Virus record (IMG/VR): IMGVR_UViG_3300028591_000124
Coordinates: 1 to 64,000 of that record
Reading direction: 5' to 3' (one strand)
Source of the DNA: a virus
Taxonomy: Duplodnaviria; Caudoviricetes
Length of the DNA stretch: 64,000 bases
In this document: piece by piece, positions 1 to 64,000 of the stretch
Layout of the letters: every line of letters starts with the position of its first letter
Numbering within the stretch: position 1 is the first letter of the stretch
Program-made: the position numbers and the translations under genes
Notes under the pieces: generated by a model
The model's database searches: none
The model's input: the letters and a program-made list of their open reading frames with translations, nothing else
Told to the model about the DNA's origin: nothing

Positions 1-1
1 T

Positions 2-3000
2 CTTGTACAAGCGAACGTCCAGAATGCAGTTCAGAACCTGAGTGGTCTGACTGGAATGATGGAAGAGTTCCAGGCCAAATATGGTGCTGGTCTAAGACAG
101 TCAAGCGTAGCAGCTGACCGAATTCTTAAATCGGCAAAGAATCTTGGCAAAAACCTTGGTAAGCAATTGGATATGTCTGGTCCTATTGCCCAGATGCAGG
201 CTTTCCAAGGACAGTTGATTTCAACATTTAATGGTGCCCATAAGGTCATCAGCTCAATGTTTGCTGGTGACATGAATGCCATGAATAAGGCCATCAATGG
301 ATTGGCGACAAGTGGTTTCAGAAGTGAACAAGCCATGAAGCGTATTCGTGGTGAGGCTAAGGGAACCAGTCAGGAACTTCGCGGTCTTGCAAGGGAAATG
401 AAGGAAAGTCAACAGTCCTTCAATACTCTTAGTAGCTTTATGCAGCGTCTTGGAAATGCTAAAGTCGGCAAGGGTGATAAGGCTAAGTGGAGTAAGGCTG
501 CTTTAAAATCATTTACTGAAGATGAGCAGAAGATGATTGCCAAGATTGGCAACGACAAAAGTTGGATGGGTGTTTCCGGCCAGCGTCTTGAAAAAATCTT
601 CAGTAACTTTGACGAAGAACTTAAAAAACGAATTGCAAGACAAGCTGCTGCCAAGAAAGCTTACGAAGACTATAGGGCAAAGAACGGCACTACCACAACA
701 ACAGCTTCAACTGTAGGTGCTATTACTGGCAATCCTCTTCTCATGTCTTCTGAGGAGATGGATAAAAAAGTTGCATCAACTCGCAAGATGGTTCGTTCGA
801 TGAGTAAGCTCATCGCAGAACAAAAAGGCAAGCCAAAAGTAATTACATATACAGCCACTCTAAATATTGAGGATGCCGTTTCAAAGTTAAATACTCTTCA
901 GGAGCAGTTTACAAAGTTGCAGTCAATGGCAAATATCAGCGTCCGCGTTCGTGGTGCTGGAGCTGCCAAAGGATTCAAGGGGTATTTGGATGACATTAAC
1001 AAAGGTGTCAAGGATCTCCAGACTACACTTTCGACTGTTGCAACTACACCGACAAAGAAAGCACCAAAAGCAAAGAAAATAGGCAAAAATGAAGCTGTTG
1101 AGATACCAGCTAAACTTGTCTATAACACAGCGGACCTGAAGGGCAAATTGAGCAAAATGAAGCTCACTGTCCCAGTTACTCTTGTGCCTACTCTTGGTGA
1201 CAAGGCTACAAAAGCAAAGAATCTGGAAGCATTCAAAACAAAGATACCTCCAGTAAAAATAAAGGTAGACCTCAAACAAGCCAGAGCTAAGTTTGATGAG
1301 TTTATCGCGCATATCCAGAAATTCCGCAATCAGACCATTAATTTGAACGCCACTGCCGGTTCACGTTATCGGACCGGTAGAAATGGAGGTGGAACTACTG
1401 TACAGCCGCCAGGTGGAGGTGTCGGTGGCACAACAACACAGCCTTCAACTGGAAGAAAGGGGCCCGTCGGTCAGCGTACTTATGGACGTGGACGCGGATT
1501 CTCCACATATCCATTAGTGGGTAACACCTCATTCGGAGTACAGACACCAGCTTTCGTCGGTATGGCGAAGGGTATGGTTGGTATGATGGGTATCGGTGCT
1601 GCATTTGGTCTTATCGGTGATGCCATGAGGCAGGCTGTTGAGTACCAAAACACAATGGCTTCTGTAAAGGCAATTCTGGAATCCAACCAAAAACTTACAG
1701 GGTACACGCCAGCCAACTTCCGTGCTATGGAAAAGAATATCCGTAGAGTCGGTATGGATACCAAATTTACGGCTCCTGAAGTTGCCGGTGCTGCCAGATT
1801 CATGGCTATGGCTGGTCTCTCCGTTGACCAGATCAACAATTCGATTCGCCCTATTGCAGATGTGGCCCTGATTGGTGACAATGACCTTCAGACTACGGCT
1901 GACAAGATCACGAATATCCAGACAGCATTTGGACTTGGGAAGGATCCCAAGCAAATGAGAAAGCTTGCTGATAACCTCACAACAACATTTACGCGGTTCA
2001 ATACCGACATGATGATGACAGCCGAGGCTATGCAGTATGCGGCTCCTATCGCCAGTGCTGCTGGTCTTGGTATTGAGGAAACGCTTGCTATGATTGGTGT
2101 TATGGGTAATGCCGGTATCCAGTCTTCAATGGCTGGTACTACACTTCGTATGGCACTCCAGAACGTCATCAATCCAAACAAGAAGCAGAAGAAGCTCTGG
2201 GATGCTATGGGTATCCAGCGTTTCAACAAAGATGGCAGTGTTCGTAATATTGTGGATGTCCTTAGTGATTTGTCTGAGCATTCCGATGACAAGAACCTTG
2301 TTAAGTTGGTATCCAATATGTTCCGTGTAACATCAATGGCTGGTGTTACTCAGATCATCCGCAACTTGGAAAAAGTAAAGGCTACGAGGGATGACATGAA
2401 ACTTGGTCTTGACAGTGGAATATCAGAACGCCTTTCTTTGGAGAAGCAAAATACAGTTGCCGGTCTTTGGGCTCAGGTAACCTCTGCATTTACTGAGGAT
2501 AACGTCCAGATGTTTGAGAAGTTCCAGGGTTCATTGAAAGAGATGCTGATCAGTATAAGAGATTATCTGAAGACTCCAGAAGCAGCTGAAAACCTCAATA
2601 ACATCATGGAGCTTGTTAAGACGATGGGTAGCGCATTTGGTACTGTCGCAAAGATTTGGCTTGACATCTATAATACGTTCCCTGGGGCTGTTAAGGCCAT
2701 GATGGTAATGCAATTTGCACTTAACCAAATCGGTTTGTTGTTAAATCCATTCATCGGCTTGTATCGTGTTCTCAGGAATACAGGTCTTGCCCTTGGTGCC
2801 ATTGGAGCTGGAAATGCAGTTGCTGGTGCAGCAAGTGGCGCAGTTGGTCTAAGAGGTGCTTTTGCCGCCGCTAAAGCTGCCGGTTCGTTTGGTGCTATAG
2901 GTTCTATGGCTGGTGGTGCCATGACTGGACTTGGAACTGCAATTGGTGGTATTGCCGGAGCTGTTGCAAGTCCAGTTGGTCTCGCTATATTGGGAATTGC

Positions 3001-4630
3001 CACAACAGTTGGACTTATTTACAAAGATATTAAGGATAAGGACAATGCTGTTAAGAAATTCAATGAAAAGGCCAAAGAAACACAGAGCATAAGGGATAAT
3101 GCAAGTGGTATTATCAACAATACTTTGACTGACAATATGCTGGAACTTGGAACAAAAACAGGTTCTATCGTAAATGTCGGCCAGATTATGAACGAAAAGG
3201 GTAAGCCTGTTGTCGGAAGAAAATGGATTAGTAATCCAATGTTCCGTCATACCAGGGGCTATTCCCAATTATTTGATGCCGACATGATGAAACATGCTCC
3301 GTTAGAGTATGTCAAATCAATATATGATCAATTTGTTGCTCCCGCAACTGGTGGTTCGTATTCATTTGAGAATTTCAGAAGAGACGCAGGCTTTGGCGTT
3401 CCGCAAAACATGGGTAAGGTGGGATATATCACAAATAGCACCAAGAACGCCCAGGCAATAGCAGCAAGGTACGCAATGACAATGGATGCTGTCAATTCAT
3501 CAGACTATACTGGTGCAAGAGACAGAATCTTGAAATTGTTTGGTAGGGCCGCTTCTATTGAGGACAAAGACAAGCGTATCGAAGCGTTTAAGAACGCCAG
3601 AACCAGTGCCATGAAAATTATTGATGCGTATCGCCCTGGAAGCAACAATGAGAGCATCAGAAACATGACTGGTGAGCAAATTGGTAACATGTCTGCCGCC
3701 AGACGTTATAACAGTTTTGAATTCAAATACGCCATTGTTGAAAACCTCACCGATATGCTGAATGGTGAGGACAATCCAGTTATGCAGAAATATCTGGCTA
3801 TTGAACAGCTTGACCAACTCGCCGATAATGAGGTTGCGAAGCGTGTTTATTGGTTACAGAGGTCTGTAGGCGGTATCACATTTACCGGTATCAATATGGA
3901 AGACCAAATGGTTCAGTTGAATCTCCAGATTCATGATGGCCAATTGAGCTTCCAAGAATACCTTGCCAAAATCCAGGCGTTCAAATTAAAAGTCAGTGAT
4001 ACAGTAGGTTCGTTCTTGTTGTTGTCGTTACAGGCAGCTAAACTTGCCGCTGCAAATGGTGACCTTCCAGAAGGTGTTACAATTGATAGTCTGGGCGCAA
4101 ATATGGGTGGCTTCAGTGTTGGCTCAAAACTATCTAAGGAACAGTCGCAATGGCTTAAGGAAAAGGGTCAGGCGTATGCTCTTGAAAATGGTATTGACCC
4201 AGCTAAGTTTAGCCTTACCAATGGCAGCAAGTCAAAGCAAAAGAAAGACATCGACGCTGTTGTTTCATGGTATAGAAAACGCATGGGCCTTAACTTCGAA
4301 GACACCAATAAAGGCAATGGTGGAAACAATGGAAAGACAAATCCATTGACCAACAATAACGGTGGCAATAATAGAAGCACGAACCCATATCAGATAGATC
4401 AATCTGGATACAAGAATCAGTATCAGCGTCCAACAGCACGTCCTACACAGATTGTCTTTAATATTGCGAATCTGTGCAATTTCGACAAAAATGAATTCTT
4501 AACTGCCGACGAGAAGGAAGTTGCCAACCAGATTATGCCGAGAGTGATTCATGCAGTCACTCAGGCTGTTGCAACAGCACAGACACAAATTGGCGCAATG
4601 CCAGATGCCGGTAATGGAAGTCAAGTATAA
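2..4630 (+). CDS. Tail tape measure protein (TP901-type core), probably 5'-truncated by the window
   Basis: TKFTAPEVAGAARFMAMAG...GIQSSMAGTTLR core; Ala/Gly-rich hydrophobic segment; frame is open from nt 2 upstream of the ATG at 56. Confidence 0.9.
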   Translation, partial: LVQANVQNAVQNLSGLTGMMEEFQAKYGAGLRQSSVAADRILKSAKNLGKNLGKQLDMSGPIAQMQAFQGQLISTFNGAHKVISSMFAGDMNAMNKAINGLATSGFRSEQAMKRIRGEAKGTSQELRGLAREMKESQQSFNTLSSFMQRLGNAKVGKGDKAKWSKAALKSFTEDEQKMIAKIGNDKSWMGVSGQRLEKIFSNFDEELKKRIARQAAAKKAYEDYRAKNGTTTTTASTVGAITGNPLLMSSEEMDKKVASTRKMVRSMSKLIAEQKGKPKVITYTATLNIEDAVSKLNTLQEQFTKLQSMANISVRVRGAGAAKGFKGYLDDINKGVKDLQTTLSTVATTPTKKAPKAKKIGKNEAVEIPAKLVYNTADLKGKLSKMKLTVPVTLVPTLGDKATKAKNLEAFKTKIPPVKIKVDLKQARAKFDEFIAHIQKFRNQTINLNATAGSRYRTGRNGGGTTVQPPGGGVGGTTTQPSTGRKGPVGQRTYGRGRGFSTYPLVGNTSFGVQTPAFVGMAKGMVGMMGIGAAFGLIGDAMRQAVEYQNTMASVKAILESNQKLTGYTPANFRAMEKNIRRVGMDTKFTAPEVAGAARFMAMAGLSVDQINNSIRPIADVALIGDNDLQTTADKITNIQTAFGLGKDPKQMRKLADNLTTTFTRFNTDMMMTAEAMQYAAPIASAAGLGIEETLAMIGVMGNAGIQSSMAGTTLRMALQNVINPNKKQKKLWDAMGIQRFNKDGSVRNIVDVLSDLSEHSDDKNLVKLVSNMFRVTSMAGVTQIIRNLEKVKATRDDMKLGLDSGISERLSLEKQNTVAGLWAQVTSAFTEDNVQMFEKFQGSLKEMLISIRDYLKTPEAAENLNNIMELVKTMGSAFGTVAKIWLDIYNTFPGAVKAMMVMQFALNQIGLLLNPFIGLYRVLRNTGLALGAIGAGNAVAGAASGAVGLRGAFAAAKAAGSFGAIGSMAGGAMTGLGTAIGGIAGAVASPVGLAILGIATTVGLIYKDIKDKDNAVKKFNEKAKETQSIRDNASGIINNTLTDNMLELGTKTGSIVNVGQIMNEKGKPVVGRKWISNPMFRHTRGYSQLFDADMMKHAPLEYVKSIYDQFVAPATGGSYSFENFRRDAGFGVPQNMGKVGYITNSTKNAQAIAARYAMTMDAVNSSDYTGARDRILKLFGRAASIEDKDKRIEAFKNARTSAMKIIDAYRPGSNNESIRNMTGEQIGNMSAARRYNSFEFKYAIVENLTDMLNGEDNPVMQKYLAIEQLDQLADNEVAKRVYWLQRSVGGITFTGINMEDQMVQLNLQIHDGQLSFQEYLAKIQAFKLKVSDTVGSFLLLSLQAAKLAAANGDLPEGVTIDSLGANMGGFSVGSKLSKEQSQWLKEKGQAYALENGIDPAKFSLTNGSKSKQKKDIDAVVSWYRKRMGLNFEDTNKGNGGNNGKTNPLTNNNGGNNRSTNPYQIDQSGYKNQYQRPTARPTQIVFNIANLCNFDKNEFLTADEKEVANQIMPRVIHAVTQAVATAQTQIGAMPDAGNGSQV

Positions 4631-4645
4631 TCAAAAATTAAAAAT

Positions 4646-5746
4646 ATGAATTTTTTCGGAAATCTTGGATACAATGTCTCAAATGGAGTTGCTACCAGTG
4701 CTATGAGCATGGGTAATAACTGGCTGCAAGGTGTTCTTGGTGTCACTGGAATGCGTACCGGCCAGCATATTGAATATTACTATAACTATCAGCCTGGTGC
4801 CAATTTTATATTGACTCATACAGCACCTATTCTGAGAGCTGCTGCCCAGTATGCAAAAGAATACGCTATGAAGGAATTGAAGAAGTTCCTTAAAGGCAAA
4901 ACGCAGGGTGCTGAGGGTTCTGCATGGACTGTTCTTATTGAGGATTATGCGAACAAAGTCAGAGAAAAACATTATGGGATGCTTCAGGTGAATCGTGATG
5001 GCGGTGGTCAGGATTTTATACCAGCAGTCAATAATTATGGCGAATATTGCCCAGAAGCATTTGTCATGGGTATCAAATTGCAGGACCCCATCAGTTATAA
5101 GATGAACAAAAGAATGCGTGGTGGAAAGCAAATGGGTGTCGGCGCAATAGGCGTGAAGTCACAAGAAAGCCAATCCGTCAACATTCCGGCAACAACTGAT
5201 ATGCTGGTGTGGTTTGATCCCGTAGCTATTCCCCAAATTAATTCGGATAAGAATGTTTTGTTGACACCAGTTCAGGGCCGCGATTATACTCGAAAGGAAA
5301 TTATTGGCAATGGTGATGTCAAATTCTCTGTAAGTGGCAAAATGGTTTCTGGTGTTCCTGGTGTCTATCCTGAAGCTGAAGTTGAGAAATTCAAGAAAAT
5401 TATGGATTACAAGGGCATCGTCTACTGTAACCATTATATTCTTGATATTCTTGGTATTGACAAGTTCATTATCACAGGATGGTCGCTTAATCCTCGTCAG
5501 GGATTTGCGGACAACACTCAGGACTACACATTCTCTGCTGTTGGTGTAATGCCTGACAAAGAAACTAAGATAGAAGCAGACACCATTAATATCATCGACT
5601 ACAGTATTCAGGAGGCTGAAAAGAAAGAGCGCAGCATGTGGGCACAGCTTGTTCAAAAGAAATTGGAAGGTTTGCAGAATGGTGCTCTTGACACTATAAA
5701 CAAAGCAGCTGATCAGGGTATTAATAGTTTAATTGGATTGATGTAA
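4646..5746 (+). CDS. Tail/baseplate protein (tube initiator, DUF6046-like)
   Basis: Directly after TMP; KNVLLTPVQGRDYTRKEII motif typical of Bacteroidetes phage post-TMP proteins. Confidence 0.55.
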   Translation: MNFFGNLGYNVSNGVATSAMSMGNNWLQGVLGVTGMRTGQHIEYYYNYQPGANFILTHTAPILRAAAQYAKEYAMKELKKFLKGKTQGAEGSAWTVLIEDYANKVREKHYGMLQVNRDGGGQDFIPAVNNYGEYCPEAFVMGIKLQDPISYKMNKRMRGGKQMGVGAIGVKSQESQSVNIPATTDMLVWFDPVAIPQINSDKNVLLTPVQGRDYTRKEIIGNGDVKFSVSGKMVSGVPGVYPEAEVEKFKKIMDYKGIVYCNHYILDILGIDKFIITGWSLNPRQGFADNTQDYTFSAVGVMPDKETKIEADTINIIDYSIQEAEKKERSMWAQLVQKKLEGLQNGALDTINKAADQGINSLIGLM

Positions 5747-7392
5747 TGGCAAACGACAAAGGAGTTGAAACTGCCCAGGGGATCATAAACGGGTACGAAA
5801 CCCCGAAGATGGGTATCGGTATGCGTCACACCGGAAAAGAACGTTTTCTTGAAGGTGATGATGCTCAGAAGTATGTTGACCAGGCACCAGACATTCTTGT
5901 GTGCCAGATTAAGATCTGGAACCCAGCAGAAAAGGGAATCCAGCCAGCACCAGCCAAAGGAGAATGCAAAATGGTTCTCCATGAAGTTGAGTCCCTGGTA
6001 GTCAACAGCTCATATAAAAACGTGATAAGTACGGCATCTATAGTTATACCAAGAGGCTCTATCATCAAAAAGGTCATTACAAGTGCTTCTATTAACAGAA
6101 ACACTGAGGGGCAAGATAATCAGATTGCGACTGACATGAATTCCGAGAGCCCAGATGCAACTGTTGATAACGACAAGAGTTCGGATTCAAATAAAGTTGG
6201 AGATACCTCATTATATGAGCCAGACCATGTAAATGAAATGGGGCTGCTTCTGACAACCACAACAGAAAGTGGCGCACCTGTTTCTCCAAGTATGTTCTCA
6301 AATGGTGACCGTATAGAAATCCGTTGTGGATATACACAAGATCCCATTGTTGCTGAAAAAATAGATGAGTATGAAAACCACAAGTGTCTGAATCTTGTGT
6401 TTTCTGGTTATATTACTGGTATATCTCCACAATCACCAATTGAATTAAGGTGTGAAGATTTGGCTTATGTATTTCGCACAGTTAGTTGTGAAGATATTCT
6501 TTCTAAGGGAAATCGCAAAGTCATGGATTTCTTTGATGAAGGCGGGAAATATAATTGGCTCAAAGGAACTGGTATCGAACTGCATCCAGATGTAAAACAG
6601 CAAGACATCAATGTCGGTGTGGTTAATGTTACTCACCATATCACCGTTGCGGATGTTCTTAATGAATGGTCTAAAAGTGGTCTTGTGTGTTTTATGCGTC
6701 GCTGTGATGATGGAATCTTCAGGCTCTCAATTGGCAGGACATACATGAGTACGACTGCAACAGATACCGCTGATTCAATTATGTACCATCCAGACGGAAG
6801 TGGTATTCCTGTGATTTATTCTGACTGGGATATTGCGGATGATAATTTGTCAATCATGGAAGTTGACAAAAAATTTGTCATTATTGATGCTGAGGGCTGG
6901 AAGGTGGAGAACGGTCAGAACTACCATTGCAAATTCTCTCTCAGATTAAATCCTGAATGGTCACCACAAAATAACAGTGTTGAAAAATATCAGTTCATCA
7001 ATGATAAGGATTGGACGAGTAATCGAAAGGGGAAGCGCAAGAAAGGCTCTAAAGAACCCGTTCAAAATAAAGTTGCGGATCTGAAGAATTATTCCAGATA
7101 CCCATATATGGCAAAGAAATGGGGTTTGTCAAAAGACGAATTGAAACGCGAGGCCATTGAATATTACGAGAATTTCAATCCCAGTGGAGTGTCTGGAAAG
7201 CTTACTATATTTGGTGGACGTGACATTGTTCCCACAACCATTATTGCATTTGTTGACTATATGCAACCAGCTCGACAAGGATTCTATGTTGTCGAAGAAG
7301 TCAATACGAAATTTGGTGTGCATGGCTACAGACAAGAAATAACCATGCCTTATAGAATCAAGATTTTCGAAAACGTAAAAATCATCAAATAA
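5746..7392 (+). CDS. Baseplate hub protein (gpD/late control D-like)
   Basis: GDRIEIRCGY, VFSGYIT, ELRCED and C-terminal GFYVVEEVNTKFG motifs; position. Confidence 0.7.
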   Translation: MANDKGVETAQGIINGYETPKMGIGMRHTGKERFLEGDDAQKYVDQAPDILVCQIKIWNPAEKGIQPAPAKGECKMVLHEVESLVVNSSYKNVISTASIVIPRGSIIKKVITSASINRNTEGQDNQIATDMNSESPDATVDNDKSSDSNKVGDTSLYEPDHVNEMGLLLTTTTESGAPVSPSMFSNGDRIEIRCGYTQDPIVAEKIDEYENHKCLNLVFSGYITGISPQSPIELRCEDLAYVFRTVSCEDILSKGNRKVMDFFDEGGKYNWLKGTGIELHPDVKQQDINVGVVNVTHHITVADVLNEWSKSGLVCFMRRCDDGIFRLSIGRTYMSTTATDTADSIMYHPDGSGIPVIYSDWDIADDNLSIMEVDKKFVIIDAEGWKVENGQNYHCKFSLRLNPEWSPQNNSVEKYQFINDKDWTSNRKGKRKKGSKEPVQNKVADLKNYSRYPYMAKKWGLSKDELKREAIEYYENFNPSGVSGKLTIFGGRDIVPTTIIAFVDYMQPARQGFYVVEEVNTKFGVHGYRQEITMPYRIKIFENVKIIK

Positions 7393-8402
7393 TGTTTGAA
7401 GGAGAATTTTTAGGGGAGGCAAGGAAAATTGCTGAAGGCATACAAAACATTGCTGGTAAGAGGCTTCTTGACAAGCATGGCAATCCACTGTATTCAGGAA
7501 GGATTGTCGGATATGTGTGTAACGTCTATCCGGAAGGCGATGAATGGGAGGGCACCATTGATGTTCAAGAATTCAACAAGAACTATGATGATGAAAGTGC
7601 AGACGTTGGACTTCATGAACATGTCAGGATCTCAGCTATTCAAAACAATAAATCTGGTGTACTTTTGGTGCCTCAATTGTATTCTGAAGTTGTTATTGTT
7701 CAAGACCCGACATCCCAGGAAGAATATGTAATTTCATTTTCTCATGTTGATGTAATTCAGATGAATTCACATCAGAGGGCCAGTATAGGCGTTACTGAAA
7801 CAGAAGAGTTCGTTGAAGATCAGGATGACGATAAGGATTTTGACAATCTCGAAAAAACTGGAAGCTCATCACATACTTACTACGATAAGGATTCTATCAC
7901 GGATATTGTTACCGAACACGATAAAGAAGGCGATGATGAGACAAAGGCACAAGATGGCACGGTTTCAAGAAAGGTGACCAAAGATAAGGTCGTAGAGAAA
8001 ATCGGAGAAAAAACAACTCTTACTACAGAAAACAACAAGCGGACACTCCAGATTGGTGATAACTTGACTATTGAAATGGATGGGTCAGGAAAAATTGACA
8101 TAAACGCCAATGGAACGACCATAACTATTGATAGTAAAGGGCAGTCCACTAAAATCGGTGGTTCTGACAGTGCCCAGATTACGGTTGACAGCGGTGGAAA
8201 TGTGATAGTTGGAGCGACTGATGACAATGCTGTTCTCTTCACTGAATTGCAAAAACTACTCAGTAAACTATTCAATTATCTTGCAACTGCTATGACGGCC
8301 ACACAAATAGGTCCTCAGCCGCTTTCTACAGGCCCTCAAATCGGAGCCCTTTCAGGTGAGTTACCAAACATAATGTCGAAGAAAGTAAAAATAGCAAAAT
8401 AA
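7392..8402 (+). CDS. Baseplate central spike (gpV-like)
   Basis: OB-fold-like N-terminus (LLVPQLYSEVVIV), beta-repeat C-terminus, follows hub gene. Confidence 0.6.
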   Translation: MFEGEFLGEARKIAEGIQNIAGKRLLDKHGNPLYSGRIVGYVCNVYPEGDEWEGTIDVQEFNKNYDDESADVGLHEHVRISAIQNNKSGVLLVPQLYSEVVIVQDPTSQEEYVISFSHVDVIQMNSHQRASIGVTETEEFVEDQDDDKDFDNLEKTGSSSHTYYDKDSITDIVTEHDKEGDDETKAQDGTVSRKVTKDKVVEKIGEKTTLTTENNKRTLQIGDNLTIEMDGSGKIDINANGTTITIDSKGQSTKIGGSDSAQITVDSGGNVIVGATDDNAVLFTELQKLLSKLFNYLATAMTATQIGPQPLSTGPQIGALSGELPNIMSKKVKIAK

Positions 8403-11400
8403 TGGCAGCAGAAGAATTCAAGAAGGGTTCGACAAAGGACTCGTTGATGAAGAGCATTCTGGAGAGTGCCCTTAACACCCTTATAAGTGCAGATGTTCAT
8501 CATAATTATGTGATGAGCGGATCCAGTGTGGAAAATCCGAAGTTTACTGAGACAGGACAATCCCTTTATGAGAAAATGCAAAAGGGTGTCAGTGATGTCG
8601 CAAATACAATTGGTGATGCTATTGCCGGTGAGCAGTCTGGTGGTGTTATTGGTCAAAATGATGGGATTTTCTTGTTTGATGAAGCAAATGAGAAAAAATA
8701 CAGAGTCCCATTTAAGACACTTGCTGCCCTTCTTGTAGCAGAAGCTGTTCAGGGAGCCGGTGGTGATGGGGCACTTTTGACGGCAACTAATCTTTGGACT
8801 TTGCTGAGCGCAGATTCTGATTTCCAGATTGATATTTCCCATTTGAGGGATGCACTGGAGGGTTATCTGACTGCTGAAAGTATGCAGGGCCTTTTCAGAG
8901 ATCATGGCTCAGACGCATACCTTTCCAAGATATTCGATGATGAAGCTCTTGGAATGATTACTTTCTTGGCCGGATTAAAATCAAACGGTGTCGCATATCT
9001 GATGAAGGGCCTGCAAATTGGTCTTTACCAAACAGGTATTACTGGCATTGGTGCCAAGATTGATGAATTCGGTAATGGTGAATTCGAAAGCCTTATCATC
9101 AGGAGATTCTTGGAAGTTCCTGAATTAAGATATAATCGAGTAGAAGTTTTGGCTGGTGACTCTTGGAGAGCACCTGGTGGTGGCATCATCGAGTCTGTTG
9201 TTGTCAATGATGATGGCCTTACTGGAACCATTACTCTGAAACTCGAAGAAGGAGAAGTTGGAAATATCCAGGTGGATGACATCTGTATGGGTATCTTCCA
9301 TGATTACAATAATGCCAGTGTCAATGAAACCGAAACAACGGATGACGGATTTGGTAACAGGACTTTTGCTGGATTCTGTACATCTTATTTCCGTGTCACC
9401 AGTGTTACAGACATAACTGAAGTGGATAACGTGAAATACTATAAGAAAGTATTCACTTATGCATTGCGCCCAGTCAGCACCCGTTGGAATAAGCAGTTGC
9501 ATCCGCAGGAATTCATGACCTTTGTGGCATACGGCAACTTCACGAAGACTGATCGCCAGAACGCCACATATATGACTCCTGCATATACCCGTATGTTGCG
9601 TGGCCAGAATACCTGGGAATTCTCGTTTGAGAATATCGGTATGCAATTCGGAGACCTTTCTATTCTTGCAAACTTTGACACGCAGGATCATCCGAATCCA
9701 AGAGCCCGTGAAGCATCTACATATCTCTTTTATATTGATGGTGATATTATGCACACGGGTATATTGAGACAGGTGGATTCTCATGGACGAGATATTATTG
9801 ATTACTACGACCAGGGTGAATGGGACCCGAATACCGAATATTTCTATAAAGATCGTGTATATTGGAACGGATCGCTATGGCTCCTTGTCAAAGAGGACGA
9901 TATAGACGAGCATGGCGTTCATCATGGCGTGATTGGAAGTGAGCCAAGTCTTGATAATCCGAATTGGTTGGCTGTTGTATATGCCCAGACTATTCAGTCA
10001 ATGGGACACTGGGAATCCTCAAAAACACCGTATCCAGCGCAGTCTATCGTGAATCTTGGCGGTATTTTGTATCTGAGCAATAAGCAGACATCCAATCCAC
10101 CAAGAGGACTGCTGATGTTTACGGAATCTGGTATAAACAAGTATGCAAAAACAAAAGAAGGATTCTATATCTTTGCAGACACCAATTCAAAGAATATCAG
10201 CGATGATTGGGATTTACTCATTGATTTAGAAGAGGCTGTTCAGGGTGAAGATGCAATCTATATTAACCTGACCAATGACTCTGACTCCATCATTACCGAT
10301 ATTAATGGTGTGATAGCTCCAGGCACCGTGTATCCAACCACCAAGGCACAATTGTATCGAGGCAGTGTTCAGATTACATCTGGTATTACATGGGGTGTTT
10401 CTGCTGATGGGTGTTCTGCCACGATTGCTCCTGAGAGCGGAACTGTTGTGACATCGAACATGACCAAAGACAAGGCCGTTGTCACTATCAGCGCAACATA
10501 TAATAATTATACATACACCAAACTCTTTACGTTCAGTAAACTGTTTGGTGCTAACAAGTATATACTGGAACCGTCTGCCGATGTAATTAAGTTTGATCCG
10601 AACGCAAATGACGGCCAAGGACTGTTTGAACCTCAGGTACTTGTTGTACGTGCTTACTGTATCAAAAATGGTGAACGTAAAGAAATCACTTCGACAAGTA
10701 ATCTTGGATTTATCAAATTCAATAACCAGACTTATTATTCTGGGATGTCGGTTAACACAAATTCGATGTCTGCATTCACAAATGGCAGATTGAAATTTGA
10801 GTTATTTGACAACTCTTCTGAACCCAAACTTGGTGACATGGAAGAGATACCATTGGTTCAAGACGGTATCAATGGTGTTGGTTCGGTTACTATAAATCTA
10901 ACGAATGACACCGATGCCATTTGTACAGATTCGGATGGAAACATTGCAGAAAATGAGGAATATCCGACTACTACGGCTGAATTGTATTATCAGTTGACAA
11001 AGGTTCCTAATGAACAGATCAGTTGGAATTGTAGTGGAAATGGTTGTGATGCCATCATTGACGAAAATGGTGTTGTCACAACATCAAATATGACCGCTGA
11101 TGTGGCTGTTGTTACTATTATCGGCTCTTTCCAGGGTCACTCATATATTAAGACATTCACATTCAGAAAACTGTTTGGTCAGGAAAAATATTATTTACAG
11201 ACCAGTGTTAATACGATTGTCCGTGACAAACTGGGCAATTACAACCCAAATAGCATTACTGTTAGGGCCTTCTGCAAGCGTTTTGGCGAAGACCCGGTTG
11301 AATGTACGAGTGCTCTCAATATAGCTAAGATCGTATATGCAGGACAACAGGCCCCGCAATATTCGCCAGTCACTGTCATTATACAGAACGATACATTTAC

Positions 11401-14400
11401 TGACAGGCATCTTGTCTTTACATTGATAGACAATGATGGGCGTATTCAAGATACCGAGGATGTTCCTTTGGTTACAGATGGCCGCGACGGTCAGGATGGC
11501 CGTGATGGTAAGGATTTGACTATCAAGGGTCACTGGGATTCTGAAGAAAGCTATGTTGTTGGTGATATTGTCCGTTTGGGAGAAGTCCTTTACAGCTGTA
11601 TTGTTGACAATACCAATAAGCCACCTCACGCTATTTTGAAAGATGGTGGTGACGGTAAATACCTCAAAGATGAGAACGACATGTATATCCTTTGTGGTGA
11701 TGAAGAGGACACTATCAATTGGATGTATTATGTTAGGGATGGGCGTGACGGTATTGACGGTGAAGACGGTAAGGATGGCCGAGACGGACAAGACGGAGAC
11801 ACACCAGTTTTCATCAATCTTACAAATGACACAGATTCCGTTATTACTGACCAAGCTGGTAACCCGCTGGAAGATTTGCCGACTACAACCGCCCAGTTCT
11901 TCTTTGGAACACGTCAGCTCTATCATGACGATGGCGTTGAATGGGGTACAGAGCGAGTTGTTGGTTGTCATGTTGACTGGGATCAGGAAGGCAATTACCG
12001 AATCACCAGCATGACAGCTGACCGTGCTCAGGTTATCATCAAGGCTACATACAAAGGCGTATTTTATCTTCGCACATTCACTTGTGTTAAGCTGTATGGC
12101 CAAGACAAGTATGTCGTAGAACCAGAATACGGCACAGTTCATTTTAATCCGCAGAACAATTCATACTTCCCAGAATATCTGGAGATATACGCATACGTCA
12201 TTAAAAATGGCGAATACATAACATTGACTGAGGAATCTGGACTTGGTTATATACAATGCGCAGAAACAGTCGGATATAATGGAATGAGAATCCGTACCAA
12301 GGATTATTTCAGTGAAACTGGGCTTGATGTGTTCTTGAAAGACTCAGAAGGAAATGTCAAAGACAAGGAATACATACCAAGGGTTTCTGATGGTAAGAAT
12401 GGTGAGGACGGCCATGACACTATGACAGCTTGGTTTGATGATACCAATATCCATTTCCTTTGCAATTCTGATGGTAATGCCATTGCAGGACAGAGTTATT
12501 CATCAACTGGTAGGCTGTATGTCGGTCCAAATGCTGTGTCGTTGGATACCCAGAACAGTAAGGCAGAAAACAGCGATTTGAATTTCTCATTATTGTTTGG
12601 CGGTGCCAATAACACCGAGGCTGTTCTGACTGTAACTGGATTCAAGAATTCAGCTAAAGATAACAATATAATAGTTGTGACTCTTGTAAGTGCCGACGGC
12701 TCTGAAACTCGCGTTGCCAATATCCATGTTGACAAAGTTCGCCCTGGTGCCGATGGAAAATCACCAGTTGTCTATAATGTGATCCCAAGTGTAAATATCC
12801 TCAAAAAGGATAACGACGGCACATTCGCTCCCGCAACTGTTGGCGCATCTGTCCGTAAGTCATACGTTGATAACGATGTTGTCAAAAATGATACACTGAC
12901 ACCAGAACAGGCACAGTCACAAGAGGGAATAACGATTTATTATGGTTACGATAAGGTTATCAAGACCATTGCCGCTGCTACAGGAACGTTATCAAGTGGC
13001 GAGCTTACACCACCAAGCACATTGGAGTCATTCATTCATTTTGTCATTGCAAAGAGCGATGGCAAGATTCTGGATTCGCAGAGTACAGGCGTTCTTATGG
13101 ATGGCGAAAGCGTCATAATGATCGACCTTGACAACGAGAATGATTCCATGCTTTATAATGGTGATGACCAGCTCATTTCTGGCAGTGCCATTACAAACGG
13201 ACACCTTTATTATGGACTGACTGATATTACGGAAGAAGCCACTTGGACTATTAAGAACAAGATTAATGTTGCAGCCACCATAAATGGTTCTCAGGTTATC
13301 GTTACAAATGTCACTGGTGATGCCGGTTCTGTTGTCATAAATGCTCATTATGGCAACAATGACTATGAAGCTAAATTTACCGTAAAGAAGCTAAAAGGTG
13401 TTGATAAATACGACATTATTAGCAACGAGACTGCCATCAAGTATAATCCCAATAATTCGCAATGGGTTACTGGAAGTGTTAAAATCGATATTTACAAGAC
13501 ATCCCAGAACAGAACCAGAACAAAACTTGGGCCAAACGATCTGTCGGAAGGATTTACTCTGACATATACAATAGGATCTACCACTAAAAACATAGCTCCT
13601 GGTGGCTCTATCCCCGTAGCTGAGTTCAAGACATCTGGAATTATTGTCACATTGAAGCAAGGCGATATTGTCATTGATTCAGAAACTATTCCTGCAATTG
13701 TTGATGGAACAAATGGCCAAGATGGTCGTGATGGCAAAGATGGTAAAGACGGCAAAGATGGCAAGGACGGTAAAGATGGTAAGGACGGAACCAGCATTGT
13801 TGCAATGGGTCATTGGAATTCATACACAGAATATCCGATTGGATCATACGTCAGCTTTGCTGGTGGAATGTATCGTTGTTTGGTAGCATGTGAAGGAATT
13901 CCTCCACTCCAGTGCTTGACCAATAACGGACAGCATTTTATCACTGACCAGAACGGCATGTATATTATCGCCATGCCTCAGGTTCCGAATAGCACATACT
14001 GGGTTCTTGACATTCCCGCTCATGCAGATACTGTTCGTCTTGACCTTGACAATGAGAACGATTCAATTCTCTATGATGGCGCAGGCCACAAAATTAGCGA
14101 TAGTCCAGTATCTCATGCGACTCTTTATATAAATGGTAATGAGTATGCCGGTAATGTCAATTTACAAGTTGTTGGTGATGGTTGGGTAGGATGTACTGGT
14201 AGTGTCACCAACAACACGATTACCATTACCGATGTCGAATCACGTACAGGTGGTCATGTTGATGTTGGCGTAACGTATGATGGCACTCTTTATCGGGCCA
14301 GAATGTCCGTTACAAGACTGGAAGGCACCGATAAGTACGAAGTTTCTGTCAGCACAAAGTCAATTTCAAAGAATTCGAATACTGGTGTTTTGACTCCAAA

Positions 14401-17400
14401 CAGCATCACAGTTGATGTCTATAAGACCGCCCAGAATGGAAATCGCACCAAGTTGTCTTCAAATGACCTTGAAGGGACTGGCATGACTCTTTCTTATCGT
14501 AAGGGGGAAACTATAACAAACATCAACCCTGGTGTTGTCATTTCTGAGGATATTCTTAGCAATGCTGTTGAGATTGAAATAATCCTGAAAGATAGTATTA
14601 ATAATATTGTCGATCTGGAAACAGTACCTATTGTAAGCAGTGGTAAGGACAACTTTAGAGTTGACCTTGATAACGAAAACGATTCAATGCTGTACAATGG
14701 TGCTGGAGAATTGATTTCTGGTTTTGCCGTTGCTCATGCTCAGCTCTATATGGGTGATCACGCAATCACACAAAACGTTTCGTGGAGTGTGGAAGCTGAT
14801 TTTACAAAGGTTGAATATGAATTGAGCGGCAATACTGTTACAGCTAAGAAACTAAAAGCCGATACTGCCCAGATTAAGGTTATCGCTACATACGGTAATG
14901 CCCAGTATGGTGCTATTTTCAGCCTTAAGAAATTGGTTGGCGTTGACAAATATGAGGTTGTGCCCAGTGATTCGTCAATTGGTTTTAATCCCAATACAAA
15001 TGTTTGGACTACTCAAACTTTGAAGGTTGATGTTTATCGCACTTCCCAGAACAGATCAAGAACAAAGCTTAACACTGATGATTTGCCCACTGGATATTCT
15101 CTCACATACAATAACGGTAGTGGAGCAACTTCTATTACGCCTGGTTATGAGATTCCAAAGGGCAGTTTCGGAAACACTGGAATTGAAATTGTTCTAAAAG
15201 ATAACAATAATTCTGTTCTTGATTCTGAAACAGTTCCAATCCTGTTTGCCGGTGTTGACGGTGAAAGCATGAATGGACGCGGACATTGGACTCCTGGAAA
15301 TACATACAATAGCGGTGACATAGTGATTTTTGCTGGTGCTATGTATCGTTGTTTGAACGATGGCATTACAACAGCCCCAATGGGTATTCTCAAAGACCAC
15401 GAAAACTGCTATTTGAAAGACAAGGACGGTGGCTATTTGTTGGTTGATGGAAAAACAGTTGACTCTGCAAACTGGAATCTTGAAATCGCTCCTGCGAAGG
15501 GTGTTGTCCGTCTTGACTTGGATAACGAAAACGATACGATTCTATATGATGAATTGGGTCGCAAGGTATCTGGAAGTGTCGTTTCTGAAGCGATCTTATA
15601 TATAGATGGCGTAGAGTACACTGGAAATCTAAGCCTCCAGATCGAAGTTAGTAACTGTACGGCCACAATTTCAGGACGCATCTTGACTGTTACTGATGTT
15701 ACGGCTACTAATGGTCATGTTATCGTATCATGCGTATATGATGGTGCTACATATCGTACTGTCATGAATGTTACCCGTCTTGTCGGAACCGTGAAGCATG
15801 AACTTTCATTCAGTGCAAGTGCTATGTCTAAAAATGCCGATACCAATGAGTATTCAGCAAATGGCATCACGGTTGGTGTTTATGAGACTTCACAGTTTAG
15901 CTCACGTACAAGGCTGACTTCGCTTCCAGAAGGTTTCCACATTGTGTATGTTCCAAATGGAGGCAGTGAAACAAGTGTTGCGTTAGATGGAAAAATCCCA
16001 TCTTCAGCATGGAATAATGGCGATGTATTGGTGAAGCTTTATGATAACATTCAAAGAGTTATCGATTCCGAAACACTCCCACTGGTAACAAGTGGTGAAA
16101 GCTCTCTCAGATTGGATTTGGATAATGAAAACGATTCTATTTTGTATGATGAGAATGGTAAGAAACTCACAGGTGATGTCGTTACCCATGCCAAACTATA
16201 TCGCGGCTCTGACCTATATCCTGGAACTGTAACGTATAAGGCAGTTGCAAACGGATGCACAGTGACACCAACACAGAATACAACTGGTGAATTCAGTATT
16301 ACTGGTGTAAATTCCAACGTTTCTGCTGGCACCGTAACCATCAGTTGTACGATTGGTTCGGTTACATATACTGCAATCCTGAGCGTAAAGCGGCTCCAAG
16401 GTGTAAATAAGTACGACCTTGTGCTGAGTGACAGTTGTATGAAAAAGAATGCTGACACTGGAGCATATACTCCAAATGGCGGCATAACAGTCGATGTGTA
16501 CAAAACCGACCAACTTGGAAACCGCACCAAACTCCCCTCAAATGCCTTTGGTACAGGAAAGGATGAAGCCGGTTATACTCTACAGTACACACCAGCTGGA
16601 GGTTCTGCTACTTCAATTAATCCTGGAGGTACTATCGCTGCAAGCAAATTCGCAAATGGCGATGTACTGGTAGTTCTAAAGGACAAGAATTCCAAGATTC
16701 TTGATTCGGAGACAATACCTCTTGTGATTAGTGGAGAAAGTGTATTGAGACTTGATCTTGACAATGAGAATGATTCTATCCTTTACGATAATAACGGAAA
16801 GAAGATTTCTGGTGATGCAAGTACAAAGGCTACATTGTATAGAGGCGCAAATCCATACCCAGGTACTGTTACTTATAAAGCTACGGCTACTGATTGTACT
16901 GTGGATTCTACTTCAAATACAACTGGAAACTTTAAAGTTACAGCAATTTCTGATGGAAAATCATCTGGAAAGGTTGTGATTAGCTGTACAATTGGTACTG
17001 TTACATATAGTGCCATATTTAATGTGACGAGACTCCAGGGCGTTAACAAGTATGATTTGGTATTCAGTGCAAGTAGCATGAAGAAGGATCCTAATTCCGG
17101 TACATATTCGCCAAGTGGAGGCATCACTGTTGATGTTTATAAGACTGATCAGTTGGGAGAAAGAACCAAACTCCCCTCAAATGCCTTTGGTACAGGAAAG
17201 GATGAAGCCGGTTATACTCTACAGTACACACCAGCTGGAGGTTCTGCTACTTCAATTAATCCTGGAGGTACTATCGCTGCTAATAAGTTTTCAAATGGTG
17301 ACGTGTTGGTAGTATTAAAAGATGATTCCAGCAAAATATTGGATTCTGAAACACTGCCATTGGTTTCTCAGGGTACAAATGGTGTCGGTGCAAAATACAT

Positions 17401-20110
17401 ATCTGTTAAGGGTACATGTCACAATGGAACATCGTCGCCCAATGATGGAGGTGTTACGATATTTGATGGTACGAATACTGTAATTTTAAATGTTGATAGC
17501 ATTAATGCAGATACAGTTGCTGGAACAAGAAGAGGTCTTGCTCTTGTGACTATCAATAGAAACACGTTGGCCGTTTCAACAAAGCAATTTTATGACACTT
17601 ATTATAGCAGTGCAAGGTGTGATGCTCTTGCTACAGCGATTAATAATGTGACATCATCTTATTTTGTTTGCTTGTTTAGTAATGACGCTATTGGTTGGAC
17701 TGACAATCTTGTGGATGCTTTAAGAGCTTGCGGTAGTATTGGCATTGACCATCGTGAGACAACCAGAAGACCATTTGCATTTATTGGTTATCGTGGTCTT
17801 CCAGAATGTCATGCAATGCAGATGCTTGGTGAAGTAGAATCATCAACTCCTGCTGAAGTAATGGCTTATGTTGCTGATGGCAAACTCACAACCTCTTTGG
17901 ATGGTAAAGATAGTGTCCGTTATTTCTTAGAGGTCAACCCAAGTGCTCTCGTCAAGACAAGTGGTAATTCCTGGGTTTCTTCTGGAAATATTACTGTTCA
18001 CGCTTACAAACAAAAGGGTGACCAGGAGCCGATAGCTGCTGTTCAAGGTGATGTATATTGCCGTTATATCAAGAGTGATGGCGGTAGCGGACTTATTTCA
18101 TTATCAAATGGAACTGGAACTATCTCGATTAATAATCTGTCTGCATACATTACTTATTTGACGGTATTCCTTTCTCATTCAAACAGCGATTCTTCAACCA
18201 GACTTGATTCTGTTACCATCCCAGTCATTGCGAATGGTGCTCAGGGTTATGAAGGTTGTCAGGTTCGTACTACAAAATGGGAAGACACCTCTGACAATGA
18301 TGCTTATCGCGTTGCATTCCAGAATGATCGAGGAACCAATAAGGCATTCAAGGTTGTGGATGTTATTGCTGTTCCCTGGAAGGATGGCATCAGGGATTTG
18401 AATGGAAATGTCGTATCATATAGACCGACATCTGGTTATTTATGGTATGTATGTAAGACAGCGCATACTCAAAGAAAGACTTGGGAAATAGAACGTGTAC
18501 AATGCAAGGATTACTGGGAGGCCATGTCTGATCCAGGTCCTATGTTCATTTCCCTGTTGGTTGCCCAGTATGGTAAAATTGAGTTTGGCACAACAAACGA
18601 ATTCATCGTTGTTAACTCGCGTAATGAAGTCGTTGCTGGGTTCTCTGGACTTATTAATACCGAGGATGAAGACAACAGCATAAGAATATGGGCCGGTAAG
18701 TCATTACCTACTGAAACTTGGAATACATACGTTCCTACTCGTGTTGCTGGAAAATACTTGTGGGGCCGTGTTCAGATAAAATACGGTACTGCTGCATCAA
18801 GCACAGACATCAGATATTATATGCCGACTATGTTGTGCGATTCAGCCACCTATTATTATACGGTCAACACATATTATCAGTATCAACCGGTAACTGTTGA
18901 AAATGCTCCTCAGTCAGGATGGGTTTATTGGGACAAGAATGCGGAACTTGTACCATCAGAAAGACCGACTGGTTATTATCTGTGGATAAAGGCTGTTGTC
19001 TTATCTAATAGTAGTGGATCTGTTATTTCAACATTCTATTTCAGAGTCAGGGTAAGTTCCCAGAATATCTACAGTTTCAGAATGAACTTTGTCAATAGTG
19101 ACAGACAGGGTTCAGAGCCATCTATTGCTCCATTCCGAGTTACCCAGGCTGGTGCTATGTATTCGACAAGTGGTGAGATTGGTGGTTTCAAGATTACTGC
19201 TGATTCTATTGCGTCAACAAATGGTCTTGTTGGCCTATATAGTGGTGACATTAACAATAGTGATACAATTAGGTTCTGGGCTGGAAATTCAAATAGGGCA
19301 TTTGCTCCATTCCGAGTTACCCAGGCTGGTGCTATGTATGCTTCTAAAGGAACTATAGGTGGATTTACAATTACATCATCTAACCTGTATGCTGGAAATA
19401 TAGAAAACATGTACACATCCAAAAATAATTATGTGTATATGAGTCCATCTGCAATCAGAGTAAGCCAAGGCATTGGTTATTTTGCTCCTGGAGATATAGC
19501 CAATTTAAAAGTTCTTATGGGTTATGGAGCCGATCCTTCTATGGATAAATCAAACTCATATTGTAACTGTGCTATGTATATTTATAGGAGCATGAATCCT
19601 GATCTTGGAAGCAAAACAGATTACTATTGGCCAGCGGTAAGAGTTGTTTCTGAAAATGTTGTCAATAGGAATATTGCAATGCGCTTACAAGGTGGTTTGC
19701 AAGTATGGGGTGGCGTTATAGAAAAAGGACATATTTTAAATATGACATCACAAGGTACAGCATATCTTGTTGATTTATCCTTTGGAACCACATTCTTGAC
19801 CTATAACACATCAGGCGGCGATGCATGGATTTCGCTTCCAGGTCGTACCAATATCATTAATCAACTTGGAATTGGTTATTCAGATACATTTTGTGTTCCT
19901 GTAACCGTTGTCAATACTAACAAAAGTAATGGAACTGTGTATTTAAAACTTGAAAATTATGAAAAAATTTACAATCAAAATGGTGGTGAATGGAGAGATG
20001 ACAGCAGCAGCAATTGCCAAATAAAATTATCAGCTGGTGATAGCATTAGAATAGCACTATGTTATGTTGGTAGCTCATTTTTCGGACAAGTAATAACAGA
20101 AAGTAGATAA
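8402..20110 (+). CDS. Giant modular tail fibre/adhesin (3902 aa)
   Basis: Bacteroidetes fibre motif GEFESLIIRRFLEVPEL; about 10 repeats starting L(D/T)N(E/D)xD; G(H/E)W modules; G-x-D triplets; ILEI-like domain. Confidence 0.8.
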   Translation: MAAEEFKKGSTKDSLMKSILESALNTLISADVHHNYVMSGSSVENPKFTETGQSLYEKMQKGVSDVANTIGDAIAGEQSGGVIGQNDGIFLFDEANEKKYRVPFKTLAALLVAEAVQGAGGDGALLTATNLWTLLSADSDFQIDISHLRDALEGYLTAESMQGLFRDHGSDAYLSKIFDDEALGMITFLAGLKSNGVAYLMKGLQIGLYQTGITGIGAKIDEFGNGEFESLIIRRFLEVPELRYNRVEVLAGDSWRAPGGGIIESVVVNDDGLTGTITLKLEEGEVGNIQVDDICMGIFHDYNNASVNETETTDDGFGNRTFAGFCTSYFRVTSVTDITEVDNVKYYKKVFTYALRPVSTRWNKQLHPQEFMTFVAYGNFTKTDRQNATYMTPAYTRMLRGQNTWEFSFENIGMQFGDLSILANFDTQDHPNPRAREASTYLFYIDGDIMHTGILRQVDSHGRDIIDYYDQGEWDPNTEYFYKDRVYWNGSLWLLVKEDDIDEHGVHHGVIGSEPSLDNPNWLAVVYAQTIQSMGHWESSKTPYPAQSIVNLGGILYLSNKQTSNPPRGLLMFTESGINKYAKTKEGFYIFADTNSKNISDDWDLLIDLEEAVQGEDAIYINLTNDSDSIITDINGVIAPGTVYPTTKAQLYRGSVQITSGITWGVSADGCSATIAPESGTVVTSNMTKDKAVVTISATYNNYTYTKLFTFSKLFGANKYILEPSADVIKFDPNANDGQGLFEPQVLVVRAYCIKNGERKEITSTSNLGFIKFNNQTYYSGMSVNTNSMSAFTNGRLKFELFDNSSEPKLGDMEEIPLVQDGINGVGSVTINLTNDTDAICTDSDGNIAENEEYPTTTAELYYQLTKVPNEQISWNCSGNGCDAIIDENGVVTTSNMTADVAVVTIIGSFQGHSYIKTFTFRKLFGQEKYYLQTSVNTIVRDKLGNYNPNSITVRAFCKRFGEDPVECTSALNIAKIVYAGQQAPQYSPVTVIIQNDTFTDRHLVFTLIDNDGRIQDTEDVPLVTDGRDGQDGRDGKDLTIKGHWDSEESYVVGDIVRLGEVLYSCIVDNTNKPPHAILKDGGDGKYLKDENDMYILCGDEEDTINWMYYVRDGRDGIDGEDGKDGRDGQDGDTPVFINLTNDTDSVITDQAGNPLEDLPTTTAQFFFGTRQLYHDDGVEWGTERVVGCHVDWDQEGNYRITSMTADRAQVIIKATYKGVFYLRTFTCVKLYGQDKYVVEPEYGTVHFNPQNNSYFPEYLEIYAYVIKNGEYITLTEESGLGYIQCAETVGYNGMRIRTKDYFSETGLDVFLKDSEGNVKDKEYIPRVSDGKNGEDGHDTMTAWFDDTNIHFLCNSDGNAIAGQSYSSTGRLYVGPNAVSLDTQNSKAENSDLNFSLLFGGANNTEAVLTVTGFKNSAKDNNIIVVTLVSADGSETRVANIHVDKVRPGADGKSPVVYNVIPSVNILKKDNDGTFAPATVGASVRKSYVDNDVVKNDTLTPEQAQSQEGITIYYGYDKVIKTIAAATGTLSSGELTPPSTLESFIHFVIAKSDGKILDSQSTGVLMDGESVIMIDLDNENDSMLYNGDDQLISGSAITNGHLYYGLTDITEEATWTIKNKINVAATINGSQVIVTNVTGDAGSVVINAHYGNNDYEAKFTVKKLKGVDKYDIISNETAIKYNPNNSQWVTGSVKIDIYKTSQNRTRTKLGPNDLSEGFTLTYTIGSTTKNIAPGGSIPVAEFKTSGIIVTLKQGDIVIDSETIPAIVDGTNGQDGRDGKDGKDGKDGKDGKDGKDGTSIVAMGHWNSYTEYPIGSYVSFAGGMYRCLVACEGIPPLQCLTNNGQHFITDQNGMYIIAMPQVPNSTYWVLDIPAHADTVRLDLDNENDSILYDGAGHKISDSPVSHATLYINGNEYAGNVNLQVVGDGWVGCTGSVTNNTITITDVESRTGGHVDVGVTYDGTLYRARMSVTRLEGTDKYEVSVSTKSISKNSNTGVLTPNSITVDVYKTAQNGNRTKLSSNDLEGTGMTLSYRKGETITNINPGVVISEDILSNAVEIEIILKDSINNIVDLETVPIVSSGKDNFRVDLDNENDSMLYNGAGELISGFAVAHAQLYMGDHAITQNVSWSVEADFTKVEYELSGNTVTAKKLKADTAQIKVIATYGNAQYGAIFSLKKLVGVDKYEVVPSDSSIGFNPNTNVWTTQTLKVDVYRTSQNRSRTKLNTDDLPTGYSLTYNNGSGATSITPGYEIPKGSFGNTGIEIVLKDNNNSVLDSETVPILFAGVDGESMNGRGHWTPGNTYNSGDIVIFAGAMYRCLNDGITTAPMGILKDHENCYLKDKDGGYLLVDGKTVDSANWNLEIAPAKGVVRLDLDNENDTILYDELGRKVSGSVVSEAILYIDGVEYTGNLSLQIEVSNCTATISGRILTVTDVTATNGHVIVSCVYDGATYRTVMNVTRLVGTVKHELSFSASAMSKNADTNEYSANGITVGVYETSQFSSRTRLTSLPEGFHIVYVPNGGSETSVALDGKIPSSAWNNGDVLVKLYDNIQRVIDSETLPLVTSGESSLRLDLDNENDSILYDENGKKLTGDVVTHAKLYRGSDLYPGTVTYKAVANGCTVTPTQNTTGEFSITGVNSNVSAGTVTISCTIGSVTYTAILSVKRLQGVNKYDLVLSDSCMKKNADTGAYTPNGGITVDVYKTDQLGNRTKLPSNAFGTGKDEAGYTLQYTPAGGSATSINPGGTIAASKFANGDVLVVLKDKNSKILDSETIPLVISGESVLRLDLDNENDSILYDNNGKKISGDASTKATLYRGANPYPGTVTYKATATDCTVDSTSNTTGNFKVTAISDGKSSGKVVISCTIGTVTYSAIFNVTRLQGVNKYDLVFSASSMKKDPNSGTYSPSGGITVDVYKTDQLGERTKLPSNAFGTGKDEAGYTLQYTPAGGSATSINPGGTIAANKFSNGDVLVVLKDDSSKILDSETLPLVSQGTNGVGAKYISVKGTCHNGTSSPNDGGVTIFDGTNTVILNVDSINADTVAGTRRGLALVTINRNTLAVSTKQFYDTYYSSARCDALATAINNVTSSYFVCLFSNDAIGWTDNLVDALRACGSIGIDHRETTRRPFAFIGYRGLPECHAMQMLGEVESSTPAEVMAYVADGKLTTSLDGKDSVRYFLEVNPSALVKTSGNSWVSSGNITVHAYKQKGDQEPIAAVQGDVYCRYIKSDGGSGLISLSNGTGTISINNLSAYITYLTVFLSHSNSDSSTRLDSVTIPVIANGAQGYEGCQVRTTKWEDTSDNDAYRVAFQNDRGTNKAFKVVDVIAVPWKDGIRDLNGNVVSYRPTSGYLWYVCKTAHTQRKTWEIERVQCKDYWEAMSDPGPMFISLLVAQYGKIEFGTTNEFIVVNSRNEVVAGFSGLINTEDEDNSIRIWAGKSLPTETWNTYVPTRVAGKYLWGRVQIKYGTAASSTDIRYYMPTMLCDSATYYYTVNTYYQYQPVTVENAPQSGWVYWDKNAELVPSERPTGYYLWIKAVVLSNSSGSVISTFYFRVRVSSQNIYSFRMNFVNSDRQGSEPSIAPFRVTQAGAMYSTSGEIGGFKITADSIASTNGLVGLYSGDINNSDTIRFWAGNSNRAFAPFRVTQAGAMYASKGTIGGFTITSSNLYAGNIENMYTSKNNYVYMSPSAIRVSQGIGYFAPGDIANLKVLMGYGADPSMDKSNSYCNCAMYIYRSMNPDLGSKTDYYWPAVRVVSENVVNRNIAMRLQGGLQVWGGVIEKGHILNMTSQGTAYLVDLSFGTTFLTYNTSGGDAWISLPGRTNIINQLGIGYSDTFCVPVTVVNTNKSNGTVYLKLENYEKIYNQNGGEWRDDSSSNCQIKLSAGDSIRIALCYVGSSFFGQVITESR
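13706..13790 (+). repeat. Collagen-like (GKD)n coding repeat
   Basis: GTNGQDGRDGKDGKDGKDGKDGKDGKDG; shorter tracts near 11480 and 11740. Confidence 0.85.
16526..17280 (+). repeat. Perfect 116-bp direct repeat (16526-16641 and 17165-17280)
   Basis: Identical by base-by-base comparison; 639 bp apart, inside tandem 213-aa modules. Confidence 0.9.
19125..19339 (+). repeat. Perfect 38-bp direct repeat (19125-19162 and 19302-19339)
   Basis: TTGCTCCATTCCGAGTTACCCAGGCTGGTGCTATGTAT twice, encoding APFRVTQAGAMY. Confidence 0.85.
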
Positions 20111-20118
20111 TTAAAATT

Positions 20119-20580
20119 ATGAAAGTAGTATTTAACAAACTCATCCCGTTCAAAGGCTTTCTGGCTATCACTCTCTGGCCATTTATATTCGTCAGGAGTG
20201 AGCTAAAAGCCAAGTTCGGTGATGTTAGTAAAAACCATGAGAAAATTCATGGTTGCCAGCAAGTAGAGGTAATGGCAGCTGCAACACTCATTGCAACTGT
20301 CACAGTATTGTTCGGTGCCTCAGCATGGTGGTTTATGAGTATTCCGGTATCGTTCTATACACTCTATGTTTTTGAGTGGTTGATACGACTGGTGATTCAT
20401 GGAAATAAGCGGGAGGCATATCGGAATATATCTTTCGAACAGGAGGCGTATCTACATGAGTCGGACTTTGGTTATATTAAGTTCCGCAAGCATTTTGCGT
20501 GGATAAAATATCTATCCAAGAAGACTTTTATAAATGAGATAGCAGACCACCGTACACAACTTAACATGGATAACTTTTAA
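20119..20580 (+). CDS. Membrane protein with HExxH (possible metallopeptidase)
   Basis: HEKIH, hydrophobic segments, ISFEQEAY motif. Confidence 0.5.
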   Translation: MKVVFNKLIPFKGFLAITLWPFIFVRSELKAKFGDVSKNHEKIHGCQQVEVMAAATLIATVTVLFGASAWWFMSIPVSFYTLYVFEWLIRLVIHGNKREAYRNISFEQEAYLHESDFGYIKFRKHFAWIKYLSKKTFINEIADHRTQLNMDNF

Positions 20581-20591
20581 AAAATATCGAT

Positions 20592-21281
20592 ATGACAACA
20601 TTAAAAAAAGGAAGCAGGGGTAACGATGTCAAAGAACTACAGCGTTATCTTAATCTTATTCAAGATGGCATATTCGGTGTTATAACCGAAGAAGCCGTTA
20701 TTGCCTACCAGAAACGTCACAGGCTGGTAGCAGATGGTATTGTCGGTCCGAAGACCTGGGAATCTCTCGTCACAACCAATTCTGTTGGCCGTGAGTCAAG
20801 GCAGGAGGTTATTGAGGGGTTTAGGGTATTGCCGACAATCAAAAAATCTCGTCGTATCATTAAGGAGATCATCATCCATTGTACGGCAACTCCTGAAGGC
20901 AGGCCCTACACTGTGTCAGACATCCGTAGATGGCACAAAGACAAGGGTTGGAGTGACATCGGGTATCATTATGTCGTATATCTCAATGGCGATGTCATGG
21001 TTGGCCGTGATGTGGATATTGTCGGTGCTCATGCAGCTCCAAAGAACAATACGTACTCTATCGGGATTGTCTATGTAGGTGGTCTGGAGAACATCCCAGG
21101 CGTACCGGTTTCAAAATTGCCAGCAAAAGACACACGTACTGAAGCACAAAAAGAGTCACTGGTGATTTTGTTGAAGAAGCTTCGTAAGTTGTATCCAAAT
21201 GCACGTATCATCGGGCATCGTGATGTCTCCAGTAAACCGTGTCCGTGTTTCGACGCAAAATCGGAATATTCATGGATCTGA
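20592..21281 (+). CDS. Endolysin: PG_binding_1 + N-acetylmuramoyl-L-alanine amidase (Amidase_2)
   Basis: LKKGSRGNDVKELQ...DGIVGPKTW; IIIHCTAT, WSDIGYHY, GHRD, KPCPCFD. Confidence 0.93.
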   Translation: MTTLKKGSRGNDVKELQRYLNLIQDGIFGVITEEAVIAYQKRHRLVADGIVGPKTWESLVTTNSVGRESRQEVIEGFRVLPTIKKSRRIIKEIIIHCTATPEGRPYTVSDIRRWHKDKGWSDIGYHYVVYLNGDVMVGRDVDIVGAHAAPKNNTYSIGIVYVGGLENIPGVPVSKLPAKDTRTEAQKESLVILLKKLRKLYPNARIIGHRDVSSKPCPCFDAKSEYSWI

Positions 21282-21391
21282 TGAAAATTAGTAGTACATT
21301 TAATCAACTCTTGAAATTTCTGAACCTTATTTATATATAAAGGACAAGAAGTTTTTAAACATCACATTATTAATTAAAAAACAGTAAAATT

Positions 21392-22120
21392 ATGGCGCAA
21401 AATTTAGACAAAGCGGAGAACCAGCTTTCAAAGGTTTCTGATTTTGCTTACCTCCGTGCCGTTGATGGTAGCGGAAATTCAGTGCAGCTCTCCAAGGCAG
21501 ACATAGCCAGGATTCTGGGTAACCATGCCGAGATCATGAGAACTGGAGGTGTTCTGATTGCCACAAGAGAGTCGGACGGTTACCCACGTTTCCGTCAAAT
21601 TGACCAGGCCGCTTCGTACAAGAACCAGGCTGTTGGTGTGGCTATCTTTGAAGGTGGTCATTTGATCATCGTGGCGAAGGACGAGGCTGCTAAACAATGG
21701 GCTACCTCGAATGTTAGCGGTGGTAATGCCGCGAAAGGACGCGAGGCTGCTTTAGCGGACTTTGCTGGACGCTCTAACACGGACACAATCGTGACCACTC
21801 TTGGCGCAAATGCTCCTGCGGCTCAGTATTGTCGTGGTTACTACCCATCGAATGTCGAACAAGGTGATGCGAACTTTGGTGCTGGGCGTTGGTGGATTCC
21901 TTCTGCTGGTGAGTTGTTCACTATCTGGAGTCATCTGTTGGAAGTAAATCGCGCAATGGCGGCGATCAGTGGAACCGCGCTGGATCGAGGAACCTGGTAT
22001 TGGAGTTCGTCCGAGATCAGTGCCGCGTACGCCTGGCTCGTGTACTTCCCCACTGGCACTCTGGGCGACGGCAGCAAGACGTACGAGCGCAGGGTTCGCC
22101 CTGTCTCCGCATTTTATTAA
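21392..22120 (+). CDS. DGR target protein with C-terminal CLec-type variable domain
   Basis: WWIPSAGEL, YWSSSE, AW, RVRPVSAF motifs; 3' end matches TR. Confidence 0.92.
   Translation: MAQNLDKAENQLSKVSDFAYLRAVDGSGNSVQLSKADIARILGNHAEIMRTGGVLIATRESDGYPRFRQIDQAASYKNQAVGVAIFEGGHLIIVAKDEAAKQWATSNVSGGNAAKGREAALADFAGRSNTDTIVTTLGANAPAAQYCRGYYPSNVEQGDANFGAGRWWIPSAGELFTIWSHLLEVNRAMAAISGTALDRGTWYWSSSEISAAYAWLVYFPTGTLGDGSKTYERRVRPVSAFY
22008..22112 (+). repeat. DGR variable region (VR) including IMH
   Basis: 105-bp match to 22764-22868; 19 of 20 mismatches are at TR adenines. Confidence 0.96.
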
Positions 22121-22145
22121 TCTCTTTATCTCTTCAGTCCTTTAT

Positions 22146-22182
22146 CTCTTGTGTCCGGCCCTCCGGGGCGCGGACACAGAGA
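22146..22182 (+). promoter_or_regulatory. GC-rich hairpin/cruciform downstream of VR (DGR homing element, possibly also a terminator)
   Basis: GTGTCCG-GCCC-tccg-GGGC-g-CGGACAC with flanking CTCT/AGAG. Confidence 0.75.
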
Positions 22183-22282
22183 AAAGAAACAATTTCATAA
22201 CAATAAGTTGAATCTAAATCAAAAGGGATAGCTGGACTGGAGAGATCTCTTAATCTGTTTCTAAAATTAAAATAAGCGCAAA

Positions 22283-22654
22283 ATGTTAGCAAGCGATACA
22301 CAAATATACAAAGATACATATACTTTGGCAAACGAGTTGTTCGCTATAACTCAGAAGTTCACCAAGGATGTCAAGTCAACTCTTGCGAGAAGAATTGAGA
22401 ACTGTGTTCTTGATCTGGCTGACTCCATTGTTGAGGCAAATATCGACATCAATCATAGGTCTGAGGTCTTGAAAATAGACTTCATCATCAACTATGAGCG
22501 TTTGCAGTTTGTGTTGAATCTCGCCGTTGCAAGAAAACAAATTACGCTTAGGCAGCAAGCACATATTGCAAGACTTATGTCAAGTATTGGTAAGCAGGCA
22601 ACACGATGGAGACAATCCGCGCCAAAACGGAAGGGTCCGAATGGGGTCTCATAA
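22283..22654 (+). CDS. avd: Accessory variability determinant (Avd-like four-helix bundle)
   Basis: 123-aa helical protein, IGKQATRW C-terminal motif, between VR and TR. Confidence 0.85.
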   Translation: MLASDTQIYKDTYTLANELFAITQKFTKDVKSTLARRIENCVLDLADSIVEANIDINHRSEVLKIDFIINYERLQFVLNLAVARKQITLRQQAHIARLMSSIGKQATRWRQSAPKRKGPNGVS

Positions 22655-22763
22655 GTTGAAAATCGTTTATCAAATGACAGAGTAGACATGAGAATTCGTC
22701 CTTCTATGATGAAATGGTCCGCACACGCTCATTTAGCGTTAAGAGTAAGAAAGTTGCGGAAGC

Positions 22764-22868
22764 CGTCCGAGAACAGTGCCACGAACGCTTGGAACGTGAA
22801 CTTCAACAATGGCAATCTGAACAACAACAACAAGACGAACGAGAACAGGGTTCGCCCTGTCTCCGCAT
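22764..22868 (+). ncRNA. DGR template region (TR)
   Basis: AAC-rich copy of VR between avd and RT; followed by hairpin CGCCACT/AGTGGCG (22883-22904). Confidence 0.96.
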
Positions 22869-22941
22869 ATCATCGAGAGGACCGCCACTATGAAATGAGT
22901 GGCGTACATTCAGTTATGTATAACTAAATGTAGGAACGTGT

Positions 22942-24171
22942 ATGGTCAAGGATGAGTATATATTCGAGGCGTTCCGAATCTGCCTTCGTCACAAGACTGG
23001 TTCGCCAAGCGCAGCCAAGTATTTCTGGGGTTATGAAGAAGACCTGGTGGCACTGTGTGACGAAATCAATGAGCGTACTTATTATCCGACCACAAGCACT
23101 GCTTTTGTTGTTACCAAACCAAAATACCGCGAGGTGTTTGCTGCCAATTTTAGAGATAGAATCGTACATCATTACTGGGCTATGAGAATTGAGCCTCTGT
23201 TGGAATCAATCTTCTCTCCCAGGACTTATAATTGCAGAAAAGACAAAGGCGTTCTGTTTGGCATCAATATGCTATATCAGGACATATACGAATGCTCAGA
23301 GGAATACACTAAAGACTGCTGGGTGGCAGAACTTGATCTCCAGGGTTTCTTTATGAGCATAGACAAACAGCTTTTGTGTGACATGCTAACACAATTCATC
23401 CATGATAATTATTTCGGAGAAGACAAAGATGATATAATCTGGTTGAATCAAATTATTATCATGCATGAGCCGGAAAAAGACTGCCACATCAAAGGAGATC
23501 CAGACTTGTGGAACTATCTTCCAAAAAACAAAAGTCTGTTTACAAATGGGGAAGGACTTGGATTGCCAATAGGTAACCTTTCCAGTCAGCTATCTGCAAA
23601 CTATTTACTGCATTGGCTGGATATGTTCATGGAAAAACTGGGATTCAAGTATCATGGGCGATATGTTGATGACTTCAGGATTATTGACCAAGACAAACAA
23701 AAGATTCTACATGCCATTCCAAAAATCAGGAGATTCTTAAGTTTGTACCTACATGTCAAACTGCATCCAGACAAATTCAACATTAAGCATTACAAACAAG
23801 GTGCAGATTTTACTGGTTCCGTTGTTAAACCTGGAAGAATATATCCGGGAAACAGGACTGTTGGAAACTTTCACAATGCCATCTGGGAACTGAACCAGTG
23901 TCACACCAGAGAACAAATAGAAAAGGCTATTTGCAGCATTAATAGCTACCTTGGTTTTCTTAGACACACCAGTTCCTATCATATCAGACGTAGTGAGATT
24001 TTACAAATACGACCAGAGATTTGGGACTATATTTATGTAAAGGGACGTTTCTATTCGTTGAAGATGAAGAAAAAACCTACTTCCAAGCATTCACATAAGA
24101 ATGATTGGCCGTTGGTTATCTATATGAAGGATCCGATTCATTATGAACTCTTACAAGAGGAATTTATATAA
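22942..24171 (+). CDS. DGR reverse transcriptase
   Basis: FRDRIVHH, GLPIGNLSSQ, YVDD motifs; directly after TR. Confidence 0.96.
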   Translation: MVKDEYIFEAFRICLRHKTGSPSAAKYFWGYEEDLVALCDEINERTYYPTTSTAFVVTKPKYREVFAANFRDRIVHHYWAMRIEPLLESIFSPRTYNCRKDKGVLFGINMLYQDIYECSEEYTKDCWVAELDLQGFFMSIDKQLLCDMLTQFIHDNYFGEDKDDIIWLNQIIIMHEPEKDCHIKGDPDLWNYLPKNKSLFTNGEGLGLPIGNLSSQLSANYLLHWLDMFMEKLGFKYHGRYVDDFRIIDQDKQKILHAIPKIRRFLSLYLHVKLHPDKFNIKHYKQGADFTGSVVKPGRIYPGNRTVGNFHNAIWELNQCHTREQIEKAICSINSYLGFLRHTSSYHIRRSEILQIRPEIWDYIYVKGRFYSLKMKKKPTSKHSHKNDWPLVIYMKDPIHYELLQEEFI

Positions 24172-24194
24172 TATTCACTTTAAAGTTAATTATT

Positions 24195-24509
24195 ATGGCA
24201 AAAGAAAATGTAGAAGAGATGGTTCCTGAGGTAATTGACCAGGACCTCTATGGTGACAAAGTTGAAAAGGTTGGTGGCCGTGCCATCATCCATGTTGAAG
24301 ACGTGATTGTGTCCCTGGTGATTCCAGTGACATATCCTCAGATCGTAAGCGCACTGGTAGACAAGAAGTATCCGTTCGACGCTATGCAGGCCATCCAGAA
24401 CAATTATCTGGCAGATCCTGAGGATGCTGATCACAAGGCTGAATTTGATGCTATGCAGACATGGCGAGCAACGGCCAAGGCAGCAGCTCACGAAATCCTT
24501 GGTGAGTAA
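24195..24509 (+). CDS. Hypothetical protein, possibly a fibre chaperone
   Basis: 104-aa ORF; function inferred from position only. Confidence 0.4.
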   Translation: MAKENVEEMVPEVIDQDLYGDKVEKVGGRAIIHVEDVIVSLVIPVTYPQIVSALVDKKYPFDAMQAIQNNYLADPEDADHKAEFDAMQTWRATAKAAAHEILGE

Positions 24510-24531
24510 AAATCTTACAAAAATTGGGATT

Positions 24532-24560
24532 AGAGGGAATTTTATTCCCTCTTTTTTTAT
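24532..24560 (+). terminator. Intrinsic terminator
   Basis: AGAGGGAAT...ATTCCCTCT followed by T-run. Confidence 0.75.
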
Positions 24561-24575
24561 TTTTATAAGAAAAAA

Positions 24576-24607
24576 TTTGGCGATTTCAAAATTTATATGT
24601 ACTTTTG
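24576..24607 (+). promoter_or_regulatory. Bacteroidetes sigma-A promoter for tRNA pair
   Basis: TTTG at 24576 and TACTTTTG at 24600-24607, 20-nt spacing. Confidence 0.75.
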
Positions 24608-24682
24608 CATCCGTTATGACAAGAACTCTTAAACATAAACGGATTTAAGTCACCGGCCTACAGCTAATGAGGTCGGCAAAAC

Positions 24683-24755
24683 GCTCTCATAGCTCAACAG
24701 GCAGAGTACATGACTTTTAATCTTGGGGTTCAGGGTTCGAGTCCCTGTGGGAGCA
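24683..24755 (+). tRNA. tRNA-Lys(UUU)
   Basis: Acceptor GCTCTCA/TGGGAGC, anticodon loop CTTTTAA, GTTCGAG T-loop. Confidence 0.93.
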
Positions 24756-24774
24756 CAGAACAACAATATTATAT

Positions 24775-24847
24775 CGCGGAATGGAGAAGTTGGTATCTCG
24801 CCACGCTCATAACGTGGAGTTCGGCAGTTCGAGCCTGTCTTCCGCAA
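24775..24847 (+). tRNA. tRNA-Met(CAU), initiator-like
   Basis: C1-A72 mismatch, A11-U24 pair, anticodon loop CTCATAA. Confidence 0.88.
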
Positions 24848-24849
24848 CT

Positions 24850-24880
24850 AAAGAGGGTTTTGAAGCCCTCTTTTTCTTTT
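24850..24880 (+). terminator. Intrinsic terminator after tRNAs
   Basis: AAAGAGGG...CCCTCTTT + T-run. Confidence 0.8.
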
Positions 24881-24907
24881 TCAACAAACCATGCTATAAG
24901 ACAGTCA

Positions 24908-24925
24908 GCTATTTAAATTAAAAGA
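24908..24925 (+). promoter_or_regulatory. Candidate phage late-promoter motif GCTATTT-N4-TAAA (copies also at 49259, 51357, 52974)
   Basis: Four copies, each starting 23-24 nt before a virion/packaging gene ATG. Confidence 0.6.
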
Positions 24926-24930
24926 AAGAT

Positions 24931-25671
24931 ATGACAACAGATATATTGCTGGATGTCAGCCAAAAGGACTTTTTATACGATGAGTCCAGTGCTTCACAAA
25001 CATTCTTTACGGCAGAATATGGAGCACACCAGATAGGAGAAGACACAAACTCTTATCTGGATGTTGTCGTTCCAAACGGTTATACAATCACTCCCGCTTC
25101 GCAAGATGTTTTTATTAAAGCACCATACATCCCAGTCCTAACACCAATTACGATTAGGTTTCTCAAACAATCTGGAACTTCATATAGCATCATCAAGGTT
25201 TTCGGACAAGACAGTCTCCAGCTTTATTTCTACAACCAGAACGGAGAAAAGGAATCGCTTTATGGATGCAAACTGATGGCAATGAATATTGATGGACTTG
25301 TAAGGCTCCATTGTGTGTCGGCTCAAGACGGATGCGAAGTGTTCCTTGCTACTAATGGAGATTTCCAGCTTGGCAATGCCGACAAGAATTCTGTTGATAT
25401 GATGATGGAGTGTGCGCCTGGAAAGAATTACCGATACCCGATGAATGGTGTTGGCGTTGCAAGGTTTCTTGGTTCTATCATTGACAGAACACCGGCAGCT
25501 CCTGATATTCTCAGAGAACTTGGTGATGACAAGCAAAGTGTTCGTGAAGTCTATTATGATCAAGACACTCAGAAAATGAGGGTTATTACGGACGAATATA
25601 ACAATAAACAGAAGATCGACCCTGTTGACACATCAACACTCGACGTAAGCGCATTTGAGGAGGACGAATAA
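24931..25671 (+). CDS. Baseplate wedge protein (gp25/gpW-like C-terminus)
   Basis: APGKNYRYPMNGVG motif; upstream of LysM and J-like genes. Confidence 0.5.
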   Translation: MTTDILLDVSQKDFLYDESSASQTFFTAEYGAHQIGEDTNSYLDVVVPNGYTITPASQDVFIKAPYIPVLTPITIRFLKQSGTSYSIIKVFGQDSLQLYFYNQNGEKESLYGCKLMAMNIDGLVRLHCVSAQDGCEVFLATNGDFQLGNADKNSVDMMMECAPGKNYRYPMNGVGVARFLGSIIDRTPAAPDILRELGDDKQSVREVYYDQDTQKMRVITDEYNNKQKIDPVDTSTLDVSAFEEDE

Positions 25672-26240
25672 TGAAAGAATACACGGTAAAATACGGCCAG
25701 AACATTTACGACATATCATTGATGTTGTATGGCTCAATCGAGGGCATATTCGATCTCCTTGCCAACAATGACGGTATCGATGTAAATAGCCAAATTGCAA
25801 TCGGTACGGTATTGAAATATGACGAGACATTTGAGGTAAATTCCCAGATCAAGAAATGGCTTTTTGACAACAAAATTATTGTCGCAAATGATGAATCTCA
25901 GTTTGATGTCTCAGGAATTGATTTAAACAATCTCCGTATTGTTGTTGATCAGCATGGTCCAACATCTGTTATTGTGGTAACATTATCTTCAGGCACAATG
26001 TATATTGACTGGGGTGATGGTAAGAAAATCGATGTCGTAACAGGCACTTCTGAATTTGTGTTTGACCACCCATATTTGGAAGACGGTAGGCATACTATTC
26101 GTATTTATGGAAATTTTGCACTCAGGAATCTTGACTTTACGGAAATTGGAGGCATATACTATGCAGTTAGTAATTGCAGAGTCACTGGAACATTCAAAGA
26201 GAGCACTAACAGAGCAGATTTAAAAACACTATTTAGATAA
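25671..26240 (+). CDS. LysM-domain baseplate protein (tail X-like)
   Basis: YTVKYGQNIYDISLMLYGS...LLANN; IDWGDG PKD-like segment. Confidence 0.7.
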   Translation: MKEYTVKYGQNIYDISLMLYGSIEGIFDLLANNDGIDVNSQIAIGTVLKYDETFEVNSQIKKWLFDNKIIVANDESQFDVSGIDLNNLRIVVDQHGPTSVIVVTLSSGTMYIDWGDGKKIDVVTGTSEFVFDHPYLEDGRHTIRIYGNFALRNLDFTEIGGIYYAVSNCRVTGTFKESTNRADLKTLFR

Positions 26241-26247
26241 AAAGTAT

Positions 26248-27147
26248 ATGAGTAGAAATATCAAAACCATATATCAGTCAGCAGTGGAGGTAAGGAATCA
26301 ATATCTCCAGCTTGCAACCGATAAGACAAACCAGTTGTCTGCAAGTAGAATGTCTGTGATGAACATGCTTACTTATGTTATGGCATCGCTCATTTATGTG
26401 TTTGAGAACATGCATGATGTCTTCCTGGCAGATGCTACAAAAATCATCAATCAGCGAACCAATGGGACACCTCAGTATTATGTCTTCATGGCAAAGAACT
26501 ATTCCGTCAATTGTCAGGTCAAAATCAACAAAGACGGAACGGGTCTTGATGTGATTTCTGCTGGAAACCCGCTTTTGATACCGTATGCCAGTTTTGAGAC
26601 CATCAACATCAGTAATGGAATTGTCCTGAAAGTATGTAAGGATGTCAATGGAGAGATTACACCGCTTACTGCGGCAGAGCTTTCTGCATTTACGAATTAC
26701 ATAAAACAAGTCGAATTCGTTGGTGCATCGGTTGTTATCAGGAGTGTTCCAGCCGATATTCTGACACTAAAAATGAGAGTCGTGTATGACGAATCACTTG
26801 TGTCAAAAGAAGAAGCACTTGCAAATATCAAGACTTCAATTGATAATTATGCCAAAGGTCTAACCTATGACGATTACGTGTATCAAGCGTCTATTGTTGA
26901 TGCTATCCAGGCAGCTTTTGGAGTTGTGGATGTTCCGACTACGTTATCTAATGGGACGAGAGGGCAGATACTTGTAGAAAAGAATAACTATTCTGCTGTT
27001 GGTGGATATGACAACCCAGTTGAAATTACTGGGTGGTACAGACCTTATAGCGGATACCTCACCACAATCAAGAATGGCAGTTCTACTATCAATTTGAACA
27101 ATATAGAGCTTCAGTCAAGAAGTGAGTATCTGATGACAAAAAACTAA
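26248..27147 (+). CDS. Baseplate J-like protein
   Basis: GTPQYY; SIVDAIQAAFGVVDV motif. Confidence 0.7.
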   Translation: MSRNIKTIYQSAVEVRNQYLQLATDKTNQLSASRMSVMNMLTYVMASLIYVFENMHDVFLADATKIINQRTNGTPQYYVFMAKNYSVNCQVKINKDGTGLDVISAGNPLLIPYASFETINISNGIVLKVCKDVNGEITPLTAAELSAFTNYIKQVEFVGASVVIRSVPADILTLKMRVVYDESLVSKEEALANIKTSIDNYAKGLTYDDYVYQASIVDAIQAAFGVVDVPTTLSNGTRGQILVEKNNYSAVGGYDNPVEITGWYRPYSGYLTTIKNGSSTINLNNIELQSRSEYLMTKN

Positions 27148-27153
27148 TTCGAT

Positions 27154-27732
27154 ATGGCATTCAGAGACTATAGTGTAAACATTGAAAAGCAAATCAACAG
27201 ACTCTTGCCTTATTATTTGAGAGGCAGGAAGATGATGCTTTTTCTTCACGCTATCAGTTCACCACTCCAGTTCTTCAATACTGGTGATGGTGAATTCAAC
27301 AAGTGGGCTCATAGAAAACTCTTGGATCTTTCGATGTGCGCTCAACGTATGAGATTGGTGTGGTATCTGAATAATGTAACTGTTCCAGATAACGGTATTA
27401 CTCTTACGAATGGCATGAAAATCGCCATTAATGATGAAGCTACGAGTGCCACCATTGCGTATCTAAAAAGTGAAATACGTGACCAGTCAACGGCACCTTT
27501 ATTCTATCCTCATTCGATACCTACAGTATTACGTCTAAAGTCAAACCAAACAGACAAGGCAAAGGCAAAGATTGTTACTCGTCGCATGAATGAGCTTGGA
27601 AGTATTGGTGGAAGATTCACCATATCTGTTCCCTACACTGGTCAGGACAAAGATGATGTCTCCAGGAAAATAGTCGCCTCAATAGGCAGATTTATCCCTG
27701 TTGGTATTACATATAGAATTGTATATATTTAA
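27154..27732 (+). CDS. Baseplate wedge protein (gpI-like)
   Basis: LLPYYLRG N-terminus, PVGITYRIV C-terminus; follows J-like gene. Confidence 0.6.
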   Translation: MAFRDYSVNIEKQINRLLPYYLRGRKMMLFLHAISSPLQFFNTGDGEFNKWAHRKLLDLSMCAQRMRLVWYLNNVTVPDNGITLTNGMKIAINDEATSATIAYLKSEIRDQSTAPLFYPHSIPTVLRLKSNQTDKAKAKIVTRRMNELGSIGGRFTISVPYTGQDKDDVSRKIVASIGRFIPVGITYRIVYI

Positions 27733-27743
27733 AAAGACACAAT

Positions 27744-29405
27744 ATGAAGGAATTAAAAAGCACTACAGGAGGACGATACCTGTTTTTCGAGGATCTGGAT
27801 ACACTCCAGAATTCCGCACTTGCGTCTGCTGCTGCCATTTTCTTCGGGAAAGGCAATTTCGTTATATCTGGTTGTCAGGTAGAAGGAAATTCAATCAGTT
27901 CCGGTTTTGTATATCTGGATGGTAAGATAAGAGAGGTTCCAGCTACATCGAATCTTTCTTTCCCAGTATATATCATTTCCAAAAATACGACAGAACAAGG
28001 CATGTATCTTGATTCTGCTGCACTCCAGGATACGGCTATTACCTACGGTGTTCAGTTTACGACCACCTATAACGCAAACAGTATTCAAGTCAAGAGTACA
28101 GGTCCTGTCAGCACAATGGAACAGGTGTTGTTCTCCGATATGAAGCTGAATGGCGGTATGTCGCTTACAGATTTGGATGTTGCCAATGTCATTCGGTTGA
28201 AATCACAGACAACAGCGTCAAATATCGGCCAGATTCATTTTGACGATGACGGATTCCACTTCAGTACAGGAATCGTGACCGGTACTGGTAAATTTTCTGG
28301 TGATGTAAGTGCTGCTGGAATTACTGGTTCTGAATTGCTCATTAAATATGCGTTACAGACTGCTGAATCGCAAATCGGTATGCAGATTGGTTACAACTTC
28401 ATCAAGCATATTGCGACAGCAGATGGAAGTAAAACGTGTACGATGTCATTCACGGAATATGGCACCACATTCGACAAGAAGATCAATGTGACAGACATGA
28501 TTACTCTTAAGGATACAGACAATGCTTCTCACAACATTATCCTTGGGCCTCATGGACTCCACTATAGCTATACCGACAGACAAATCCTTCAGTGGGGTGA
28601 ATCTGACAATAACACATCGTTCCTTCGTACAGAGAAAGAATTTACTGTAGCAGGAATTAACGGTGATGGTGCCATCATAAACGTACAAAAGCAGACTGCC
28701 AGGGCCAATGAACCAACTTATAAGACGGTGATCACAGAATCATCTATTATGAGTTATTCGCCAGCAACTCAGGACTATCAAAACAACCGCGCTGGTTTCG
28801 ATTTCCTTGACGGTAACGCAAAACTGTACATTCATGGTCACATGTATGACATAGGTGTTTCGCCAAAGGGGTTCCTGTATGACAAGAACAACCCTGAGTT
28901 TGTAGATCCCATTGCTGGTGGCGGCTCAGGTAGTGGCGGTTCAATTGAAGAAGTCTCTGTTGCAACTCTGGATGACGTATCAGTTATTAACTGGAAAAAG
29001 ACTCAGGATGGATCTACCTATACTGGTAAACTTTCACTGGGAGCACCGAGTGATGGTCTGATTTACGATGGTAACATGAAGATTGGTGGTAGCCTTAAGG
29101 TTGTCGGCAGTATTGTTGCCGGTGCCTCTGTTACTGCCAAAGATGTCTATAGTGAGAGTATTCGCATCAAGAATGGCAGTGCTTATGTTCAGGGAAAGGC
29201 TGGTGTGACAACCATTTATAACTACACCAATATTAGATTTGAGATTTCACAGGGTTCTTCTCAGAGCTCACGAATCATTAAATTGATGGGTGATAAGTTG
29301 ACATGCACATATATTGGCGGTATATTGACATCAACCGTTATGAATGCCGGTGAGGTGTTGTCAGGTATTATAACGCCGCATCCAGTATCTATGATAGATC
29401 AGTAA
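27744..29405 (+). CDS. Tail fibre/baseplate-attached protein
   Basis: GGRYLFFEDLDTLQ...VISGC...GFVYLDG N-terminal anchor; beta-rich body. Confidence 0.6.
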   Translation: MKELKSTTGGRYLFFEDLDTLQNSALASAAAIFFGKGNFVISGCQVEGNSISSGFVYLDGKIREVPATSNLSFPVYIISKNTTEQGMYLDSAALQDTAITYGVQFTTTYNANSIQVKSTGPVSTMEQVLFSDMKLNGGMSLTDLDVANVIRLKSQTTASNIGQIHFDDDGFHFSTGIVTGTGKFSGDVSAAGITGSELLIKYALQTAESQIGMQIGYNFIKHIATADGSKTCTMSFTEYGTTFDKKINVTDMITLKDTDNASHNIILGPHGLHYSYTDRQILQWGESDNNTSFLRTEKEFTVAGINGDGAIINVQKQTARANEPTYKTVITESSIMSYSPATQDYQNNRAGFDFLDGNAKLYIHGHMYDIGVSPKGFLYDKNNPEFVDPIAGGGSGSGGSIEEVSVATLDDVSVINWKKTQDGSTYTGKLSLGAPSDGLIYDGNMKIGGSLKVVGSIVAGASVTAKDVYSESIRIKNGSAYVQGKAGVTTIYNYTNIRFEISQGSSQSSRIIKLMGDKLTCTYIGGILTSTVMNAGEVLSGIITPHPVSMIDQ

Positions 29406-29491
29406 TTATTAACATCTAAATAGTACGACTATGAGAATAATGAATTATGGTAATGACTACGCCCATAGGGACAAAATGGAGACTGTAGGAA

Positions 29492-29872
29492 ATGTTGAAG
29501 AGCGTAAAACCCAAGTTCAGGAATCCCCAGAACCCGAAACCAAAGGTGAAGGAGAGGCCGAGAAAAACAAGGGCAGAAAAGCCCGTAAAGCATAAGTTTT
29601 CGGATACAAGACTGGGGTGGCTTATTATGAATGAGGCCCCAGTTTTGTATTCTGTGATTACTGAGATATGCCCATTGCCAAGCAAAGATCTTCTTAGATC
29701 AATTGCTGGGAATTCCAATGAATCCTTTTTTAAATCAGACGAGTTCTGGAATGAGTTGGTCAAATACAATCCAAACAAAACGTGGAGCCCATCTGTAAAA
29801 GAAGAAATCAAAAGAATCAAAAGGAGGGTTTTTTCTAAGCAATCGATAGACAGAATCATCGATTCCAAATAA
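29492..29872 (+). CDS. Hypothetical basic protein
   Basis: 126-aa ORF before a bidirectional hairpin. Confidence 0.5.
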   Translation: MLKSVKPKFRNPQNPKPKVKERPRKTRAEKPVKHKFSDTRLGWLIMNEAPVLYSVITEICPLPSKDLLRSIAGNSNESFFKSDEFWNELVKYNPNKTWSPSVKEEIKRIKRRVFSKQSIDRIIDSK

Positions 29873-29877
29873 CAAAG

Positions 29878-29910
29878 AACCCCAGCTGTCCTCACGGATG
29901 ACTGGGATTT
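29878..29910. terminator. Hairpin between convergent units carrying CATCCGTGAGGACAG (minus strand)
   Basis: CCCAG...CTGGG stem around CTGTCCTCACGGATG. Confidence 0.6.
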
Positions 29911-29957
29911 AGCGTATTAATTTTTAAAATTCCAACAGAAAATATTTATATCCTATA

Positions 29958-30314
29958 TTATAGAGGGATAAGGTTTGGCCTATACTTGATCCGAATTGAG
30001 TTGAAAGCGTAGAACAAGACTTGTGATGCGTTTGGCGCAGTTGCAAGTGTCTCAGTCCACGTACCCCATTTCCAGCGTCTATTATCGAATGTGGCCAATT
30101 GGATTTGAAAATATGGTTTTACTTGTCCTTCAATGAAGAAACATACCGCAACACGCATAGCCGTCCATGTGTTGTGTTTCAAATCAATTGGAAACTGGAA
30201 CCGCAAGTTCACCATCATGTCATTACACTCAGATGTCCTATCTGGTTCGAACCCCATTTTCTTAAGCTGATTTTTGAATTCCTGTACTGTCATATCAAAT
30301 ATAAATAGAGTCAA
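29958..30314 (-). CDS. Hypothetical protein
   Basis: Last ORF of leftward operon. Confidence 0.55.
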   Translation of the reverse strand: MTLFIFDMTVQEFKNQLKKMGFEPDRTSECNDMMVNLRFQFPIDLKHNTWTAMRVAVCFFIEGQVKPYFQIQLATFDNRRWKWGTWTETLATAPNASQVLFYAFNSIRIKYRPNLIPL

Positions 30315-30316
30315 AC

Positions 30317-30835
30317 TTATTGTTGCGGATTATTAACCTCATAATTTTTACGAGCTTGCTTAGCCCAGTCCATCACTAAATCGTGGTATGAATTATCAGT
30401 TGCAGAATATGGCCGTTCCAATATCCATTTGTTTATACGATGTTTCTCACGAATAATATGAGACTTTATCCTGGAGCCTTTTGTGCTTGCGATGTTTGCA
30501 TCGCTCAGTGTTTCCAGAACCGGATTGCTGTCACACACAATTCTGACTATAACACCCTTTGGCATCTTTGCGAGGACGCTCCAGATAGACATCAGACAAA
30601 GTTCAAAATAACTCTTTCCGACAAATACTTTGCATTGTTGCTGAGTCTCGCCAGCTTTGTTAATGATACAGTATGAAGCAGCACCGGTTGACGGTACACG
30701 TTTTAGATTTGCTGAGTAACCAATGTATGCAATATAGTTCGGCTCACCTATTGAATCTCCAAATGTCTTATATCTTCCCATTCTTTTTGATCTTTGATTT
30801 CTTATATTCTTGATATTGTTTTCTCTCTTGTGCAT
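30317..30835 (-). CDS. RNase HI-like fold protein, apparently catalytically degenerate
   Basis: GAASYCII, LMSIWSVL, VRIVCDS, terminal helix DWAKQA match RNase HI topology; only the CDS Asp is retained. Confidence 0.6.
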   Translation of the reverse strand: MHKRENNIKNIRNQRSKRMGRYKTFGDSIGEPNYIAYIGYSANLKRVPSTGAASYCIINKAGETQQQCKVFVGKSYFELCLMSIWSVLAKMPKGVIVRIVCDSNPVLETLSDANIASTKGSRIKSHIIREKHRINKWILERPYSATDNSYHDLVMDWAKQARKNYEVNNPQQ

Positions 30836-31370
30836 TCATTTGGCGTTTGTATGGTCTGAACAACATCTTCCCTACAGGGATCACGCCACATTCCATTAGG
30901 CAGCTTTCAAAACTTAAAGGGGAATAAGCGATACCATTTGGAACACGAATAACCTTAATGCCGATATTTGAAAAATCCCTGTCTCTATTTGAATCATAAA
31001 CAATTGCATTTATGTTCTGGTGACTACGGCCATCAATCTCAATAGCGGTCTTTATAGATGGAATGTAAAAATCCAGAAAATAAGGTTTTCCGTGAATGCA
31101 AAATGGTGCCTGGTGAAGAAAATTTATTTTATGGCCTAACATTACACCAAAAGCCATCAACTCATAAATATTTGCTTTGTCTTGGAGCTCACACATATTT
31201 GTGAGTATCCAGTCACGCCTATGTTCTGGAATAAATCTTATTCTCGTTTGAAGTTCATCGGATGTGAATTTTTGCGCATTGTATGATACCAAAGTACGCC
31301 TAAGAAGATTGTAATACTCTGGACTATTTATCCGATACTCTTGATTGTTGATTTTATAAAAATACGGCAT
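30768..31370 (-). CDS. DUF559/Vsr-like PD-(D/E)XK endonuclease
   Basis: FLHQAPF, YFLDFY, AIEIDGRSH, DSNRD, GIKVIRVPN. Confidence 0.85.
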   Translation of the reverse strand: MPYFYKINNQEYRINSPEYYNLLRRTLVSYNAQKFTSDELQTRIRFIPEHRRDWILTNMCELQDKANIYELMAFGVMLGHKINFLHQAPFCIHGKPYFLDFYIPSIKTAIEIDGRSHQNINAIVYDSNRDRDFSNIGIKVIRVPNGIAYSPLSFESCLMECGVIPVGKMLFRPYKRQMNAQERKQYQEYKKSKIKKNGKI

Positions 31371-31467
31371 AACTCCATCTTTTTAAGTTGGGAATTATGC
31401 CCTGATTCAATTACACACAATTTCGTGATTTTTGGCTGGGTGGCCACATTATTTTTTTAATAAATGC

Positions 31468-32017
31468 CAGAACTACGGAGAGCTGACAATTCCTCTATAG
31501 CGAGGTGTCGTATCGCTCCGAAAGTTCTGCTCATTATCCCGTTACGTATTCGGGAAGAAGTCAACCATTTATGCCATTTACTGACTTCCGAGCGAGACTG
31601 AAGACGCGGAATCATACGTCCTGTCCGTCTAAACCGTACTGGAACGGTTGTCTCAGGGAGCTATTAGGAATCCAGTCCTTCTGCTTCGCCGTGCTCCCGA
31701 TTGCGAGTGGTTAATTCGCAACCCAATCCATTGGCGTGGTGCATTGCTACTAAACACCTCTCGTTCATGTCCGAGTGCCGTCATCGCGCCGAGACTATAC
31801 TGGGATCTCTCATTTTCCAGATATAGCTATGCTACATGAACAAAGTCCACTTCCCAATTTAGCACCCCTGTTGCGCCCGTATAGGGTAGTCGTAATGCGT
31901 CAGGACTGTTTTTGTCAGAGCACCTTACTATCAAGCGACCCAAGTTCAGTGCCATCTGCCAGTTCTTTGAAATTATCGGGTTTTGGAACTGGTAGCCCAA
32001 TATCGGTGGCCTGACTG
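31468..32017 (+). ncRNA. Large (~550 nt) highly structured non-coding element (RNA or ssDNA)
   Basis: Back-to-back helices, GC-richer than flanks, no credible ORF; G-U wobbles favour the + strand. Confidence 0.55.
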
Positions 32018-32019
32018 TA

Positions 32020-32145
32020 TAAAAACAATTATGGCCAAGTAGCTTAATTTGGGACCTACTACTTGACCATTCGTATTTAGAGCGGGAACAACTCCCGACA
32101 GTTAAATCAATATGTCCGTCGTTAGAGGTCCCAATCCTAACTACG
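32020..32145 (-). promoter_or_regulatory. Leader RNA with kissing-loop potential and terminator-like hairpin
   Basis: Hairpin loops TTGGGACCT and AGGTCCCAA are complementary; U-rich tract after the second hairpin. Confidence 0.55.
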
Positions 32146-32185
32146 GGTGCAAAGGTAAAAATTAAATTTGAAACTAAAAAATATT
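32145..32185 (-). promoter_or_regulatory. Leftward Bacteroidetes promoter
   Basis: TACCTTTG on minus strand at 32157-32150. Confidence 0.75.
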
Positions 32186-32428
32186 TTTTAAATTTTTAAG
32201 AATTATTTTTTGAAATAGTTCGTAACTACTTGAAACAAAGACAGTCACAAAACAAATTCCCCATATATATTATATATTACCTATTAAAATACGTGCGTGT
32301 GCGCGTGAAAAAGTGGCTGCGCAACATCTATAAAATCTTATTTGCGTACTAAATCCACATAACTCTGGAAAGTCTGATTTTCAAAGAGATAGTATTTTTT
32401 AATATGAATGTTAATACGAATTAACACG

Positions 32429-32470
32429 AAATATTTTTTAGATGCGAAAATAATTAGTAAATTTGCACCC
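32429..32470 (+). promoter_or_regulatory. Rightward Bacteroidetes promoter of replication operon
   Basis: TAAATTTG at 32458-32465. Confidence 0.75.
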
Positions 32471-32525
32471 AGAAATCAACGAAAAGTCAAATTTAGAGCT
32501 ATATAAACCCTAATATGAAGCAAAG

Positions 32526-33044
32526 TTGATTAAGAAGCACGGCAAGATTAAGGTTGAAGGAGGAGTCCTTTACCGACGGGAGCTGGATGAGGCCCTTGAC
32601 AAGCTTCCCGATGACGAATATCTTTTCGTCTTTGCCAACAAGGACAAGAACAGGGCAATGAACAAGCTTTCATATCTACACTCTGTTGTATTGAGGACGA
32701 TAGCCGAAGAGCTTGCTGAGCGCAACCCGGACAAAGAGCCGGTAACACCTTCACAATTATACAGGTATTTCGAAGAGATCTTCGCGCCGATTCATACCTG
32801 CGTAATTAACAATGAGAAGTTTGAATACTTTGACCTGAAATCGGAATCGTCAGCTGAAATAGGGGCAGTAAGTGAGAAAATTGCCCAGTATGTTGAGAAG
32901 AAATGGGGAATACATGTTCCAACCGAAGATGAATTAAATTCGGAACCATACTACAAGACATACGCCGAAGCCTATCTCAATCAGTGGAAAGGCTATTGGT
33001 CAGAATTTTTATCTCGTCGTAAAGAATTAAAAAAAGATGAGTGA
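32526..33044 (+). CDS. NinB/DUF1367-like recombination protein
   Basis: YLHSVVLRTIAE, KWGIHVP pattern; first gene of recombination operon. Confidence 0.45.
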   Translation: MIKKHGKIKVEGGVLYRRELDEALDKLPDDEYLFVFANKDKNRAMNKLSYLHSVVLRTIAEELAERNPDKEPVTPSQLYRYFEEIFAPIHTCVINNEKFEYFDLKSESSAEIGAVSEKIAQYVEKKWGIHVPTEDELNSEPYYKTYAEAYLNQWKGYWSEFLSRRKELKKDE

Positions 33045-34485
33045 GAATTCTAAAATCAATTACAGAGATTTACTTAAGAAAACTGCGGTAACTTATGAGC
33101 AGACCGTAGAACGTGTAAAATCAGAGCAGCAGAGACCCCAGGTTGACCGCTTCCGCATTGGTGAAGATGGTGACTATGCTGTTCGTATTCTTCCGCTTGC
33201 TCCTTATCTTACCAGTGACGGTCAGATTGATGAGACACGTCCTCTGCGTGAGTCGTTCGAGTATCCGCTGAAGCAGATGTTCCTTGATATTAAGGGTGAA
33301 CCCAAGAAGAAGGGGGGCAAACCTTCTGTCATCAACATCCCTGTTATCTGTGCCACTCAGGATGGTGTCGGTAAGTCTGTTGACTTGATTGATACCTACA
33401 AGAAGCTTGTCAAGGAATATTATCCTGATGACAAGGAGATCATCGATCTGGTGAACAAGGGCCGTTTCGAGAAGGGTCTGAAGTGGAGTTATCTTCGCGT
33501 TCTCTATGTGTTTGACTTGGATTCCAACAAGCGCACACCTCTGTTGTGGCAACCTTCATTTGCACAGTACAATGACTTCGTTGATCGCCAGATTAAGCTC
33601 TGGGATAAACTGAAGGCTAAGAATTCTGATGCTGAGGATCCCCTGGCTGGTTTCGGTGTGTCTTACGCTCTTGAAATTACACGTAAGACCGAGAACAAGA
33701 AGACCGGTTATTCGTTCAATATCGACATGACCAGCGAGGACGAGCTGGACGATAAGGATATGGAGGCATTGTTCAATGCTCCACGTATTCCTGATGTCAT
33801 CTACCGTTATACCAAGTATCAGATGGAGGCTACCATTGAATTCCTGAAGCAGTATGATGAAGAGCATGGTCTTGACATCATGCAGGAGGAGGCAATGCTG
33901 AATGCTATCGATAAGCTGAAGGGTGAACTGGATGCAAATGACCAGAGTCACTTCGATCTCGCTACTGCCGGTGATGGTAAGGGTGAAGGTGGTGCCGGTA
34001 AGCTGACCTTGGAGCAGTTGAATGACCGCTATGATGCACTCTTGGATGCTGGTCTTGCCGATGATTCAGATGAGGGTATCGAGCTTCGTGAGGACATCCG
34101 CGCTTATGTTGAGGAGAACGACCTGAAGGTTACGATGAAGCACTCTATGAGTACGGCTGATATTCTTGATGCTGTTGAGGAGGCTGAGCAGAATAAGCCT
34201 GCCACCACAACAAAGAAGGACGAACAAGAGCCTGAACCGGAGCCTGAGCAAGCACCAGCCCGTCGTTCACGTCGTGCTGCCGAGCCAGAGCCAGAACCAG
34301 AGCCCAAGAATGAGCCGGAGCCTGAGCCAGAACCAGAGCCTGAGCAGACTGGTCGCCGCCGTCGTGCTGCAAGACCAACACGCGAGGATGATAACGATGC
34401 AACTCCTGAAAACAAGGAGAACGAGGCACCAGCAGAAGAAAATACAGGTGAGCGTCGCCGTCGCCGTCGTTCAACAGCTGAATAA
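33037..34485 (+). CDS. Single-stranded DNA-binding protein (gp32-like) with PE-repeat/Arg-rich tail
   Basis: VRILP motif, OB-like core, context with SbcCD. Confidence 0.6.
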   Translation: MSENSKINYRDLLKKTAVTYEQTVERVKSEQQRPQVDRFRIGEDGDYAVRILPLAPYLTSDGQIDETRPLRESFEYPLKQMFLDIKGEPKKKGGKPSVINIPVICATQDGVGKSVDLIDTYKKLVKEYYPDDKEIIDLVNKGRFEKGLKWSYLRVLYVFDLDSNKRTPLLWQPSFAQYNDFVDRQIKLWDKLKAKNSDAEDPLAGFGVSYALEITRKTENKKTGYSFNIDMTSEDELDDKDMEALFNAPRIPDVIYRYTKYQMEATIEFLKQYDEEHGLDIMQEEAMLNAIDKLKGELDANDQSHFDLATAGDGKGEGGAGKLTLEQLNDRYDALLDAGLADDSDEGIELREDIRAYVEENDLKVTMKHSMSTADILDAVEEAEQNKPATTTKKDEQEPEPEPEQAPARRSRRAAEPEPEPEPKNEPEPEPEPEPEQTGRRRRAARPTREDDNDATPENKENEAPAEENTGERRRRRRSTAE

Positions 34486-34508
34486 TCTACGCATCTTCTT
34501 TTAATTCT

Positions 34509-34545
34509 GGGAGGTGTCGCTCCCCATAAAGGAATGACACCTCCC
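34509..34545 (+). terminator. Stem-loop after SSB gene
   Basis: GGGAGGTGTC...GACACCTCCC. Confidence 0.6.
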
Positions 34546-34568
34546 TTAATCATTAAAAAGTATAGGTT

Positions 34569-35615
34569 ATGAAGCACCCAAGTTTTTTATTGGTTAACGA
34601 CTTGCATGTTGACAAGAACTGTATTGAGGATTTTAATCTCAATTGGGATGAAATGCTTGAACAGTGTAAGGCCAACAAGGTAAGCTCTGTTGCAATTGGT
34701 GGTGACATCTTCACTTCCAGGTCTTCTCAGACTTTGGATGTATTGATGACTGTCCGTGATGCATTTGATCGTGCTGAAAGGGCTGGTGTCACTTTGTGGA
34801 TTGCTTTGGGAAACCATGATCTTTTGGATCAAGAGGCTACTTATGGCTATCCAGATATTTTTGACTCTCATGGTAATGTTTGTCTGATTAATAATAAGCC
34901 TGAGATTCTTGAAGTTGGTGGTGATTTCTACTTGGCCATTATGCGTTACTGGAAAGAAGAAACAACATTTCCAGGCAAGATGGAAGAGCTCCGTGAAATC
35001 CTTTCTGAAAAAAATATAGATCCAAGTCAGGTTATTCTTTATATTCATGAAGGCATTCATGGTGGCCTTGGTGATTTTGAAGCACCTAATGAAGTTCCGC
35101 AAGAGGTTTTTAAAGGATTCAGGAGTGTATTGGTTGGGCATTATCACAACAGGAAGAAAATCGATGGCACCCAGATTGAATATATAGGTTCTTCTCGCCA
35201 GGCTAATTTTGGAGAGGACGAACATAAGGGATACACATTGTTGTGGTCAGATGGCACCCATTCATTTATTGAGAATCAAGTCAACACCCGTTATGTTACT
35301 TTTGAAAAGGATTTTGAAGAACTGAATAATGCAGCTTTGAAGGCCATTTCTGAGTGGCGTGATGATGACTACAAGATACGTTTGAAGATTAATTGTACAG
35401 ATGCACAATCAAAATTGATCGACAAACAAGCTCTTTTTGCAGCTGGAGTAACAAAAATCGAAGCTGAGACTGAGGAAACAAAGGTTGAAAAAGTAACCGA
35501 TGAAGACCTCAGTAAAAAGTTTGACAAGAAAGGCATCCAGACTGAATATGAGACTTACTGCAATGGTAAGAACATCAGTAGTGAACTTGGTATGAAATAT
35601 CTAAATCAAATTTAA
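34569..35615 (+). CDS. sbcD: SbcD/Mre11-like metallophosphoesterase nuclease
   Basis: DLH, GGD, GNHD, GHYH, YIGS motifs. Confidence 0.9.
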   Translation: MKHPSFLLVNDLHVDKNCIEDFNLNWDEMLEQCKANKVSSVAIGGDIFTSRSSQTLDVLMTVRDAFDRAERAGVTLWIALGNHDLLDQEATYGYPDIFDSHGNVCLINNKPEILEVGGDFYLAIMRYWKEETTFPGKMEELREILSEKNIDPSQVILYIHEGIHGGLGDFEAPNEVPQEVFKGFRSVLVGHYHNRKKIDGTQIEYIGSSRQANFGEDEHKGYTLLWSDGTHSFIENQVNTRYVTFEKDFEELNNAALKAISEWRDDDYKIRLKINCTDAQSKLIDKQALFAAGVTKIEAETEETKVEKVTDEDLSKKFDKKGIQTEYETYCNGKNISSELGMKYLNQI

Positions 35616-35617
35616 TC

Positions 35618-35812
35618 ATGGAACGCAAATTATTTTTCTTAGGGCTGTTTTTGGCGATTATTAGTCTTGCGAATCTTGTTTGTATTTGCAAGTTGATTTC
35701 TGTTCTGAATGGTAATGGGTGTTGGACCAGTATAGGCGTTGTCGCTGCAATGTGTGATATGCTTGTTGCTGCTGTTATAGTAATTGTTTTTGCGCTCAAA
35801 TATAACGATTAA
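35618..35812 (+). CDS. Small two-TM membrane protein
   Basis: Hydrophobic 64-aa ORF filling the gap between sbcD and sbcC. Confidence 0.5.
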   Translation: MERKLFFLGLFLAIISLANLVCICKLISVLNGNGCWTSIGVVAAMCDMLVAAVIVIVFALKYND

Positions 35813-35815
35813 GCT

Positions 35816-38200
35816 ATGTGGAACCTACAGTCTATTGAAGCAAGAAATATATGCTCATTCACTAAGCTTCAGTTTTTTATGAAGCAGAATGTGGCAACTC
35901 TCATTTTCGGCAACAACGAGGATGATGGAGAGAATCAGCAGCACAATGGTTCTGGTAAGTCGGCATTCATGGAGTGTATCGGCTTCGGAATCACAGGTGA
36001 GGCTTTTCGTAAAGTTGACACCATTGAAGACATAATTCGTGATGACGAGGATTACGCTGAGGTCAAATTGGACCTTTACAATCAGGAGTCAAACAAACGG
36101 ATGATAGTCTCCAGGCGTATAGAAAGAGGGCAGTCACAAAAAGTTGAAGTCACTATTGTTGAAAATGACATTCCGTCTTACATTCCTTTTGTGTCTGTTA
36201 TTGAGACCAATCGCCAGATACTTGAAATCCTGGGAATCTCAAAGGATGATTTGTACCACAATTATCTTTTGAATGCCAATCGTTTCAAGTCGTTCTTTAA
36301 TTCTTCTGATAAAGAGAAAAAAGAAATCATCAATACTTTCTCGAATGGTATTATTGTTGACGAGGCCATCGAAAAGTTGAAGGTTGATATTGAGGCAGCT
36401 GGTGAAGAGGCAGACAAGGCTAATCTGGAAGTCTCCAGAGTTACCGGTGCTATTGAGGCAATCCAGTCACAGATTGACGAGGCAGAAAATAATGCTGAAG
36501 CTATGGAGTCTCAGCGTAAGGAAAAAGTTGATGTTTTGAAGTCTAAGATTGCTTCTGAGCGTGAACAGATACGTTCTATCCAAAAGGAGATTGATGATGC
36601 ACATGATGATGCTACAAAACTCAATAATGCTGCCATTAAGATTGAGTCCATTGAGGATGCCGGTTTGGATTTGACTACTTTGAATCATCAGGTCAAAAAA
36701 GTATTGACAGAGGTTGGTTTTGAGTCCAAGATGACAGACTGGAATCTCAGAATTCAGAGTCTTAATGAGAAGAAAGAGAAAGATTCCCAGCTTGTTTCTG
36801 AATTGAATGCTGAACTAACTGGTATCCAGGCTAAGTTGAATGAGAGTAAGCGTCAGTTAGAAGAAGCTGGAGCAGAATATAATAAGGTAAAAGAGTCAAA
36901 TCACCAGAAGGACGAGGCTGACCAGAAGGAGATTATTGAAATTCAGGAGGACATAAAGAAATATGAAGAGAAGTCCAAAAAGATTCTGAATGATATTATT
37001 GCTACCAATGAACAGATTGCCAATGCCAGACACGATATTGTGAAACTGACAGCCGCTATCAATGGTGCTGTTGAATGCCCGAATTGTCATCATAAGTTTG
37101 CTTTGGATTCAAATTTGTCCGTTGACGAGCTTAAGGTTGAACTGGATCAGAAAGATGCCAGTGTAAAGAATATGGAAGAAGATGTTGAGTCTTACAGATC
37201 TAAGAAATCCAAGAATGACGAGGAAATCGAAAATTGCAGACTTGACATGCAAGATATTCGTGATGACATCCAGAAACGTTCTAATGCACTGAGTGAGCTC
37301 TTCAATAAAGGACAGGCTTTCCGTCATTCTTATAATGGCAATAAAGAGGAATTCGATAAGTTGGAAGAGCGTATCAATTCTTTGAAGTCCAGTATCAGTA
37401 ATGCTGAGAATGAAATCGCAAAACTCTCAGAATCTATTGTTACTGAGGCACTGGATATTCTGGATGGCCAGATTGACGAACTGAAGCGCACACAGAAAAC
37501 CAAGAAGGCTCAGATTGAAGGATGTAAGTCTGCTATTGAGGTAAATGAGGCTTCTATTAAGGAGCTGGAGAGTGCTACGGTTTCAGATCATGTTGATAAA
37601 TTACGCGCTACTCTGGAATCTAAGGAATCAGAGAAGAAAGAGGTTGATGCTGTATTCCGTGAGAAGCAGGCAGCTCTCAATGAGCTGAAAGAACAGGAAG
37701 TGCGTTTTGTTAATTTCAAGACTCACCTGGCTAATACCAAAATCAATTCGATCTCACAGATTACAAATCAGGTACTCCAAGACATCAAGAGCCCAATTCG
37801 TGTTCATCTTTCTGGGTTTACCGTTACAAAGTCAGGAAAGGTGCGCGATAAGATTTCCGTATCAGTATCAAAGAACGGTATCGATTGTGGGTCATTCCTG
37901 AAGTGTTCTGCTGGTGAGAAAGCTCGTATTATGTTCGCTAATATCGTAGCCATGCAGCGTATGACCAATCTCACAGCGTTAGGTGGTGGCCTGAATCTTA
38001 TCTGTATTGATGAGATTATGGATAACTGTGAAGAGGCCGGATTGATGAGTGTTGCTGAAATGGCAAACGAACTTGGAATCACGGTTCTGATGATTACCCA
38101 GGGTAAGACCTCAGAGAACTATCCATACGAGTTGGTTGTTACCAAGCGTTGCGGTGTATCATTCATTTCAAAACAGCCTAAATCAGATGAAAACGCTTAA
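35816..38200 (+). CDS. sbcC: SbcC/Rad50-like ATPase
   Basis: NGSGKS, coiled coils with CPNC hook, SAGE signature, CIDE Walker B. Confidence 0.92.
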   Translation: MWNLQSIEARNICSFTKLQFFMKQNVATLIFGNNEDDGENQQHNGSGKSAFMECIGFGITGEAFRKVDTIEDIIRDDEDYAEVKLDLYNQESNKRMIVSRRIERGQSQKVEVTIVENDIPSYIPFVSVIETNRQILEILGISKDDLYHNYLLNANRFKSFFNSSDKEKKEIINTFSNGIIVDEAIEKLKVDIEAAGEEADKANLEVSRVTGAIEAIQSQIDEAENNAEAMESQRKEKVDVLKSKIASEREQIRSIQKEIDDAHDDATKLNNAAIKIESIEDAGLDLTTLNHQVKKVLTEVGFESKMTDWNLRIQSLNEKKEKDSQLVSELNAELTGIQAKLNESKRQLEEAGAEYNKVKESNHQKDEADQKEIIEIQEDIKKYEEKSKKILNDIIATNEQIANARHDIVKLTAAINGAVECPNCHHKFALDSNLSVDELKVELDQKDASVKNMEEDVESYRSKKSKNDEEIENCRLDMQDIRDDIQKRSNALSELFNKGQAFRHSYNGNKEEFDKLEERINSLKSSISNAENEIAKLSESIVTEALDILDGQIDELKRTQKTKKAQIEGCKSAIEVNEASIKELESATVSDHVDKLRATLESKESEKKEVDAVFREKQAALNELKEQEVRFVNFKTHLANTKINSISQITNQVLQDIKSPIRVHLSGFTVTKSGKVRDKISVSVSKNGIDCGSFLKCSAGEKARIMFANIVAMQRMTNLTALGGGLNLICIDEIMDNCEEAGLMSVAEMANELGITVLMITQGKTSENYPYELVVTKRCGVSFISKQPKSDENA

Positions 38201-38705
38201 TGATGTATTGCAGGCGGGACTTCGTAAAAACGAGGTTCTTGCCTTGGATATTGCTGAACACTGCGGTTATTACTCCAGTGTTGACAACTATGGTGTGGCA
38301 CATTTCCCAGCTAATGACAAAGCACCAAAATATCTTGGTGCCGACTATAGCCAGTATGTTGCGTTTGCCGACTGGTTGGAGAAGATGATCATCGATAACG
38401 GTATTAAGGTTTTGGCTGTTGAGGATTTGAAATTCTCAAAATTCGCATTGGCCACTATCAAACTTGCCCAGCTTCATGGAATAATGCTTCTCGTAGCTGC
38501 CGAAATGGATATTCCGGTTAGGTATTTCAATGTACCAAGCATCAAGAAACACACCACTGGTGATGGACGCGCTGACAAGGCTAAAATGCTTAAGTATGCA
38601 GCGGAACGGTATCACCTTGATTTTGAAGGAAAGCATGATGCCTGTGATGCATCATGTGTCTGGTTCTATTTCATTCATTTGTACAATAACGATTTAAAAC
38701 GATAA
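38187..38705 (+). CDS. RuvC-like Holliday junction resolvase
   Basis: VLALD, LAVED, IKKHTTGDGRADK, DACDA; likely start 38187. Confidence 0.85.
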   Translation: MKTLNDVLQAGLRKNEVLALDIAEHCGYYSSVDNYGVAHFPANDKAPKYLGADYSQYVAFADWLEKMIIDNGIKVLAVEDLKFSKFALATIKLAQLHGIMLLVAAEMDIPVRYFNVPSIKKHTTGDGRADKAKMLKYAAERYHLDFEGKHDACDASCVWFYFIHLYNNDLKR

Positions 38706-38709
38706 AATT

Positions 38710-39066
38710 ATGGGATGCGTAGCAAAAACAAAAAAGATTAAGTTTTCCAAGATGTTGATGGAAGACGTTCTATTAACGCTTGTGACGAAGTACGTTCTGT
38801 ATCTTCGTGGTGAGGAAATGTTCAAGTTTAATGGCGTTCCAGTTGACACCACTGTTACTTATCATGAGGATGGCTCTTTCACTCCGACTGAAGAGGGTAT
38901 CGCTGAGACATTTAAATTTATGAACAACATCTGGGAACGTCAGGTCAGACATAGAATGAAAGAGGAGTCATGGCCAAAGTATATCGATATGTTCAAACAG
39001 TCAATCTCGAAGGAATGGAACGCAAGCAAGAAGTCTTCTTCGACAGCAACGGAAAGCCAATCCTAA
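38710..39066 (+). CDS. Hypothetical protein
   Basis: 118-aa ORF in operon. Confidence 0.5.
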   Translation: MGCVAKTKKIKFSKMLMEDVLLTLVTKYVLYLRGEEMFKFNGVPVDTTVTYHEDGSFTPTEEGIAETFKFMNNIWERQVRHRMKEESWPKYIDMFKQSISKEWNASKKSSSTATESQS

Positions 39067-39692
39067 ACGGTAAGGATCCCAGGGTAAACAACGAGTTATT
39101 TGAGGAGTATATACTTCCCAATTATGACATGGTGCTTACACTGACAAGGAAATACACAGATCGTCCGGAGAACGTTGACGAAAATTTCGCCATCGTTCTC
39201 ACGGAGTTCTATAAGTATATCCAATCCTATAATCCAGAAAAGCCGCTAAAAACATGGATTCACATTTGTACTAAACGTTGTTGCCAGGAACAGAACAAGA
39301 GGCGGTTTGATCAGGATTCCAAGTATTCTGATAATGACCCGTATTCCTCTTCTGTTGCCAGAGAACACATCATGCAGACTGGAGCATTTACTACGCATGA
39401 TATGAGTCATGGGCTTTCCGACGAGATTGTGACAGCTCTTAGGATGATTCAGCCTCATAAATTGTCGGCATTCATTCTTCAGGTGCAGGGTTACTCCATC
39501 AAGGAAATCACCGAGATCGAATATATGCGTGGTCACTTGAAACGCAAGAATGAAGAAAACGTCAAAAGCAGAATCTTCCAGGCCCGTAAGGAACTGAGAG
39601 AGCTGCTGAATCGAGACGGTACTATCAAAAGTGAGTTGTTGAAGTTGATTTTAAAAAAGAGGATGCAAGGTGGAACAGGAGAAAGTAAGTAG
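38970..39692 (+). CDS. Phage sigma-70/ECF-like sigma factor
   Basis: Region 2 (YIQSYNPEKPLKTWIH) and region 4 (GYSIKEI...VKSRIFQARKEL). Confidence 0.85.
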   Translation: MAKVYRYVQTVNLEGMERKQEVFFDSNGKPILNGKDPRVNNELFEEYILPNYDMVLTLTRKYTDRPENVDENFAIVLTEFYKYIQSYNPEKPLKTWIHICTKRCCQEQNKRRFDQDSKYSDNDPYSSSVAREHIMQTGAFTTHDMSHGLSDEIVTALRMIQPHKLSAFILQVQGYSIKEITEIEYMRGHLKRKNEENVKSRIFQARKELRELLNRDGTIKSELLKLILKKRMQGGTGESK

Positions 39693-40284
39693 GACGATTA
39701 AGATTTTTGTCCGTATCATCAATAAAATAGACCAAAAATGGAGACTACCTGGAGGTGGCCAGCCTGAATTGTATATTGCAAATGGTCTTGCTGGTCTGGA
39801 GAAGATGTTTCCAATGGGAATGTCTGACCAACGAATAGCAGACTACATTGTGTATCAATTGTATCGGTATGCAGACAATATAGCCGGTGTAGCTCCGACA
39901 CATTTTCAGTATTCTTGGTGTTTCAGTGAAACCGCATTGGCAAAGTACAAGAACCAGTATTTTGGCACTGGAAATCCGAGGATCGACTATTATATTGATC
40001 AGTGGCTAAAAGGGCTTGGTATTCAGCGTCAGCAAGTTGTTGAATATATCTCAGGCCCAAAACCTAATAAATGGAGAAAATATCTTGAAATGCCAAGTGA
40101 CGAATTGGTAAAGAGACGGTTCCACAACACAGAAAACGGATTTGTCCTGTGTTCTTCGAGGACAATGGGGTGGAGTCCTGGCTCTAAGGCATGTCAAGAA
40201 TGCAATTTCATAGGTAAATGCAAGCAAGTTACTGGGAAGAGATACCCAGAATTGCTTAGGTTAAGAGAAGAAAATAAGAATTAA
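39670..40284 (+). CDS. Hypothetical protein with Cys cluster
   Basis: CQEC...KC; upstream of helicase. Confidence 0.5.
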   Translation: MEQEKVSRTIKIFVRIINKIDQKWRLPGGGQPELYIANGLAGLEKMFPMGMSDQRIADYIVYQLYRYADNIAGVAPTHFQYSWCFSETALAKYKNQYFGTGNPRIDYYIDQWLKGLGIQRQQVVEYISGPKPNKWRKYLEMPSDELVKRRFHNTENGFVLCSSRTMGWSPGSKACQECNFIGKCKQVTGKRYPELLRLREENKN

Positions 40285-40297
40285 AAGAAGATCAATT

Positions 40298-41650
40298 ATG
40301 GCAACAATTAAGAAAAAGGTTTTGACGGTAGAATATCTACGTCAATTGTATTGGGGAGCGATTAACAATAGTTTTGTGTGTTCAGCTGTCAGTCAGCACA
40401 TGGAGTCTGAACTTTTGCCTACACAAGATTTCCAGACTCTTCATGAGGCAATAAAGAAGCATTTTGTAACTCACAAAGACGCACCTAAATATGGCATCAT
40501 AAAACAAACTGTTGCTTCCAGTCGTGCTGTTACTGAGTTGTTGGAAGAGATTCACGATGATGCTCAGGACATCGAGCCAGAGGTGCTTCTGGAACAGTTG
40601 GAGGAATACCTTAAATTGACGATGTTCCAGAGGGCCTATAAAGAAATTGGAAAGAAGTATCAGAATGGTGATGGCACAGAAGCTATGGCTTTGTTCTATC
40701 AGGAGGCAGAGAAAATCAAACAGTTTACTCTTAAGCAGGAGGATTTTATCGATGTTGTCGGTTCATTCCGTGAACGTTATAACGACAATAAAGAGCGTCA
40801 CCAGGAGAATAGCCGTAAGAAAGCTGTCACAAGTTTCTATATACACCAGTTGGATGAAATGAATCACGGACGCAATCTTCGCGGGCAGGAAACATTATTC
40901 TTGGCACAAACTGGTGTCGGAAAGTCTCATGTTGCCAGATGGATTGGTTCGAATGCCTGTTATACGAGTGGTCTGAACGTTCTTCACATTCAGTTGGAGG
41001 GAAAGACATCTGAAACAACAGATGCTTATTCGGCTGGCCTTGTTGGATGCGAGTCTTATTTATATGAGTCTGGTCTTATCAATGAACATTCTATGCAACA
41101 GTACCAGAAGATTGTTGAAATGGCAGCTGGTACATTGGTTGTGCGAGGATTCCCGAAGTTTGGCAAGGAAATCACAACTATAGATATTAAAAATGTTCTG
41201 GAAGAATATCGCAAGAAATATGGTTATTATCCAGATGTGCTTATTATCGACTCCGTTGACTTGTTAGGTGATTCAACAGGACGCAACTGGGGTGAGAAAG
41301 GACAGCGTTTCAAGCGCATCCAGGTATCTAAGGATTTGAAGGATATTGCAGACGATTATGATTTGTGGTGTGTTGGAACCTATCAGGCCAATATCTCAGA
41401 TCCTAAGTTGACGGAAGACGAGAATTTTGTTTTGACGGAATACAATTGTTCTGAGGCAAAGGGTCTGGCATGGGCACTTACGCATCTTATTTCTTTGAAT
41501 CAGACATCGAAGGAGCGCAAGGAGCGTACTATGAGGCTTTATGTGGCCAAGTCCAGGTTCTTTGCTAAGGGTGAGCCATTCAAGATTGCAACTGATTATG
41601 AGCATGAAAGATTTTATGATGAAGAAAGAACCCTCAACATGGCAGCTTAG
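40298..41650 (+). CDS. Replicative DnaB-like helicase
   Basis: AQTGVGKS, QLE, LIIDS, KSRF motifs. Confidence 0.9.
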   Translation: MATIKKKVLTVEYLRQLYWGAINNSFVCSAVSQHMESELLPTQDFQTLHEAIKKHFVTHKDAPKYGIIKQTVASSRAVTELLEEIHDDAQDIEPEVLLEQLEEYLKLTMFQRAYKEIGKKYQNGDGTEAMALFYQEAEKIKQFTLKQEDFIDVVGSFRERYNDNKERHQENSRKKAVTSFYIHQLDEMNHGRNLRGQETLFLAQTGVGKSHVARWIGSNACYTSGLNVLHIQLEGKTSETTDAYSAGLVGCESYLYESGLINEHSMQQYQKIVEMAAGTLVVRGFPKFGKEITTIDIKNVLEEYRKKYGYYPDVLIIDSVDLLGDSTGRNWGEKGQRFKRIQVSKDLKDIADDYDLWCVGTYQANISDPKLTEDENFVLTEYNCSEAKGLAWALTHLISLNQTSKERKERTMRLYVAKSRFFAKGEPFKIATDYEHERFYDEERTLNMAA

Positions 41651-41730
41651 GGATTGAAAATTATTTCAAAGAAGTGCTAACAAATCTAAATATCGGTGTA
41701 TAAGGTATTGTTTTCGGGATTGAAAATCAT

Positions 41731-41738
41731 TATCTTTG
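41731..41738 (+). promoter_or_regulatory. Bacteroidetes -7 promoter box upstream of primase
   Basis: TATCTTTG in intergenic gap. Confidence 0.65.
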
Positions 41739-41808
41739 CACCGATATTTCAATTGATTTTTGGGCAAAATTCCCTCTAACTAAGTATTTCCTACGGGAAT
41801 TTTGCAGT

Positions 41809-42828
41809 ATGCAAGTATCAGACGAAAGAAAACAGATTATTGTCCGTGAGCTTTGTGCGGAACTAAGTGGACGAGTTGATGGTGGAGGCAAGAACATCGT
41901 TGTTCCAGTCTGCCCTTATTGTGGCAAGAAAGGTGGTAAATTTGGTATTTATGTCGGCCCTATTGAAAGTAAGCTGTTTTGGACCCATTGTTTTTCATGT
42001 GGCCACACAACAAAGGACTTCAATAAGTTCTTAGAAGATATTGGTCGTACAGATCTGGCAGTCAAAGAAACAGTCGATCTTGACATGGATGTTGATGATG
42101 AGATTGATTTCTTTGAGGACGAGGATGATGATCAGGAGCTTGTTGAAGTTGAAATGCCAAAAGGTTGGAAGCGTTTCTTCAAAAACAAATATTTGAAGAG
42201 TCGCGGTTTCATTATGGAGCTGTATGACATGTTTCCAGTTGGCAATACCAGGGGTATGAACTGGCAGTATGATGATTATGTGATTTTCCAGATTATCATG
42301 GATGGCATTTGTGTTGGGTACATCGGAAGAAATATCCAAAGTAAAGAAGTTATCGATGAACACAATGCCCGTTCAAAATTCCAGATACGCCGGTATTTGA
42401 ATTCTACTGAGAATGATTTTTCAAGGCTTCTATTTAATTATGATAGTATCGTGTCTGGAGAGACACAGACTGTGATTTTGACAGAAGGAATTTTTGACAC
42501 CATAAGATTGGTGAAAATGTTCGAGCTTTATGAAAACAAGATGATAGTTCCTGTTGCTACATTCGGAAAGAAAATATCACAGGCTCAGATGTTATTATTG
42601 CAGAAAAAAGGCGTAAGTCAGGTTATTGTGGCTTATGACATGGATGAGGTTGGAAAAGAGGCTATCACAAAAACGATGGCTCAGCTTGACCCATATTTTG
42701 ATGTGTTAGCTCTTCAGTTACTAACAGATGATGCTAAGGATATTGACGAGTGTACTTGGTGGGAGTTATATGACTCATTTGCTTATGGTTTGAAGGAACA
42801 GGTTGAATTTAATCTGAACGAAATATGA
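41809..42828 (+). CDS. DNA primase (Zn finger + Toprim)
   Basis: CPYC...HCFSC; TEGIFD, YDMD, KDID. Confidence 0.9.
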   Translation: MQVSDERKQIIVRELCAELSGRVDGGGKNIVVPVCPYCGKKGGKFGIYVGPIESKLFWTHCFSCGHTTKDFNKFLEDIGRTDLAVKETVDLDMDVDDEIDFFEDEDDDQELVEVEMPKGWKRFFKNKYLKSRGFIMELYDMFPVGNTRGMNWQYDDYVIFQIIMDGICVGYIGRNIQSKEVIDEHNARSKFQIRRYLNSTENDFSRLLFNYDSIVSGETQTVILTEGIFDTIRLVKMFELYENKMIVPVATFGKKISQAQMLLLQKKGVSQVIVAYDMDEVGKEAITKTMAQLDPYFDVLALQLLTDDAKDIDECTWWELYDSFAYGLKEQVEFNLNEI

Positions 42829-43187
42829 AATATAAAACAGCTGAAAAAAGATTTATCGACGAGTATTGCGATGGTTGTGAAGATGGTCCTTTTTACAAGG
42901 ACGATCTGGTGAATGCGTTTAGGTCTGGCAGAAAGTGGAATCTGAAGCAAATGTTCATAGATTGCCACAAACAGCAGCCTAAGCAGAATGATGATGATAT
43001 TGCCGTTATCTGTAGTCTTGGTGATCAAGCTCCATTTTGTTTTGGCATTGAGGTTGTGACAGTAAAGGGTTTCGAATATCAGAATTTTGTCGAAAAAACA
43101 CCATACATACCTCTCTTCTGGTGTCGCTTGCGTAGTTTGTTGTCAATTTTAAATGGAGGATGGAATAAAGATGGCAGAGATAAATGA
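42825..43187 (+). CDS. Hypothetical protein
   Basis: 120-aa ORF overlapping neighbours. Confidence 0.5.
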
Positions 43188-44898
43188 ACTACAGCAATGG
43201 ATGGATGACCACATGATTTCATACAAGATTATGAAAGACGTGGTTACTATTCCTGAATTTGGCCGTTGTCTCTTTCAGGACATGACCAAGCGAGAGCATA
43301 TCTTCAAGGAGAATAAGCTTACTGGGGATGTCGAATTTGATTGTGTTGAAGTTTCGAATCTCCTGATAGAAGATGAGATATATTATGTCATCTTGAAGTT
43401 TGGTGACCAGTTTTATTATACTGACATCCGAAAGGATTTTAAATTGACACCACTCAGGCATATCGGAAAACGAAAAGAGCGTGAGGAAATGTATGTCAGG
43501 GAATACGTAAACCTTGGAATACATACGCCATTCGAGTTGTTGAATGGCTCAGGTGCCATATCCGAGTGGATTAAGACCGCCAAGTGGATGGGCCACAAAA
43601 GTATCGGTATTTGTGACAAGAACACAATGGCAGCAACACTTCAGCTTCAAAAAGAAGCCAGAAGTGCCGGTATTGGGTATGTTTTTGGGTATTCACTTGT
43701 AATGCAAATTGACGGTGAGGAAATCGGTGCTAAGATATACGTCCATACTCAAAAGGGATTTCGTAATCTTCTGAGGATTCAGAAAGCCATAAATGTTGAC
43801 CGTGAAGACGGGATGGTGGATTATTTGGAGGTTCTGAATAGGGCAGATGGTAATGTAATTGTGTTCGATAAATGGTCTGGTGAATGGATGACCCAGAACA
43901 AAGAGCTTCTGAGCGATTTCGACAAGGCATTTGATGGGTGGGTGTTCTTCCAGGTTGACATGAGCGAGTACCGTGCTGACCGTATTGATTCCAGATTGTT
44001 AGAATCACAGAAGGCATTTTTTGACGGTTTTTACAAATCAGGAAAGTGGGATCTTGGAATTGAACCAGTATTGATAGAAGACTGTTATTATATTGATGCC
44101 GACGAATACAAAAACAAAATCGTGCTCAATAAGATTGATACTGGTGTGACACATGAGCTTTCGTATGCCCAGTTCTATAAAGATGTGGATCAGTTATATG
44201 ATGAGTTCTGCGATCTGTTTTCAGAGAAATACGGTGATGATGTGTTCGATTTGATGGTTGACAATACTGTTTTGATTGCCAGTGAAAGCGATGCTGAGTA
44301 TAACACATCTTCTGTAAACTATGCGCCTCGTTATTCAATGACTGAAGAAGAGGAAGCCAAGTATGGCAATACTCATAATATGTTCAACCAGCTTATTGAA
44401 GACGGGTTCCAGCGTCTTGTCCCCAAAGATAAAGAATCTGAGTATCGCAAACGTTTGGAATATGAGAAATACGTTATTGAAAGTACAGATAATGTTGATT
44501 ATTATTTGATAACTTGGGATGAAATCAACTGGGCCCGCAAAAATGGTATTGCAGTAGGAGTTGGTCGTGGTTCTGCCGGTGGATGTCTTCTAAGTTTCTT
44601 ACTTGGGATAACCCAGATTGACCCGATGCCGTTTGATTTGCTGTTTGAGCGTTTCCTGCTTCCAGAACGCGGAGGATTGGAGCCAGCAAAGGTAACCGTT
44701 ATTGGTGACGATATTTCCAAAAAGGAATATGTCGAAGTAAAATTGGAGAATGGCAAAACAATCAATTTTGCCGACGATGCTGAATTCCTTGTCAAACGAA
44801 ACGGTGAAGAAATAACTGTTATCGGAAAGGAATTGCAACCTGGTGATGATATTGTTTTGGATAGAAAAGACGAATTGTTTACAATAGATGAATTGTAG
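43171..44898 (+). CDS. dnaE: DNA polymerase III alpha, N-terminal half (PHP + part of palm), ending in an intein-N-like remnant
   Basis: [30 protein letters not shown], then HINT-like tail; likely start 43171. Confidence 0.9.
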
Positions 44899-44900
44899 TT

Positions 44901-47072
44901 ATGAAGATAGATAGCGTAGAAATTAAGTGTGGCAAGAAACCACGTAAAGTTGTTTACTCTTTTGTTGATGACGGATACAGAAAGACCATGCGAGGATCAC
45001 TGCCTGATATTGATACGGACTTTGATGCGGATAAGCGTCCAGAAGTCAAAGCATATCTGGAGAGACGTTACAACCATGATGGTAAACAGCGCGTGTTCTC
45101 TGCCGGTACATTTACAACAGAGCAGATTCGTTCTGTCATTAAGGATGTGTGCCGTGTTCACCGTGTTTCTGCTAATATGGCCAATTACATTACGGCTATT
45201 ATTGACTCTGGTACGGATTGGACCGGATTGATGCAGCTTGCAGTCAAGGAAAAGAAAGTTCGTGATTTCATAGAGAAGCACTGGGATGTTTTTGAAGAGA
45301 TACGTCCAATTATGTTCCAACCTCGCTCTCCAGGTGTTCATGCGTCTGCACTGGTGATCACTCCAGATATTATCGAAGGTGAAGACGTAGAGTGTTTTGA
45401 CATTATTCCTATTAAAAAGATGGATGGACTCCTGGTATCTGAATTGAGTGGTGTGGAATTGGATGAATTGGGTCTCCTAAAGAATGACGTGCTTGGTATT
45501 GCTGAGCTTTCCAGATTGGATGAAATGATTCAGATCTGTAATAATGTATATCACACCAATTTATCTATTGAGGGTTTGGCCACCAGTTCTTTAGATGAAC
45601 CAAAGGTATTCGAGATCATCAATAAGGGCCTTACACAAGGTATCTTCCAGTTGTCATCTGTTGGTATGACAAGATTTGTTAGAAGTATGCACCCTGATTG
45701 CATTAATGATGTGATCGCTGCCAATGCTTTGTTCCGTCCAGCTACATTGGATTCTGGAGCTGCTGGGATGTATGTTGATGCCAAGAACGGTACTGTTGAT
45801 CCGGAATATCTTTGGGGAACTTATGATATTCTGAAAGATACCTATGCTGTCGCTGCATATCAGGAACAATATGCTGCACTTGCAAGAAATATCGGTGGTT
45901 TGAGTTTAGGCGATGGCGTGAATCTTGTAAAAGCCATTTCTAAGAAAAAGATAGAAAAAATCCGTAAGTTTAAGGACAAGTTCTATGCCGGTGCTCAGAA
46001 AAATGGTTGCCCTGATGAAGTTCGTGATCGTGTATGGAGCATTATTGAAGGTGGTGCCACGTATGGATTTAATAAATCACATGCTACTGCATACGGCATT
46101 ACGGCATACATCGGAGCATATATTAAGGCACTATATCCAACAGCTTTCTATACTGTATTGCTGAAGTGGGGTAAGGACGAGAACATCCCAGCTATCCTTG
46201 CAGAAATGAGAGAGCTTGGCAATATCACGATTACCAATCCAGACATCAACGTTTCAACTGATAATTTTGAAACAGACTACGAGACCAATGAGATTTACTG
46301 GTCACTTCTGAGAATCAAATTTGTCGGTGTCAGTATGGTTGATTTCATTGTTAAGAACAGGAATCGCTATGGAAAGTTTATGGATTTGGAAGATTTCATC
46401 ACTCGTATCTTCAAACACAAATTTAAGAAGTATAAGAGCTTTGAGGATGAGGATAATGAAGATGAATACAAACGTTGCCCAGTTAATGCCCGTGCCGTCA
46501 GGAACTTAATTATGGCTGGTGCATTTGACAAGGTTGAGAATGTCGGTTCTGTTACTGAGCGATATGGACTCTTGAAACATGCTGCTGAGCTCCTTGGGTT
46601 TGAAATCAAGGAGAAAGAAGTGCCACAAGAACTTCGTGATAAGCATTGGTTCTGGAGCCAACAGCAAATCAATCTGTCTGGCATCGGCTCTGTTGACTAT
46701 GAACGTATCTATAAAAATGAGACGTTACCATCCAGTATGTACAATTATACCTATTTTTCTCTTGACAATCTCCAGCAACCTGGACTTGGTGACAGAAAAG
46801 TCGGTATTTGTGCCACTATTGCTGAAGTCGAAGAACGTAGTTATAAAGACAAAAAGACTGGTGAGAAGAAGTATTATGGGAAAATCCAGCTTCAACAAAA
46901 TATCGATACAGCCACTCTTGTTATCTGGAATGATGCATGGATAAACGCCAAACAATATTTTATGCACAAGAAAGATTCCATTGTCATATTTGCCGGTAAC
47001 GCCAAGTGGAGTGATTATGACGAGAAGAACATACTCCAGATCAATAAGGGTTCGTATATTACTAATATTTAA
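44901..47072 (+). CDS. dnaE: DNA polymerase III alpha, C-terminal half, starting with an intein-C-like remnant
   Basis: MKIDSVEIK...VVYSFV then SLPDIDTDFD, GVHASA, LLKNDVLG, YGFNKSHATAY, OB fold. Confidence 0.92.
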   Translation: MKIDSVEIKCGKKPRKVVYSFVDDGYRKTMRGSLPDIDTDFDADKRPEVKAYLERRYNHDGKQRVFSAGTFTTEQIRSVIKDVCRVHRVSANMANYITAIIDSGTDWTGLMQLAVKEKKVRDFIEKHWDVFEEIRPIMFQPRSPGVHASALVITPDIIEGEDVECFDIIPIKKMDGLLVSELSGVELDELGLLKNDVLGIAELSRLDEMIQICNNVYHTNLSIEGLATSSLDEPKVFEIINKGLTQGIFQLSSVGMTRFVRSMHPDCINDVIAANALFRPATLDSGAAGMYVDAKNGTVDPEYLWGTYDILKDTYAVAAYQEQYAALARNIGGLSLGDGVNLVKAISKKKIEKIRKFKDKFYAGAQKNGCPDEVRDRVWSIIEGGATYGFNKSHATAYGITAYIGAYIKALYPTAFYTVLLKWGKDENIPAILAEMRELGNITITNPDINVSTDNFETDYETNEIYWSLLRIKFVGVSMVDFIVKNRNRYGKFMDLEDFITRIFKHKFKKYKSFEDEDNEDEYKRCPVNARAVRNLIMAGAFDKVENVGSVTERYGLLKHAAELLGFEIKEKEVPQELRDKHWFWSQQQINLSGIGSVDYERIYKNETLPSSMYNYTYFSLDNLQQPGLGDRKVGICATIAEVEERSYKDKKTGEKKYYGKIQLQQNIDTATLVIWNDAWINAKQYFMHKKDSIVIFAGNAKWSDYDEKNILQINKGSYITNI

Positions 47073-47082
47073 ATTTGAAATT

Positions 47083-47283
47083 ATGCCTACAAAAGACAAG
47101 AATGCATTAAAGAATTACAATGCCTCGTATTATCGTGACCATCGTGACGATAGGAAAGCAGCTGCAAAGGCCAGGTATGAAGAAAAAAAAGATGAGATCA
47201 ATGCCAAGGCCCGCGAACGAAGAAGACTCCAAAAATTAGAAAAGATCAAAAAAGATCGTGAAAATGGAATCTGGGATTTTTAA
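47083..47283 (+). CDS. Small basic helical protein
   Basis: MPTKDKNALKNYNASYYRDHR...; ATG at 47083. Confidence 0.5.
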   Translation: MPTKDKNALKNYNASYYRDHRDDRKAAAKARYEEKKDEINAKARERRRLQKLEKIKKDRENGIWDF

Positions 47284-48043
47284 GAATGGGTGGGAAGTAA
47301 TCCGTGAAGATGAGGATGCAGAGGCTGTAAGAAATCGTTCAGAACGTCTCAATCCAAAGGAGCGCGAGTATCATGCCAGGAAAGCTAAAGAGTGGGATCT
47401 CGCACATCCAGAGCGTACCCGTGAACGTAAAAGGAGGTGGAGCCAGAGTCATAAACAGTATTCGGATTATTCAAAGGAAAGAGATAAGCAGTTAAGGTAT
47501 TTAAAAAGAAAAAATATGAAAAAAAAATTAGCAGACAAAAGAAAGAAAATCATGTGCATCTATGGTGTTTCTGGTTCTGGAAAGACACTGGCATCGATGC
47601 ATCTGAAAAAGAAGTATGGCGCACAAGTCATCTGTTCGTACACCACCAGACCAATGAGATCTGGAGAGGTTGATGGTGTTGACCATTATTTTGTTAGTGA
47701 GGTTCCAGATAAAGAGACGATGCTTGCGTACACTCAGTATGGCGGTTATGAATACTGGGCTCTTAAATCAGATGTTCGGGGAGATATTACTGTTTACGTA
47801 ATTGATGAAGCTGGCATCAATATGCTGGATAAGTTACAGGATGAATTTAGGATCTATCCAGTTCGTACCGAAAGAAGTGAAACAAAGAGGCTTAAGGCTG
47901 GTGTTTCAGAAGAACGCATAGCCCGTGATAGAAACCGTCAAAAACTCAACAGAAGTGTATTTGCTGTTGTAGAGAATGTCGGCACAAAGGCTCAATTTTA
48001 TAGAAAAATAGAAAGTGTTTACGAAAGAATTTTAAAATCATAA
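47258..48043 (+). CDS. Guanylate kinase-like protein with basic N-terminal extension
   Basis: GVSGSGKT; SYTTRPMRSGEVDGVDHYFV. Confidence 0.85.
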   Translation: MKMESGIFKNGWEVIREDEDAEAVRNRSERLNPKEREYHARKAKEWDLAHPERTRERKRRWSQSHKQYSDYSKERDKQLRYLKRKNMKKKLADKRKKIMCIYGVSGSGKTLASMHLKKKYGAQVICSYTTRPMRSGEVDGVDHYFVSEVPDKETMLAYTQYGGYEYWALKSDVRGDITVYVIDEAGINMLDKLQDEFRIYPVRTERSETKRLKAGVSEERIARDRNRQKLNRSVFAVVENVGTKAQFYRKIESVYERILKS

Positions 48044-48046
48044 GTT

Positions 48047-48841
48047 ATGGCAGCACCAAAAGAAAAACAATTTGTGCCAGTAGGTATCGTATTTGATACT
48101 GAAACTGGTGGTCTTGACAACCAAAAGTGTGGAGTTTGTCAGATATGTATGCATTCAGTTCGACTTGATACGTTCGAAAGGACTGGTACGCTCAATATTT
48201 ACGTCAAGCCATATAACAAGCGCGAAGAGGTATTGAAACCAGTCAAGAAAAAGCAGCTCAAAACCAAATATGAGATTGAGGATGAACAGGCAGGCATCGG
48301 CGAGTTGATGGAGTATTCTGATAAGGCGAAAGAGGTTCATGGGCTGTCTTTGGATTTTCTCAGGGAAAACGGTCTCACATTGGAAGAGGCAGCTCAGGCA
48401 GTCATTGATTTTGTGAAGGGATCCCAGATTACAACCGGGAATAAAGGAAAGCCATTTCTGATAGGTCAGCACATATTGTTTGATGTCGGTATGCTGGAGC
48501 AGCTTTTGATGTATGCTGGTTTATGGGATGAGTTTTGTAAATCTGTTCAGGGTGACAAGGATTTCTTTGGGCACTTCCAGCCATTGATTCTTGACACAAT
48601 GGTAATGGGCTATCTTGCTTTCTGTAATACCAATTTGACAAGTTATGCTTTGGGAATGTTATGCGAGGCTCTTGGAATTGAGATCGATGATGCCCATGAT
48701 GCTGATTCAGACGTAACCGCAACAGAAGATATTGTTAGGATATTCACTACCAGAATGCGAAATGCAAATAGCGGCGACGAAGAAGGTACTGGGATGGTTG
48801 AAAACAAACAAGAGAAAAAGCGTGTTCATTTTAAGATTTGA
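48047..48841 (+). CDS. DEDDh 3'-5' exonuclease (DnaQ-like)
   Basis: FDTETGG, HILFD, HDADSD. Confidence 0.88.
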   Translation: MAAPKEKQFVPVGIVFDTETGGLDNQKCGVCQICMHSVRLDTFERTGTLNIYVKPYNKREEVLKPVKKKQLKTKYEIEDEQAGIGELMEYSDKAKEVHGLSLDFLRENGLTLEEAAQAVIDFVKGSQITTGNKGKPFLIGQHILFDVGMLEQLLMYAGLWDEFCKSVQGDKDFFGHFQPLILDTMVMGYLAFCNTNLTSYALGMLCEALGIEIDDAHDADSDVTATEDIVRIFTTRMRNANSGDEEGTGMVENKQEKKRVHFKI

Positions 48842-48846
48842 TAGTT

Positions 48847-49227
48847 ATGGGGTACGTATTGGATAAAGAGACTGGGACTTTTGTTGAAGAGACTCCAAAA
48901 GAAGTCCAGATTCAACAGAAAGAAAACATTATCGAAGACAAGAGTGATAATGTTGATATAGTAAATCAAGGAAAGCCGAATGTGGTTCCTGGTGGTGGTC
49001 TTGAAAATGAGCCAACAGAAACCTTTAAGAGACTTACTGATTTGTCCGTTTTCCAGATTGTAGATCAACAGTCTGGAAAGATTATGGGAATCATCAGCGG
49101 ATATGCCCTTCAGATCAAGTTTAATCGTGAGGTTATAACATGTACAGCCGATGTAGAACAATGCGCTGAGGGTATCAAAAAATTATTCTACGGTATTATT
49201 ATGGATCAATTATTGGAAAACAAATAA
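48847..49227 (+). CDS. Hypothetical protein
   Basis: ORF in operon; likely start 48847. Confidence 0.5.
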   Translation: MGYVLDKETGTFVEETPKEVQIQQKENIIEDKSDNVDIVNQGKPNVVPGGGLENEPTETFKRLTDLSVFQIVDQQSGKIMGIISGYALQIKFNREVITCTADVEQCAEGIKKLFYGIIMDQLLENK

Positions 49228-49282
49228 TACTTTCAATCACCTGGGGTATCACTTGCCAGCTATTTTAAATAAAAGAATAGAT

Positions 49283-49828
49283 ATGGCAAGTGAATTCTAT
49301 ACACGGCTAAAAGAAGTAGAGCAGGATTTCTGCATTTTGCTTGTTGAAGGAAGCAAGGATTATGCAGGCAATCCTGAGAAGTGCTACATGGAGACTATCG
49401 GCAAGGAAGAGAAGGTTGAAGAGACCGACCCCTTCATTGGCCATTATGTCAGAGAAACCTTAAGCCGTGAGGACATCCAGGGTTATATAAAAGAACTGAG
49501 AGAGTGTGTTAACAGTGAAGTTGACAACGAAATCTTGCGTTCTTATATAAAATCTCGTCTCATTGCAATTATCGATGAGTGTTCGACTGCAACATATAAG
49601 GACCGGAGAGGCACCCCGCTTTCTCCGGCCCCTTTGCGTTCTGTTGCCAATCACTCTATCAAAACCCTGATCGACTTGACACCAGGATTAGTCAAAAACG
49701 AAGGTGGTGATGATAATGGCGATGAGGAAGACAAGGGTCTTACGTTCAATGTTGTGGTTCCAAAGAAACCAGAAAAAACAAAAGAACAGATCGCATTGGA
49801 GAAGTCCGTTGAATCAGAAAATAAATAA
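49283..49828 (+). CDS. Probable terminase small subunit
   Basis: Helical protein upstream of TerL with late motif; position-based call. Confidence 0.4.
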   Translation: MASEFYTRLKEVEQDFCILLVEGSKDYAGNPEKCYMETIGKEEKVEETDPFIGHYVRETLSREDIQGYIKELRECVNSEVDNEILRSYIKSRLIAIIDECSTATYKDRRGTPLSPAPLRSVANHSIKTLIDLTPGLVKNEGGDDNGDEEDKGLTFNVVVPKKPEKTKEQIALEKSVESENK

Positions 49829-49842
49829 TTAAAAATAAGAAA

Positions 49843-50091
49843 ATGAATAGTGGACTTCGTAACACCATTGTTGGTGCGCTCATCACGATTGTAATAACAT
49901 TTGTGGGAGCATGGATTCAAGTAAACAACCGGATTGCAGTTCTGGAAGTACAAATGGATACCTATGTCAAGGCTCAGCAGAAGAGTGAGGCTGACATGGA
50001 TAAGGTGTTGGATAAGTTAAGTGATGTCCAAAGTAAAGTAACCAGGTTAAGCACCGAATTTGAAATGGTGCATACTAAAGAAAATCAATGA
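49843..50091 (+). CDS. Holin-like single-TM coiled-coil protein
   Basis: N-terminal TM followed by coiled coil; near spanin. Confidence 0.4.
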   Translation: MNSGLRNTIVGALITIVITFVGAWIQVNNRIAVLEVQMDTYVKAQQKSEADMDKVLDKLSDVQSKVTRLSTEFEMVHTKENQ

Positions 50092-50363
50092 TATACAATT
50101 ACGATCCACATCAACAAATCCAAGAAAAGGCCCACGTTATCATTGAAGATTCCAGTGAGCTTAAAGCCATGCATCTTGAAGGATTTATCGGGATGGAAGG
50201 TATGGTCATATCTCTCGTAAAACGTTCAAAACGGAACAGTGGCGCATGGGTCAGGATGTTGGGCGGTGAGTACGATGGTGAGGAATGGTTTTTTCCGATC
50301 CTTGCTTTGCGTGATGTCAATGCAAAGTCGATGGAAGAGGAATTTGGTGAATTTGTAATATAA
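50088..50363 (+). CDS. Hypothetical protein
   Basis: 91-aa ORF. Confidence 0.5.
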   Translation: MIYNYDPHQQIQEKAHVIIEDSSELKAMHLEGFIGMEGMVISLVKRSKRNSGAWVRMLGGEYDGEEWFFPILALRDVNAKSMEEEFGEFVI

Positions 50364-50367
50364 GAAT

Positions 50368-50895
50368 ATGAAAAGAAAGACAATACTTGCTACGCTGTTA
50401 TTGGTGTTGCTAATGATAGTGGCACCATGTTTCCTTGGCGGCTGTTCTCCGAGAGTTGTTGAAAAGATAGTCCGTGAGACAGATACTGTTAGAACGGTTG
50501 ATTCCATTATCGTAAAATCTCGCCCTGACACAGTTAAGGTTGAAATTCCAAGTTCTTCACAAAGTATTGTTACGAATGATACCACGTCACATTTGGAAGA
50601 TGATTTATATGAATCAGACGCATACTGGGATGGTCAGTTTCTGCACCATTCATTAAACAGCAAACCTGGTGCCCACTTGACCAAAGAGGTTGTAGTTCAT
50701 GACACAATCAAAGTCAAGGAAAAAGAAGAGTCACATAACAAGGAATCGAAGGAAAAAGAGACCATATACGTACAGCCAACTCTGAAAGACAAAATCGTAT
50801 ATGTCGGATATGGCCTTGGTATCGGACTAATAATTTTGTTATTGTATGTGTTTAGAAAGAAAATCGTCAGAATTTATGAAGCGATTGGGCTCTAA
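50368..50895 (+). CDS. Lipoprotein with C-terminal TM (u-spanin-like)
   Basis: Lipobox LGGC after hydrophobic signal; C-terminal TM followed by RKK. Confidence 0.65.
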   Translation: MKRKTILATLLLVLLMIVAPCFLGGCSPRVVEKIVRETDTVRTVDSIIVKSRPDTVKVEIPSSSQSIVTNDTTSHLEDDLYESDAYWDGQFLHHSLNSKPGAHLTKEVVVHDTIKVKEKEESHNKESKEKETIYVQPTLKDKIVYVGYGLGIGLIILLLYVFRKKIVRIYEAIGL

Positions 50896-50948
50896 CGTTC
50901 CCAGTCGTTTGAAGCAAGTCAAATATCAAACCCAAACATCAAACAGTT

Positions 50949-51296
50949 ATGAAAAGAAAATTGCACATCAAGGAAAGACTCTACCTGATGAACATTCTTC
51001 CTCAGGAGAATTCGCTGGTTAATTTCCAGTTGAAGAAAGCCCTCATGAAGAAGGTCGAACTGACCGATGCAGAGCGTGAGAAATTCGAAGTCAAAATTAA
51101 TGAAGAGAGTCAGAATATGACATGGAATGCCCAGAAAGATTTTGATGATCCGACTGAGTTCGAATTCTCTGAAATGGAGTGCGAATATGTCCGTAATGCT
51201 ATAGAGGCACTGTCGGACGGTCAGCATCCAGACGAATACTGGCTAATAGTTACGTCATTGTACGACAAGCTCCAGAATACGGAGCAGACAAAGTAG
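50949..51296 (+). CDS. Hypothetical protein
   Basis: 115-aa ORF followed by terminator. Confidence 0.55.
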   Translation: MKRKLHIKERLYLMNILPQENSLVNFQLKKALMKKVELTDAEREKFEVKINEESQNMTWNAQKDFDDPTEFEFSEMECEYVRNAIEALSDGQHPDEYWLIVTSLYDKLQNTEQTK

Positions 51297-51321
51297 GTTT
51301 CATAAAGTATTTGTTTAGTTT

Positions 51322-51355
51322 CCTCCTGGTTTAATCAGCCAGGAGGTTTTCTTTT
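51322..51355 (+). terminator. Intrinsic terminator
   Basis: CCTCCTGG...CCAGGAGG + T-run. Confidence 0.75.
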
Positions 51356-51379
51356 GGCTATTTCTTATAAAAGAGTAAG

Positions 51380-52972
51380 ATGAGAAAACTGACACCTTGT
51401 AAGGGAAAGATCAATTTTGAGCCATCATACAAACAATTTCTTGTATGGGAGATGCTTGAACCGAAACGTTGTGATAAATGTGGCGGTGAAATCGAGATGC
51501 GTCCAGTTGGTTTTGACAATAACGGAAATGTCATTAAGAAACCGTTCTGTAAGAAATGTGGAACTTCTGATATTCCGCGATTGGTTCTGTATGGAGGCGC
51601 AGCGGGATCTGGAAAGTCATGGCTTGGTTGTGCCTGGGGTGTTAGCACATGCCTCAGGTTTCCAGGTGCCAGGTTTGCTCTTTGCCGTAAAATCCTTAAG
51701 GTATTGAGAGGTACGACGTTTGTGACACTCCAGGGTGTGTTGAAAATGTTCGGCCTAAAAGAAGGTGTCAATTACCACGTTGATTACGTAAACCTCATTG
51801 TCACATTCTGGAATGGCTCTAAGATTATTTGTCTTGGACTGGAAGACAAGCCAAGTGATCCTGAATTCTCTTGGTTGGGTTCTTACGAAATCACAGCTGG
51901 ATACATTGATGAGGCATCTGAGGTTTCAGAAAAGGCTGTCGAGGTACTTCTTTCTCGTTGCCGTTGGATGATTGCTGAGACATTCCTGGTTCCAAAGGTT
52001 CTGATGGGTACGAACCCAGCTATATGTTGGTTGAGAGAGAAATTCGTTCAAGATGAAAACGGAAAGCCACTGGAAGCCCTGCCAGAAGGTTACAGGTTTG
52101 TGCCTGCTACAGTATTCGACAACAAGGATCCAGATTTCGTCGCAGTGTATGTCAACAACCTTCTCAATATTAAGGATGCATATACACGAAACCGTCTTTT
52201 ACATGGCTTGTGGGACAATCCTTCTGGCAATGCCAATGCAGCATATCACTCATTCAATTCTATCGTACATACAAAGACAGGATTACGTGAAAGAGTGTAC
52301 AATAAGCTGCGTCCACTCATATTGAGCTTTGACTTCAATGTGGCACCTTATTCTACGTGTATTGTCTGTCAGATAGATTACGACCACAAAGTGTTCTATG
52401 TCCTGGAAGAAATACTTGGCAAAGTCAAGGAAAAGACAAACAACACCCCAGCACTGGCTAAATTGGTTTCAGAGACTTTGAGCGCAAGAGGGCATTTGGG
52501 TGGCGTTATTATTACTGGTGATCCGAGTGGGGCGAGTAGATCAACACAATCTGAGGATGGCGTTAATAATTTCACAATTATTCAAAAATTCATGAATGAT
52601 GATATTCTAAGGCCAAGGTTACAACTTCTGAATAAACAGCCGGCACACATCACCAGATTGGATTTTATCAACCAGTTATTCGAAGGGTATGACGGCTGGA
52701 GCATCCAGATAGATTTCAGGTGCCACAAACTTACGGAGGACCTGTTGCGCCAAATGAAAAACGAGGATGGAACCAAATGCAAGCATGTCGGACTCAGCCC
52801 TGACGGTATCAAATGCGAACTACTTGGCCACTGTAGCGATGCCTTTGATTATGCTGTTGTTACATTCCTTGGAAAGATGTACTCCAAGTTCAAGGCACAT
52901 GTATCATCACCAATTGTCACGATTCCAGATTACATGAATGCCTATGGAGTTGCATCAGAATGGGATTACTGA
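51380..52972 (+). CDS. terL: Terminase large subunit
   Basis: GGAAGSGKS, YIDEA, MGTNP, SFDFN, HCSDAFDY. Confidence 0.93.
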   Translation: MRKLTPCKGKINFEPSYKQFLVWEMLEPKRCDKCGGEIEMRPVGFDNNGNVIKKPFCKKCGTSDIPRLVLYGGAAGSGKSWLGCAWGVSTCLRFPGARFALCRKILKVLRGTTFVTLQGVLKMFGLKEGVNYHVDYVNLIVTFWNGSKIICLGLEDKPSDPEFSWLGSYEITAGYIDEASEVSEKAVEVLLSRCRWMIAETFLVPKVLMGTNPAICWLREKFVQDENGKPLEALPEGYRFVPATVFDNKDPDFVAVYVNNLLNIKDAYTRNRLLHGLWDNPSGNANAAYHSFNSIVHTKTGLRERVYNKLRPLILSFDFNVAPYSTCIVCQIDYDHKVFYVLEEILGKVKEKTNNTPALAKLVSETLSARGHLGGVIITGDPSGASRSTQSEDGVNNFTIIQKFMNDDILRPRLQLLNKQPAHITRLDFINQLFEGYDGWSIQIDFRCHKLTEDLLRQMKNEDGTKCKHVGLSPDGIKCELLGHCSDAFDYAVVTFLGKMYSKFKAHVSSPIVTIPDYMNAYGVASEWDY

Positions 52973-52997
52973 AGCTATTTAAAATAAAGAATGAATT

Positions 52998-54059
52998 ATG
53001 GCATACAGACGATTTCTTAATGATACCGATTACCTCTCCACAATGACGGAGCAAGGTATGGCTCAACTGATCCGTGACCGTCATAATCGCGTGATTCAGG
53101 CAGAGCAAAGCGCGGAGCTGTCTATCATAGAGTATTTGAAGCAGCACTATATGATAGAAGAAGAGCTTCTGATAGGTAAAAAGATTGCCGAATATAACAA
53201 CCAGATTACCTATCCACCAGATGTCTATTTTTTGTATCCAGATGCTGAAGATGACAACAGACTCCATGTGTTCAGGACTCTTACAAGCATAAACGCCATC
53301 AAACGTCCTACAGATAAATTGTATTGGCGTGAAATGGATAGCTTTGAGGATATTGGCAATCTGGAAGAAATACCGATGTATTCCCAGATGGTTACCTGGA
53401 AGCCAGGTATGAAAGTCAAGTACAATAATTCTGTATGGTTGTGTGTCGCCGGTAATGGTATTGAATTTAAGAATATCCAAATACCAGGCGTGATTGCTTG
53501 GAAGAGGATTGAGACTTATGAGTGGCAACCGAACCTCTCATATAATTTCTATGATGTTGTTCGTTTTGAGGGTGAGTTTTTCATGCTTCTGGATACGGCT
53601 AATCTGGAAACCCTTGACAAGACCCAGAATCCAGTGATTTCTGAAGCATGGGGGCAGATAGGTGACTACACTGAGGAATACAACTATGATGTCAATGAAC
53701 ATGAGTATGTCGTATTCAAAGATGAGGTTTATTATCCGATCATGCCTGTAAATGCTGAGGAACCAGTCCCAAATGAGAACATCATACTGGATGATCCAAG
53801 AAACCTCAATCTTGTCAAGCACATGACGCGCCTTGCTGTTTATGAGTTGCACAAATTGATTTCTCCTACCAATATTTCAAATGTGCGCATCAATGATTAC
53901 AATGATTCTATATTGTGGTTGAGGGATGCCCAGAAATTTAAACTCGATCCCCAGATTCCACGTAGGATTGACGAAAAGGAGAATTACCCATATACAGGTA
54001 GTGTTGTGGTTGATTTTGCGCGTGAGCTGGATCCTTGGAAGATGACGTGGTTTGTATAA
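52998..54059 (+). CDS. Head-tail adaptor-like protein with inserted Trp/Tyr carbohydrate-binding-like repeats
   Basis: RFLNDTDY...AEQSA N-terminus and RNLNLVKHMTRLAVYEL C-terminus (DUF1320-like). Confidence 0.5.
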   Translation: MAYRRFLNDTDYLSTMTEQGMAQLIRDRHNRVIQAEQSAELSIIEYLKQHYMIEEELLIGKKIAEYNNQITYPPDVYFLYPDAEDDNRLHVFRTLTSINAIKRPTDKLYWREMDSFEDIGNLEEIPMYSQMVTWKPGMKVKYNNSVWLCVAGNGIEFKNIQIPGVIAWKRIETYEWQPNLSYNFYDVVRFEGEFFMLLDTANLETLDKTQNPVISEAWGQIGDYTEEYNYDVNEHEYVVFKDEVYYPIMPVNAEEPVPNENIILDDPRNLNLVKHMTRLAVYELHKLISPTNISNVRINDYNDSILWLRDAQKFKLDPQIPRRIDEKENYPYTGSVVVDFARELDPWKMTWFV

Positions 54060-54149
54060 TATATAATAATGTACGTGCGCGAAAGGATGTTTTCTTGTTT
54101 CTCATAATTGATTGATTAATAAATAAATTGAAGTGTTTTCTTACTCTCT

Positions 54150-54180
54150 TAAGGCCCCATCCGTGAGGACAGGGCCTTTA
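54150..54180. terminator. Hairpin between convergent units carrying CATCCGTGAGGACAG
   Basis: AAGGCCC...GGGCCTT stem. Confidence 0.65.
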
Positions 54181-54186
54181 AGTTTG

Positions 54187-55464
54187 TCAGAAGTCAGTTG
54201 CGCTTAATACCATGTCTCTGGAAGTCACGTCTCCTTGGTTGTTGTAATAGATAGCCTCGCAGTTCTTCACTGATGTGCCTGCCAGATTTGCTACATATAT
54301 TATCGGTATTCCTTTGCTGATATAGTGCGTGATCCCAGTATGTCTGAATACATAATTGTGAAGAGGGAAATTGACACCAATAATAGGCCCAACTTTTTTT
54401 AGCCATACATTGACTCTCTGGACGAATTTGTTAATGTCCTGGTTATTGTCTTTATAGTGCGCGACTCTCGCATTAGTACGAACAGGAAATATGTATCCAT
54501 CCTTGGATTTTTTCTTCCACCTTTTCATTATATCTCTCATTCGTGGATTAATTGGTACAGAACAATCCGTAGACTGCTTTCCAGCTATCTTTCTTCTTTT
54601 AAATACAAAATGATCAACACCATTAAGAGTCTGGATGTCATCATACTTTAGGCATAGCGCATCACATGGAGACTGACATGTATATAGTATGAAGGTACAA
54701 AAATCGTGGTACAGTTGCGATTTCCAGGCCATCTGAGGAGATTTTGGATGTACTGGTAGCTGATTCTTCGTCATGTTAATAAAGGCATTACATTGGGCTT
54801 TTGTCAACGTCTCGTATTTATGGACCGATTCTTTGTTTTTCTTGGCCCAACGCACACCCTTCAGACTATTAATATCAAAATACCCCATTTTGTCACCCCA
54901 GTTTAATGTGGCATGAAGAGACTGGGAAACGTAGTATTTGCACCCTTCACCTCGTTCTGATTCCAGATAATCCAGAATATCATTGACAAGATCAACTGTT
55001 ATATCGGACAATTGTATATCATTATAGTTCTGGTGATTGGACCTAAAATATTCTTTGATTCGCTTTTCTGCTTTCTCATAAGCACCATAAGTACCTTTCA
55101 TACTGCCATCTTTGTGTTTCTCCATCTTCTTTTCGACTATCATACGAGAAATAAGCCAGTGAAGGCTGGAGTGGTCTTCTTCTTTTTCCTGTGTTTTGAC
55201 AGCAAGCAGGAGCCCTGACAGAGAACCTTCCCAGTTCTTTGCCAATTCATCGTAGGGCCTTCTGAAGTCTTCCAGGATCTTGTTGTTTTCCTCAGCGAGT
55301 GGGGCAGACTTAGTGAAACACTGGCGTTTCTGGTTCCATTGGCGTTTCTTGAAAGTGCCACGTAGAAGCCTTGTTACGCTTACATACCTGACTTCACCAT
55401 TTTTGTAAAGTCTTAATCTCAAACCGAATGTTGAGCCGAATGACTGATAATTTACAGTTACCAT
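54187..55464 (-). CDS. int: Tyrosine recombinase/integrase
   Basis: Arm-binding N-terminus, SAM-like core, HNYVFRHT, LAGTS, IYY. Confidence 0.88.
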   Translation of the reverse strand: MVTVNYQSFGSTFGLRLRLYKNGEVRYVSVTRLLRGTFKKRQWNQKRQCFTKSAPLAEENNKILEDFRRPYDELAKNWEGSLSGLLLAVKTQEKEEDHSSLHWLISRMIVEKKMEKHKDGSMKGTYGAYEKAEKRIKEYFRSNHQNYNDIQLSDITVDLVNDILDYLESERGEGCKYYVSQSLHATLNWGDKMGYFDINSLKGVRWAKKNKESVHKYETLTKAQCNAFINMTKNQLPVHPKSPQMAWKSQLYHDFCTFILYTCQSPCDALCLKYDDIQTLNGVDHFVFKRRKIAGKQSTDCSVPINPRMRDIMKRWKKKSKDGYIFPVRTNARVAHYKDNNQDINKFVQRVNVWLKKVGPIIGVNFPLHNYVFRHTGITHYISKGIPIIYVANLAGTSVKNCEAIYYNNQGDVTSRDMVLSATDF

Positions 55465-55499
55465 AACTACAGAATTTTGCTGTTAATCAACTACTTACG

Positions 55500-55840
55500 C
55501 ACATTTTTAGCACTCGATTTTTAGTCATTTGTGCATCAAATGTGCATTTTTCGTCGATTTCGCGCTGGAATTATGCCAAACTCTGTAGTTTTTGCAGCTA
55601 ATTTTTCAGAGACTGCCTTTGCGCGTAAGTGGCTGTTTTTCAGTGAATTGTGGGTACTTTTTCAGGTGATTTTTGTCATCTAAAATTTCCCCAAAGAGCG
55701 GAAGGTGAGGGATTCGAACCCCCGGAACGCTGTAAAAACGTTCACCTGATTTCGAGTCAGGCACATTCGACCACTCTGTCAACTCTCCAAACAGCCCTTT
55801 TCGAGTGTTAAAATGCACAAATCATGCACATGTGCATCCA
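55500..55840. other. Probable attP region with arm-type repeats
   Basis: TGTGCAT/ATGCACA repeats and an inverted repeat on both sides of tRNA-Ser, next to int. Confidence 0.55.
55699..55788 (-). tRNA. tRNA-Ser(CGA)
   Basis: Anticodon arm CCTGA-CTCGAAA-TCAGG, long variable arm, imperfect acceptor stem. Confidence 0.9.
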
Positions 55841-55861
55841 ATCGGGGGTGCTTTTGCGCCG

Positions 55862-55869
55862 CAAAGGTA
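55862..55869 (-). promoter_or_regulatory. Bacteroidetes -7 box for tRNA-Ser/int
   Basis: TACCTTTG on minus strand. Confidence 0.65.
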
Positions 55870-55990
55870 TTCATATTTTTTGATTTTTCCAAACCCTTTA
55901 TATATAATAATTCTTAAAAGGTTTCAAAAAATTATCTTGCAGCTACTTTTTCATGTAAAAATACCATATATAAATAATGTACGCGAATCA

Positions 55991-56030
55991 AATAAAAACC
56001 TCTCCAGATTTACACGCTTACTGGAGAGGT
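55991..56030 (-). terminator. Intrinsic terminator after tRNA-Arg
   Basis: ACCTCTCCAG...CTGGAGAGGT followed by TTTTATT on minus strand. Confidence 0.75.
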
Positions 56031-56098
56031 CGGTCTTGAAGTACAGTAAAAATGGCTGGTAGCTTCACCAGCTTGGTTGCGAACGGACTGCTACTGCG

Positions 56099-56175
56099 TG
56101 GTGATCCAGAGGAGTCTCGAACTCCTGACCTACCGCTTAGGAGGCGGTTGCTCTATCCAACTGAGCTACTGGACC
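56099..56175 (-). tRNA. tRNA-Arg(CCU) with encoded CCA
   Basis: GGTCCAG/CTGGATC acceptor, ACCGC-CTCCTAA-GCGGT anticodon arm. Confidence 0.94.
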
Positions 56176-56388
56176 GAAAAAGACCTGGGAACTTTACAGT
56201 CACCAGGCCCATGAGCTAAAGTAAGAATTTACCTTCAATTTCACATTATTAAATAGATAGAGTATTCCGTTATTCGGTTACAATATCTGGAGAAGGCTCA
56301 GTGATGTCTCTCCTATCAAAATGAATTTCCGGAACCTCTAAATAGTCTCTGACCCGAAGAGAGTCAAGTTCTTCTTTGCTTACCTTTT

Positions 56389-56577
56389 TCATGTCATTTC
56401 TATTAGGTCCACAAAAAGATTGCAGTTGTCATGAGGCTGAAAGTATGGTACACTTGGATGCTTGTGTTTTGGAGCCTCCTTAGTGAGCCATGCCCGATAA
56501 CACTTATCGCGCTTCGGGCACGTCTCGTTAGTACAGTGGCACACATCAGCTATATAGACAGGCTTGATTTCAGACAT
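56389..56577 (-). CDS. Small Cys-rich protein
   Basis: CHC...CPKRDKCYR...C. Confidence 0.55.
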   Translation of the reverse strand: MSEIKPVYIADVCHCTNETCPKRDKCYRAWLTKEAPKHKHPSVPYFQPHDNCNLFVDLIEMT

Positions 56578-56809
56578 GACGTTCTACCAGGTCTACGATG
56601 TCCTTGACGGTCTCAACGTTCTCAGCGTCTTCATCTGGAATGCGAATAGGAAACTCATGTTCAAGTTCCATAATGATTTCGACACAATCAAGAGAATCTG
56701 CCCCAAAATCAGATTCGAGGTTCGACTCCATCTTTACACTTTCCTGATCAATGCCAAGTTTGTCAACCAGGATCTCAGTCACTTTTGATACAATTTCATT
56801 TCTTTCCAT
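56570..56809 (-). CDS. acpP: Acyl carrier protein
   Basis: FGADSLDCVE phosphopantetheine site; IPDEDAE..TV. Confidence 0.93.
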   Translation of the reverse strand: MERNEIVSKVTEILVDKLGIDQESVKMESNLESDFGADSLDCVEIIMELEHEFPIRIPDEDAENVETVKDIVDLVERHV

Positions 56810-57122
56810 AATGTTTAAATTTTAATGATACGAATAGAGTTTTTGTCTTTACCGCGATTGTAGTTCTTTTGGAACTGTTCGGCATCTACACTGGATTGAG
56901 CGCGATACACCTCAATCCAATTGCCCCAAGGATCTTTCTTTTGAACTGCATACATAATTTATAGGGTTTAAAGTTTCATTTCTTTGATAACTGTCACAAC
57001 ATGCTCCTGAAGGCACCCAGCTCTCATTGCCTCATGACGAATGAATCTGTTGATGTCTTTCTCGATCTCCTCTCGATTTATGTGTGGAGGAAGGATTACT
57101 GGCGGTTCTACGTGTCCCATAA

Positions 57123-57443
57123 TTATTGTTCTTTGATTACGTTTAAATCGATATAAGTGTCACCGGCAAATATGGTATAGACAATCCTGTTGTTTGGTTT
57201 ACTCTTATCGTCCTTGACACATTTTCGATGTTGGTTGTCGGCAACTTCAGCAAGCCTGTCGGCCAACTCATCAGAAGTAGTGTGTTCCTCTACCCAGGGC
57301 ATAGCCATAAGATCTAAATCATGAACTACAGAACCATGTATGCCAAGTGCCCAGCCACATTCAGCTGCCACTTTACGCAATTCTGGGAATCTGAATACCC
57401 AAAAGATTGCATTATTGTCTTTTAGTTTTTCCAAATTGAACAT
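57123..57443 (-). CDS. Hypothetical protein (nucleotidyltransferase-like GS..DLD)
   Basis: HGSVVHDLDL motif. Confidence 0.45.
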   Translation of the reverse strand: MFNLEKLKDNNAIFWVFRFPELRKVAAECGWALGIHGSVVHDLDLMAMPWVEEHTTSDELADRLAEVADNQHRKCVKDDKSKPNNRIVYTIFAGDTYIDLNVIKEQ

Positions 57444-57446
57444 ATA

Positions 57447-57944
57447 TCAAACGATTAATTTATCAGACCCATCAGCAAATCTGTGTGACGGAAACTTTCC
57501 TTCCAGAATCCATTCTTGCACAATATCCATCAGTCTTCCAGTGATGAATCTGACACATTCCAAAATATATTCTGTAGCACAGTTTCCATTGTTGTCACGA
57601 TGAACAAAATTTATGATTCTCTCACACGAATACGCCATTTTATAAAAACGTCCATCGTGTAGCAATGTGATGTATATCATTGGATAAGGTTCTTTTGTTT
57701 TGGAACCTACCAAGACTTCATAGAATCCACCGGCACATTCATTTTGACCAATAGTGAAAATGATGTTTTTGATTGCAGCAAATCGATAATTCTTCTGTAA
57801 ATTCCTTATGTAATCACATCGTATTTCGGAACCATTAATGCCACATATACCAATACAATTTTCTGGTGCATGGTCTGTCGCAATGAAGAATCCACGTTTT
57901 GACAATTCATCATTCAGTGACTTATAAAAATACCTTTCGATCAT
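57447..57944 (-). CDS. Hypothetical protein
   Basis: Tightly packed minus-strand ORF. Confidence 0.55.
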   Translation of the reverse strand: MIERYFYKSLNDELSKRGFFIATDHAPENCIGICGINGSEIRCDYIRNLQKNYRFAAIKNIIFTIGQNECAGGFYEVLVGSKTKEPYPMIYITLLHDGRFYKMAYSCERIINFVHRDNNGNCATEYILECVRFITGRLMDIVQEWILEGKFPSHRFADGSDKLIV

Positions 57945-58459
57945 AAGCTTTCCAGTATGTTTATCAGGTTTTGCACTGACGGAGCAACAACAGTCGTACC
58001 AGAGAAATTAAGATACGGAAGAGCCTGCGGGAACTGTTCCTTGACACGATTTTCGTATGCCAGTTCAGTTAAAACTGTCACGCAATCATTGTAAAAGCTT
58101 GATGCTTTGCTTTCCAGCTCCCTCTTTTCACGCTGTATCTTTGTCAATTTCACATACTCCTTTGGATCAATGTTAATACAACGATAGAATGGATATGGGA
58201 TATTGCCAACGTAGATTTCAACATAGGATCCGCTACCGCCACCATCTGCATGAAAACTGATTCTATCACACTTTTGATAACAATCCCTGTGATTGTTGAA
58301 AGCATCACGTACCTCAGCAGGAATATATTTTTCAATAAGTTCATCTACATAAGAGAGAATGCTTTCTTGGATCTTCTTAATTTTTGGTTCAAACTTGTCT
58401 TGCTTCATTTCTCTGGCCGCTTTCTTGGCCATTTCCTTTGTAATTCTTTGGTTTGCCAT
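57941..58459 (-). CDS. Nmad5-like hypothetical protein
   Basis: RITKEM N-terminus and RVKEQFPQALPYL C-terminus. Confidence 0.4.
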   Translation of the reverse strand: MANQRITKEMAKKAAREMKQDKFEPKIKKIQESILSYVDELIEKYIPAEVRDAFNNHRDCYQKCDRISFHADGGGSGSYVEIYVGNIPYPFYRCINIDPKEYVKLTKIQREKRELESKASSFYNDCVTVLTELAYENRVKEQFPQALPYLNFSGTTVVAPSVQNLINILESL

Positions 58460-58477
58460 AACTATTTGAGATTAAAT

Positions 58478-58666
58478 TTATTTTTTGTCTATATGGTGCT
58501 CACAAGCAACATCCATCGGTTTGATGTATGCATTTGCCTGATAACCGCCACTCTTACTACGTTCTATCTGCAACTTCCATTGACAATAATATTGTTTCTT
58601 GTCGCCACGTATGCCTTTCCAGAAGAAATTGCAGAAGTCACAACTTTTACATCGCTTTGCTTTCAT
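58478..58666 (-). CDS. Small Cys-rich protein
   Basis: MKAKRCKSCDFC...C...ACEHH; likely start 58666. Confidence 0.45.
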   Translation of the reverse strand: MKAKRCKSCDFCNFFWKGIRGDKKQYYCQWKLQIERSKSGGYQANAYIKPMDVACEHHIDKK

Positions 58667-58973
58667 ATTCTTTAATTGCTTCAAGTCCATGTTTGGTAAT
58701 TTTGTATCCAGTGCCATGATACCCAGGATTGCGAGATTCCCAGCGTACCAATTTTCTTTTCTGTAGTTTGCTGAGATAAGAACCGGCACATAACCAAGCC
58801 TTTTTTCCAGCACAAGCACCATTACCGCTATTGGCTATAGCAGTAAACAAATACTTTTTATCTGGGTCATCGCCCCAGAACTTCATAGCGAAATTATTTG
58901 CTGACATAACCATGCAATAGTTCTTGGTGACTTCCAGAACCTTCAGAGCCTTATATGTTTTTGTTGTAATCAT
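58647..58973 (-). CDS. Winged-helix-like hypothetical protein
   Basis: LSKLQKRKLV...YKITKHGLEAI. Confidence 0.5.
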   Translation of the reverse strand: MITTKTYKALKVLEVTKNYCMVMSANNFAMKFWGDDPDKKYLFTAIANSGNGACAGKKAWLCAGSYLSKLQKRKLVRWESRNPGYHGTGYKITKHGLEAIKEYESKAM

Positions 58974-59773
58974 TGCAATAATTTGATTTGTGAATTGATA
59001 ACGAATTGGAGCTTATCCGGATCTTTAATAAAATCTTTGATTTGCTCATTCATCTTGCAGATGGCGATAAGAATATCATGGAAGAATTTAGCATTTTGCT
59101 CTGTATAATCTATTTCACGTTTACCATTCATACTAAACGCACCCCATTTATTACCTTCTTTATAAGCGTCCAGAATATCAAATGCTTTTAGTCCAAAATG
59201 GTTAAGTCTCATTCCATATTCCCCAAGTTTCTTGGAATCATCATAATTTATTACCCAGTAGAATGTCTTTACTTTTCCACTCTTGAATTTTATTACTTGT
59301 TTATGATATACCTGAGCATAAACTCTAAATCCCCAACTTTCGCCTTCAGCTCTTTCAGTGCCTTCGTGCCAATTAGCACAACCATCTTTCAGTTCTTCAT
59401 CCTTAACATAATATCCATTAGGAACAGGTATTCCCTCAGACATGCAATATGAACAGAATGTTTTGATTTGGTACAAAATAACATTTCGATCCTCCAAAAT
59501 TTCCCCAGACACAGCTTCTTCAAGAATAGCTTCAAAATTCTTTTTCAATTCAGCGAGAGATGTGGCATAGAACGTTCCAGGCTTTCCAGTTCTTTTGTTA
59601 ATTGTTCCGCTCATATCAATGCCATAATCGAGTAGCATTTTTTGTTGTTCGTCATTCAGTGTGAAATAGAAATCACCATTTTTGGATACATTGATTTCCA
59701 CCTCAACACCAATTTGTTCGTTATAATCAACAGAACTCCGAACAGATATTTTATGTTTGCCTAATTTTGCCAT
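58970..59773 (-). CDS. Hypothetical protein
   Basis: 267-aa ORF. Confidence 0.6.
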   Translation of the reverse strand: MAKLGKHKISVRSSVDYNEQIGVEVEINVSKNGDFYFTLNDEQQKMLLDYGIDMSGTINKRTGKPGTFYATSLAELKKNFEAILEEAVSGEILEDRNVILYQIKTFCSYCMSEGIPVPNGYYVKDEELKDGCANWHEGTERAEGESWGFRVYAQVYHKQVIKFKSGKVKTFYWVINYDDSKKLGEYGMRLNHFGLKAFDILDAYKEGNKWGAFSMNGKREIDYTEQNAKFFHDILIAICKMNEQIKDFIKDPDKLQFVINSQIKLLQ

Positions 59774-59785
59774 TGTTGTTGATTT

Positions 59786-60298
59786 TTAAATTAAATTTTG
59801 TTTTTTGAGCACACTCAATAATTCTACGCAAGCATCAATCAGATACTCATGAATATTCGTTTCAATGCAAATTTCAGTAGTATATGTGCTCCGGTATCCC
59901 AACCAATACTGAGTGTCTGATTCCTTTGAGAATACAAATTCCGCTTCAGACTCATCATCAAAGACAACCATCTGCGGTAATTCATCCATAAGTGCCGTCA
60001 GAGACCAGGCTGGGATGTCTTGACCGTATAACCGGTCAAATTGCTCTTTAGCACTAATTTGCTCAGGCTCTTTACCAAGAAATCTTTGTACGAACGTATC
60101 TGAAACCTTAGCTATTTTTTCATACATCTTAATGGCTTCGCCTTCGAAGAAATGAGGTTTGAACGGCTTTAATTCCCATTCCAATGTTTTAGCCCTGGAA
60201 TGGGTATGATGCCAAGTCATATCGGCTGTATGAGGATTAATCCCAATTTTCATGAGCTGCTGAGATTGTTCGCGCGAGGTGCAAATTCTCTGTTCCAT
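59786..60298 (-). CDS. Hypothetical Bacteroidetes phage protein
   Basis: CTSREQSQQL...TADM...PAWSLTAL pattern. Confidence 0.6.
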   Translation of the reverse strand: MEQRICTSREQSQQLMKIGINPHTADMTWHHTHSRAKTLEWELKPFKPHFFEGEAIKMYEKIAKVSDTFVQRFLGKEPEQISAKEQFDRLYGQDIPAWSLTALMDELPQMVVFDDESEAEFVFSKESDTQYWLGYRSTYTTEICIETNIHEYLIDACVELLSVLKKQNLI

Positions 60299-60301
60299 AT
60301 A

Positions 60302-60904
60302 TTACCGATTCAAATGTTTGTTGAACATAAGTAAATCCATAGATTCAATCTGGTATCCAGAATATAGAGTTGTGTCGGCCCACCCAATTTGTATTTTTAT
60401 TTTGTGGGCTTTGCAAATATCAGCGATGGCAAACTTCTGAGATTTAGTTGCTGCTCCATCACCAGCCAATACTTTCGTTGGGTCAAATTTTAAGTAATCC
60501 AATTTCTCCAGATCCCATTCCTCGTTGAACGATTCTTTGCCAATTCTCTTGCAAATTTCGATTGCAAGAACATGGTGGTCATTTTTGTTGTTATATGACT
60601 GATGACCAAATATCTCGCCATCCGGAGAAATCCACCCGCAAACCACATTTTCAGGTTTTGATGGCCTAATGATTCCATAGGGTTCGACTATTGTATTGTC
60701 ATCTTCCACATATACATCATTCATGCCTACCAGTTTCTTGTTGCCAAGAACAATTTCTGTAGCCAGATCAACCGGAAAATCAATAATTGCCTTAGTCAAG
60801 AAACCAACGCCTTGCGACAGATCATTGGTTTCTTTATATTTTTCACGGGCCAGATTTGTAATAAACTCGCCCTCAACAGAAAAACAAATTCCAGCCATAA
60901 TCAA
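60302..60904 (-). CDS. Hypothetical protein
   Basis: GWISPDG...H motif. Confidence 0.55.
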   Translation of the reverse strand: MIMAGICFSVEGEFITNLAREKYKETNDLSQGVGFLTKAIIDFPVDLATEIVLGNKKLVGMNDVYVEDDNTIVEPYGIIRPSKPENVVCGWISPDGEIFGHQSYNNKNDHHVLAIEICKRIGKESFNEEWDLEKLDYLKFDPTKVLAGDGAATKSQKFAIADICKAHKIKIQIGWADTTLYSGYQIESMDLLMFNKHLNR

Positions 60905-61455
60905 TATGATTTGCCATGAAGCATGGCGCGGTTCTCATTGTACTTCATCTTAGTCTCGATATGCCATACCAAGTCTATATTAAGGAACTTGGCCCAGCAC
61001 TCAATAAACGAGAGAGTCATACCCAGCATTTTGTCATCTGGGATGTTGGGGAACGTAATCATGTTGCACAGAGAATAACCGGCATAGGTGAACGACTTGT
61101 CGCCAAAAATTCCAACCCATTCACTATAAATATCATCACTGATTGGATTAATCGGCATCAGATTGTATTCGCCTGCATAATCACACAAACGGATAAATGC
61201 ATCTGCCAGTTCCTCAGCAACGGACCCTTTTATATATTGTTCATATCGCTCATTGAAGTCTGGCCACACATTCGTGCGCTCTTCAAAATCCTCAATACCA
61301 TTGTAATGATTACCTTTACGGTCAGCTTCAACGGCCTCTGAGACTTCACACATCACCAGCATCAGCCAGTGTTCCTTGCAGCGTTTTTCTTGATGAAAAC
61401 CATGCTGTGAGGCAATTCTATACGCCTCGTCAATGTAATGCTTGATATTTTCCAT
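60901..61455 (-). CDS. MazG-like NTP pyrophosphohydrolase
   Basis: EVSEAVEA, EELADAFIR, KMKYNENR. Confidence 0.8.
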   Translation of the reverse strand: MENIKHYIDEAYRIASQHGFHQEKRCKEHWLMLVMCEVSEAVEADRKGNHYNGIEDFEERTNVWPDFNERYEQYIKGSVAEELADAFIRLCDYAGEYNLMPINPISDDIYSEWVGIFGDKSFTYAGYSLCNMITFPNIPDDKMLGMTLSFIECWAKFLNIDLVWHIETKMKYNENRAMLHGKSY

Positions 61456-61456
61456 A

Positions 61457-61720
61457 TTAATCTGTTATTTCTTCAAATTCTTCTTCTGATACTTCTGATG
61501 ACATACGTTCTTTCAAACCACGCTTGAATTCCAGGAACATTGCTTCCGGAACCTCTTGGAAGTTTACGACGTGAAAATCAACGACATTGTTTTCCAGCAT
61601 AACGCTGTTTTCAATATCGATGATGGGGCAAAAATCACAATCCGAACCAACAATGCCGTTTTTGTGGACTATCTGGCCGTCTTGTGTACCCATTCCAAAA
61701 TAAAACCAGTATTTTTTCAT
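61457..61720 (-). CDS. Hypothetical protein
   Basis: 87-aa ORF. Confidence 0.5.
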   Translation of the reverse strand: MKKYWFYFGMGTQDGQIVHKNGIVGSDCDFCPIIDIENSVMLENNVVDFHVVNFQEVPEAMFLEFKRGLKERMSSEVSEEEFEEITD

Positions 61721-62313
61721 TTTAGGTGTTCTTTGATATTCTCTTTAAATATTTTCTCTGCCTTATTGCAAAGCATCTTATACATGTTGTCACAGTGATC
61801 GCCCCACGCATTCAAATTCATAACATCCTCAGATTCCTGTAGGAACTTCAGCTTCTCTTTGGCTTTCTTGTTTGCCTCTTTCAGATCATCGAAAATCTCA
61901 ACAGAAAGCGTGGCATCAAATTTCTTTATTGCGTCATTCATATCCAAAACACAACTCTCCAGGAGATCAGCTGTCATGAAAGCTGCAATATACAAAATAT
62001 TCATTTTGTTTTTCAGCTCAATCGGGAGGTTCAACTGGTTTACATTGATTTTCTTTGCCTCTTCCTGAGCGTCCTTGATATATATTTCAAAAGCCCTTTG
62101 ATAGAGATTGTTCAGTTTCTCTTTCATTTGCATCGCCTGGACGAACTGACGTTTGGCTATGTATTCGTCATACTTCCTTTGAAGCTTCTGGATGTCACGG
62201 TCTTTGCCGACAACCTCATAAAACCTTTTCTCCAAATCTGGAGTTGAGAACTGTATGTTGTATTGATTTGCTAAATTCATTTTCTTCCAAAATCTGCTGC
62301 TATTTCTCCCCAA
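61717..62313 (-). CDS. Hypothetical helical protein
   Basis: ORF in operon. Confidence 0.55.
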   Translation of the reverse strand: MGRNSSRFWKKMNLANQYNIQFSTPDLEKRFYEVVGKDRDIQKLQRKYDEYIAKRQFVQAMQMKEKLNNLYQRAFEIYIKDAQEEAKKINVNQLNLPIELKNKMNILYIAAFMTADLLESCVLDMNDAIKKFDATLSVEIFDDLKEANKKAKEKLKFLQESEDVMNLNAWGDHCDNMYKMLCNKAEKIFKENIKEHLK

Positions 62314-62672
62314 TTCTTATTATCCCAATGAATTACCTTGATGTCTTTGATTTTTTCATCCATGATACGGATAAACGACTCGGCTTTCATTAGTTCCATA
62401 TTACGCTTGCCAGATGCCGTCTTACGGTTAATGAACCATGTGATAGCAACCATCGAATCAGAAAAAATAACCTTTGGTGTATATCCTGTTTCATAGATAT
62501 GCTTCACACCTTCCACGATAGCAAGAAACTCACCGATGTTTACGGTCTGGTTGCCAAGTTTCTCATGGAAGATAACCTTGCCGGTCTTCAGGTCAACACC
62601 ACGATATTCAGTCATTCTATTCTTGGTCGAATGAGCTGCATCAACGGCTATGCCTTGTGTTCTGTCAATCAT
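62277..62672 (-). CDS. rnhA: Ribonuclease HI catalytic domain (B. halodurans/Bacteroidetes type)
   Basis: AVDAA, EYRGVD, NIGEFLAIV, SDS, WGEIAADFGRK. Confidence 0.9.
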   Translation of the reverse strand: MIDRTQGIAVDAAHSTKNRMTEYRGVDLKTGKVIFHEKLGNQTVNIGEFLAIVEGVKHIYETGYTPKVIFSDSMVAITWFINRKTASGKRNMELMKAESFIRIMDEKIKDIKVIHWDNKNWGEIAADFGRK

Positions 62673-63178
62673 AACTGGTGTTTTCTATAATCCTTATATA
62701 TAGCACACACCATATTTGCAGAGCGCAGAAAAGCATCGATGACCTGTTCTTTGTCACGGATGTCGTTACGCTCATTCAAAGCCTTCAGTGCGCCTTCTAC
62801 AGTCTTTCTGGAATCATCCAGACCATATTGGGGATCATATATTATAGATTTGTTTCCAAATTTGACGGTAACCTTGAAACGATTGCTGGTTACAACTGTG
62901 TCAACAACAGCTGGAAACAAACACAGATCAACTTCAACAGCAATAAACCCATTACCGTTTTTCATAGGTTTGAGGCCACAGTCATAAAGTGCATTTTCCA
63001 CAATACTATTGGCCAAAACCGAATCTGGGATTACAACTTTTTTCTTTACGGGAGCGTCTTCACGGCATCCCATATAGACTCCTTTTTCATTCTTTGTTAC
63101 GTAGCCCACCAGGGTTACATTGTCTTTTGCGGACCGTTTGAATTTAATCTTGGTCCGAATCAATTCTGTCTGACTCAT
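62669..63178 (-). CDS. Hypothetical protein
   Basis: 169-aa ORF. Confidence 0.55.
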   Translation of the reverse strand: MSQTELIRTKIKFKRSAKDNVTLVGYVTKNEKGVYMGCREDAPVKKKVVIPDSVLANSIVENALYDCGLKPMKNGNGFIAVEVDLCLFPAVVDTVVTSNRFKVTVKFGNKSIIYDPQYGLDDSRKTVEGALKALNERNDIRDKEQVIDAFLRSANMVCAIYKDYRKHQL

Positions 63179-63306
63179 CTCCTATCAATTAAAATAATAC
63201 AACTAAAATTCTGGATGCCAGCATAAAACAACTGACATCCAGAAATAGCTGACCTGGAAAAAACCAGGTTTTTAGTTTAACTCCTATTAATTGGTTTTAA
63301 CTTCGA

Positions 63307-63588
63307 TTAGTAGTCTGCCATTTCGTACTCTTCAAGTTCACTGAGATCTGGGAGTTCGTATTCGCCATCGACATTGATATGAAGAACCAATCTGACCGAC
63401 TTACCTTGCTCATGCATATTTTGAACGAGTTCTTCCATCCTCCTTTCACCAATGAGAATCGGTTCACAATTTTCGGCAAGGTTCTTGGAGCCAATCACAA
63501 GCTTGTCTCCACATCGGAATATCACATAATCATAATACCCCTGCCCATAGTATTTGAACAGGTGGTAGAAATCGTCATTACTACACAT
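63307..63588 (-). CDS. Hypothetical protein (weak MutS-N-like)
   Basis: YYDYVIFRCGD. Confidence 0.4.
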   Translation of the reverse strand: MCSNDDFYHLFKYYGQGYYDYVIFRCGDKLVIGSKNLAENCEPILIGERRMEELVQNMHEQGKSVRLVLHINVDGEYELPDLSELEEYEMADY

Positions 63589-63593
63589 AAGCC

Positions 63594-63986
63594 TTAAAAT
63601 TGAGGTAAGGATTCAGCATTACACCGTGTACACACCCCACCAGTACGTTTTGCCATAGAGACGGATATTCGTACACCGCACATCTTACAGAAACACATCT
63701 TGCCTTTGTAGTTTTTGTACGCCATATTACGGACATCACGAAGGGAAAGATTGTACTCTTTTGACAGGGCCACCAGAATTTCGCTCTCACCGAATTTTCC
63801 CTTGCTTTTGGCGATATGCCTTTTGTAATTAAGAAAATCCTGTCTTATTACCATTCCCTTGATCCTGGGAACATTCAGTAGCCCCTGTTCATTCATCCTC
63901 CTAAGCAAATCAATAGGGATCTCATAAATAGCACTTGCCTTAAGAAGATCCTTTTCTCTTAGAATTTCCTTTATTTCCGCTTCCAT
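63594..63986 (-). CDS. HTH + Zn-finger hypothetical protein
   Basis: LSKEYNLSLRDVRN; CKMC...CTRC. Confidence 0.55.
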   Translation of the reverse strand: MEAEIKEILREKDLLKASAIYEIPIDLLRRMNEQGLLNVPRIKGMVIRQDFLNYKRHIAKSKGKFGESEILVALSKEYNLSLRDVRNMAYKNYKGKMCFCKMCGVRISVSMAKRTGGVCTRCNAESLPQF

Positions 63987-64000
63987 ACACTTTGAATTTT

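Follow-up and report, generated by a model that had tools for sequence, protein, structure and literature searches.

The DNA analyzed here, called the window in the following, comprises the first 64 kb (64,000 nt) of an IMG/VR virus record of 112,402 bp that is rated complete. The largest ORF-free gap of this genome extends from 31371 to 32525 and is flanked by a DUF559 gene on the minus strand (30768-31370) and by a plus-strand operon starting at 32526. It holds a stretch of 550 nt (31468-32017) which an earlier note had flagged as an ornate non-coding structure. The locus contains the following features:

30768-31370, minus strand: DUF559 gene with a Vsr-like endonuclease fold (Pfam PF04480, E 1.9e-06)
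31371-31415, minus strand: conserved stretch of 45 nt preceding the DUF559 start codon, 93% nucleotide identity to sister phages
31416-32145, minus strand: replaceable cassette of 730 nt (leader plus non-coding body), delimited by comparison with a second record and two sister phages
32018-32149, minus strand: leader of ~130 nt with 5' hairpins, a terminator-like stem and a U-tract, outside the flagged interval but inside the cassette
32150-32190, minus strand: leftward promoter, consisting of an AT-rich upstream block and a -7 box (TACCTTTG) at 32157-32150

The flagged stretch had been described as GC-richer than its surroundings and devoid of a credible ORF, and we observed both. No ORF longer than 79 aa occurs between 31371 and 32525, and none of the single stop-codon reassignments tested on the gap opens a frame. 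The GC content amounts to 0.49-0.53 over 31500-31900 compared to 0.34-0.37 in the flanks and 0.416 genome-wide, so that the element lies 8-10 points above the genome. The search for protein relatives took in one open frame of 106 aa (31830-32147, minus strand): using phmmer against 1.84 billion protein representatives, the sole relative found was the same element carrying a one-base frameshift, and the frame is not conserved. A pseudogene of a protein was rejected on the same search, which returned just this frameshifted element. An 87-aa entry of a public protein collection (P0001) stems from a strain variant, where a spurious gene was called across the leader and into the element; relative to the window it switches frame via a 1-nt indel.

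Searching the whole window against Rfam 15 at the gathering score yielded four tRNAs and nothing else, while a search of 31200-32500 at E ≤ 10 gave two chance-level matches (snoR28 and D12-methyl). The Infernal comparison suggested in the earlier note thus assigns the flagged stretch to no Rfam family, be it at the gathering score or at E ≤ 10. A group I or group II intron was considered and rejected, as Rfam gave no such match at the locus and the minus strand has no coding sequence between promoter and element that could represent a 5' exon. No DNA match to the element was found in GenBank phages. Scanning IMG/VR, JGI metagenomes and GTDB genomes with peptide patterns returned near-identical copies only, and all known copies of the window-type element are near-identical.

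Divergent promoters and the leader

For comparison we retrieved 80 related loci by alignment of the SbcD-like protein. The closest cultured relative in this search is Bacteroides phage BS-TP1 (PQ571274; described in PMC12694917) with 46% identity, whose rightward operon is annotated as encoding NinB, SbcD, SbcC, RuvC, a sigma factor, DnaB helicase and primase. About 20 of the related loci have the same divergent promoter pair as the window, with the same motif and spacing at the syntenic site.

In the window, the two promoters (32145-32186 on the minus strand and 32429-32470 on the plus strand) form a 42-nt inverted repeat of 79%, and each of them consists of a AAATATTTTTTAG-type upstream block plus TAnnTTTGCACCC. 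The minus-strand promoter claimed at 32150 was confirmed by its Bacteroidota-type -7 box, which we assigned on the basis of the Bacteroidota -7 consensus TAnnTTTG; the plus-strand twin of this box is located at 32458-32465. Leftward transcription would start near 32149-32143. Boxes similar to TACCTTTG also stand before tRNA genes and at other intergenic sites of the genome. As a side observation, many unrelated short contigs from four ruminant metagenome runs match just the 45-nt AT-rich promoter stretch 32144-32188 (80-85% identity), with unaligned ends to its left and right. A repeated phage promoter was rejected as the cause of this pile-up because the motif is not repeated in the genome; the contigs probably carry similar promoters of other phages or hosts.

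Downstream of the leftward promoter, the terminator-like stem of the leader comprises 13 bp (32070-32058 with 32043-32031) and is followed by the U-tract at 32028-32018. Within the terminator loop, 9 nt (32057-32049) are exactly complementary to a segment near the 5' end (32134-32126). The 132 nt of the leader fold with a z-score of -4.23 on the minus strand, and none of 200 shuffles folds equally well. Nearly all related loci examined have a leader of ~125 nt ending in a hairpin and a U-run. In 13 of the 17 sequences searched, a 5' segment (a) has an exact complement of at least 7 nt further downstream in the leader (a'); in 10 of those leaders the distances from the start are 9-18 for a and 88-106 for a', and the sequence differs per lineage. 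This layout is kept in most related phages whatever cargo follows, protein-coding cassettes included. The leader is the better-supported structure of the locus, although it lies just outside the flagged coordinates; the lineage-specific pairing of its terminator loop with the 5' segment makes it a candidate for an RNA-controlled early switch.

Leaders of early operons that mediate RNA-based immunity are found in satellite phage P4 (CI RNA) and in phages P1 and P7 (c4 RNA). The likeness to these systems consists in an untranslated early-operon leader with lineage-specific complementary segments that are coupled to termination, the pair covarying between phages. However, it concerns the 130-nt leader and not the flagged body, and a second or third copy of the segment is missing downstream: we searched the body for further copies of the leader's complementary segments and found none.

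Folding and strand of the flagged stretch

The earlier note had tiled the flagged stretch with eight helices, all of which are indeed complementary when read from the sequence:

31468-74 with 31523-29: complementary
31557-63 with 31582-88: complementary
31594-98 with 31650-54: complementary
31656-61 with 31693-98: complementary
31701-08 with 31714-21: complementary
31763-70 with 31834-41: complementary
31899-904 with 32010-15: complementary
31956-65 with 31986-95: complementary

G-T wobbles were likewise confirmed at 31707/31715 and within 31956-65/31986-95. The exceptional folding deduced from these helices was not borne out. We calculated a folding z-score of -2.19 for the 550 nt on the plus strand (3 of 100 shuffles fold equally well) and of -1.56 on the minus strand (8 of 100), compared to a mean of -2.0 (sd 1.15) for nine ordinary stretches of this genome (605 nt each). 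The body therefore folds at the level of the genome background, as do the elements of related phages (z -2.4 to -2.9), and thermodynamics gives no support for an exceptional structure of the body. A stretch of 701 nt (31440-32140) reaches z-scores of -5.2 (plus strand) and -5.6 (minus strand) in 20 shuffles, mostly because of the leader outside the flagged interval. What had been seen as an ornate fold consists of chance-level helices; the sequence is real, but its structure was over-read.

The G-U wobbles had been taken as an argument for the plus strand. We counted 22 G-U pairs in the MFE structure of the plus strand compared to 27 in that of the minus strand, and mirroring the structure of each strand onto the other one costs about the same energy both ways. 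Neither MFE, mirrored energies nor alifold counts discriminated between the strands, and placing seven strain substitutions on the MFE structures added no information. The minus strand is favoured over the plus-strand reading by the promoter, by the leader and its U-tract terminator, and by the orientation of the related elements.

The replaceable cassette and its neighbours

Next, we compared the locus with close relatives. In a second phage record 31441-32280 is identical to the window (0 differences), whereas the flanks differ at 12 positions. Two sister phages keep the flanks 31371-31415 and 32146-32525 at 93-97% identity, and in place of the cassette they carry two minus-strand ORFs of 306/316 aa (a winged-helix protein) and 106/113 aa. 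The right boundary of the cassette is the presumed transcription start, and on the left it ends where 45 nt remain up to the DUF559 start codon. These 45 nt are the 3' end of the 106/113-aa ORF of the sister phages (last 23-31 residues in tblastn); at the left junction the small ORF is interrupted, with its last 23-31 codons remaining, which suggests that the non-coding cassette arrived later. The element has no similarity to the ORFs of the sister phages and thus does not represent a decayed copy of them. At the left edge of the cassette a plus-strand terminator-like hairpin with a T-run (31433-31446) is directed into the element; no plus-strand gene ends there.

The metagenomes that yielded contigs with the stretch come from the guts of sheep and cattle (14 studies). 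No RNA run is among the sequencing runs listed for it, and one run that was guessed to be RNA gave contigs of low-depth pieces only. In four runs the strain variants differ by less than 2% in the element, by ~10% in the DUF559 gene and by ~1.6% in the right flank. The right flank being about equally conserved, the strain identity of the element could reflect a recent cassette sweep rather than constraint.

The alternative cargo is represented by the following ORFs:

L005:3073-3993, minus strand: winged-helix protein
L005:2756-3076, minus strand: small ORF
L016:2476-3459: related winged-helix protein at the cassette site
L095:1468-2553: related winged-helix protein at the cassette site

The winged-helix protein measures 306-380 aa in sister and related phages, and the small ORF accompanies it only in the closest ones. 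In L016 and L041 it stands behind the leader and is homologous to the 306-aa sister protein (E 2e-38 for L016). By contrast, no winged-helix homologue is encoded anywhere in five genomes (complete or near-complete) that have the non-coding element. Since BS-TP1 and four other relatives that are devoid of a leftward cassette are also devoid of the winged-helix protein, neither cargo is essential. The ESM Atlas neighbours of the sister protein belong to HTH_36, HTH_24 and RepL-like clusters and are leads only (TM 0.44 for the structure match to the RepL-like cluster); comparing its AlphaFold model (pLDDT 61) to the PDB we found no match at E ≤ 0.001. It is a generic winged helix only.

These data bear on an explanation at the DNA level that the earlier note had offered, namely that it is a replication origin, or a site of initiation on a folded single strand, beside the replication and recombination module. 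The element is indeed located in a divergent control region just upstream of the genes for NinB, SbcCD, RuvC, DnaB helicase and primase, the sister phages have a DNA-binding protein with RepL-like neighbours at the site (a lead only), and the Watson-Crick covariation of hairpins in the related elements described below suits DNA as well as RNA. However, the element is replaced in the sister phages and absent from the syntenic site of BS-TP1, and the winged-helix protein, likewise missing from BS-TP1 and four other relatives, matches no solved initiator. No iterons were found at the locus. The GC skew, which had been named as a check, follows transcription and does not switch at the site. Because the cassette is dispensable, iterons are absent and the skew follows transcription, we regard an origin as very improbable.

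The primer RNA II of ColE1 is a structured transcript of ~550 nt which has its own promoter and is encoded near replication functions. The present locus resembles it in the size of the transcript, the dedicated promoter, the nearby replication functions and the RNase H theme of the earlier note; it differs in that the cassette is dispensable, an origin signal is missing and the 172-aa neighbour has no RNase H match. This neighbour is the "RNase H-like" gene to which the element had been tied. Its protein has neither a Pfam nor a PHROG match and no counterpart in the relatives, and the tie is not supported.

The same holds true for the functional tie to DUF559: the sister phages have DUF559 without the element, and most of the related elements precede other genes. 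DUF559 is found behind the element in the window, L021 and L020, while in L046, L057, L024, L051 and L079 the element is followed by a gene for a 66-aa membrane protein and DUF559 is absent. The linkage is thus sporadic. Compared to its copy in a sister phage the DUF559 protein is 54% identical, although the flanking genes of that phage are 97-100% identical. Judged from the sequence, the gene is probably a free-standing homing-endonuclease-like gene that neighbours the element without being part of it; its hypervariability may be that of a homing-endonuclease-like mosaic which settled beside conserved sequence.

Related elements and the nature of the body

In about ten lineages (phages of 100-115 kb) the leader is followed by 500-600 nt of GC-richer sequence without conserved ORFs. 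The layout common to them is a leftward TAnnTTTG promoter, a leader of ~125 nt with a covarying terminator pseudoknot and the non-coding element. Between subgroups the elements share conserved blocks in the same order, and indels between them break any reading frame. They are conserved as much as or more than the neighbouring genes (82-93% compared to 65-93% for L046/L057). None of them matched Rfam. Conservation is thus seen among the strains, and relatives have comparable elements at this site.

A hairpin equivalent to the first one of the window's body (S1) stands just behind the leader in 8 lineages, and its stem is different in each. In one subfamily we observed compensatory changes at 5 of 5 outer pairs, and the covariation score was reached by none of 500 shuffles; 96% of the cells are paired, and slid controls collapse. 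The hairpin of this subfamily is located as follows:

L046:3430-3466, minus strand: subfamily hairpin with a covarying outer stem (equivalents in L057, L051, L066, L034 and L116)

The 24-nt loop of this hairpin (CCAGCUUUGA...UUUCAAGCAA) is almost invariant, its outer stem covaries fully, and among the related elements it gives the cleanest structural signal. For the whole family MAFFT and RNAalifold yielded no usable consensus, because they set the conserved blocks out of register.

The body in the window contains the following features that can be compared to this family:

31468-31529, minus strand: terminal nested hairpin, followed by a U-rich run (31467-31459, minus strand)
31594-31762, minus strand: central part with an M1-like segment (31745-31762) and an M2-like hairpin (31701-31721, ACCAC in the loop)
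31921-31953, minus strand: block common with L028 (28 of 32 nt), at 197-229 from the promoter compared to 204-235 in L028
31959-31992, minus strand: S1, first hairpin of the body, with a 7-bp stem and a 20-nt loop ending in UUUCAAA

From these features and from its position we consider the window's element to be probably a strongly diverged member of the family. It is located directly behind the leftward TAnnTTTG promoter and a leader-terminator of ~125 nt, upstream of the NinB-SbcCD operon, which is encoded on the other strand, and like its presumed relatives it consists of 500-600 nt that are free of long ORFs and GC-richer than the flanks. One link is provided by the block shared at near-equal promoter distance with L028, a locus that carries the family core motifs M1 and M2. 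The local alignment score of this block is 37, whereas 60 dinucleotide shuffles average 21 and reach at most 28 (z 7.0), and a scan of IMG/VR for its pattern returned just two types, that of the window and that of L028. Further links are the S1-like hairpin, which has a UUUCAA-type loop at the right place, and the terminal hairpin, whose outer stem is identical in sequence to that of L028 while the two inner stems differ yet stay paired. Several of the related elements also end with a hairpin and a U-run on the same (minus) strand. In the central part, which also holds the helices 31656-61/31693-98 and 31594-98/31650-54 that recur in MFE structures, the resemblance to M1 and M2 was judged by eye, and searches with the nhmmer profile and with covariance model R1 gave no match. 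The profile, made from 15 relatives, found nothing in the window's genome at E ≤ 10. Covariance models R1 and R2 did not match the window's element, but both also miss accepted relatives: R2, built from the S1 subfamily, recovers this subfamily and one new lineage and misses the window, L020 and L028. Global alignment gave a z-score of 1.6 summed over 12 relatives in a test that is insensitive even between accepted members.

That no search model recovers the window's element from the family would also be expected if the body were non-functional filler, i.e. foreign or decayed DNA brought in with the homing-endonuclease-like neighbour, its helices arising by chance in a sequence of 50% GC. The background-level folding fits this explanation, and with its swapped cassettes and hypervariable DUF559 gene the locus represents a recombination hot spot. 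On the other hand, a protein remnant is not detectable, the copies are identical though their flanks diverge, and the GC content is raised relative to the genome. Furthermore, size, position and strand match those of the conserved elements in relatives, and the L028 block is significant. We consider filler unlikely.

Taken together, we lean towards the view that the flagged 550 nt represent the body of the 730-nt cassette, which would specify a minus-strand non-coding RNA belonging to a diverged member of the family. Transcription would start from a strong promoter, the leftward member of the divergent Bacteroidota-type pair, and its first product would be the structured leader of ~130 nt, in which the loop of the terminator hairpin can pair with the complementary 5' segment. 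Read-through would yield ~600 nt of non-coding RNA ending in the nested hairpin and the U-rich tail just before DUF559. We think that the body acts as an RNA, either in the form of a processed stable RNA or as an extended untranslated 5' region of the early leftward transcript, and its role would be accessory rather than essential.

The second of these forms leads to a purely cis-acting alternative, in which the terminator gates read-through into a long 5' untranslated leader and the body tunes the stability or translation of the downstream genes without forming an independent RNA. Neither in the window nor in the relatives is a separate promoter visible between the element and the downstream genes, so the leftward genes located there must be reached via read-through, and the terminator-like leader is conserved whatever stands downstream, which includes protein-coding cassettes. 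However, the downstream genes vary between lineages while the blocks of the element are kept, and several related elements end with a hairpin and a U-run of their own. In addition, block-wise conservation over 500-600 nt far exceeds the needs of known attenuators, and the absence of further complementary segments from the body speaks against an RNA immunity layout of the P4/P1 type. Such a cis-acting leader appears doubtful to us.

We are equally hesitant about the opposite extension of the favoured reading, according to which the ~600-nt body would be a discrete trans-acting structured RNA. It would then constitute a new class of large RNA in Bacteroidota phages of gut and rumen; its expression would be early, downstream of the pseudoknotted leader-terminator, and in function it would be interchangeable with the winged-helix protein found at this site in the sister phages. 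As one of two options the earlier note had named the size class of ROOL (RF03087) and GOLLD (RF01998); exceptional folding of this kind is not supported, the fold energy being at background, and an Rfam match is missing. The likeness to these RNAs comprises the size class of 550-800 nt, the carriage by phages and the lack of a known function; the rumen habitat, represented here by the sheep and cattle gut metagenomes, is also known for ROOL. In contrast to ROOL and GOLLD, the hosts are of Bacteroidota type and not Firmicutes, the fold energy is unexceptional, the element stands behind a promoter and leader and before genes instead of beside tRNAs, and no Rfam family was matched even at E ≤ 10 on the 1.3-kb region or in the relatives.

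Phage RNAs of comparable size for Bacteroides-type hosts were found neither in Rfam nor in the literature searched. Structured RNA candidates were predicted from IMG/VR intergenic regions (PMC10690425); they share the data source and the kind of object with the element, a likeness by description only, and the element family may be among them. If the favoured reading is true, an unannotated non-coding RNA family occupies a fixed control point in widespread Bacteroides-type phages of ~110 kb in the human gut and the rumen. The either/or relation with a winged-helix protein at one and the same site offers a direct handle on the function of the element.

Follow-up and report, generated by a model that had tools for sequence, protein, structure and literature searches.

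The window analysed here, a stretch of 64,000 nucleotides from a gut phage with a genome of 112 kb, contains two adjacent genes that encode the sole polymerase III alpha (DnaE, C-family) of this genome. An RNase T-like exonuclease gene is located near the split DnaE. The features of the locus are listed below, with positions in the window.

43153..44898, plus strand: DnaE N piece, 581 aa, with PHP, the first part of the palm and an intein-derived tail (from the ORF list)
44644..44670, plus strand: FERFLLPER, the last motif of the N-extein (direct sequence reading)
44671..44895, plus strand: tail, a truncated and catalytically dead IntN of 75 aa, with Gly at position 1, ADDA for TxxH and a charge of -9
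44896..44903, plus strand: junction TAG-TT-ATG, that is the stop codon of the N piece, 2 nt and the start codon of the C piece in the other frame
44901..47072, plus strand: DnaE C piece, 723 aa, with the head, the remaining palm, fingers, HhH and C-terminal region (from the ORF translation)
44901..44996, plus strand: head, an IntC-derived hairpin of 32 aa, with degenerate blocks F and G, a terminal Gly for Asn and a charge of +5
44997..45023, plus strand: SLPDIDTDF, the first motif of the C-extein, with two of the three catalytic aspartates (direct reading)

Comparison with Pfam revealed PHP (residues 123–217) and DNA_pol3_alpha (411–507, profile positions 3–99) in the N piece, which also matches PHROG 405/13169 (DNA polymerase), and DNA_pol3_alpha (30–199), DNA_pol3_finger (205–369) and HHH_6 (441–510) in the C piece. 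All of these Pfam matches are above their cut-offs and, together with the Asp triad of the palm, they identify the pair as a C-family polymerase. Since PF07733, the Pol III alpha palm, is shared consecutively by the two ORFs (positions 3–99 on ORF1 411–507 and 97–260 on ORF2 30–199), a single palm domain is cut between FERFLLPER and SLPDIDTDF, and the break lies 3–4 residues N-terminal to the catalytic aspartates. The third catalytic Asp is carried by GLLKNDVLG in the C piece; we take the aspartates of PDIDTDF and GLLKNDVLG to be E. coli D401, D403 and D555. The alignment of relatives showed that D36, D38 and D40 of the C piece are invariant, and FERFLLPER is unchanged in 11/11 aligned relatives. 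The catalytic core is thus not carried by one polypeptide but by two ORFs in different frames, an arrangement that is conserved. These observations agree with the sequence-only reading, which had described a DnaE motif broken across two genes (TAG at 44896–44898, ATG at 44901, different frame) and had quoted the tail and head sequences exactly. It had also stated that the site of the cyanobacterial split intein is intact, and indeed YGFNKSH is uninterrupted in ORF2, so that the break occurs at another site. The two adjacent genes are probably translationally coupled.

The same tail terminates the N pieces, of about 570–580 aa, of 92 protein clusters (90% identity), and the 80 IMG/VR loci of relatives that were examined are all split at the identical point. 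A tight junction like that of the window was found in 25 of these 80 loci, and in more than 46 of them cargo genes occupy a gap of 0.7–2.5 kb between the halves. The cargo includes genes for PIF1/Dda-like helicase, N6/N4 methylase, Bro-N/ANT and HNH or GIY-YIG endonucleases. The endonuclease genes (HNH in L014, L024, L027, L090, L107, L110, L118 and L119; GIY-YIG in L105) are of the NUMOD4-HNH_3 or GIY-YIG type and are placed exactly between the halves; no free-standing homing endonuclease gene lies within the 2-nt gap of the window. Since so many clusters carry the same tail and all of the loci examined are split, most of them with whole genes in between, the split is real and not a product of chance or sequencing error, and the separation of the halves by cargo in most relatives makes two separate polypeptides the rule. 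A sequencing frameshift, which the sequence-only reading had named as a possible refutation, is contradicted by this survey. Judged from these comparisons, the split is also old.

Other arrangements were also found. Relatives of the L012 type have both ORFs in one frame with a single TAA between them, and marine Flavobacteriia phages have a reduced remnant, with a tail of 52 aa and a head of 17 aa. One syntenic relative, P0122/L033, encodes a contiguous DnaE of 1257 aa with the same remnant inside; this fused form was recovered by the exhaustive HMMER search only, and had no match in a homologue search limited to longer proteins. A search limited to shorter proteins did not find free-standing head peptides. 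When the junction was compared with phage records, megablast gave no match and blastn retrieved Bacteroides phage BS-TP1 alone. An apparent occurrence of the tail in Bacillus phages and Dulem virus 36 (tblastn) was rejected, as their DnaE is contiguous without an insert and the extension is spurious.

To compare the broken ends, tails and heads were aligned using the extein sequence as an anchor. Their resemblance to HINT/intein sequences, already proposed from the sequence alone, was borne out by both sequence and fold searches. The tail of the window matches PF14890 (Intein_splicing) with 22.6–22.8 bits and an E-value of about 1e-4, under the gathering cut-off of 35.8, and the tails of 8 of 11 relatives match the same family (best E 4e-5), all under the cut-off. 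A profile search of PDB sequences with the tails yielded three matches, which are inteins only (2lcj, 2cw7 and 9hth). An HMMER profile of the tail, run against 1.84 billion representatives, matched at E<1e-3 IntN halves of split RNR, PolA and DnaE pieces in which Cys1 and TxxH are present, and hhalign aligned the tail profile with the set of IntN that keep Cys1 and TxxH (probability 98.9%, E 1e-17, 47 aligned columns with 43% identity). Of the tail relatives in which both Cys1 and TxxH are preserved, the closest are N-halves of split inteins carried by split RNR pieces of the fractured-gene kind. There were no matches to families other than HINT. The layout is likewise that of a split intein, with IntN ending the upstream product and IntC starting the downstream one. 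Canonical full inteins at other positions of the same C piece in L027 and L032 served as a positive control, and one of them scored 52 bits, above the Pfam cut-off.

The absence of splicing residues, as claimed earlier, was confirmed for the window: Cys1 is replaced by Gly, TxxH by ADDA and the terminal Asn by Gly. Position 1 after PER, where block A should provide a nucleophile (Cys, Ser or Thr), is Gly in the window and Gly or Ala in 92/92 close clusters; Cys or Ser occurs in a few distant relatives only, and Cys is retained in P0104, P0107, P0122 and L024. ADDA in block B is aligned to TYNH/TGNH in IntN relatives whose motif is preserved. Relatives have ADDA or DxDA, and none of the tails listed at this site has T and H together. 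The head of the window ends in MRG and is followed by Ser at +1. The 69 distinct heads never end in Asn; 59 terminate with G, 3 with A, 2 with K, 2 with S and 1 with I. In 10 of them Gln or Ala occupies the +1 position.

Other details of the sequence-only reading had to be corrected. The block-F Asp, said to be replaced by Ser, is Tyr in the window and Asp in 66 of the 69 distinct relatives; many relatives have a Cys adjoining this Asp, while the window has no block-F Cys. Block G was described as lacking its His-Asn; a degenerate version of the block exists (G-Y-x5-G followed by S), and a penultimate His is present in 20/69. The part kept is not half of the HINT fold, as had been thought, but about two thirds of a mini-intein, the missing portion being the N-terminal ~45–60 residues, block A included. 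Two traits are conserved in the remnant and absent from catalytically intact IntN relatives, namely DxDA replacing TxxH and a 13-residue C-terminal extension, D-(R/N)-(K/R)-D-x-L-F-T, which has low confidence in the structural model. The net charges of tail and head in the window (-9 and +5) resemble those of split inteins. This charge complementarity is not general, since the values are -8/-1 in L028 and -6/0 in L030.

The predicted structure that we analysed is an AF2 model of the relative L012 (68–70% identical), with its in-frame TAA read through. Tail and head reach pLDDT values of ~80–94 in this model, and the head forms a long hairpin (pLDDT ~90) packed onto the tail. The best Foldseek matches are all inteins, from E 3e-4, and VIA-align gave HINT structures only, with middling Z scores of 4–7.2. 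When 48,161 chains were searched exhaustively, HINT structures took all of the top 27 positions (Z 7.0–3.2), the first non-HINT chain having Z 3.2. The fold matches include Hedgehog and BIL structures, and residues 52–114 of Npu DnaE superimpose with Z 5.3 and rmsd 2.5 over 62 aligned residues. The predicted structure therefore has a HINT fold, of which about two thirds is present. The tail modelled alone has a mean pLDDT of 61.5, falling to ~50 in residues 11–30, and with the head it rises to 80–91. Tail and head are thus predicted to co-fold, in a model where they are covalently joined, which favours association.

Several known systems resemble this locus in part. Cyanobacterial Ssp/Npu DnaE-n/DnaE-c also represent a split C-family polymerase with an acidic IntN and a basic IntC; their genes occupy separate loci and encode a highly active intein, whereas in the window the break is at another site (FNKSH is intact) and adjacent genes encode a remnant with dead chemistry. 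The HINT fold has outlasted lost or changed splicing in yeast HO (a degenerate intein), bacterial intein-like domains and Hedgehog Hint, as it has here. However, these are single-chain domains with some chemistry or an endonuclease role, and the module of the window is split, truncated and without any recognisable catalytic residue. Fractured genes are phage-like loci, three of them DnaE loci, that combine a split intein with a homing endonuclease gene standing free between the halves, and their inteins keep all six motifs and five catalytic residues and splice (Dassa et al. 2009, PMC2677866). As in fractured genes, a replication gene is here present as two ORFs, with IntN ending the first product and IntC starting the second, and the relatives of the window have NUMOD4-HNH_3 or GIY-YIG genes in the gap. 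In contrast with fractured genes, the remnant of the window has lost the catalytic residues and the first ~45–60 residues, and no endonuclease gene accompanies it.

Phage genes split by endonucleases can also assemble without inteins, as in Aeh1 nrdA-a/mobE/nrdA-b, T4 gene 39/mobA/gene 60 and phage 25 gp43A/B (PMC2988022). These share with our locus an essential replication or nucleotide enzyme made as two polypeptides, which must reassemble non-covalently and in the window would have to do so, and a split associated with HNH genes, but they have no intein sequence, whereas the window has a conserved HINT-derived module at both broken ends. Group 2.2 jumbo phages encode a split minimal Pol III alpha, the two proteins of which are presumed to reconstitute the enzyme (Iyer et al. 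2021, PMC7824862). The likeness lies in a C-family catalytic module made as two proteins. The jumbo phage protein, however, is a stripped-down accessory whose halves are far apart and for which no intein-like ends are described, while the enzyme of the window has the full-length PHP-palm-fingers-HhH organisation.

The explanation that we consider probable is a two-chain DnaE whose halves are docked non-covalently, without splicing, by a chemically dead split-intein remnant. The replicative polymerase would be produced from two adjacent genes as two polypeptides, with the break inside a former split intein of the fractured-gene type. This intein has lost its first ~45–60 residues as well as Cys1 (now Gly), the block B Thr and His (both now Ala) and the terminal Asn (now Gly), and with all intein chemistry lost splicing would be impossible. 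The acidic 75-aa IntN-like tail and the basic 32-aa IntC-like hairpin would co-fold into a HINT-like beta module, which would keep the FERFLLPER end beside the SLPDIDTDF start, and the palm and its active site would be rebuilt non-covalently. We infer mutual binding of tail and head, without formation of a peptide bond, and docking as the cause of their retention. The tests of sequence, fold and homologues suggested in the sequence-only reading all favoured its interpretation, and the purifying selection on tail and head agrees with it. The extein interface of the palm, which is large, might alone suffice for assembly, and since the unsplit DnaE of P0122 also contains the remnant, a zipper may not be the only role of this module.

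The same contiguous gene, in which a clasp is not needed, could indicate an entrenched relic, that is a dead intein which cannot be cleanly deleted and is kept folded away from the active site, the halves being joined mainly by the palm interface. The reduced remnant of the marine Flavobacteriia phages points in the same direction, as do phage genes that homing endonucleases have split and that function without any intein (PMC2988022). We regard this alternative as unlikely, because dN/dS is far under 1 (tail 0.07–0.09, head 0.04–0.11), indicating purifying selection, many remnant residues are near-invariant, including acidic ones at the surface, the head hairpin is retained in 69/69 distinct relatives, and order in the tail is predicted only when the head is present. 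The module could instead have gained a new function, binding a replisome protein (for example the RNase T-like exonuclease), the clamp or DNA, besides or instead of clasping. The conserved DxDA and 13-residue extension, both absent from catalytically intact IntN relatives, and again the persistence of the remnant in P0122 are consistent with this; the proposal is speculative, being drawn from conservation alone, and no family beyond HINT was matched, which leads us to consider it rather improbable.

A non-canonical trans-splicing reaction, class 2- or class 3-like, would yield a single-chain DnaE, and the Ser at +1, the Cys at position 1 in P0104, P0107, P0122 and L024 and the Cys beside the block-F Asp in many relatives could be read in its favour. 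Against it, the window combines Gly at position 1 with the lack of block B Thr and His, a block-F Tyr and no block-F Cys; cyclisation needs an Asn (or Gln/Asp) where Gly stands, and a terminal Asn does not occur in any of the 69 heads; Gln or Ala takes the +1 position in 10 of them; and the N-terminal third of the fold, block A included, is gone. The chance of such a reaction appears very small. Class 3 splicing, which relies on the block-F Cys, was rejected for the window, where this Cys and the terminal Asn are both absent. A contiguous gene with a dead mini-intein, broken by a sequencing frameshift or joined by programmed frameshifting, seems hardly conceivable. It would fit the stop-start gap of merely 2 nt and the shared frame of L012-type ORFs with their lone TAA, but about 90 clusters, obtained from numerous samples, show an identical break, most relatives having 0.7–2.5 kb of genes between the halves.

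Beyond the non-splicing clasp in the window itself, a broader proposal, to which we would give slightly less than an even chance, is that, throughout a large clade of Bacteroidota phages, a natural split intein without its chemistry and without a third of its fold has become, by exaptation, the obligate heterodimerisation module of a two-chain replicative polymerase, with mobile cassettes using the break as a landing pad, some with a stop-led coding gap that is hopped by the ribosome. As the clade contains adjacent-split, cargo-split and contiguous forms, and canonical inteins at other sites, the order of events can be reconstructed. Within an incomplete coverage of the literature on inactive, degenerate or non-splicing split inteins as non-covalent joints and on the phage BS-TP1, we found no published description of this element. 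If true, the clasp would represent an end-point of intein evolution other than loss, with a self-removing mobile element turned into a lasting structural component of an essential enzyme, and this domestication would have happened beside the active site of a replicative polymerase, in abundant Bacteroidota phages of the human gut and the sea. It would also be a natural counterpart of the splicing-dead split inteins built by hand by engineers as affinity pairs, providing a docking pair that is small (75 + 32 aa) and non-reactive and has numerous variants, which could be orthogonal parts. For annotation, the halves are now labelled as two 'DNA polymerase' genes, and the C half was unannotated in the single case examined.

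We also detected a stop-led insert of 5–12 nt within the catalytic motif of nine relatives, which is linked to an adjoining HNH endonuclease gene, a combination that resembles T4 gene 60/mobA. In phages of the L027 and L090 types the insert has the form CCG-TRR-...-GAT, and the adjoining gene encodes a NUMOD4-HNH_3 enzyme. A stop codon comes directly after the head in all nine, and the head would be a free peptide unless the ribosome recodes.

The window belongs to an IMG/VR virus record of 112,402 bp with a completeness rating of 100%, and this genome has one Pol III alpha (DnaE), which is encoded in two pieces:

43153-44898, ORF1, DnaE N piece, 581 aa: PHP domain and Pfam palm positions 3-99
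44901-47072, ORF2, DnaE C piece, 723 aa: Pfam palm positions 97-260, then fingers and HhH

ORF1 ends with FERFLLPER, 75 extra residues (the tail) and a TAG, and ORF2 starts 2 bases past this stop, in a different frame, with 32 residues (the head) that precede SLPDIDTDF. The spacing of these two motifs is ~2 residues in contiguous DnaE proteins, such as those of Chryseobacterium phage MA9V-3, Bacillus phages and Dulem virus 36. The ORFs and the division of the palm positions between them confirm the split DnaE described in a sequence-only reading, whose interval, 44671-44996, exactly brackets tail and head.

The tail and head, together referred to as the remnant, are derived from a split intein. 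The best Pfam match of the tail is Intein_splicing (E 1e-4; 22.6 bits, under the 35.8 cut-off; profile positions 36-94 of 155), which was also matched by 8 of 11 diverse tails. A tail profile compared with all PDB sequences gave three matches, all of them inteins. The same profile, used in a HMMER search over 1.84 billion representatives (E<1e-3), recovered N-terminal intein halves (IntN) that retain Cys1 and TxxH and are carried C-terminally by pieces of split ribonucleotide reductase, PolA-like and DnaE proteins. Alignment of the tails with those IntN halves by hhalign (98.9% probability, E 1e-17, 43% identity over 47 columns) matched tail residues 16-62 to IntN positions 63-109 of 115. The head displays the pattern of a C-terminal half (IntC), with M-K-(I/V), a long hairpin, V-x-D-x-F-V (block F) and G-Y-x5-G (degenerate block G).

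The fold was modelled on a relative's locus, L012 (68-70% identical in the region), in which the two ORFs lie in one frame, a single TAA apart; with this TAA read as Gly, it forms a natural single chain that covalently links tail and head. In the AF2 model, residues 11-75 (tail) and 87-114 (head) form a single beta module with pLDDT ~80-94. The leading Foldseek matches of this model were all inteins (from E 3e-4), and all 50 VIA-align rows had the intein fold, HINT (Z up to 7.2; model 26-101 aligned to Npu DnaE 52-114). An exhaustive run against 48,161 representative chains placed HINT structures in the top 27 positions (Z 7.0-3.2), with the best non-HINT chain at Z 3.2. Since these Z values are middling, the case for the fold rests on the purity of the hit lists and on the sequence evidence; by hhalign and by the three structure comparisons, the proposed HINT similarity was recovered. 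The window tail modelled alone had a mean pLDDT of 61.5 (~50 for residues 11-30), versus 80-91 for the same strands with the head present. This poorer order hints at mutual folding in the models, and is no measure of binding.

The splicing residues are lost, as had been claimed. Position 1 of the remnant is Gly in the window and G or A in 92 of 92 close clusters, Cys or Ser being found only in a few distant relatives, and the first ~45-60 residues of the intein, block A included, are deleted. TxxH is replaced by ADDA in the window and by DxDA in most relatives; it is absent from every N piece with this split site among the HMMER hits, indicating that its loss is old. The last head residue is Gly in the window and in 59 of 69 distinct heads (A in 3, K in 2, S in 2, I in 1), and none of the 69 has a terminal Asn. 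At +1, the window has Ser and 10 relatives have Gln or Ala. From these residues, the remnant is predicted to be unable to splice by any known route. We also observed a Tyr at window positions 44955-44957 (ORF2 residue 19), where 66 of 69 distinct relatives, including L006 with a 100% identical tail, have the block F Asp; this is either a true variant or a base error (TAC versus GAC).

A survey of homologs found both split and remnant conserved, in agreement with the sequence-only reading. A word-indexed search with the tail returned 92 clusters, all of them N pieces of ~570-580 aa, or fragments, with the same tail at the end, and a tail search limited to longer proteins found no fused form. 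All 80 IMG/VR loci retrieved with a C-piece profile are split at this point; the halves are adjacent, as in the window, in 25, and separated by 0.7-2.5 kb of cargo in more than 46. Bacteroides phage BS-TP1, which has been cultured, has a Dda/PIF1-like helicase gene between its N piece and its C piece, the latter without annotation. Given the conserved split and the cargo between the halves, neither a frameshift artefact nor a programmed fusion can be the general mechanism. The gap is a landing pad whose contents vary by relative (PIF1/Dda-like helicase, N6/N4 DNA methylase, Bro-N/ANT, NUMOD4-HNH_3 or GIY-YIG homing endonucleases), and the corresponding gap in the window, 44896-44903, is empty.

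Cargo in the gap of relatives, among others:
L001:4549-5874
L028:6421-7716
L031:6212-7753
L014:4522-5361
L105:3471-6004

The split is shared by marine Cellulophaga and Tenacibaculum phages (Flavobacteriia), whose remnant is more eroded than that of the window: the tail has 52 aa, and the head has 17 aa and one strand. In Cellulophaga phage phi13:1 (L002:4291-4502) and Tenacibaculum phage Larrie (L026:4291-4503), both DnaE halves are labelled just 'DNA polymerase III alpha subunit'. Between window positions 44644-45600 and the relative L008, dS is 1.1-1.4 for the extein and tail before the junction and 0.2-0.3 for the head and extein beyond it. This abrupt shift in synonymous divergence indicates that the two halves have different histories and that recombination took place at the split or close to it.

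Where dS was unsaturated, the tail gave dN/dS values of 0.07-0.09 and the head values of 0.04-0.11. Both evolve more quickly than the exteins, the flanking polymerase sequence, yet far under neutrality, and many of their alignment columns are invariant or nearly so. These substitution patterns indicate that the remnant is maintained by selection. In the window, the tail carries a net charge of -9 and the head one of +5, a split-intein-like pattern that is not universal in the clade. The tail also carries a conserved C-terminal extension of 13 residues, D-(R/N)-(K/R)-D-x-L-F-T, that is absent from the IntN relatives with intact residues; placed with low confidence in the model, it may contact the polymerase body.

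Judging from the models and from analogous systems, the remnant most likely mediates non-covalent docking of the two DnaE pieces through a dead HINT-like module. The pieces would be translated from coupled genes, and the acidic tail and basic head would co-fold into a module that brings the FERFLLPER end to the SLPDIDTDF start, so that the palm would be completed without a peptide bond. Splicing-dead split inteins have been engineered for use as affinity pairs, which fits this mechanism. It is also consistent with phage enzymes split by homing endonucleases, which function as non-covalent complexes (PMC2988022). The interpretation as a domesticated intein is supported by every computation made (intein homology, HINT fold, dead residues and selection), with binding and non-ligation as predictions of the model. 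The remnant might instead be entrenched or have a second function, since it is retained in P0122 (L033:3001-6774), a contiguous 1257-aa DnaE encoded on a syntenic contig (DnaB, primase, DnaE, RNase T-like). The P0122 remnant has Cys at position 1, TNDS for TxxH, a shortened head and no His-Asn, and this form is either a pre-split state or a re-fusion.

Among known systems, the 'fractured genes' of Dassa et al. 2009, with three DnaE loci among them, come closest to a docking remnant; their inteins retain every motif and catalytic residue, whereas the window remnant has no catalytic residues. The cyanobacterial DnaE split intein occupies a different site, which is intact in the window. Our literature search, of incomplete coverage, turned up neither a report of a natural split intein that has lost splicing and serves as a joint nor any account of this element in phages of Bacteroides or Cellulophaga. 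Two relatives, L027 (6970-9777) and L032 (2934-5738), have C pieces of ~935 aa owing to canonical full inteins at other sites: one that has an HNH domain lies at FNK/C...CN/SH, adjacent to the cyanobacterial DnaE site, and the other lies at GL/C...HN/CYQE (Pfam Intein_splicing, 52 bits). Canonical inteins are therefore easy to recognise in this clade, whose DnaE has been targeted by inteins repeatedly. A separate DnaE fracture point, within GRG/C, is seen in P0155, a phage DnaE N piece of 759 aa that has a full intein within the PHP motif and a canonical-looking IntN (Cys1, TSDH) at its end.

In nine divergent loci, the C piece is interrupted after ~35 codons by a 5-12-nt insert, stop codon first, that falls exactly at the boundary of SLP(D) and D(I/V)D; the window has no such interruption in its copy of the motif (44988-45023).

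Loci with the stop-led insert:
L024:6286-6330
L027:6866-6900
L032:2822-2860
L052:~6106-6117
L090, L102, L107, L110 and L118: just before nt 6001

Examples are CCG/TAAGGCG/GAT, CCG/TGAGTCG/GAT, CCG/TAAGGAAGACTG/GAT and GAC/TAATT/GAC, among others, and as the lengths are 5, 7, 8 and 12 nt, no single frameshift fits. Judged by these sequences, a short ribosomal hop would fit all nine loci, restoring SLP-D(I/V)D. Ribosomes would leave the take-off codon (CCG in 8 loci, GAC in L027) for the triplet directly before the Asp codon where decoding resumes (xCG in 5, CTG in 2, ACA in 1 and the identical GAC in L027). Alternatively, a free head peptide could be made and the C piece restarted from an overlapping start codon, which is possible in L090, L118 and L024 but impossible in L032. 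As to the hop, a NUMOD4-HNH_3 gene lies immediately upstream of the head in 7 of 9 insert loci versus 4 of 65 insert-free ones (Fisher 6e-6, uncorrected for kinship). This pairing mirrors T4 gene 39/mobA/gene 60, in which an HNH homing endonuclease accompanies the bypass insert (bioRxiv 10.1101/2022.08.31.505936; PMC2988022), and by analogy the insert and HNH gene look like a miniature T4 gene 60/mobA bypass cassette.
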